From: Eledone cirrhosa
Taxonomy: Eukaryota
DNA: 64,000 nt
Direction: 5' to 3'
Assembly (NCBI GenBank): GCA_964016885.1
Contig: OZ024740.1
Coordinates: 367,412,001 to 367,476,000 of the forward strand
The position numbers and the translations under genes are program-made. The stretch's first letter is position 1, and each line of letters starts with the position of its first letter. Below the pieces are notes generated by a model that worked only from the letters and a program-made list of their open reading frames with translations, did no database searches and had not been told where the DNA came from. Positions 1-64,000 of this stretch are shown here, piece by piece.

Positions 1-376
1 TGAAATAATTTGTGTTTAAGTCAAAATAAAACAGAAAGTTAATTCAATTAAAAAATGAATGTTGTTTGCTATAGTGTATGTTGCTGATCTGTCTGATATT
101 AAAAGCCGATACTACTCTAGAAGTAAATAATTACATTTGAATTTCTTTTTAAACAGGTTAAAATATAAATAAATTTTATATCACAAGTTTTGAATAATAG
201 TGTGTTTCATTACAGACTTTCAACGGTAAGTTTGCCCAACAAAAGTGGTCATATATCAGGTATATTCCAAAGTATTTCGTTCTTAAAGCAGTAGCTTTTT
301 TTCGATTTTCTCCTCAGTCTTCACATGCTAGTTGATATACTTTCGCAAATCACATAACACTAACACACAAGTGCCC

Positions 377-539
<163 letters not shown>

Positions 540-1097
540 AAGTTGCTGGAACAAAATACATGAAAAGAGCAATCGACACATTCTGTAGAATGTGAGAATA
601 TTTATATTATTTTCAACTATGGAACCATAACCATTACCATTAATGGTAAGTCACACTATTTATATATATTAAGAATTATTAGATAGAAGATTCAGAAGTT
701 TCAGCACAGGCACGAACGAATGAATTGATTCTGAAATGAGTTCAATAGTATAATAATTGAAATCTTGCTTGGTACCGAAATTATGAATTACAAATATTTA
801 CAAATTTCTATTTTTCTGTTTAAATAGTAAATAATATTGCATTTAAATTACTTTATTTTTCTTCGTCAGTTCGTTCTATCTCAGTTCGCTCCTATACCGT
901 GAACTTGGTGGGCAATGATAATGAGATAACGGATCAAATAGAATATTTTGTTTACCGTGAAAAAAACAAAATACACGTGAATAGGTGACTGCCAAAGTTG
1001 AACAGCAGACGAAAGCCCAAACAAACAGTCATACACACACGACAAGATTAAATGTAAAAATACCCCTACTATGATTATCACAAAACATGCACATTCA

Positions 1098-1172
<75 letters not shown>

Positions 1173-1185
1173 TTATATATATATA

Positions 1186-1356
1186 ACAAAGGAGGTATGG
1201 TAGGGAACCAGATGGACCATAACGCGCCAGAGTACTCAATACTTAGGGTAGTTGAGTGAGTAATAGGAAAATGTTCAAAACCCCGACGGCAGAACTCAAG
1301 CCGTTTCGACGGCTATTTCTGGACTCAAATTTCTGAGTCCAGTAATAGCCGTCGAA

Positions 1357-1357
<1 letters not shown>
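1186..1357 (-). mobile_element. Short terminal fragment of the 1981-5668 PLE family ending in a fold-back hairpin
   Basis: Similar to 5100-5230 (ccagatggacca...aagccgtttcgacggctatttctggact). Hairpin at 1305-1356; (TA)n on both sides. Confidence 0.8.
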
Positions 1358-1388
<31 letters not shown>

Positions 1389-2904
1389 CTGTGTGTGTGA
1401 GTGTGTATGCCTATGAATATATATTTACAGAAATAAATATTCGACCACGAGCTCCTGTTGTTTCTGCTCGTGACTTCTAACACTCGCACGTGCGTCTTCA
1501 AGACGCCATAGGGACTGATAGAAGAAGAAGAAAGGAAACATAAGAAGGAAAGTAATTCTCTTGGGTTTAATGTATGTAAAACTAGGTCATTCGAATCAGG
1601 TCGGTTTCATCTCAGATGTTGGCCATAGCAATGAAAAGTATCATAAATAGACAATAAAAGGGCGGCAATGGTACGGACAGGAGGGGAGAAAGGAAAGGTG
1701 AAGGTAGAGGCCCTGAAATAAGTTTTGGTTTTGGGGGTATCTATACTGGTGGATCTCCACAAATACACGCGTACAAACCGCAAAAACTTCAACATAAACA
1801 AAAGTACACAATACGTATGCATACACATTCGCATAACATTGAAGAATTGATTCATCTTAATCCAACACCTCAGGAAAGTTTCACCTTCAAAAGAATTGTT
1901 TTCGTTTTGTCTTGTTTTCGTTTGTTAACTTTTGTTTGTTAATTTTCCTGAGATTATATATATATATATATATATATATATAGGAAATGTATGACACCGA
2001 CGGCAGAGCTCAAGCCATTTCGACGGCTATTTCTGGACTAAATTAGAATTTTTAGCGTGGTAAATAAATAGCCGAACTTTTCAAGGGGTAATTCCTTATA
2101 TGGGAAGATTGTAGTTGTCAAAAGGATTGGTCAACATTTTTTGTAAACACAATTAAGTCTATTATGGCAGTGGGTGGGAGGTAGGGTGGTTGAACTTGCC
2201 TGTAGAATAATGAGGGAGTGGATGGAGCTGGTCAAGCGTTGAAAGTAAATTCTATACAGCAAATTCTAAGGATTGTGTATGAAACTAAGCTAGAGGAAGT
2301 AGGCGCAAAAGATTTCTGGAGAAAATAGAGAAGGGACGCTATAGAATAGGTAAATCAATTGACATTTAAAAGATAATAAATAAATAAATAAATAAATAAG
2401 AAAAAAAAAATAAATATATAAAATTGGATAGTAAGAAGTGATAAAAAAACTGTAGAATCTAAAACAGCTGCTATATTTAGTTGGTGTTGCGTTTTCAGCC
2501 AATGCTATCGAATAGGTTAATAAGTTGAGAATACGTTGAGATACTAAATAAATAAACATTTTTTGAAATTATAGAATTGGGTAGTAAAAAGTAATACAAT
2601 ATCTTTGGGGTCTAAAACAGCTGCTATAATTAGTTGGTATTGCGTTTTTGGCCAATGCTATCTTTAATTTACTGAGGTGGGAGTACTGAGACTAAAAGGC
2701 CCGATGGTCTGCCTCGGGGTAGGCGAAAGGGGAAAAAGGAAAAGGAAAAGGAAGAGGATAGGGAGTGGGAAGAAGTGAGAGGAAGAGACAAGGGGAAGAA
2801 GAAAATAGAAGGGAAAAGAAAAGAGGTACATCTACCTATGTTAGCTGGGGCTTCCCCTATCTTGTTCGGAAAGTGGGGAAAAGGGGAATATTGCAGCAAT
2901 TGTC

Positions 2905-4997
2905 TACCCACCCGGGTCATTAGGGGGTTTGAGGGCGAGGTAAGTCCTACGCAATCGGTGTTTACATGCAGTTACCAGTTCGTCTTTGTTGTTCAGTAGC
3001 TGGTCGTTCGTAAACAACATTTGTAATGTTTCCCCCGAGCATAAGTTACACGGACGGCGTCCTCCCGTGTAGGAGTTAGCCCTGGACAGTAAGCTCCAAG
3101 TAAGATTGTATGTTATGTTATTCTCTTGGAGGTCTCAGATGTGGCCCGAAAGTGCAGTAGTATATCGCCAGGCCGGTGTTGGTAGAGCCGGGTCTTAAAG
3201 TAACAAGCCGTTAATCCTATATGAGCTTTGTTGGAGGTGTTCGTCCTCACGTTGCATTGGTAGATCACGTTACGTTCTCGGCATCTGTTGTTGAGGGGGA
3301 ACGTAGATCTATCAGGGCAGTTACACCTCCTGGTCGGCTCTCCACTAATGTCTAGGTTGTTTCTTCCATAGGGCTTGAGTTTTTTGTTGTTTGAGGAGGC
3401 GATGTTTTGTGCGAGGTTGGGTGTGGTGCTGTAGGTGAGTTTGATAGTGTTTTTGTTGATTATGTTGTTGTAACGGTGTTGTGGTGGGAAGTGTTTTTCG
3501 ATAAGCCTAAAGAAGATTTTCCCGATAGGTGTTGCCACCTCGGCATTGTGGGGAGGGTTGAACCACGTCACGTGGCGTGAGCGGCGGCGTTGCCTGCTGG
3601 TTCCGCTAAGGGACGCTGGATAAAAGGATATTTCCTCCCGGAAGACGCTTCGCTTGAGGGCCCGGTTGTAATGAAGCGCATGTTCATCGAATATCTGCTC
3701 ATTAGCGGACAAACGAGATATGCGGAGGGAGATGTTTTTAAGCAGGTTATTGATGATGTTTCTAGGATGGTTAGAGCGGCGGTGGATGTAGTGCAGGTTG
3801 TCGTTTGGGTTCCTGTATGGGTAGTACAGATCATTTTCGAGGTTGAGGGAAACGTCCAGGAAATTTACACGGGTTAGGGACTTTTGTAGGGTGATTTTAA
3901 ATCCCCAGTCCCGGAAGAAGTTGATTAGTTGTTCACGGACGCGGTCTGTACTACGGGGGTTGTACCCTTTGAGGGTAAGGAGCCCATCGTCTCGGTACAA
4001 TCCACCGCCGAATTCAGAAAGCATTTCAGTGAGTTTATATAGTAGGATTAATCGTATAAGATCGGTCACCTCGGCCGATTCGGTCGCGCCCATACTGACG
4101 TCGAAGGGGGAGTCGGGAGCTCTATTTATCCACTTGGAGTTGGTTGTAGAAAAGTAGGACTGTCTTCCTGGAGTGGAGAATGATATTTCTGTCCTAGTCG
4201 ATGATGGGCGTGAGTGTTTTGGCAAAGTCCAAAGCGACCGTAAGGAGCGGTGAGGTAATAGATGCATAGTAACTCTCTATGTCAAACTGAATGAATTTGG
4301 TGTCCTGTTTGTCGTCAATATTCCTGAACCATGAGATTACTTCCTGGGTGCTGACTCATAGGCAAAGTCTCGCCTTTTCCTTAACTTTAGGTATAACGTA
4401 TGCTAGGATCTTTTTACTCATTCTCCCTATGTCCGACTTAGTCGGGTTTATAAGCCTGATGGATGGTTTGCGGTCGAAGTCGGAGTCAGTTCGGTCGGCG
4501 ACCCCGAGGCTGGAGGTAATTTGTTGTCCATCTAGATTTATGTTCTCGATAATTGAATGGTTAGCTTTTTTGTAGGTGGAGTTCAGGTTGCTCCTGATCA
4601 GTGTGTGGTATCTGTCAGGGTTGACGCAATAGAGGTTTCTAGTTTTGTCCGAATGCACCAGGATGTCGTTGGTGCTTTCATACTCCGTTATTTTGCTATG
4701 AAGTTGTTGTAGGAATCTGTTGTGTCTGGGTTTGAATTGTATAACCTTGACCAGGTGGAAAAAATCGTTTTCGAAAGATGAGAGCATAGGGTTCGGTGGG
4801 GGAGATTTGTAGGTATTGAATCCGAATCTCTCCTTGGTGTCGAAGTCCTGGTTGTCGCGGTATCTATCGTAGAAAAATGTTCTCCATCTTAGTCTTTTCG
4901 CCAACAGGTCGATTTTTTGAGTGAGCATCCGAAGGTAAATCTTTCTTGGTGGAACTGGGATGTTCTTGGTGGAGATGTCGATAGTGTGTTTTCGCAT
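2905..4997 (-). pseudogene. Disrupted PLE RT-GIY-YIG polyprotein
   Basis: Starts MRKHTIDISTKNIP (ATG 4997). RT motifs FIQFDIE, FDVSMGATESAEVTDL, GLYRDDGL and VNFLDV; linker TWFNPP and CNC...PLNNRC; endonuclease HIGLT..FKTRLYQH; C-terminal CNLC...LNNKDELVTACKHR. A TGA replaces a conserved Trp at 4356-4358, with frameshifts near 4267 and 3150. Confidence 0.9.
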
Positions 4998-5181
4998 GGT
5001 GGGTGTAATGAAACTTGAGCTGGGTGGAAAAGTCAGGATATGGCGTGGTAGAGTCGGAAAGTGCTCTACTACGGAGGTAGGAGCTAGATAACGAAGGCGT
5101 TGTGGTAAAGAACCAGATGGACCAAATCGCACCAGAGTAGTCAATACTTAGGGTAAGACAGTGGATAATAGGAAAATGTAT

Positions 5182-5278
5182 GACACCGACAGCAGAGCTC
5201 AAGCCGTTTCGACGGTTATTTCTGGACTAAAGTAGAGTTTTTAGCGGGGTAAATAAATAGCCGAACTTTTCAAGGGGT
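5182..5278 (-). ncRNA. Type-I hammerhead-like motif with TTGAAAA core (second copy ~1993-2089)
   Basis: Minus strand: acccc TTGAAAA gttcggctattt...aaataaccgtc GAAA cggc-ttgagctct-gctg TC ggtgt. Confidence 0.65.
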
Positions 5279-5680
5279 AATTCCTTATCTGGGAAGATTG
5301 TAGTTGTCAAGTGGATTGGTCAACATTTCTTGTAAACACAATTTAGTCTATCATGGCAGTGGGTGGTAGGTGGGGTGGCTGAACTTGCCTGTAGAACAAT
5401 GAGGGAGTGGGTGAAGCCGGTCAAGCGTTGAAAGTGAATTCTATACAGGAAATTCTAAGGATTGTGTATGAAACTAGGCTAGAGGAAGTAGGCGCAAAAG
5501 GATTCTGCATAAAATAGAGAAGGGGTGTTATAGAATAGGTAAATCAATTGAGATGAGAAGATAATAAATAAATTAATAAATAAATAAATAAGAAAAAAAT
5601 AAAATAAAAATATAAAATTGGATAGTAAGAAGTGATAAAAAAACTGGACAATCTAAAACAGCTGCTATATATATATACAT

Positions 5681-5950
5681 AAAGTCTAAAGTCTAAAGTC
5701 TGTCTTAAGCCAGAAGGCTCATTTGGCCGGTGCTTAAACCAGTTTCATGGCGTGAAGCAACTGAGAGTACAAGACTTTCTCCTGGACAGGGCGGCAGTCC
5801 ATCGCAGGGTTAAACACCAGCTATTGCTGGTACTCATTTCCAGATGAGTATACTGGAGCAACGTAAAATGAAGTGTTTTGCTCAAGAACACAACACGCAA
5901 CCAAGGAATCGAACCAACATCTTGATAATGCAACACCCTTAACATTAGCC
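5681..5950 (-). mobile_element. tRNA-derived SINE with CORE-like central domain
   Basis: Minus strand B-box-like GGTTCGATTCC, then gtgttcttgagcaaaacactt (CORE-like). Short tandem 3' tail, (aaagtct)n on the plus strand at ~5681-5700. Confidence 0.65.
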
Positions 5951-5959
5951 AGCCCCGGA

Positions 5960-8900
5960 TTTATATATATAAATATAAAAATATTTTAGACAGAATAATG
6001 CCACAAATTAAGAATTTATCTTATTTAAAATTATGGAAAGGAACTAGTGAAGTTATCGATTGGTTTAAGGAAATTAAATATAACTATAATAATAAGTTTA
6101 TTCAGTTGGATATTGCTAACTATTACGCATCTATCACTCCTAATCTACTGAATAGAGCACTAATTTACGTATTTAAACATACAGACCTAACTAGCAATGA
6201 AATACACATTATATTATCGGCATGGAAAACATTAATAGAATTTCATAACCAACTCTGGACTAGGGCAGATAGAAATAATAACTTCGATATAACTATGGGA
6301 TCATCCGATTCCGCTCAGGTAACGGATCATGTGGGCATCTTTATAAATAATTCTCTACATAGGAAAATACCTGAGATAATCGGAGGTTTATATCGTGACG
6401 ACATGCTTTTACTTATAGAAAATAATAACTGTGAACTAAATAGAAAAAGAAAACAAATTATACAATTTTTTAATTACCTTAATCTAAAAGTAGAAATAGA
6501 GAATAACCATAAAATAGTTAACTTTCTAGATGTAACACTAAACCTTAACACATGTCTTCAGTATCCATTTCGCAAATTAAATGAGAACTTAAACTACGTC
6601 AATTTTAACTCTGATCACCCCAGATCCGTTAAAAATACTATAGTGAACTCTGTACAGGAAGGAATTTCGAGAATTTCAGCTAATAAGAATATATTTGGTG
6701 AAAAAGCACATTATTACAACGAAGCGTTAGGTAGAGCTGGGTGTAGAAATAAAATTAAATACATTGATAATAATAATATAACAACTAACCATAATCGTAA
6801 CAATTTTAACTATTTTAATAATTTTAACAACTATAATAGAAAACCTTACAATAATTCCGAAAACAAAAAAAGAAATAGAACTAGGAACATATTATGGTTC
6901 GCTCCTGCTTTCTACTTAAATATTAAAACCCCTATAGCTAAACTATTTTTTAAAGCTCTTGACAAATGCTTCCCTAGAACACATAGATATTATTCAATCT
7001 TCAATAGACATACTATAAATTTAACTTATTCTTCCACCAACACCTTAGCGCAAAATATTAATAGAATTAATAATAGAAATTTAAAACCTAACCAAAATAC
7101 CACTAATAACCCAAGCAATATCCAATTTGATAAATGTAACTGTAGAAATAAATCTAACTGTCCGTTAAATGACAACTGCTTAGCTAAAAATATAGTATAT
7201 AATTGTAATGTAAAAACTAATTTAAATTCATTTAATTATGTGGGATCCACTTCCACAGAGTTTAAATCCCGCTTCAATAATCATAAAAATTATTTTACAT
7301 ATCCAAACAAAAAATCTTCAACTTCTCTATCTAGCTTATTATGGGACCTCAAACTAAAGAACGTTGAATATTCGTTGATTTGGAATGTTATTTCAAAGCT
7401 ACTCCTTTTAACTCCTCTTCAGAAAATTGTGATCTTTGTATAGAGGTAAATATTCTTTATATTAAAGACCAAAAATTCACTGAACTTAAGGAACAATTTA
7501 TTCAGTTGCTGTAGACATAGATTGAACTCAACGTTTAAATACAAATTTAAAATGTAATATATAATTAATTAATTAATACTATTAATATATTAATATATTG
7601 AACCTATCGATAAATCATTAGATTCCTTCATTTGTTTTTACTGCTTATACACTCAAGTAAAAAAAACTTTTCTTCCTAAATATAAATAAATATAATAAAC
7701 TCTTCTAGAGAAATATACTGAAAGGGGAAAATATTTTTTGATAGTTTCTCCTATCTTCGAAAGTTTATCTTTTGATAGTTTCTTTTTCTTTTTTCCTTTT
7801 CTTTCTCGTATGGATATAAAATTTAGTTAAATATACGTAGAACATTTTTATACTAAATTTATTAAACATATTATTATTTTGAAATTATAACTTGAAATAT
7901 TCTATAATATTTTAAAAGTTATATTGTTTTAAAGTTATATTGCTTATAATTATATTTCCAAATCGTAATATAATTATTTTGTATTTTGTGTACTTCAATT
8001 ATACTTCTCTCTCTCTATGTGTATATATATATATGTGTGTGTAATGATATACATGTACATATGTTTTATGCGGGTATGTCTATCTGTATGTATATATATA
8101 TGTGATGCATATCTACCTATTTGTGTGGGTACATATATGTATGTATATGTGGGAATTGTGTATGTATATATATGTGTATATGCATACAATTCGATTGCAC
8201 TTATTTCTAAACATATAATAACAGTCATAACTACATAACAGGTAATCTTATAGAACTTATATAAAAAAAATTTGTTTAATAACATAAAGTGTGTATAACA
8301 TACAATTTCCTTTAATATCTTAACAATTGTAACATTTATATAACTAAATAACGTAATTTTCCTTCACGCTGCTTTGATATTACATTGATTAGATTCCTAT
8401 ATCTTAAATTAAAAAATCCTTTATATTCTGTATGTATATATTATATACGTAGTTAGATACGTATATTATATTTTTATATACGTGTGTATATATATTTATA
8501 TGTATGTATTTTTGCGTGTGTATGTGTATTATATAATATATAGATTTTTAATAATATAGTCTTAATAATAATATAGATTTCTTAATATATAGATCTCAAT
8601 TTTTAATGTATTTATCTCAATATTTTAACTGATTAACTAAACATTTAATCATATTTAAACAATGGTTAAATTTCTCATATTATACATGTATCTTCCATTC
8701 ATGATTATTAACATTTCTAATTTTATTTATTCATTTCATCTCAAATGTTAAGATATGACGTAGATATGACGTAGAGTTTTCGCTCTCTCTCCTTTCTCTT
8801 TCTCTCCTCTCTCTCTCTTTTTTCTCTCTGTTGTTCTGCTCTCTCTCTCTCTTTCTCTTTCTCCGTAACCCAACGGCTTATTTAAAAATATCCAATACTA

Positions 8901-9200
8901 ACTTACCTAATAGTATAATTAAAGATATAACTCCACTACCCGGGAGCTTCCAATAGTAATGGTTGCATTCTTTAAGGGTATGTCAATATTTATTTATAAA
9001 ACTGCTCTATATTATATTTTATCTGATGAAAGCACACCATAATTTAACTTGGTGTCCTTAAAATATGTATAATGAAATAAATATGGTTTTATAAATATAG
9101 TTTCCATTTGTTAATATCGTATTTTTACTCCATTTATTTGTTGAGTGCTTTATATCAGTTATACAAATATTTGCTTGTTGTATCCCAACAATTTAAATAG
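5960..9200 (+). mobile_element. PLE copy including long 3' UTR and decayed HHR near 9020-9070
   Basis: Begins right after a (TA) run. CTGATGA at 9023-9029, stem aagcacacca/tggtgtcctt, then AAAA instead of GAAA. Ends at (CA)(TA)n ~9210. Confidence 0.75.
5998..7550 (+). pseudogene. 5'-truncated PLE RT-GIY-YIG ORF (Naiad-like), very AT-rich
   Basis: 481-aa ORF with FIQLDI, FDITMGSSDSAQV, GLYRDDML, NFLDV, WFAP, CNCRNKSNCPLNDNC and YVGSTSTEFKSRFNNH. Frameshift near 7400, after which CDLC...CCRHR continues in another frame. Confidence 0.92.
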
Positions 9201-9207
9201 AACTTTT

Positions 9208-9260
<53 letters not shown>

Positions 9261-9267
<7 letters not shown>

Positions 9268-9896
9268 AAGGTTTAGTAAATAATGAAAAAGTTTCAAAAT
9301 AAATTTAAAAAAATTGACTTTACCTACTATAGTTACCTTTACCGATCGGTTTCGAATCCCAAAAATAAAACGGAGACCATACGGCCTTCGTTGCAAAGAG
9401 AGATTCTCGTCAGAAGGTTCTTTTCATTCAAAGAATATAAAATTCCTGAATTTAAATCACAAACTAGCGCTATCAAAGACTGTTCCTGGGATGAGAGTGG
9501 ATGATGTAGAACAGGTTTATCAAGGGCCGTAGTAAAGATAGAGGCAAAAGGAGGTAGGTCAAACTAGCCACCGCTGTTGTCAGCAGCAGTCGGAATGACC
9601 CGGTTTGTTCTCAACGTTTGTGGAGGTAGTAGTAATATGAAATACGTCCCTTCACGCACAAGGCGCCAAGGTACGCATGTATTGTCCAACCAAGTGCCAG
9701 TGTGGTTCAATGGCGGGTTAATAAATTAACGAGCCAGAACAAATATAAACAAGGTTTAGTAAATAATGAAAAAGTTTCAAAATAAATTTTAAAAAATTGT
9801 CTTTACCTACTAGAGTTACCTTTACCGATCGGTTTCGAATCCCAAAAATAAAACGGAGACCATACGGCCTTCGTTGCAAAGAGAGATTCTCGTCAA
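9261..9896 (-). mobile_element. Non-coding HHR mini-element; ~150-bp direct repeats with 483-nt period
   Basis: 9261-9412 recurs at 9744-9895. Both copies carry the HHR GAAA/stem III/GUA part. No ORF in the spacer; (TA)n at the 3' end. Confidence 0.75.
9335..9418 (-). ncRNA. Canonical minimal type-I hammerhead ribozyme
   Basis: Minus strand: acctt CTGACGA gaatctc...gggattc GAAA ccgatcgg TA aaggt. 5-bp stem I, 7-bp stem II base, palindromic stem III (ACCGATCGGT), GUA cleavage triplet. Confidence 0.88.
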
Positions 9897-10072
9897 TATA
9901 ACAACACTCACAGTTGCACATCTGCGCCTACACACACGTATATTTACGTATGGGTAATCACGCGTATATTCGCATACAACGTATAGACACATGCATATAT
10001 GTATATACATTTCTATACAAATACTCTTTCTCTCTCTCTCTTTCACACACACACGCACTCTCTCTCTCACAG

Positions 10073-10103
<31 letters not shown>

Positions 10104-10791
10104 CCTATACCAACGACATACACATATAAATGTATATACCCATCCATCACCATATTTACACATGCATGACCATATTTACACATCCATCACCACATTTACA
10201 CATGCATGACGGTGTAGAAGCGTCAATGAAAACGGTGGAGACGGTGAAAATCTTCTTTACTAATAGCAACTAGCAACAACAGGGGCCACAATAGACCCAT
10301 CTATACTACGACTGTCTAAGTCGATATTGCCACTGCTGGTTTTCAAATTAGTGAATGTACCCGTAATAACATGGCCGTACCCTATATATACACACATAGC
10401 CACGCATACAACACAGGTAAGTAGACGTAAAAAAAGTACACATGTGCACGCATAACGGCCTAAAACATTATTTGGTTGTGACCAAGTGTGTGTTATATTT
10501 TTGATTAGATTGGTTGGTCAATTTGTTTATTATTGTGTGGCAGATATGTGTCTCAGTAAACTGAGATCTATGGTTCCCATAGCCAGTAGTGGATGAATGA
10601 TAACAAAAGTCACTACTTTGATAATATTATTGATGAATAACTTGCTTTGAGTTTATCGAGGTATTATTAAAAAAACAGCAAATGGTCAGAGTAAAATTGT
10701 GTATTATGTTTGTGTGATAGATTAGGGTGGTTGTTAGTAGTATTATTCGCAAAATTTGTATGTAACTATCTTTTGTTGATATCGCTGGACG

Positions 10792-10866
10792 GAAATCGGA
10801 ATTATGTCAATAGACTCACACTAACCCGCAGGGTTAGTGTGAGTCTATTGACATAATTCCGATTTC
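10792..10866. repeat. Perfect 36-bp inverted repeat with 3-nt loop
   Basis: gaaatcggaattatgtcaatagactcacactaaccc-gca-gggttagtgtgagtctattgacataattccgatttc. Confidence 0.95.
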
Positions 10867-12244
10867 TTTAGTGAACATAACCAAACTGCTTGGGCAGCCG
10901 AGGGCAGACTATTTATGAGGATGCCGTTATACAATGACAGTACGTAGATGACCTCTAGGGAATTTGTGTCACGAGTTCCATACAAAGAAAGCAAAATTCG
11001 TTATGTACAAAATCAGAAAAATCGCTTATCTATGAAGCCAAAAGGTCACCATGAGTGGTCGCAATAATTTCCTTAGCAAACCGGGGAACAAAAGTTCAAG
11101 TCCCCCCGACTTAGATGCTCTAATCACGGACATATATAGATATATGTATAAATACTCACGAAAATGTTGACACCAAACATATAGGGACTCCTACACGCAT
11201 ACTCACTTTCACACAAGGTATATACATACCCTGACATATACATGCATATGCATACACAAATATACTCTCCTACACACATACACCCACAGACACACACCCA
11301 CACACACCAACACACTCATACGTAAAAGCCCTCGCTCATACAGATGTATATATGCGGCAATAATAATAACAATAAAGTTAACGAACTAAGCAAACGGTGA
11401 TAATAGTCTCTACTTTTGTCCAAAGGTCTACAACCCAAGGGCGGATTGCGGGGTGGGAGTTCAAGGGAAGATGGAGTAAGGAGGATCGAATAATTCCTGT
11501 TGGGCAAGTCGAGGTAATGGGAAGTCCATAGGTCAGTTAGTTGGAGCGTCCGGTGATTTATCCTTCAGATTCGTGTGTCGGTCTGAAGAAGACGCAGGAT
11601 TTCTGGATCTGGTGTCTGTATTTGTTCACAAATTTTGATAGTTTTGTTGTTGATGTTCAGACTAACGATCAGGAAGCCAAACAAGTTTAAATGGTGTTGT
11701 ATTATCTGCAAATCCATCGCCCTGCAAATAACTAAATAATAAAATGTCAACAAGAGATATTTTATAGCGTTCATTTTAGCCTTTTCCCTTACGGACACCA
11801 TATCTAAACACGCGCTCATATGGTACTTTTAGCTAAGACTATATTAGTCGATAATACAATATCTCTATATAAAACTCCAGACAAAACAAGGACAACAATA
11901 AACGGGTTCTAATTATCTCGAATATAAACCAAAACCTAACACATTGGGCATATGCTAACTTAATTATAAGTACTATGCTTCATCCGTTGAAATGTATTAA
12001 AACCAGGCTTCCACGATCTCCTACCAGTCTTATGATAACTTACGAACACTGATAAAGAGACCAATACACTACTAGTATGACAGTTCTGATTCGGAAGATA
12101 TAACCATGAACACTTTGATATGTTAATACACGTATGGGTTTAGGAATGTCATCGTCCCAAACTAAACATAAAGATCCAATAATGAAATACAAAAATCCTT
12201 CATATTTTCAATCTATCAACTTGAAAGAAAAGCAAATCACCACT

Positions 12245-12314
<70 letters not shown>

Positions 12315-12319
12315 ATAAA

Positions 12320-12775
12320 GAAAACGAAAAATCAGTGATGCATCTGGACTTAATTTATTGCGTGTTACAATTGTTTCTCCGGCAGGTAGCTCGAGACATG
12401 GTCCTTGTATGGATCTGGCTGATTCTACTTCTGCAGGTTCTTTCAGACACGAGTATTTCGTTTCGGGCAAATTTTATCGCTGGGGTGTTATCATAAAAAA
12501 ACACCCTCAAAAAACCCTACTTCCACTTTTGTCATGCCATTGGCTGTTTTTACTCCACGTCATAACAAGTTCTGGTCAGTATCTACTGCCACACGGGTCA
12601 TCAGCCATTTGCCGCCGACACATTTCGATGGAGTAATGCTGGGTTCAGCATCCCACACGTCTGTTCACACGTCAGAGTAAGCACCCACACATACTAATAT
12701 ACACACACATACACACACACATGCAGACACCGACGGATTCATGCATACCCACACGTACGGCTACATGCGCAGACA
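12320..12775 (-). mobile_element. Dispersed non-coding repeat (PLE 3' end) with HHR variant at 12361-12451
   Basis: Related copy in opposite orientation at ~46350-46825. Minus strand: cgtgt CTGAAAGA acctgca...tgccgga GAAA caattg TA acacg. Confidence 0.7.
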
Positions 12776-12783
12776 CACACACC

Positions 12784-12825
<42 letters not shown>

Positions 12826-12826
12826 C

Positions 12827-12914
<88 letters not shown>

Positions 12915-13603
12915 ATGTGTGTGCGTGTGTGTGCGTGTGTGCCTGCGTATGTACACACACACACTATAGTGTAAGAAAGAAAAAGAGAAAGTGGATTTAA
13001 GAGTGATAGATAGCTGGCTAGCTCGCTAGATAGATGGATAAAAATGTCAGCATTAAATAAATGTGAATGTCAACGTGTTCAAGCAGCCATAGCACATTAA
13101 TAGGATGAAGGGAAGCTTTTCTTATCTTTGATGTTATAATATTAGATTTAAGACCCCAAAGATGACAGAAATGTCCACACGCTTGACTTTTTCACAATTT
13201 TATTATTATATCTTGTTCAAAAACGTTTTTAAAATTTCACATAGAAATATTTTGTGCTGAATTTTATGATATGAGAAGAGAGAACTACTAAAATATTATC
13301 ATGTGAATGAAAAACAGGGAAAATGTTCATATCTTCAATGTTAAAGTATCAGAGATCACAGACTGTTAAAAAAGTTAATATTTTCACGTGTTCTCCTATA
13401 TTTCCCCTTCAAAAGATATTTTTATGAATTCTTTTTACAGATAGCTATTTTGTGTCATTTGATGTGTTTAAAGGGACAGCAAAGTTCTAAAATATCACGA
13501 CACATCTATTGGGTATTTCATTTAAAATATATTGGTTTGCGTTCTATCTTTTCTATCTTTTATCTTGTTCAAAATGACAAAAATTAATTAATTTACTGCT
13601 CAC

Positions 13604-13691
13604 TTTAATTCAGTCAGCAGAAGACTGAACAAGTGTTTCATCATGCACTGTCCCACGAGTTTGAAAATGTTGGATGAAGCCCACCTCCGAC
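13604..13691 (-). CDS. Candidate internal exon of unidentified host gene (GRRWASSNIFKLVGQCMMKHLFSLLLTELK)
   Basis: AG/GT boundaries (ctag | ... | gtgagc), open frame, phase-compatible with the candidate exon 14869-14931. No homology recognised. Confidence 0.3.
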
Positions 13692-13766
13692 CTAGACACC
13701 CACATAAATGAAATATATTGGATTTAGCGAATGGAATCGACAAATATTCGTCGTTCATGCCTTTCT

Positions 13767-13928
13767 CTTAGTTATTGGTTGTTCAAATAAAATAAATACA
13801 ACTGCGTTTCGAATGATGTTTTATGACTACCGTACTTGCATGCACACTCACAAACATCATCGAAATGTTCAAAGAATTCCGGAGAAATGTCAGTTGGTGA
13901 ATTGTTGATGCTATTTGTCCGTTCTGCT

Positions 13929-14020
<92 letters not shown>

Positions 14021-14675
14021 ACTCGATACTTGGTATGATGCAGAGTTGTTATATTATAAAAGTATAGGATCTACTGCGATCTCGGCGGTTTCAGCTAGAA
14101 GAAACCACCGAGCTTGTGGTAGATCCTCTACATTTACTTATAAATATATATATATATGTGTGTGTTTGTATATGTGTGTGTGTGTGTGTGCGTGTGTCTG
14201 TGTGTGTGGGAGTGTGTCTCTGCTTGTGTGTGTATGTAAAAGGTAAACAATATATATATGTCGAAGCAGAACAGACAAATAGCATCAACAATTCACCAAC
14301 TGACATTTCTCCGGAATTCTTTGAAGATTTCGATGACGTTTGTGAGTGTGCATGCAAGTACGGTAGTCATAAAACATCATTCGAAACGCAGTTGTATTTA
14401 TATTTATTTTATTTGTACAACCAATAACTAAGGATATCCGAACAACTCTGTTGAACTGGTACAATGTTGGCCATGTACAACACATCAGAATTAAGGTATG
14501 TTGCAGCATTCATACAGACACATAAATATATACACATACGCACGCAATATACATATGCATACGGATACATATAGCCATCTATTCTTCAATACATACATTC
14601 CTACACCTCCCAGCCTACACACACACATATATACTCTTTTACTCTTTTACCTGCTTCAGCCATCCGGCTGAGGCC

Positions 14676-14757
<82 letters not shown>

Positions 14758-15022
14758 GGATACTATTTATAGTTATGTATATTTTAAACTATAAACACGG
14801 AAGGTCAGTAATTTATTACTACCTTATTACCAGTAAGATAAATAGCTCAATGTAATAACATCAGTAACCTGCGTTGGATATGAAGTCAATTATATGTACA
14901 AACATTGAAAAATGCTCCGAAGACTCCAAGCCTAGGTTTGGATGAAACAATTGTAAGTGAATAAATGCTTTGAACATAGCTTTGATTCTTGTGAATTATA
15001 TATATCTCTCTATATATATATG

Positions 15023-15053
<31 letters not shown>

Positions 15054-15227
15054 AGGAATGTATGTATTGAATAATAGATGGCTATATGTATCCGTATGCA
15101 TATGTATATTGCATGCGTATGTGTATATATTTATGTGTCTGTATGAATGCTGCAACATACCTTAATTCTGATGTGTTGTACATGGCCAACATTGTACCAG
15201 TTCAACAGAGTTGTTCGGATATCCTTA
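13767..15227. repeat. Double inverted duplication X...X'Y'...Y joined at CTTA/TAAG
   Basis: 13767-13932 is the reverse complement of 14261-14432; 14429-14606 is the reverse complement of ~15050-15227. Confidence 0.9.
14869..14931 (-). CDS. Candidate 63-nt exon (LESSEHFSMFVHIIDFISNA)
   Basis: cctag acceptor, weak gttact donor, phase 1-1; joins 13604-13691 in frame. Confidence 0.25.
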
Positions 15228-16589
15228 TACGTAACGTGTGCCATCTCATTTGCAAAAGCCATATAAAATGACAATCAGGGTTTCATCTGACAATATTGAT
15301 TTCAACATTCATAATAAAAAACAGTTGCAACTCATCTCTACACTCAATTTCTTCACCACGATTCCAAAATGAATTTGGGTAAAAGTACTTGTAATATGTT
15401 GTATTCCGTTTACTCCTCAAGTTTCACAGATGAGAAGTGTGATGTTTGACAGAATAACATATCATTTAATGTGTTCTCCGTGTCTGGAACATGGATGTTG
15501 ATTGATTAATGTCAAAAATAGATTTTAGAAACGATACACTCAAAAGCTTAAGTTTAATAAACCATTTATCTGCAATGGCATACATAAATCATGCAAAAAC
15601 GGCTAATTAAGTCACAATTTCAATCCATTTTACACTTCAAAAGATATGAATTACTTTCACTCGAATACAGTAACTAATTATGGGCAGATAATCTGTATGT
15701 AATATCTGTGCCATATGTACGATGTACTTAAATGGCTAATTATTGTATCTGATAGCAAGGCCGCCTGAAATGACTATGTCTCATTTTTAAGATGATCTCT
15801 TAAAATATCTATTTTTCCAGAACTACTTATGTGTTCTTATATATCATTTCAGGAAATGTATGCCAATTATATAATAGTAAGTATACTTACAGTACTGTGT
15901 ATAATATAGAAATTGTGTCTATATATAACCAAGCGATGTAACTATGTCAAGAACACAGCACGACGTCATTGAAGAAAGACCTTATCTAGTTAACCTGTAG
16001 TGTGTTATTTTAACAACAGAGATTTGCTTGGTCTTTATATACATCTACACGAAGAAACATAATTGCAATTAAAAATGCGGGAATAAAAAAAATTGCCAAC
16101 GGAAGAAAAGTTTCATTTGAATTTAAAATCAATTTAAAACAAAAAGTAAGCAAACAGTTTTTTTACGTAAATCAGAATAAAATATAAAAACAAACAAACA
16201 ACAGACAACACTAAAATGTTCTAGCCCTCATTTTTTATTATTTGTTCTACGAAAATAACGACACGAGAAAAACACAAAAAAATATCATAATAAAAAAAAA
16301 AAATTCTCCCGCAGGATTATGTTTAAAATCAACATTGGAACATATGAAGTGAAACTGAAAATTTAACAAGTAATATTTTGATGTTAGGTAGGATTACTAC
16401 CATTGCGTGAGCTGAACGGGAGTTTCATTCCATTCGTCAATTTCGATTATATTTTGGGATATAGATTTCCCTCGAAGGATTAAATTTGGACTGAACCTTT
16501 AACTTACATTAATGTTTCATTACAAATAATCACAAATATTCCAGAAGGCCAAAACGTCATTAAAATGAGAATCATACACACACGCGCAC

Positions 16590-16748
<159 letters not shown>

Positions 16749-17294
16749 TATATATATGTATATATATATATATACATATATTTATGCGTTGAAATATTTC
16801 CTTTGCAAGATCCATGAAGTGAATTCGTGTGTCGAAGCAGATATTGTTATATTTGGGGATGGTTATGTTGTCAATATTGCCATTAAGAACACACTCACTA
16901 TTTGATTAACACCTCGGCTTAATTATTAGTTATTAGTGAATTTGTCAAAGTTCATTCGTCTCACATTCTATGAACTCCTCAATGAATATTTTTTCCATAT
17001 TTTGTTTCCTCCATATTGTCTTTACACTGAATATAACTGTGTTCCGTTAATCAACAATCTCTATTGTAGTCACTTGACGTGTGTATTTCCGAGATTGAGG
17101 GATGTGCAAAAGAAAGAGAAATCATTGCTAAAATGTTGGCACTAGCTTGGCGAATGCATGATATTATTAACACCAATATGGTAATATTGGACAGATAATA
17201 ATACGCACACACACATACTCAGACAGACAGGCAGACACACATTAACATAGTCACACACACGCACACACACACGCACACACACACACACACACAG

Positions 17295-17332
<38 letters not shown>

Positions 17333-18414
17333 CGTTATCCGACTCTGATTAAGAAACACTGACCACTGATACCTAAACATATTTTATATGACTTAAGCTA
17401 CATCGTCGCATATGTTTCCGTAGGTACTCAAAATTTCTTAATGTATTCGATTAATCGTAGTAGATTAATCCCACTTGCACCATAAATAATTATCTACTAC
17501 ATATGTGAAACTGTATGTGTGTATGCATTTTTGTATGTATACGTGTATGTCCAAAACAGAAAAACACATTGATTTTCGAAATCTGTGTCCCAAGGAGAAG
17601 GTTTTTGGAGAAATGGTGTTTCTTAATTCCGAAAAGAATAAAAGAAAAACAAACAAAAAGAAAATTATAGTAGCAGTAATCACTGTAACTGTGGCATTGT
17701 AAGTAGTCTGGATTTTATTGATAATCTCATGCATTACTTCAATGTGACCTTTTTATTCCATCCATCCCTGCCGTCAGCAAGGAGCATTGTTTTCGCTAAG
17801 TGGAAGAGAACTTTTCCCACAAAGGTCTCCCGATGTTTACATAACAAGCCCAAGATACAAGGTACAGCTCTACTGAGTAAATTTCCAATGAGACCCCCTT
17901 GGGTACTATGGTCTATTCATGGGTATGGGCTATGGAGATTAGGTAACAGGACATAAGCCACGGGGTGGATATTGTCTGGGAAGGAATAAAAAAAAATTGA
18001 AAGACAGACATTGAATGGTGAAAATTGCCAGGCAAAGCCGGGCTACTCTGTGATATATCTTATCATGAAGGCTGAAAATTAATGGTGCACACGGAATGAA
18101 TCTTCTATGACTAATCGGATACCCATAAAACTCGGATAACCGACAAACATGTAATATAGAGTACCTCTTTATTTGCTGAAGGCTCCTTTTTTACAATTAC
18201 AATTCACACTCATATCAGGAAATATGGTTCCCTTATTATATCATGTGACCACAACATGATTTCAGATATATCGATGCCAGATACAAGTGAGAGCTCTCAT
18301 CTATTACAAAAATAATAAACAACTTTCTTTTCCTTTTTTGATTCATCCCTTCATCCAATATGAAGCATTAATTTTGATTTTTGTAATTGCTCGAATATAT
18401 GCCGCTCGTCACAC

Positions 18415-18518
18415 CTGCATATATTTCTTCGCTATGTGGAGCAGTTTTGCGAGAGCGCATTGTATAATTAATAGTAGATCATCTGCAAAGCCACTGGGGT
18501 TCTTGACGTCGAGGTCAT
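18415..18518 (-). CDS. Candidate exon (DLDVKNPSGFADDLLLIIQCALAKLLHIAKKYMQ)
   Basis: Open, protein-like helical frame in non-repetitive DNA, with attag acceptor and gtgtga donor. Unverified. Confidence 0.3.
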
Positions 18519-18717
18519 CTAATTTAACTGATGATCGTCGCATGAATTACTGCTAAATACGAAATAAGCATGATGTTTATCGAGGCTTCCTCCTCTAGAA
18601 CCAACCTGTTTTGCTAAATATGAATATTTTAAAAAGTGAGTGCGGAAAGTTGTTAAACAGCACACACACACACACGCACGCAGGCACACACACACACGCA
18701 CACACACACACACACAC

Positions 18718-18767
<50 letters not shown>

Positions 18768-18778
18768 ACACACACACA

Positions 18779-18868
<90 letters not shown>

Positions 18869-20789
18869 GAAAAAATGAAGTTCGAAACAAAATAAATCAA
18901 ATTTATGTGTTGTACGCCGTTTAACAATGTTTCCACACCCACTCTTTAAATTATTCTGAACCACCGGAAAAATTATTCCTCATATGCTTGATATATAAAT
19001 AGAGATGTATAAGAAACTGGGGCTGAATAGAAAGAGACACAAGATCGAAATTGTGATTTGTCACTTATTTTATCTTTTCAGAAGTAATTCCAATATCATA
19101 CTTGTTTCAGCAAAGTTGAAACTGAAGTCACTATTTCATTATATCTGAAACATACATCTACGAACGTGTCAGCGTATATATAGAATCCTTTAAGAAACAA
19201 ATTCATAATATCGGTGGGCTCTGGGCTATTTTCCTTTTAAATTATACACATTACCCTATAGAAATGCATTGAATGGGTTCATTGAATGTATACTAGGAAG
19301 TGAAATGTGTTTAATCAAAAGGAGTAACAGTAAATACGTCATTCGAAAGTAATGTTTCGTTTGTATTAACAAAGAAATTCGAAATAAATTCATTGAATCG
19401 TCATATATTACTGCATTAATTTATACTATGAATGAAAAGATGGCATTATGAATAGTCCCTCGAGTTAAATATCCTTTATAGTATATAACTGTAATTTAAC
19501 TTGTGAACTATGCTTTTGTTGGGCTAGTGAAATGTCAGTTATATATTGTATGAACCATTTCAATGTTACGCTGAATACTTTGGCATTTTTGTAGATGTTA
19601 ATAACCCAGACAAGAATAGAGAATGCATGACATATAGTGAGTCATAATATGTCTCTTTACAATGATCAACAATTATAATAGTAGAAAAATTAGCTAACTA
19701 TTCAAGTGCTTTTCACGAAATGAAATTATCAGAACATATATACTAATATTCATGCAATCTTATGATTATAAAACAATATAAATAGACTTCTTGAAATACA
19801 CTCGTACTATTGGTAACACTATTTATCTTATAATAACGACGTATAATATTTATATAGTTTCAGACGGTTATGTTAATAATCGAATCGGCTTAGAATTCTA
19901 AGAGCAGACGATTTGTTTTCCATCATCAGCATTGTACTGTATTAACAAATCTTTTACACTTTGCTTGTTTGGCTCCACTGCTTGGGAGTTGCAAACATAC
20001 CCTATCCGGACATATCAGGCTCACTGCATAACTGATAATTATTTCATGAAATCCTATACGAAAAGGAACTCTTAACGAGTCAACAGGACATCGATCACTG
20101 CATAAAACATAATAATTAATGGAATGTTGCAATACTTTAATGTAAAATGAGTAAATAAGATTAACTCATCCTTATTTTATTTCGGTGCTTAACAAGTATA
20201 CAATTTTGCAAACTATTGATAAGTTTTGCCTTACAAAATGACGGACCAATAACATATTTAATTGTTGCGCTTGACTATATATTTCTTTTCCCCCAATTAT
20301 ATCTTACAAATAAATATTTTGTCCAATAAAATCGTATCACTTTATTCAACAATGATACTGGGCTGCTATAAAAATTACAGCAAACGTCAAAATTATCTAT
20401 ATCTTAACATTAAATTTACGTTTATACATTATAATTATATAAAATACACAAGTGTTCAAGCGTCGAATTAAATGCTTGACGTTATTTAATATGGCTACCT
20501 CTGTTTTGAGCTTCAGTATTTTCAAGTAGAAGAAATGGAGTGTGGTCTGTTTAGCTTTGAATCTTTCGCTTGGTATCACACATGCCCATGAGCAGTGCTT
20601 GGATATACTGTAGTCTGTTAGCATTGAAATCTTCGAATGGTATTCCAATGCCATGCTAGCAATGCACGAAAAGCCACGAGTTGTGATCAGAAATTGTATA
20701 TCATGTCTTTGCTATGCGAGTAGCGTGTCGGACTATATTCAGTTATGGCTTAACAATGTGATGACCTCCATGTGAGTGTCTATGGGTGT

Positions 20790-20834
<45 letters not shown>

Positions 20835-21438
20835 CGTGTGTGTGTGTGTGCGTATATATATATATATATATATAGTCAGCGTTGTCTTGAAAATCCTCGA
20901 GACGAACCGGGATGTATTAGAAATAATTTGCAAACTTGAACGCAAGGATTAGCGGTTATAGCAGCCTAATGCCATCGATGACAATAGCATGTACTTCAGC
21001 TAGAAACACCCCTAAGAGCAGAATCAGTAGCCACTAATGAAAAAAGGAAGTTGTGAGCTGTGTGACTGGTGGATGAAACAGGGATGATTGAGACAGGAGT
21101 GTGTGGAAACGTAGGAGTGATAAGTAAACAAGAAAGAAAGAAATGAAGACAAATGGAAATTATGGTTAAAATACGAATCAAGATTAAAGTTATCAATTTT
21201 ACAAGATGGTACAAAAACCACGGACGTAGCTGACTTCATCAGGTCTCAATATAGTGTAGTGAAAAATCAGAAGGTTATATCCAAAGTTGGTAGAGATCTT
21301 AGGTACAGAGTTACTTCCATAAAAATTATCAAAAGATTCAAGAATTGAAAATCCTTTTTAGGTGAAACGCATGGTTTCAAGTATGGTTTAGTAATTCCTG
21401 TAAAATTAACTCTCTCTCTGTCTTTCTCTCTCACCTTC

Positions 21439-21495
<57 letters not shown>

Positions 21496-21829
21496 ACCCG
21501 TGCGGAATTCCTTCCTTGCTCACATTTCGACTAGATTTGATGGTCTTTATTCTCTCTCGTTCATGATTTCACCGAACATGTATTCATGGAAATCTGGGAC
21601 TTGACTCTTTCTTCCTCACTTTTCGTTGCTTTACCATCTTTGTTTGCTTACACTCTCGCTCGTTCCCCTTATTTACGTGACCCAACGACTTTCTTTAGCC
21701 GTTGCTCGCACCAACAGGAGGTATATGGTGTTTAAAGCGATGAAATACTAATGATGGTTGGAAGATCACTGATGAAGGACTAACTTTATTCATATATATA
21801 TATATTCAAATACCAGGATAAACATTTTC

Positions 21830-21970
21830 ATTTAGTCCAGAATTAGCCGTCGAAACGGCTTGAGCTCAGCCGTCGGGGTCCTACTCGTTCCTATTACCCA
21901 CTCTACTACCATAAGTATTGAGTACTTTGGTGTGTTATGGTCCATCTGGTTCCTTACCACATTTCCTTCG
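21830..21970 (+). mobile_element. Terminal fragment of the 1981-5668 PLE family with HHR 3' half
   Basis: ttagtccagaattagccgtc GAAA cggct-tgagctc-agccg TC ggggtc...ggtccatctggttccttaccac, followed by (TA)n. Confidence 0.8.
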
Positions 21971-22005
<35 letters not shown>

Positions 22006-22601
22006 TATATATAGATATAGATATAGATATGCCTCTTGTCCTTGTTTGTGTATATAAATCAGGAGAGAAGAACAATTAAAATGAGAACTAAGAGAGTTGT
22101 AGTCTCTGGCCCATTTGCATTATTTTCCTCGCTATTTTAGTGATATTTAAAGAGAGGTCGTGTGGAACCGTTCGGATTTGCAGATGCAATTCAGATAATG
22201 ATCGAATTTCCACGTCCTTTCTTCATTGTTTCACACTGATTGTTTATATTATACAACAACAGTCACAATAAGGTGACCTGCGTGGTTGCATTGCTCAAAG
22301 GAATAGTTTGAGATTCGGGGTCTTACTCTCCAAATAGAAATGTATACATCGGCCGCCATGAGTGCGCATGACATTCAATCACTACGCATTTAAATTAATG
22401 AAGAATGGAGTGCATTATGTGATCAGAGAGAATAACTAATCAACAATCTTGCATGTATTCATGCATACACAGACACAACCATAGACACAGATACACACAC
22501 GCACACACACACACACATATATATATATACATGTGTATGTGTGTGTGTGCGTGTGTGTGTGTGTGTGTGTTTGTGTCTGTGTGTGTTGTGTCTGTATTTG
22601 C

Positions 22602-22715
<114 letters not shown>

Positions 22716-23337
22716 TATTAACGATCGTAAAATATATATATATATAAATTATTACGATCGTAAAATAATGAACTTTATTTGTTTAATATAAGGAACTGTT
22801 TCTTTGTTTATTCATTATTTTTTTAATAATTTATCTTGACTCTGTATTCCGTTTATCTTTCACCGAAAGTGATTTTTGAATGCATCTCTTCTTTTCATGA
22901 TATCCGGATCACATTGAGTTCTTCATACGGATTGGACACTACCGTAAACTTTTGGTAGATTTATCTACATATATATATATATATATATTTACACTGATAT
23001 GCTTATACTTAGATATATAGTACATGGGACATATTGCCACTGGACATTTAATTTAGATAAAAGAATTCTAAGTGATTTTCTGGAGGAATATTTCGTTCGG
23101 GAAGCGAATAGCTGTATTGCTCTGAGTATTGCAGGTTAAGGTAATAGTTAGTGTAAATCGAATCTTATTAATGATACTTGACGAAAATAGGTGATCTTGT
23201 CGAGAATCAACTCAAATTCTTTCATATCGTTGAAGGACAAATGCAAAAGAATTTCAATTAAAACATCACTCAATGGATCAAATTCTTACCATTTATTACA
23301 CACACGCACATACACACATCTACACACATCTACACAC

Positions 23338-23453
<116 letters not shown>

Positions 23454-23882
23454 CTTTACAAATTTTCTGCTATTTCTAGTAAATTGTGTTTCATGGCCAA
23501 GTCGGCAGTGTGGAAATCTTTCCCATGTTGATAATTCCGCGCATATGTACATTATTGTGCACAATGCTGGTTTTATTTCACTGGTGTTCTACTACAGGTA
23601 GAGACAACTTAACCTTCTTACTGTGGAACAGAAATCCTCTCTGATGATAAAGCAGTTGCTAGCAGATATAACTACCTGATTGAAATGGCAAATACTGTTA
23701 CTCTAGCTTGTAACACAAGGGAAACGTTTGTTAAGCCTTCTAGAGTTATGTCACATTAGGAGAAATTTACAACTGGGGTGACACGCATATAAGGCTTCTT
23801 TATGGCAAATTACTAAGTACTTTACTGCGATCTTCCTTTGGGCAATTCTAAGCCTTATTTGAGATAGTTTTATATTTTTGTA

Positions 23883-24740
23883 CACTAGCAGAATGGCCCG
23901 GCGTTGCTCGGGATTCTAAACCCAGATTGGTATGTTTATCCCTCCTTTATGAAACAGTACAGAGAAGTACGGAATACCTCGGCCTAGGGATGGTGTCTAC
24001 ATTTTGTGCTTATAAAAAAATTCGTCTTAGATTACCAGGGGCTTAACTTAATTGGGTGCCTGAGAGTAAAAACTTCAACCCTCAAACGCCAAGACGATAG
24101 GGTTAAGTAAAAAGGCATTCGACAAACCGAACATGCATTTGTTGTGCTATGGTACAAGGAAAGCAATAGTTACAAAGTAGTAAGCATGTCGGACTGCAGT
24201 GGTGGAGAGCAGGAAGGAATTTATTTGGATACTGTGAAGGTTACAGACCCTAACGCAACCAAAATGCTAAACAATGCGGTCCCCGGGCAAAAATTTGAAA
24301 TCTTTTCAGTCAAGAAAATTTGTGAAACGTACGTAATGCATATGCAAAATTAAAAAAAAAATCGGTTGGGTACTTCTTAAGTTACAGGCCCTAACGCAAC
24401 CAAAATGCTTTTAAAAAGCGGTTTTTCCCCTAATGCGGTCCCTGAGGCAAAAAATTAGAAAATCATTTTCGCTCAAAACACTTTAAACGACATAAGTAAT
24501 TCAGATTTTGAAGAAATCGTCTGGATTATTGTTCCGTTATGCCTCGAAAAAGCATTTAAAGCTTAAATATGCGATTTTTCGCCTAATGCGGTCCCTAGGG
24601 CATGGAGAATTTGAAATATTTTTTGCTCAAAACACTCACACGACCATATGTATTACATGTGTAAAGGTTGAAAAAAATCAGTTAGGTGGTCCTTGAGTTT
24701 TAGGGAAACAGACTGACATTCTCTGATTTATATATATATT
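23883..24740 (+). mobile_element. Non-autonomous Helitron/Helentron-like element
   Basis: Starts actagcagaatggcccggcgttgctcggg (terminal ACTAG plus GC-rich hairpin). Internal subrepeats (gttacag.ccctaacgcaaccaaaatgct x2; aatgcggtccc x3). Ends cagactgacattctctgatttatatata, resembling invertebrate rolling-circle MITEs. Confidence 0.55.
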
Positions 24741-24807
24741 TATAGTAATGGTAAATTTAAAGACCAAATTATAGGGAGGAATCGATAATGGTTTTATGTA
24801 TAGATAC

Positions 24808-24894
<87 letters not shown>

Positions 24895-24896
<2 letters not shown>

Positions 24897-24978
24897 TATT
24901 GAAGTTTCCTCTGAAAATTTTAAAAAGTCAGAGGAATGAAGAGTGCTCTATGTAAGTTATAGAGCTAAATGTTTAATG

Positions 24979-25022
<44 letters not shown>

Positions 25023-27512
25023 AACAATACAGTATAATTACCTCATTACCAGAGGTTTCCCGAATAAGACGAATACAAGACACGTCAGCATTCGTTCATC
25101 AGACAAGGCAATTTAAAACATAGTGAAATATTTGATAAATCTCCTCAAGAAAGGCAAAAGTTTAACGGGAAAAAAATAAATAAAAGTAATAATACAAGAG
25201 ATGTATAAAAAATAAAAATAAAGAAATATAGTAAGGGGATGTGTATAAATGTGTGTATATGCACCTACAAATATACATGTGTGTGTATATACAAATGCAT
25301 GTGTATAGTGAAAAAAATGTGTGCGTAAGTACATACATGAGGTCAAACATATTAGTGTATGTGTGACCAGAAATACGTATATATATATATGTTGAAAAAG
25401 GAATTGTAAGATAATGGAGTTAGCGTACATACAGACTCAGGGACTAAGGGCTGAAATATATACACATACAAGGATGATAGGACGCACGCGTATAAATAGA
25501 CATACACGCGCAACCACATACATGTATGTGATATATAAAGCAGTGTCGGACTGAATGGTCGAAACAAATATAAAAATATGATAAATTAATGAAATAATAT
25601 ATAAGATAAGAATAAAAAATTAAGGCAAAAAGAAAGTAAGTGGGAGGGGTTATAATATATAAAGTAACACTAGAAAAAATAAAGAAATAAAAAGTAGAAA
25701 ACATGCATATATGCGAACAAGCTGATACACACACATATATATATATAAATATATATACGTACAGACAAAAAAACAACATGCAGAAAAGCATACATACACA
25801 TACACGCATACATACATACATAAACACGCATACATACACACGATACATATATATGTACACATACATGCACATCTAATCACACGCATGAACGCGACCATAT
25901 ATATATAAGTATATATATACATACATATAAAAAACACATATACGTAAACGCACACATACACACACACATTTATACATACACGCACATATACGAATGCGTT
26001 CGTATACATATACGAACACATATACGGATATATGCACACACACGCATACATACATATATAAAAAACCAGCTGTATGAATAAATGGGTACAAAATATACGA
26101 AAGTAAACATACATAAAAGCGGTTGAGAGACGAAGGAAAATATCTGGTGTTTAAAACACTAGTGACCTCTGCTATCAGGTAGTGAAAGAAAAGGGGGAAG
26201 TAAAATATGTAAAATTATTAAGATATAAAGTAAGTGAATCAAATAGCAGGGGTGGGGGGTATTCACTAGTGGATGTGCAGTAAAAATAAAAATAAAAATG
26301 AAAATGAAAGATAAATGAAACTGGAAGAGAAGTCTGTAAAGAAGGTAAGTTAAGGAAAGTGGAGACCAAGAGTTTATGGAGGATAAGTGTCTGAAAGTGG
26401 GTTAAGTTTATATGAGCTGGAAAGCAAGTGTGATTTCATGTGCGGGCAACTGGTGAAAATTTCTGTTTTTTGCATTTAGGCAGGTTTTTGGTGATTTAAG
26501 GTTCTGTAAAATCCGTTTGTGTAAAATTCGTATGTGTGCGTGTATGTGTAAATATATGTGTGTATGTGTGCGTTTACGTATACGTGTTTTTTATATTTAG
26601 GTATATATATACTTATATATATATGGTCGCGTGCGTGCGTGTGATTAGATGTGCATGTATGTGTACATATATATGTATCGTGTGTATGTATGCGTGTTTA
26701 TGTATGTATGTATGCGTGTATGTGTATGTATGCTTTTCTGCATGTTGTTTTTTTGTCTGTACGTATATATATTTATATATATATATATGTGTGTATGAGC
26801 TTGTTCGCATATATGCATGTTTTCTACTTTTTATTTCTTTATTTTTTCTAGTGTTACTTTATATATTATAACCCCTCCCACTTACTTTCTTTTTGCCTTA
26901 ATTTTTTATTCTTATCTTATATATTATTTCATTAATTTATCATATTTTTATATTTGTATCGACCATTCAGTCCGACACTGCTTTATATATCACATACATG
27001 TATGTGGTTGCGCGTGTGTGTATATTTATACGCGTGCGTCCTTTCATCCTTGTATGTGTATATATTTCAGCCCTTAATCCCTGAGTCTGTATGTACGCTA
27101 ACTCCATTATCTTACAATTCCTATTTCAACATATATATATATACGTATTTCTGGTCACACATACACTAATATGTTTGACCTCATGTATGTACTTACGCAC
27201 ACATTGTTTCACTATACACATGCATTTGTATATACACACACATGTATATTTGTAGGTGCATATATGCACACATTTATACACATCCCCTTACTATATTTCT
27301 TTATTTTTATTTTTTATACATCTCTTGTATTATTACTTTTATTTATTTTTTTCCCGTTAAACTTTTGCTTTTCTTGAGGAGATTTATCAAATATTTCACT
27401 ATGTTTTAAATTGCCTTGTCTGATGAACGAATGCTGACGTGTCTTGTATTCGTCTTATTCGGGAAACCTCTGGTAATGAGGTAATTATACTGTCTTGTTT
27501 ATTATACATTAA
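24895..27512 (-). mobile_element. PLE 3' end with ~1-kb inverted duplication (fold-back)
   Basis: ~25020-26000 is the reverse complement of ~26520-27510. The spacer holds the ORF end (CPHMKSHLLSSSYKL on the minus strand, ~26380-26510). Same family as 37258-39832. Confidence 0.88.
27414..27490 (+). ncRNA. Hammerhead-like motif (mirror copy ~25030-25107; family copies ~37357-37430 and ~39745-39815 read CCGACGA)
   Basis: CTGATGA (27420-27426) acgaat...attcg.. GAAA cctc-tggtaat-gagg TA. Stem I is weak. Confidence 0.55.
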
Positions 27513-42697: not shown

Positions 42698-44553
42698 TAC
42701 AATATTTTAGGGTACATTAAAATCCGTATGTAACTGTGCTCTGTGGTTGGGCAGAGCACTGAACGGACACCGAACCCTGGACACACCAACAGGAATCCGC
42801 GCACACGAAGGAACAGATCTAAGGCCGTTACCTGGTTCAATGCGCCCTACTCTAAAGATGTACGCAGCAACGTGCCAGGACTTTTATTTCGAGCGGTGGA
42901 TGAGTGCTTTCCAACGACAAATAAGTACCACAAAATCTTCAACCGCCACACGGTGAAATTTTTCTTCTCCACGGCGCCGAATATGGCCGACTACATGGCT
43001 AGAACTAACGTGGTGAAGATGGCGCACACTCGCCGTCAACCGCGGCGGCAGAGTGGCCATGTTTCGGAGCGCGGAGAACCTCCTAGGGACCTGCATTCAA
43101 ATGTCAACGCGGCCCCGAGGGCGATATGGTCCAACACCGAGAGGGAAATAGTAGCATGGAGGGGGGGGGGTAAATGTGTCGGCGGTGCAACACCCTGAGA
43201 ACCTTGAGAGGGCCATAACAGATCGGGACCCAGACATCGGACGCACAAGAAATAACAGCAGAACTTGCAACTGTAGAGCGGGCACACAGTGCCCCCCTAC
43301 AGGGAAAATTCTTAATGAAAGACTTAATATAGAAGTGTGTGGTTACAACCCAAAATGCGCATCGAACCTACATCGGCGTAACATCCACGACCTTTAAATC
43401 GCGGATGTATAATCACACGAATTCCTTCAGTGACCTTGCAAAAGGTACTCCACTAGGTTAGCAGACCTCGTGTGGGACATGAAAGACCACAGCACTCCAT
43501 ACGCCCTGGAATGGAGTATCGTTCGCACGCGAGGGCATATTCGGCTGGAAGTAGAAAGTGTCAATTGTGCCTACACGAGGCCATGGAGATAGTCAGACTG
43601 AAGGATGACACCGTCAACCTGAAGTCTCAAATTATCATGACATGCAGACACCAGAGAAGATGCACATTTGCAGCATGGAATATGCCGGGTGACGCAGGCA
43701 GGGGGGCATGGGAATGAGTACGCACAGACCCGATTGGCCTAACGTTGTCCGACCGGTGGGCCAATCATATGTAAACCGGGTGCACACGTGACCGGGCACA
43801 CAACATTGGAAGATACACCGCATGTGCCGGGAGCGGCTGACATGGGGCCCACCGCCACCCGGTCCTGTTCAATAAACGTATAGAACAGCACACCCCAGCC
43901 ACGGTGCCATGCCCCATGGCGTCCCTTGAAGGGCGTCACATTGAATGTGTACACCGTCAGTCGTGACAATATACGCTACATCTGTTCCACTTTGGAACAG
44001 TGATCATTAATATCATTATTGTTCTATCATTGTTCTGTTACTGTTACCTGTTCTATACACGGACACACGTTTGCATCTCATAATACCTGTGTGTAATATA
44101 TCGCATGGAAGCACGCACCTTCTCCTGTACCCCCCCCCCCCCCCCCCACACACACACGTTTTATTCTTTTCTTCTTTTTTATTTTTAACCGTTCCTTTAT
44201 TTTAGCCCTCTTTTCTTGTACCTATTTATGCAGTTACATACTGATTTTAATGTACCCTAAAATATTGTAATTTTATTTATTTATTTTATTTTATTATCAT
44301 ATTGTGTTTATGTTCACGTCTTTTTATGTGTGGACATGTATGTGGGTATATGTGCCAGTGTGTGTGAGTAGATGCGTATGTATGCATGTATATATGTGGG
44401 TAGGTGCTGCGGTGTGTGTATGGGCATGGGTGCGTGAGTGCACGAGCGTATACGCGCTTGATTGTGCAGGCATGTGCATATATATATACATATGTGGCGG
44501 AATGTGGGTGTGTTAGTGTGTGGGTATGTGTATATGTGTGTCTCTATATATAA

Positions 44554-44620
<67 letters not shown>

Positions 44621-44825
44621 TTGATATATAGATAGATATATAGATAGATAAACTTGACTGTCACCACACATTATGAACCTGAAGATTGCGAAAGCGTGAA
44701 AGTACTTGTTCAATTAACACTTAACATTTAATATTCTATCATACTATTTCATTATAATACCATTACAAATTTTAAAGGATTGTAAATAAAACGAGTAAAT
44801 CAGACAAAGTTGGAATTCCTTTTAT
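42698..44825 (+). mobile_element. 5'-truncated, GC-rich Naiad-like PLE with short 5' inversion
   Basis: VTWFNAPYS...KIFNRHTVK, CNCRAGTQCP, YIGVTSTTFKSRMYNH and KCQLC...CRH in shifted frames. 42698-42737 is the reverse complement of ~44230-44270. Ends in (TA)n. Confidence 0.9.
44674..44712 (+). ncRNA. Minimal type-I hammerhead ribozyme
   Basis: tgaac CTGAAGA ttgc-gaaa-gcgt GAAA gtac TT gttca. Perfect 5-bp stem I, palindromic AGTACT stem III, CUU triplet. Confidence 0.85.
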
Positions 44826-44827
44826 TA

Positions 44828-44886
<59 letters not shown>

Positions 44887-45123
44887 TATATATGTATATA
44901 TGTGTGAGTATGTACGTATAGCCACGTATGAGTAGGTGTGTGTGTGCGTGGGGGGGGGGGGGGGTAAGTGTTCGTATGTATATGTGTATGTGTATGTGTA
45001 TGTGTGGATGTATATGTGGGTGCAGGTGCATGCATTTGCGGCCCTTTATATATATGTGTGTATATGTATTTGTTCGTACAGGTATGTGTGCGGATGATTA
45101 TATATGGACTATGTATGTTTTTA

Positions 45124-45328
45124 TTATTATTCTAGTTGTATCGGTAGAGGGTTGGACGCCATACTTTGAAGCGTAGAGTTACCTCGCTTTATGATCTGTG
45201 TTCAAATCCCGCCGAGGTTAACTTTGCCTTCCATCCTTACGGGGTCGATAAAATAAAGTACCAGTAATGCACTGAGATAATTGCTGGCCTGGTGCCAAAA
45301 GTAGAAACAATTATTATTCTAGTTGTAT
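45124..45328 (+). mobile_element. tRNA-derived SINE with target-site duplication
   Basis: B-box GTTCAAATCC; ttattattctagttgtat repeated at 45124-45141 and 45311-45328. Confidence 0.88.
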
Positions 45329-45452
45329 TATTTTATCACATATCCTCTATATATATTAGTATATATCCGTATATGTATGAATGAGTCTGTGTACGTGTGT
45401 GTATGTGTGTGTGTGTATATGTATGCATATGTATGTATATGTATATAATAGG

Positions 45453-45503
<51 letters not shown>

Positions 45504-45821
45504 GCATATATCATATTGTATATTATATTACATTCTATATTTTTTTATGTTATGGTAACTTACCGTCATGTTATGATTTTATTGCATAATATATTTGTAT
45601 CTGTTCACTTAAGGGTGTGTTTACATATGTATATATGGTAACACATGTGAGTGTAGGCAGATATTCATGCGTGAAAGTGTATGCGTGTGGCAACACGTAT
45701 GCGCATGCATGTGTAGATGTAGGTATACCGGCATATGCGTGTATACTTGTATGTGTATGTGTGGATGTGCGTACGTATGTTAAGTTGTCTCTTTTCTTTT
45801 GTGTATATATGTATATATATG

Positions 45822-45897
<76 letters not shown>

Positions 45898-46349
45898 CGT
45901 GTATGTACGTGTGTAGGTAATGTTTATGTACGTATGTGTATTCTTATGTATGTGTGGACATGTGTGAGTATACATTTATATATACATGTGTGAGTATGTA
46001 TGTATATGTGTGTATATATATATGTGAGTATACACACGTGTGTATATATGTAAGTACGGGGATGTATGTGTGTATGTATATATGTATATATGTGTGTGTA
46101 TGAGTGCGTGTATATATATATAGGGATATATATATATATTTAAATGTATAGTAGGTTGGGCGTATGTATATGTGTGCGCGTATGTATGTATATAAGTGTA
46201 TGTTTGAGTAGGATATGCTTATCCCAATTGATACAGAGCGGGAAGTAAACAGCCGTCAGAAGGCTCGTGGCGATATGTAGCAACAATTTAGGGTGAATGG
46301 GTCCATGTAGGTGAGGGAGATACGGTGTATGAGTATATATACTTCCATG

Positions 46350-46825
46350 TATATGCGGGTGGGTGTGTCTGCGCATGTAGGCGTACGCGTGTGTAGGCAT
46401 AGATGGGTATGTGTCTGCATGTGGGTGTCTTTTTATGTGTGTATTTTAGTATGTGTGAGGCTTAACCTGAAGTGTGAGCAGACGTGTGAAGTACTGAACC
46501 CAGCATGACTCCATTGAAATGTGTCGGACGGAAAATGGTTGATGAACCGTGTGGCAGCAGATACTGACCAGAACTTGTGATGACGTGGAGTAAAAACAGC
46601 CAATAGCTTGACAAGAGTGGAAAAAATAGTTTTTTTAGGATGTTTTGTGAGGATAACACCCCAGTGATAAAATTTGCTCCGGACCTAACACCCGGGTCTG
46701 AAAGAACCTGCCGACGTAGAATCAGGCAGATCCATACAAGGACCATTACTCGAGCTTAATGCCGGCGAAACATTTGTAACACGAAATAAACTAAGTCAAG
46801 ATGCATCACTGATTTTTCGTTTTAT
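46350..46825 (+). mobile_element. Second copy of the 12320-12775 repeat, HHR variant at 46693-46783
   Basis: ggt CTGAAAGA acctgc...gccggc GAAA catttg TA acacg; ends at (TA)n. Confidence 0.7.
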
Positions 46826-47043
46826 ATATATATATTTTAGTACAGCATTAACGAAGCTTTATACTGCGGCCAAGCTAACGGATACAAATTCGGAATGTAG
46901 CTTTAGCACTCGATAGAGAATAATACCCCAAAGTAATAACAATACATTTAGACAGCTTTGCAAATCAAATATAGCGATCGCAGTCCAGCCGCATTTCCAT
47001 AGCAACGAAAATGGTTGTACTCAGTAAATGATTTTAGACTGAC

Positions 47044-47177
47044 CTGGACCATTGTGCGGAGACCGAATGCAATAAATAATGCATATCGTACAGCATAAGA
47101 TATACAACACATAAAATACACAACATCCACGCTAGGTTTCTGTATATCCGAGATCGATTAATTCCGCTTGCAGGGGT
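47044..47177 (-). CDS. Candidate exon encoding a hydrophobic helix ([44 protein letters not shown])
   Basis: ttgcag acceptor, CAG|gtcagt donor, 134-nt open frame in unique DNA. Confidence 0.3.
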
Positions 47178-47238
47178 CTGCAAGTTAATGGTCTTTGACG
47201 ACATACAAAGGATTTACTTCTTCAACAAGTCTTGCGTT

Positions 47239-47383
<145 letters not shown>

Positions 47384-47440
47384 TATATAATATATATATA
47401 TATAATATAATATATATATATATTTATACATGTATATTTT

Positions 47441-47473
<33 letters not shown>

Positions 47474-47615
47474 TTATATATATGTATATATATATATATA
47501 TGTATATATATAGATATGTATATATATATGTATATGTATATATATATGTATATCTATATATATATATATGTATATATATAAATATATGTATATGTATATA
47601 TATATATATGTATAT

Positions 47616-47664
<49 letters not shown>

Positions 47665-48628
47665 AGAGTATTGCAGTTTGCTTGAAGCATTGTAGAATAA
47701 TAAGATATATTTTCTTTAGGTTGTTTATGGAATCCTCCAAAATGCAGATGGGTAATTCTCCGGGTAACAAGATCCGGTGGTGAGGAGAGAGATCTAAGTG
47801 AATGTAGAAAGAGATGTATAGTGTGTAGAAGAATGTAGGAAAGAGCGTAAAAATAAAAATAATAACACGAGATAGAGTTATCTTGGGTGAGATTAATTCT
47901 CCCTATATTTCGGATTCACATCCATCAACTGGGGGGTTTTCCTGGGGTGGGGTGGAAGGTTATCTGTCGGATAGGAGCGATACGTCTCCTCTGCTTTTCT
48001 TTGTTTTGAATATCTGAGGCATTCAGTAGAGCGCGCGTGCACGCGAAATGGGGTCGGTCAAGCAGAGGTCGGCGGCCGAAATAGTTATTTTAAGTGTGGT
48101 AGTGGAGTGGCGTTAGCTGTCAATCCCTTGTATTATCTGCCTGTGCTGGTTTCTTTATTAGCAGTGTTGGATAGTGTATTCGTGTGGTGGTAGTATTCCC
48201 TGCCTTTTTGGTGAATGCTACTGTGTGAGTGTGTGTTGTTGTCTCGCTTGTGTGTGTGTGTGCGTGTGTTGTTGCCTCGTTTTTCTGTATTAACCGTGGA
48301 GTATATTCGTATGGTGGAAGTCTACTGTGTGTATGCGTGTGTTGTTGTCTCGCTTGTGTATGTGTGTGTGTGTGCGTGTGTTGTTGCCTCATTTGTTTAA
48401 ACCAACCACCTCATTTCGCTTCTCTCGGATCGGTTATTTATTTGTGGCCCTAGGCGTTTGATCCAAAGTGCTTCCTTGATTCGTAATGTGCCGACGTTGG
48501 GTTCCGTCACTAGCATTGTGACAACGGACATTCCGTCTTTGTTTCCGCATTTGGTTATGTTTCCTGAAAGACGAGGCCCTGGTATTGATGTGCCCCTTGA
48601 TCCGGATGTACAGCGCCGGATTGTGCTA

Positions 48629-48630
<2 letters not shown>
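47665..48630 (-). mobile_element. PLE 3' end (GIY-YIG C-terminus plus UTR)
   Basis: LRIKEALWIKRLGPQINNRSE at the ORF end ~48397. UTR similar to ~54090-54300; (TA)n on both sides. Confidence 0.75.
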
Positions 48631-48686
<56 letters not shown>

Positions 48687-48914
48687 GCATAACTGAGCAA
48701 AAAAGAAAAACGAACACAGACATATACATATATGTGTTCAAATCTTTATGGACCAGAATCGCTAAGGTGAAAAAAATAGTAACTACAGACAATAGGGTTT
48801 GCCAGACGCATTTAAGAATAAATCAAGAAAAATACAAACCATAATTGTGGTAACAAACGAACACCCGCACAGTGTTGACTGTAATGAGACTACTTTGAGT
48901 TTCTTACTCAATAC

Positions 48915-48944
<30 letters not shown>

Positions 48945-48946
<2 letters not shown>

Positions 48947-49735
48947 ACGGCGATGAATTAGTTTTGCGAGGTTTTTTATATGAAATCGTGTGTCGAAACA
49001 AATATTGTTATACTTGGGGAGGGTCATATTTGTGTAATATTGCCAGAATTAATAACAGAACACGCTCACTGTTTGGTTGGTTTTCGCTTTTCGCTTCTGT
49101 GTCTTTTATATCGGTAATGACAACGGTCAAAAATAATACAGATACAATATAGACACAAACACATATATATAGTTTATCAAAGTTCTTTCGTTGCATATCT
49201 GAAACATCGTAAGTGGTGTTATTGTCTCCTCCCTTTACATTGTATGTCTACGCCATCTTTATTTAGTCTGTTTATATATTTATTTATTTATTTGTTTGTT
49301 TGTTTATTTTATTTTGTCTTCTTTGCGCATGCGTTTGCGTGTGTGTATAATGTTTTGTTTGATGTGTGTTCGTGATTGGGTGACTGTGTATTGGTTAACA
49401 TATTCTATCTTTACTAGTGTGTGTTTATATGTGTTTGTTGTTATTGTGCTTGTGTATGTATTTATTTATTTATTTATCTATTTATTTATTTATTTATACT
49501 TCACTTAGGTCAGTGTTGTTTGTTTCGGTGTTGTTGTTATTCCATTCATTCTTTCTGTTTAGTCTTGGCCTTCTAAGTTCTATTTCACTGGCCTCTCTGA
49601 TTTGCCTATCTGCTGGGTCATTTCTATGTTTAGATATTATTCTAATTTCTATGTTGTCTATGTTACCGCCGTGTTGTGTTCTGTTATTAATTCTGGCAAT
49701 ATTACACAAATATGACCCACCCCAAGTATAACAAT
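48945..49735 (-). mobile_element. PLE 3' fragment, same family as 41645-42697, with terminal inversion
   Basis: [22 protein letters not shown]; 49680-49735 mirrors 49005-49060. Confidence 0.85.
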
Positions 49736-49746
49736 ATATATATATA

Positions 49747-49846
<100 letters not shown>

Positions 49847-50360
49847 AATATACACACATATATACATATATACACACACATATACATAGATACGTACCTA
49901 CATACATCATATTGTGTGCAAATGTTCCTTCTGGCAATAAATAAATATAATTTTTCAATAGGAATAAATGTTGTCTATTGAAGTAAGCAAGTCTTTATTA
50001 CGAATTATAACAATTATATAAGATTACATCACCTGAATTACAGAGAGGCACTGAAAGAAACGTTACATATATCATAAATCTAATTCTGTTTACTGTTTTG
50101 CATTCCACATTTTTAAACACTCGTATTTGTATATATATATTTGTACATATAGATTTCTACATATACATTCATATATATATATTTATTTATTTATATACGT
50201 GTGTGCGTGTATACATAGAGATAGAGAGACAAGTAGGGAAATAGATAGAAATAAGGTTTGAGCGTTGAGATTTTGCTCCAACATTAAACATTTCATCATG
50301 CTATTTGATGTAGAATCCATTAAATATGCATGTAAGTATATGTCTGCGTATATATATATA

Positions 50361-50412
<52 letters not shown>

Positions 50413-51213
50413 TGCTGATTCACATAAAAGTTCATAAGTAATACACATATATCAGTTGTAAATATACAGAACACTACTTGTTTGTAAAGAACGTGAAATA
50501 TCCATAAAAATCATGTCAGTACTCACGGATGAATGGAAAAGAATAACATATACATACATACACACATACATACATATATATATATATATATGTGTGTGTG
50601 TGTCTGTGTGTGTGTGATGGGGTGTGCGTGTGTATATGTGATGGGTGTGCGTGTGCGTGTGTTCATGTATGTGTGTGTCTATGTTTTTGTGTGTTTGTTT
50701 GTATGTGTGATTGAGCGTGTATACATAGGCATATATACTTTATGTATTTTTATATCTACATATTCGTTGATATACATATAAACCGTGTTGAATATGGGTA
50801 GAGATAATTGTGTGAGTATGAATGAATGAAATTGGAGACTATGTGTTCGGATATATACCTCATATAAATATATATATATTCTTTACAATGGAATATCATG
50901 GCGACCATCCGAAGAATAGATGTGGTGTATTTTTCGATTGTAGGGATTTATTTGTACATGAAAAATAGTAGCATGCATGCACATAAGCATTCGTTGAATT
51001 GTATTCAATCATTTATATATTGATAAATGTGGCTATATGCGTTAACCCTATGTGTGCATGAGGAATAGTCAACAACTACATTATCGACAGACTACATAAT
51101 TTTGTTTTTCCATTGCGTTACATACATTCATTATAAAGATACAATGGTTGTTGAACTTCCTTTGCTTCCCATACCATATATTATTTATAACTCATTTTCT
51201 GTTTCTTTCTCTC

Positions 51214-51316
<103 letters not shown>

Positions 51317-51400
51317 TGTGTATGTGTGTGCGTGTGCGTGTGTCTGTGTGTGTGTCTGCGTCTGTGTGTGCATGTGTGTTTGTGTGCGTTCATGTGCCTG

Positions 51401-51439
<39 letters not shown>

Positions 51440-52449
51440 ATGTGTGTGTGTGTGAATTAGTGTGATGTATGTATGTAATTGTAATATGTTTGTGATGCCA
51501 AGACAACTTTCTTTTATTGTGAATGGCGTTGTAAGTTTTGCTTCACACCGTAATATTGTGCCAGAAAAACAAAAACATTATAATGCTTTTCGTACTTAAT
51601 ATTCTGTTCCGGAAATTAATCCTAGAATTGTGTAAGAGTTGCAAAGTCGTTTATGAATCACATTTTCGAAACAAATTTCCAGAAAGTAATAGGTGATTGT
51701 CATGATTTATTTTTATTCATATTTTCTTCCATCAATGTTCAAACCTACATATAGGTTTATGCATCATTTTATACCCTTTTCCCCTGTATCTATAAACTAT
51801 ATATTCCCCTGCACCTTAATGACATTATTAAAGGTAAAAATATGGCTTTCAGCAATTTCAGTGTAAAATGTTACCTGAACATTAAAGCATTGTCATTAAT
51901 TTCTAGTACAATTCTGAAAAAATATCTTAAATCGTAATACTTTGATAAAACTATATAATTTAGTATATGTTTCCTCTAACAGGGATAATATTTCTATTTT
52001 GTTTCTGTTGACGTGCATGCAATATTTGTATAATCTGTGTGCTTTATGTATTGATAGAGCTTATATCATAAGGATATGACAATGCTATCTCTATAGATAG
52101 CATATGGAATAGATAAATTGATTTATCCTTTAGACATGTCCTTTCATTGATCATAACAAAGGCAGAACAAACTGATGATTCGTTCAGACACTATATGTAA
52201 ATATGTTAATTTGACAGATACATCATATATTAAATTATAACTGCACTCTACTGGATTAAATAATATATCATTACTCTTCACCATCGAATTAAGTTATGAA
52301 ACTTAATTCTTTGCTTCTGTGTTTATAATGAATCATGCTTACATACACATAATAAGACCATAAATTTTTGTTTATAATCTCTAACTAATGTAGGTGGGGG
52401 TCCTTTATATGTAGATGTGTCCTCTATATGTAGATTGATTCTATAATTT

Positions 52450-52852
52450 CTAATAATCGTTTCTAATTCAAGCAAAACGCGAGCAGTTTGTAAAGAGGGG
52501 CGAGTCGATTAAATCGACCGTAGGATTCGACTTGTACCTTATTTTGTCGATACGTTGAAGTCAACAGGATTTAAAATGAGGCTGTAAAAGCCCAGGGCGG
52601 AATAGCACATGGAATTCTGTCTGACAGTCTAACGGTTCTGCTATTGTAATAATTGTTACTACTTTTGGCACAAGGCCGCAATTATCCCAGTTCATTACTG
52701 GTGCTTTACCTTATCGACCCCGTAAGGATGAAAAGCAAAGTTAACCGCGGTGTGATTTGAACTCAGAAGGTAAAGGGCCGTAACTCTATACTGCAAAGCA
52801 TGGCGTCCGACCCTCTACCAATACTGCTAATCCACTACCCTATTGTAATAAT
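52450..52852 (-). mobile_element. Young SINE (52654-52840, TSD ctattgtaataat) adjacent to or inserted in an older diverged SINE
   Basis: Family body and B-box present; TSD at 52641-52653 and 52840-52852. Another degenerate copy at ~53200-53335. Confidence 0.8.
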
Positions 52853-54501
52853 GTATTCCGTTATCTAGAATTTGTTGACTGATTCCAATTATAATAATGA
52901 TCTCACTTTCAAACAAATCTCCATACCTACGCAATCACACACACGCACACAAGTACACAAGTACACAAGCACACATACTCATCAACAAACTTATATACAA
53001 TAGTTGTAATAATAAATACAATGACCAAACTCAGGAGGGGCTCGATAAGAAAGAGTTGTACATATATATGGCATGGTCCCCTAACTCCTAATCATCTGGG
53101 CGCCGTATTGGCATACGGCGTTTCTTGGACATTTTAACTTTGGCGGAGTGCATTCCTCTGCAGAGAAAGATAGAAAGTGAGAGAGAAGAAATAAGAACAA
53201 ATACTAGACTGGTGCTTTTTAATCGACCTCGAAAGGATGATAGGCTATGTTTACCTCGATGGGATTTGAACTCAGGGAGTAGAGTGCCGGGACAAATAAC
53301 ATAAAGCATTCTATCCGACGTTTTAACGGCAACAAATGTGCCTAGTTTTTCTAATAACAAAAATATCTAATATATTTTTGTATGTTCGATTTGTTGTCCC
53401 TGGCTAGACTCATGTACCACCAGGCTTTGGGATCGACTCCCTTCTTTTCTTTCTCTCTTTATCTCATCCCTATATATATCTCTCTCTCTCTCACCCATTC
53501 TATTAGCTTGTTTTCGGCATCGGTCACACGTGTGTCGTAAATCTCTTTTGGATTAACTCCCTTTCCTCCCTCTCTCTTACTATCCCTCTTACTCACCCCT
53601 CACCCCCTGTCACTTGCAGTTTCTCCGTCTTACTTTTTCTCTACACTCATTTTTCTGAGAATTGCCACGGAAAACCTAGCTCCTCTGTTATTATGGCCAC
53701 CGGGCTTATACCCATCGGTTTGGTATAACGTGATCTATTTTCTCTTCGATTACTTACATACATCTGCCATTGTCCTGTTTTCCCCCTTCTATCGGTATGT
53801 TTACTTCCTGTTTTTCCTTTTTTCCTTTTTTTCTTCTTTCCTTTTTCTTTCTTACTCGCTCTTCGCTATCACTTCTTTCCCTCATGGCTTTTGATAGACA
53901 AAAGGCCATGGGAACGCTACGTATCGATGTTCTGTTTTATGCGCCGAAACATCGAAGATCCGTAGTAAACAACTGACGGAGGGAAACTTTTCCTCTCTTG
54001 CTTGTGTCGCGATTACCTTCTAACACTATATATAAATATAAATATATATATATAAGTATATATAAAATTGGTCGTTTTGGAAGCCTGAATAATGCAGATG
54101 GGTTAGTCTGCGGGTAACAGAATTAGGTGGTACTGAGAGAGAAATAAGAGGAAATGTAGAACGAGACGTATAGGGTGTAGAGGAACGTAGAAAAGAGTGT
54201 AAAAACAATAACACGATATAGAATTACATTGGAAGTGAGTTAACTGTCCCTATATTTCGGATTTCGCATTCATCGACTGGGATTTTTCGGAGGGTGAAAG
54301 ATTTGAGTCGGAGTTTTTTTATATGTATATATATATATATGTATGTAAAGATAAATGCCATTGTTAAATAATAAATAAATAAACACCTCACACAAAGTAA
54401 AACATTTCGATTTAATCATTTCCTAACAGAAAAAAGTGAGAGAGAAACAAAAAAGGAAAAATATATATTTTTCTTCCTGATAATCGTCAGTTTCTCCGTG
54501 T

Positions 54502-54576
<75 letters not shown>

Positions 54577-54676
54577 TATTCATATATATATGTATATATA
54601 TGTATGTATATATATATATTCACAAACACATATATATATATATATATATATATATTGTATATATATATATACATAC

Positions 54677-54747
<71 letters not shown>

Positions 54748-54881
54748 ACGTAAACATGTAAGTATGTTTTTGAAACGGTGCGCGAGTTTGAAATTAGAAA
54801 TTATAAGCTTTCACCGTATTTTAGACTAAAGAAATTTCTAGACTGATAGTGGGGTTTATACGGTGAAAGCTTATAATTTCT

Positions 54882-54927
<46 letters not shown>

Positions 54928-55127
54928 TATATGTGTGTATATATATATATTTATGTGTCAATCGATTTCTAGTTGATATAAATTCTCGGATCTATTGATT
55001 GAAATCTTTGAGCATATTCTGCAGAGGTTTTGGCGTATATCTCTCAGTCATGACATCCTTCATTTAATTTTGGTTATATATATATATATGTATATATTTA
55101 TATATATATTTATATATATACATATAA

Positions 55128-55196
<69 letters not shown>

Positions 55197-55221
55197 CATA
55201 TATATAAGTATATATATATAT

Positions 55222-55282
<61 letters not shown>

Positions 55283-55362
55283 CATACATATATATATATT
55301 TATTTATATATGTATATATATAGATGCATGTGACTTTCCTCATCTCGGTTCTGACTGGGTGT

Positions 55363-55398
<36 letters not shown>

Positions 55399-55449
55399 AC
55401 ACACAGTCTGAACCGAGAAGAGTTAAGGCACATGCATCTATATATATAC

Positions 55450-55554
<105 letters not shown>

Positions 55555-55596
55555 TATTTATATGTATATATATAAATATATATATATATATAAATA

Positions 55597-56243
55597 TACA
55601 GCTTAATTCGGGTTGTTTGTTTACAAACACACCTAGCATTATAATAAATGTTTGGTGAATCCATACGTACATATATATATATGTGTGCATGTGTGTATAC
55701 ATATTTACATACTAGTGTATCTCTGTATAGATATATGTATGTACGTGTACATACTTATATTTAAGCAACAGCCGTACTAAGAGTGGGAAATTAAATTGCG
55801 TTTCAACTTTTCCGTTTATCGTTTTTGGTGCAGCCGGCCGATTAACCCACTCGATATGTAAATTGGGCTACTCAGCCGTTAATATGCATAAGGAAAGTAT
55901 ATACTTTCAGACGTTCAACAATCTGTCAGGAAGGTATACGTTGCTGACGATAGCTAATAAGCTTGAAACTAGTACAGTATTCCTTTGTCAGTGCTGAACA
56001 AACGGGCAACGATGGTTGCTAGACACTACGGCTTAATACGGGATGTTTTTTTACAAAAACACCGAGCATTATAATAAATGTTCGGTGCATCCATAGTACA
56101 TATATATATGTGTGCATGTATGTATATATATATATACATACTACTGTATGTCTGTATACATATATGTATGTACGTGTACATACTTATATTTAAGTAATAG
56201 CCGTACTAAGAGTGGGAAATGTAATTTAGCTTCATCTTTTCCG

Positions 56244-56250
<7 letters not shown>
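55597..56250 (+). mobile_element. Non-coding HHR mini-element, ~1.5 copies of a 430-nt unit between (TA)n tracts
   Basis: 55597-55820 recurs at 56027-56247 (offset 430); the HHR lies between the repeats. Confidence 0.78.
55929..55985 (+). ncRNA. Minimal type-I hammerhead ribozyme
   Basis: gttg CTGACGA tagc-taataa-gctt GAAA ctag TA cagt. Palindromic ACTAGT stem III, GUA triplet. Confidence 0.8.
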
Positions 56251-56291
<41 letters not shown>

Positions 56292-56304
56292 TATATATAA
56301 TAAT

Positions 56305-59267
56305 AATAAATTTTAAGACTAAAATCCAAAGAGGGCTCGATAAGGATGAATATATATCAGATATATAAGAACCGTAGAGCAAATATTTATTAAAATAACA
56401 GATTAAAGTTTAAGCAAATAATTGGTGCTTTCACCCTTAACGGGATCTTCTGAAACTAATAAAAGTCAATCTGTGAACGCAGAAGTAAATATTTCAAAAA
56501 ACGTTGCAACCGAAGGAAGACAGGAAGACGATACTTTGGTTGGTGGAAACGTTCCCTGGCAAAGAACGAAAAAAAACGAAAACAACGAAGATAATACGTC
56601 ATTATTTGTTGCGATGAAAACAATTACACGCAAAGACAAAACCACGTTTATGGTATAAATGAAGTCGTAGACTAATATTCTATTAGGTGGTTGATGGACA
56701 CGTTCTCTGTCAATGAACGGAAAAAACGAAGATAATAGACATCAACTTCGAAATCCTTAACCACTGTGAGTGTTTGAGCGAAATTGATAGCTCTCAGAAG
56801 AAGTGGTAAAGTGATGGAGGAGTAGTAATTAATGATGCCGAATTGGATAAAACAGCAATGTTCCTTGTTGCATATGCCGTTGAACCAATCAATCACCGCG
56901 AAAGAATTGTTCCACAGTGGAAGAGGGGCCAAACTTCTAATTTCAGCTATAATTCTATCTAAAATCCTTTTACTAAGTCTACCTAAATCGGACTGCGTAG
57001 GGTTAATAAGCCGAAGAGAAGGGTTGTTCGGGAAATTGGAATTGTGATCCTTCAGGGTAAAGTAGTGAGAAACGGCGTCCAGAGGTTCAGTCCCGTGCAG
57101 GATATTGAGATCAGAGGTGATTTTAAACCCAGCATCGTTGATTTCATTAATGACGCTCCGATTAGTTTTACGGCAATCCTTAGTTACATCATTATTTAGT
57201 AGTTGATGGTAAGTACTGCGCTCCACTAGATATAGGTTGCCAGTTTTGTCGGAGTGGACGTGCAGGGCATTAGAATCCTTAATAGAAAGAATTCTATTCT
57301 TTAGGTCCTGCTGGAAGGAATTGCTCCTATTCCGAAATTTGATACTCCGTATGAGTCCCAAGACATCATTTTCGAAGGGCAGCAATGCTGGGATACTCGG
57401 AGGGTTATTATAGGTTTTAAACCCAAATTTATCCTGTTTGTTGTCTGCTTTCCGCTGATTATCGAAATAAAAGGCATGCCAACGCAACCATTTAATGAAC
57501 CCGTCTGTTTTCTGTATCAGGAGTTTTAGGTATGTTTACCTGCTTGGTACGGGTATGTTCCTTGTAGAAATATTCAGATGTTGTTTCTGCATGATGAATA
57601 TAAGTCAATATAGTGTTCAACCGAGGGAGCCAATAAGTAATTATAATAAATTTGAAGACTAAATCCAAAGAGGGCTCGATAAGGATAAATATATATCAGA
57701 TATATAAGAACTGTAGATCAAATATTTATTAAAATAACAGATTAAAGTTTAAGCCAAGAATCGCTGCTTTCACCCTTAACGGGATCTTCTGAAACTTAAG
57801 AGGTCAATCTGTGAACGCAGAAGTAAATACTTCAAAAAACCTTGCAACCGAAGGAAGACAGGAAGAGATACTTTGGTTCGTGGAAACGTTCCCTGGCAAA
57901 GAAGGGAGAAAAACGAAGATAATAAGTCATTATTTGGTGCAGTGAAAACAATTACACGCAAAGACAAAACCACGTTTATGTTATAAATGAAGTCGTAGAC
58001 TAATAATCTATTAGGTTGTTCATGGAGACGTTCTCTGGCAATGAACGGAAAGAACGAAGCTAATACCTCATTATGTGGACCGTTGAGAACAATTACACGC
58101 AAAGAGAAAACCACGTAAATGGTATAACTGAAGTCGTAGACTAAAATTCTATTTAGTAAACCGAATAATTCTCGGCTTCAGAGTTAAGAATAAAGTAAAT
58201 TAAATACAGAGGTAATTGAAATTAAATATATACATACACGCATCCAAATACGTACATACACAATGATACGCGAAAATAACTCGCCATGGGTATGCAAATA
58301 AAAGCACGTACACAAAAAAACACGCACCCACATATAGAACCCACGCAACGACTGTACCCGCACACATACGAACGTATACACCAAATACACATAACATATA
58401 TATGAAAGAAAATATATATATACATGTTTGTGTGTGCGTGTATACATAATGAAAATAAACGTATATAAATACACACCCGTAAATACGTATATAACGCGCG
58501 CACACACATACCTACATGTAAATACACATAAGTTCACAGAGCACGTCAACCAAAACACAAAGTACACATACACACACACCCACATACATACGAACACCAT
58601 ACTCACACAGACGCAAAACTCACGTATACACATAACCAAATGCACATGTACCAGTATATATAATATATACGCCAAAACATATACAAGCAAATATACGTAG
58701 GAGAAAGTATACGTATCTTCACAAGACATACAGGTAAAATATACTAACCTATACAAATAAGTAATGTTATAACAAAACATATATTTAGCTACCACATCAG
58801 GACGTGAAATATCCGCGTATAGTTCGTACTATCCGTTAGGGTATAATGTGGGACTGTAATACAGGAAAGTTTTGTGCAATTTATGTTAACAAGCCGAAAT
58901 TGCTTCAGATTTTTTGTTTAAGACGTGGTCTTTGGCGTAGAGTATTTCCAGGGCCTCAGCGCCGCAGAGGTAACATGGTCTTTTATTTCCGTTATACGAT
59001 CTAGCCTAAGCTAGGATCTCCCAGTGTGACTTATATTGGGTGTGGTTGTCTTTTAGACTCCAGATATAAGCTGAAAGTGACGTCATATTCCTTTTTGAAG
59101 GTTTAAGAAAAGAATGGGTATGCATGTAAAGACGCTGCTTGAATCTATTGCCGGTTAACCCTATGTAGGCCCTACGGGACGTATGTGTTTCAACCTTACA
59201 TTTATAGACAATGTTACTAGAGAGACATTTCCCGGATAGGGGGCAGTCAACCCGATTCCTACATTTG

Positions 59268-59270
<3 letters not shown>
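56305..59270 (-). mobile_element. Permuted/tandem Naiad-like PLE: GIY-YIG end, UTR, pLTR, ORF start, pLTR
   Basis: GIY-YIG at ~58850-59265 ([13 protein letters not shown]...[12 protein letters not shown]). ORF start ATG 57592 (MQKQHLNISTRNIP) to ~56740. pLTR repeats at ~57645-58065 and ~56305-56735. Confidence 0.9.
57745..57797 (-). ncRNA. HHR-like motif with CAGAAGA core (copy ~56405-56457)
   Basis: aagttt CAGAAGA tccc-gttaa-gggt GAAA gc...gc TT aaactt. Confidence 0.6.
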
Positions 59271-59352
<82 letters not shown>

Positions 59353-59374
59353 GTATACACACACACACACACAG

Positions 59375-59435
<61 letters not shown>

Positions 59436-59452
59436 TATATACACATATATAT

Positions 59453-59559
59453 AAGTAAAGAATCGCTGCTTTCACCCTTAACGGGATCTTCTGAAACTAA
59501 GATCCCGTTAAGGGTGAAAGCAGCGATTCTTTGCTTAAACTTTAATCTGTTATTTTAAT

Positions 59560-59560
<1 letters not shown>
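59453..59560. repeat. Fold-back hairpin made from the same pLTR/HHR
   Basis: aaagaatcgctgctttcacccttaacgggatctt / aagatcccgttaagggtgaaagcagcgattcttt. Confidence 0.9.
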
Positions 59561-59600
<40 letters not shown>

Positions 59601-59605
59601 TATGC

Positions 59606-59638
<33 letters not shown>

Positions 59639-59694
59639 AAATTAATAAAAACAATGATTAAAAACAAAGAACAAGTTCCTTATATTAAACAATT

Positions 59695-59828
59695 CATCAT
59701 TTTACGATCGTTTCTAGGGTATATATGTGTGTTGGTATGTATATCATATAGATCTATGTAAAAATATTACAAACTATCAGAGTAAATATACATACCTTCA
59801 CATATATATACTGTCTTCAAAAATGATG
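59695..59828 (-). ncRNA. HHR-like motif with long stem II
   Basis: catcattt TTGAAGA ...tatatatgtg/cacatatata... GAAA cgatcg TA aaatgatg. 8-bp stem I; related tail fragment at ~22720-22815. Confidence 0.65.
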
Positions 59829-59837
59829 TATATATAC

Positions 59838-59974
<137 letters not shown>

Positions 59975-60034
59975 ATATATATAGAGATATTTTAGAAAGC
60001 GAGGTTTTTTAACAAAAATAACACGAGTGAACGC

Positions 60035-63000
60035 ATAAAGAAAAAAATATGAAATCGGAAATGCAACTTGAGTCTTATTTAAAAAAAATATATATATTTA
60101 TTTGGTTCCTTTACCGGTTTCGCAGTTCTTCTGTTTTTCAAAACTAGAGTTGAGATGGAGGGTCTGTGGCTTTTCTCACATCTGGTTGGTCTTTGAATTT
60201 TACTTGGTTTATATGAAAAAAAGTGGCTCGATACGCCAGGTTTTTAGAGAAGTAATTTTATTGGTTGGTCAATAAGTATAATAAGTTTCGTGCTTGTTCG
60301 CGTTACAAAGTTCTTCAAACAAGGGGGTGGGGCTCAGGTTTTCTTTTCATATATGATTGGTTGATGCAGTCAAATGAATAAGCACATCAGCTTTCGCGCC
60401 AGTTTGTTTGAATTTCTTTTTACTTAAAAAAGGGCCTCACGAAGGCTTTTTTTTATAAATGTAATTTGATTGCTTATAAATGAAATTATGGTTGTCACGT
60501 GAACAAGTTCATTAAATTTCGCGCCCGTATTTGGGAATTTATTTTGTACCCTTTTAGAGAATTTTATGACAAACAAAAGATAATGGCCAAGATAAATGGG
60601 ATGAGAGAATTGTCTGGTTCAGTGAATATGGCTGGTTCGCTTGGGGTGTCAGAATTCAGACTTTCTATTGAAATAAAGAAAATAGATAAACGTATGTTTA
60701 TTCGTGTGCTTGTATGTGTGTGTGTGTGTGCGTGTGCATAGGAAGATGATTCTATTAGTAGAAATGGGGGAGGGAGTTGTGTGTGTGTATGGGTGTTATG
60801 TATGTGTGGGAGTATGGTAAGATGGAGAGAATATATATATTTTGTGTGTGTGTATGTGTGTAGGAAAGTCATTCTATTAGTAGAAATGGGGGATGGAGTT
60901 GTGTGTGTGTGGGAGGGGGTGCTATGTGTGTGTGTGTGCATGGCTGTTATGTGTGTGTGTGGGAGTATGGTTAGCATGTTAAGACGAAGAGAATATATAT
61001 TTTGTGTGTGTGTGTGTGTGTGTGTAGGAAAATGATTCCGTTAGTAGAAATATTTTTGAATGAACATATTTTCCTTATTTATTCGTATTTGTTCTGTTGT
61101 ATTGTCAGCGAAAACGTATGTTAAGGTTTATTTAGTACGGGTTTTTATTTTCTAAAGTAGAAGGTGTTATGTGTGTGTGTATGTGTCTGTTTGGATGGTT
61201 AGCATGTTATTGTGTTGACATAATGTATATTAAACCATATTTAATGCTGGTCTATATTTTTGAATACACATATTTTCCTTATTTATTCGTATCTGTTCTG
61301 TTGTATTGTCAGCGCAAAGATAAAATGGGAAGAGTTGCAATTTGGGTGTCTTTTTACTTGCGCATATGTCTATTGTGCACTTAGTGGTATCTGTCTCGTG
61401 GTTGGAACTCGTAATTGTTGGTGATGAACTGTCATTCTGTTTCTGAATGTGAGTTTAGTTTTCCTATATAATCTTCATTGCATCCTTTACATTTAATGGC
61501 ATAAAGTAATTTTTTTTTATGAGAAAGTGAAGTGATTTTTTATAGCAAAATGTTGTCCTGATTGAAATGTATATTGTGGCCTTCAATGAGGTGAGTGCAG
61601 TTTCCACAATTAGAGCGACCACATTTTTTGACAGCTGGTTGTGGGTTTGTGGTAGGTTATTTGGCATTGGTGAGTAATGTTTTCAGTGATTTCGGTTGCC
61701 TTTTGCTTTTGATTATTTCGTGTGTTTCAAGGGAATTTTTTTTATTCTTGGGTCTTGTTTCAATAGTGGGATGTTCTTGTGAATAGTGTTGTAAGCTTCA
61801 CCATTTCTTGGGTTGTGTGTTGAGATAAATGATCGAATATTGGATGTACCTTGAATTTGTTCCTGTTTTTCGTAATTCACCAATGCCTATTGCTTTAGAC
61901 CTTTCTATTCCATTATTTATTAGTAATGGTGGGTACTGTCTTTCGAGTAAAATTTCCTTTAATTCCTGAAGTCTTTTATTTCGCGTTTCATAATTGGAGA
62001 TAATTGTGCAAATTCTTCTTGCTATGTTAAAAGGAATGTTCGTCTTCGTGTGCTTTGGATGGTTGGAGGTGAATAGCAGGTATTGTTTGGAATCTGTTGG
62101 TTTGTAGTGTATGTCAGTTTCAATATTTGTGTCTTTTTTTAAGATTAAGATGTCCAGAAATGGGAGTTGATCTTGGCTGTATTCCATTGTGAATTGGATG
62201 CGGTTATTGATGCCGTTAATTAAATTTTTGAAATCATTCAGTTGGTCGAGTGTGTGGGACCAACGAATGAGACAATCATCCAAGTAGCGTTTCCAATTCT
62301 CTGATAAATATTTGTGGAAGTTCAATCCGTATTTTGATTTGGACTGTTCATATATCTGGACTTCTAAGTATGCCATGACTAAGTTGGCATAAGTTGGAGC
62401 GGCTTTTGTACCCATCGCAGTCCCCGATATTTGCTTGTAAGTACTGCCATTGAAATCAAAACGTTGTTCTGTAAGATAAATTTTAATAAATAAACCTTAA
62501 CATACGTTTGCGCTGACAATACAACAGAACAAATACAAATAAATATGGAAAATATGTTCATTAAAAAATATTTCTACTAACGGAATCATTTTCCTACACA
62601 CACACACACAGGCACACACACACACACAACATATATATTCTCTTCATCTTAACATGCTAACCATACTCCCACACACACATAACACCCATACACACACATA
62701 TACCCCCCTCCCCCACACACACATAACACCCATACACACACATATAACACCCCCCACACACACAACTCCCTCCCCCATTCCTACTAATAGAATCACTTTC
62801 CTACACACATACACACACAAACTATATATATTCTCTCCATCTTAACATACTCCCACACACACACATAACACCCACACACACACACAAACTCCCTCCTCCA
62901 TTTCTGCTAATAGTATCATCTTCCTACACACACACAAACACACACACACACACACACACACACAAGCACACAAATAAACATACATATCTCTACTTTCTTT

Positions 63001-63645
63001 ATTTCAATAGAAAGTCTGAATTCTGATCCCTCAGCGAACCAACCATATTCACTGAACCAGAACAATTCTCCCATCCCATTTCTCTTGACCATTATCTTTT
63101 GTTTGTCATAAAATTCTCTAAAAGGCTACAAAATAAATTCCCAAATACGGGCGCGAAATTTAATGAACGTGTTCACGTGACAGCCATAATTTCATTCATA
63201 ACCAATCAAATTACATTTATAAAAAAAAAGCCTTCGCGAGCCCCTTCTTTTTAAGTAAAAAGTAATTCAAACAAACTGGCGCGAAATCTGATGTGCTTAT
63301 TCACGTGTGACTGCATCAACCAACCAAATTTCACTAATATATGAACAACCCCTCCCCCCTGTTTAAAGAACTTTGCAACGCAAACTGGCGCGAAATTTAT
63401 TATACTTATTGAGCAACCAATAAAATTACTTCTCTAAAAACCTTGCGTTTCGATGCACTTTTTTTCCATATAAAACAAGTAACATTCAAAGACCAACCAG
63501 ATGTGAGAAAAACCAGAGACCCTCCATCTCAACTCTAGTTTTGAAAAGCAGAAGGACAGCGAAACCGGTAATGGAACCAAATAAATATATATATTTTTTA
63601 AAAATAAGACTCCAGTTGCATTTTCGATTTCATATTTTTTTCTAT
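60035..63645 (-). mobile_element. Neptune-like PLE fragment enclosed by ~1.1-kb inverted repeats
   Basis: ~60040-61135 mirrors ~62490-63640. Internal RT at 61798-62480 (GTAMGTKAAPTYANL, WKRYLDD, LPFLDI, SNHP) and KCGRSNCGNC linker. HHR-like motifs at 60107-60144 and 63537-63574. Confidence 0.92.
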
Positions 63646-63833
63646 ATATATATATATCAGAACACACAGTCACATGGAGGAAAGTCACATGGAGTCTACA
63701 GTTGCCATGTGTTTGCCAGAGGGTGCAAGTCGTTGGCTTGTTTAAAGCGTCACATTCATGCCTCATTTTTTTGAGTATATTATCGGGCGATGGCAATGAT
63801 CGAACACGAGTTTGCGGCCATCATCATCATCCG

Positions 63834-63883
<50 letters not shown>

Positions 63884-64000
63884 ATTTGCGTGTTAGTGTG
63901 TGTGTGTGTATGTTTGTATACATGTGTAAATTATTTATTTGTACAGATTAAAAGTTTAAGCAATTCATTTCTGATTTCACCCCAGCCGATCATGATCACG

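What the first reader, a model, noticed from the sequence alone, without database searches (positions are those of the whole stretch)
9261..9896. Second, unrelated HHR mini-element with cleavage sites 483 nt apart
Seen: on the minus strand a textbook HHR (9335-9418) is preceded 483 nt upstream by a near-identical copy truncated at the CUGA core, and the spacer is non-coding. Inference: the parental array would release a 483-nt monomer between two GUA sites, which is the retrozyme layout. The palindromic stem III (ACCGATCGGT) fits dimeric HHR cleavage by tandem copies.
Basis: partly seen in the sequence, partly recalled or inferred. Interest (0 to 1): 0.78.

Follow-up and report, generated by a model that had tools for sequence, protein, structure and literature searches.

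The report
Ribozyme repeat hijacking Penelope-like retrotransposons
This is one shortened copy of a 483-base non-coding repeat with a hammerhead-ribozyme fold, inserted at hundreds of TA-microsatellite sites in an animal genome, and it carries twice the same small predicted RNA hairpin as the genome's Penelope-like retrotransposons, which is likely how it borrows their copying enzyme.

Summary
Observation confirmed; the class is known. The insert (9260-9895, minus strand) is a 1.3-unit, 5'-truncated copy of a young non-LTR retrozyme family: 483-nt non-coding monomer, type I hammerhead with covarying stems, arrays up to about 10 units, inserted into (TA)n. The break at the CUGA core is one of many scattered 5' truncations, not a design. 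New detail on mechanism: copies end at two fixed points (monomer 80 and about 188), and inverted insertions use one of each (28 of 28 pairs on two contigs). A bulged hairpin (UC...UU/UA-GA) starts about 10 nt past each end, in this family, in a 50%-identical sister family and in Neptune-type Penelope-like elements (PLEs) that share no detectable DNA similarity with it (7 of 7 held-out ends; 5 of 7 with the strict motif). Arrays are born homogeneous, both arms included. Likely mechanism: a PLE protein dimer primes both target strands on one continuous, probably circular, RNA. Not shown: expression, cleavage, circles, and which PLE is the helper. The scan noted a similar TA-targeting PLE-type tandem repeat on other DNA (e1-7810660).

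The parts
9260..9895 (-). Whole insertion: 1.3 monomer units, 5'-truncated at monomer position 411, 3' end at monomer position 75-80
9340..9822 (-). 483-nt monomer between the two GUA sites; non-coding, 40% GC, folding z-score -2.8
9335..9418 (-). Complete type I hammerhead: stem I 9418-9414/9339-9335, CUGACGA 9413-9407, stem II 9406-9400/9360-9354, GAAA 9353-9350, palindromic stem III 9350-9341, predicted cleavage after 9340
9818..9895 (-). 5'-truncated hammerhead copy lacking C3 and the 5' strand of stem I; GUA at 9823
9758..9812 (-). Long predicted hairpin just after the cleavage site (repeated at 9275-9329); a similar hairpin is predicted in sister family B
9260..9265 (-). Fixed 3' end 1 (monomer 75-80), running into (TA)n; 246 exact matches of this junction genome-wide
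9705..9740 (-). Bulged hairpin 1 (GUUC/GAAC, UU bulge), 10 nt past end 1; predicted pairing probability 0.87 in the circular monomer
9635..9742 (-). 108-nt 'tail' between the two fixed ends; end 2 (monomer 184-193) lies at about 9630-9639 and is read through in this copy
   Evidence: contigs with loose (TA)n ends at 9635
9610..9625 (-). Bulged hairpin 2 (CUC/GAG, UU bulge), 8-15 nt past end 2; predicted pairing probability 0.90
9216..9264 (.). (TA)n target site, shared tail-to-tail with a neighbouring PLE
9015..9210 (+). 3' terminal repeat of a neighbouring PLE (RT/GIY-YIG-type frame at 5929-7443) with a minimal hammerhead whose GAAA is mutated; unrelated in sequence but carrying the first bulged hairpin

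Best explanation
The insert is a 5'-truncated copy of a multi-copy non-coding hammerhead repeat (non-LTR retrozyme) that is likely copied into (TA)n by the protein of a Neptune-type Penelope-like element. SHOWN: dispersed head-to-tail arrays, (TA)n targets, two fixed 3' ends used one per side in inverted insertions, scattered 5' breaks, homogeneous arrays, a shared bulged hairpin past each end. INFERRED: (1) array transcripts self-cleave at GUA, probably as dimers through the palindromic stem III, and a host ligase closes the 483-nt monomer; (2) a PLE protein, probably a dimer, binds the two bulged hairpins on one RNA; (3) its endonuclease nicks both strands of a (TA)n run and each RT starts about 10 nt upstream of one hairpin (monomer 80 and 188); (4) each RT runs across the ribozyme junction for 0.1-10 turns; (5) the two cDNA 5' ends are joined head-to-head by short microhomology, or, as here, one arm alone is joined to the flank.
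For: Arrays and copy number: 120 matches at mostly 97-100% identity from 40 of 1648 candidates scored; 1386 exact hammerhead patterns incl. sister families, control 0. Ends: 28 of 28 adjacent end pairs on contigs C1+C2 are divergent 80/188 pairs, P=1.3e-9 against 0.48 expected; 30 of 31 and 17 of 18 junctions in fetched loci (L009 row dropped as an artefact); sister family B 7 of 7 and PLE-type families Y1 6/7, Y2 2/2, Y3 1/2, N1 5/5 (one mixed B/C row dropped). Hairpin: defined on A, B, N1 and X, then found 9-11 nt past 7 of 7 ends mapped in four PLE families not used to define it; shuffled rate 0.001-0.002 per nt. One template: variants seen in 3 or more loci are fixed within an array in 207 of 217 cases and agree between arms in 96 of 103; private variants are single-unit in 115 of 124 (79 loci). 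Continuous template: 60 of 82 arms run more than 10 nt past a cleavage site. Junctions: 29 of 49 show 1-8 nt overlap. Intact near-identical 741-801 aa PLE frames exist. In vitro precedent: two RT start sites bounding the tail, both strands nicked and extended, predicted dimer (PMC11167929).
Against: No RNA evidence of expression, cleavage or circles could be obtained. No helper PLE with DNA similarity to the monomer was found in loci L049-L078 and L103-L182 or by two motif searches. The motif was relaxed (longer loop, UG bulge) after seeing Y2 and Y4; the strict form fits 5 of 7, and Y2-Y4 are related (61-68% aa). At family A end 2 the commonest end is 15 nt, not 10, from the hairpin. Y3 hairpins are weakly predicted in isolation (0.51, 0.20). 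Homogeneity cannot separate a circle from a long uncleaved transcript of a homogeneous array. The active ribozyme fold is a minority conformer in predicted circles (stem I 0.10 or less in 7 of 8). Only 1 of 9 Xenopus retrozyme dimers cleaved in vitro (bioRxiv 2026.07.22.740005).
Confidence: 0.6

Rival explanations
1. Same PLE-driven dual priming, but the template is an uncleaved linear multimer transcribed from a master array; the hammerhead is slow or acts later and circles are a side product.
For: Arms cross the cleavage site freely; active fold predicted to be minor; ribozyme mutants did not affect insertion by the anole PLE in vitro (PMC11167929); a few arrays show partial variants (10 of 217).
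Against: Core and stems are conserved with compensatory changes across families 50-55% identical; 5' breaks are enriched near the cleavage site (17 vs 6.9 expected in -13..+17, window chosen after seeing the data), suggesting cleaved or ligated ends in templates; unit-specific variants are rarely shared between loci.
Confidence: 0.27
2. A minisatellite born from a PLE terminal repeat: monomers insert singly and arrays grow in place by unequal crossover (one scenario in bioRxiv 2026.07.22.740005).
For: Adjacent units occasionally share a variant (L032 334C>T in 2 of 7 units); in-place duplication also homogenises arrays.
Against: Arm lengths are non-integer with fixed 3' ends and scattered 5' breaks; both inverted arms are multimeric and share locus-specific variants (L035, L040, L193, L210); the youngest arrays are the most uniform (L018, L031).
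Confidence: 0.08
3. Just the 3' fragment (terminal repeat) of an ordinary autonomous PLE in tandem-plus-inverted form, not a separate element.
For: Ends, target and inversions are those of PLEs; an earlier scan finding reached this verdict for another element (e1-7908855).
Against: Arms of 4.3-4.9 kb consist only of monomers; 5' breaks do not share a fixed exit point into a longer element; no coding similarity to PLE frames.
Confidence: 0.05

Closest known systems
Animal non-LTR retrozymes (Cervera and de la Pena 2020, PMC7229834, passages and Discussion read; Li, Clavereau and Pollet 2026, bioRxiv 10.64898/2026.07.22.740005, parts 1-3 of 5 read)
   Same: Non-coding tandem units with one type I hammerhead each, GC under 45%, co-occurring with PLEs, proposed circular intermediate and PLE helper.
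   Different: 483 nt is above the 170-400 nt RNAs of the 2020 paper but inside the 51-972 bp range of the 2026 preprint. In the parts read, neither describes fixed paired 3' ends, inverted arms, (TA)n targeting or a cis signal shared with PLEs; the preprint links retrozymes to PLEs by sequence similarity, which is absent here. Its supplements could not be seen.
EN+ Penelope-like elements, Neptune-type (Craig et al. 2021, PMC8557442, passages read)
   Same: 5' truncation, partial tandems, inverted 5' copy, a tail often at one end only, microsatellite targeting, hammerhead in the terminal repeat.
   Different: No protein is encoded; the tail is 108 nt (80-145 nt in this genome's PLEs) against 30-40 bp described; 'often one end' is here a near-strict one-of-each rule.
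Poseidon PLE of Anolis (Frangieh et al. 2024, PMC11167929, main text parts 1-2 of 4 read; supplement term search found nothing)
   Same: Two internal RT start sites bounding the tail, downstream of the hammerhead; AT-rich targets; both strands nicked; predicted dimer.
   Different: There the starts are adjacent, in an AC-rich stem-loop, with no difference between strands seen in vitro; here they are 108 nt apart, each followed by a repeated bulged hairpin, and paired one per side in the genome.
Non-autonomous Chlamys elements such as MRC1 (PMC8557442, passage read)
   Same: Non-coding PLE dependants with multicopy head-to-tail insertions.
   Different: Those generally resemble autonomous families in sequence at the 3' end; here only structure is shared with the PLEs examined.

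Membership tests
Non-LTR retrozyme | Type I hammerhead in each unit | tested here: met
   (descriptor and covariation; no Rfam hit)
Non-LTR retrozyme | Head-to-tail tandem units, at least two consecutive complete ribozymes | tested here: met
   Family: arrays to about 10 units. This locus alone has one complete ribozyme and would not count as 'active' by the preprint's rule.
Non-LTR retrozyme | Non-coding, a few hundred nt, low GC | tested here: met
   483 nt, 40% GC, longest Met frame 44 aa
Non-LTR retrozyme | Dispersed mobile copies | tested here: met
   246 exact end-1 junctions on many contigs
Non-LTR retrozyme | Self-cleavage of the transcript | not testable with these tools
   needs in vitro transcription
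Non-LTR retrozyme | Expressed as linear and circular monomer RNA | not testable with these tools
   no RNA run available; contigs cannot show circles
PLE-mobilised element | Two fixed 3' ends (tail), 5' truncation, inverted 5' copy | tested here: met
PLE-mobilised element | Sequence similarity to the terminal repeat of an autonomous partner | tested here: inconclusive
   none among about five PLE families examined out of a very large set (88,498 protein candidates)
Autonomous PLE | RT plus GIY-YIG reading frame | tested here: not met
Plant LTR retrozyme | Type III hammerhead in LTRs with 4-bp target duplication | tested here: not met
   type I topology, tandem units, (TA)n target

The most novel reading that the evidence does not exclude
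A repeated bulged hairpin (YUC-stem-loop-stem-UW-GAR) is the RNA signal that positions each subunit of a dimeric Neptune-type PLE reverse transcriptase. Two copies per RNA make the enzyme prime both strands of a cut (TA)n at once, which explains PLE tails, one-ended tails and inverted repeats in one step. Retrozyme circles are minimal mimics that keep only the ribozyme and these two hairpins.
Probability: 0.5. Interest if true: 0.78.

Novelty: new member of a known kind. Interest (0 to 1): 0.56.

Why it matters
How animal retrozymes are mobilised, and how PLEs form tandem/inverted copies with a one-sided tail, are both stated as open in the papers read. This family gives young copies, exact start sites and a candidate cis signal shared with intact PLEs of the same genome. 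A 483-nt circle plus a purified PLE protein would test helper use, rolling-circle copying and two-strand priming directly in an assay format that already exists. A short RNA signal that directs two-strand priming at (TA)n may also interest retroelement-based gene insertion.

Tried and rejected
Rfam: no match at gathering score in the window and only microsatellite-driven miRNA matches locally. Expression: no RNA holder listed; four runs of unrecorded kind were laid, three behave like DNA (a unique piece of the unit at depth 690-834 against flank 2.6-15) and the fourth is uninformative. Helper search: blastn/tblastx of monomers against PLE loci gave only an E=0.55 match outside a PLE end, E=0.008 matches in L181 not followed, and a family B insertion in a flank; shortened-stem II search found only deleted A and B copies; two hairpin-1 pattern searches gave A/B variants, an antisense match in a repeat that appears coding, and a small unplaced family. 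Pfam did not recognise the PLE frames beyond a weak RVT_1 hit; the Neptune-type label rests on RT and C-terminal GIY-YIG-like motifs with an upstream Cys cluster read by eye against the description in PMC8557442 and on recall. Idea that a downstream ACCUU switches the ribozyme off: predictions inconsistent across families, dropped. Endless reading frame in the circle (483 is divisible by 3): all frames have stops and sister monomers are 477-524 nt. One search's raw count (361) is inflated by overlapping matches; only distinct sites on C1+C2 were used. Literature searches for the hairpin or paired priming found nothing relevant; the library lacks most subscription papers, including older Penelope work. 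The host group was not determined; 'cephalopod' was an untested guess.

Full report
Observation. The minus strand holds a complete type I hammerhead at 9418-9335 and a 98%-identical partial copy 483 nt upstream that starts at U4 of the core. The GUA sites are at 9823 and 9340. The insert spans 9260-9895 and runs into (TA)n at 9216-9264. A neighbouring PLE ends tail-to-tail in the same run. Rfam does not detect the ribozyme. Alignment of 15 hammerheads from three related families shows an invariant core and two-sided changes in 9 of 15 pairs. The stem III palindrome changes from ACCGAUCGGU to ACUGUACAGU in family C and stays self-complementary, including the four central bases that can pair only between two copies. 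That supports, but does not show, dimeric cleavage.

Family. In the own genome (3.0 Gb) the query gave 1648 candidates; the 40 scored gave 120 matches, mostly 97-100% identical, many in arrays of period 483. An exact hammerhead pattern matches 1386 times, including sister families, with 0 for the reversed control. The longest arms seen are 4270 nt (L031) and about 4900 nt (L098) of pure monomer. Family B (477-488 nt) aligns over the whole monomer at 50-55% identity; family C (524 nt) is closer to B. The monomer has no coding capacity. This meets the sequence definition of an animal non-LTR retrozyme (PMC7229834, passages and Discussion read; bioRxiv 10.64898/2026.07.22.740005, parts 1-3 of 5 read).

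Ends. Copies end at monomer position 75-80 or 184-193 and continue into (TA)n. On contigs C1 and C2 exact patterns list 66 end-1 and 45 distinct end-2 junctions. All 28 pairs closer than 10 kb are divergent and contain one of each (P=1.3e-9 against 0.48). In 50 loci picked by the end-1 pattern, 30 of 31 inversion junctions are 80/188 (exception L217); in 30 further loci 17 of 18 (exception L004; L009 row dropped). Family B (7 of 7) and PLE-type families (Y1 6/7, Y2 2/2, Y3 1/2, N1 5/5) follow the same rule. A tail often present at one end only is known for PLEs at 30-40 bp (PMC8557442), and it was traced to two RT start sites in vitro (PMC11167929). Here it is 108 nt and nearly strict.

5' breaks. 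In 82 arms from the 50 loci the 5' ends fall all round the monomer; 60 run more than 10 nt past a cleavage site, so the template is continuous there. The window copy's break at 411 is one of these. Breaks are enriched near the cleavage site (17 vs 6.9 expected, P=8e-4 uncorrected, window chosen after inspection). Head-to-head junctions show 1-8 nt overlap in 29 of 49, blunt joins in 8 and small insertions in 12.

One template per insertion. Across 79 loci (sites 10, 23 and 28-36 left out), variants found in three or more loci are fixed within an array in 207 of 217 cases and agree between arms in 96 of 103. Private variants are confined to one unit in 115 of 124, fixed in 7, partial in 2. Arrays therefore start uniform and then mutate. 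This fits rolling-circle copying of one circle. It also fits a long transcript of a uniform source array, which these data cannot exclude.

Shared hairpin. Just 3' of each end lies a predicted stem closed by UC/GA with a 2-nt UU or UA bulge on its 3' side. I defined it on families A, B, the neighbouring PLE family N1 and element X. I then mapped ends in four further PLE families with intact frames (39-68% aa identity among Y1-Y4 and N1). The motif starts 9-11 nt past 7 of 7 testable ends, against 0.001-0.002 motif starts per nt in shuffles. The strict form fits 5 of 7; Y2 end 1 needed a longer loop and Y4 end 1 a UG bulge. Inner stems differ in sequence between families yet pair. In the circular A monomer both hairpins are predicted at 0.87 and 0.90; Y3's are weak in isolation. 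At A end 2 the main end is 15 nt from the motif, minor ends 8-11 nt. No other similarity between monomers and the PLE loci examined was found, so the helper family is unknown.

Mechanism. Most likely (0.6): self-cleavage and ligation give a 483-nt circle; a Neptune-type PLE protein dimer binds the two hairpins, nicks both strands of (TA)n, and each RT starts about 10 nt upstream of one hairpin and runs round the circle; the cDNAs are joined by microhomology. When only one arm is fixed, a simple truncated copy like this one results. The main rival (0.27) differs only in using an uncleaved linear multimer. In-place satellite growth (0.08) and a plain PLE fragment (0.05) fit poorly. This locus has one intact core and two private substitutions in its post-cleavage hairpin; it could release a monomer only if the intact core also cut the upstream GUA in a swapped fold, which is speculation.

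Limits and novelty. No RNA run was available, so expression, cleavage and circles are untested. The element class and its link to PLEs are in print. Five searches of the held library found no description of the paired use of ends or of the hairpin, but subscription papers and the preprint's supplements were not visible. The scan's earlier notes gave no look-alike sequence and two related reports on other genomes, unchecked. Verdict: new member of a known kind, with a testable mechanistic lead; interest 0.56.

Noticed in passing
window 5929-7443 (+) and 9015-9210 (+): PLE (family N1) with a 504-aa frame and a 3' terminal repeat whose minimal hammerhead has GAAA mutated; it shares the (TA)n target with the finding. 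Two 3' ends about 48 and 138 nt past the cleavage site across copies.
   Followed up: partly
window 3113-5147 (-), 38978-39439 (-), 56672-57535 (-), 61798-62496 (-): Further broken PLE-type RT/GIY-YIG frames; close relatives with intact 784-aa frames occur at many loci in near-identical copies.
   Followed up: partly
L163 and L164: Four-unit array of a 3.5-kb autonomous PLE in which units 1 and 3, and 2 and 4, encode proteins scored 100% identical (ABAB); a dimeric template, a tandem duplication or an assembly effect.
   Followed up: no
L006:2167-2368, L011:1081-1285 and 2722-2927, L029:724-912, L088:2925-3125, L218:1776-1988: About 200-bp inverted mini insertions made only of the two Y1 PLE ends, MITE-like in look and of near-constant length.
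   Followed up: no
L087:2245-2895, L094:4798-5531: Sister family C, 524-nt monomer with a duplicated post-cleavage segment and a different stem III palindrome.
   Followed up: partly
L053, L007, L082, L160, L179, L083, L111: Several more hammerhead families with palindromic stem III and two 3' ends roughly 85-100 nt apart where both were seen.
   Followed up: partly
L163, L166, L172 upstream of the reading frames: Young PLE families Y1-Y3 carry hammerhead-like folds with non-canonical cores and long stem III, missed by the strict descriptor (read by eye).
   Followed up: no
L249, L252, L253, L257, L261: A small repeat family with the GUUC/GAAC bulged hairpin near (TA)n runs; no reading frame match in the fetched flanks.
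   Followed up: partly
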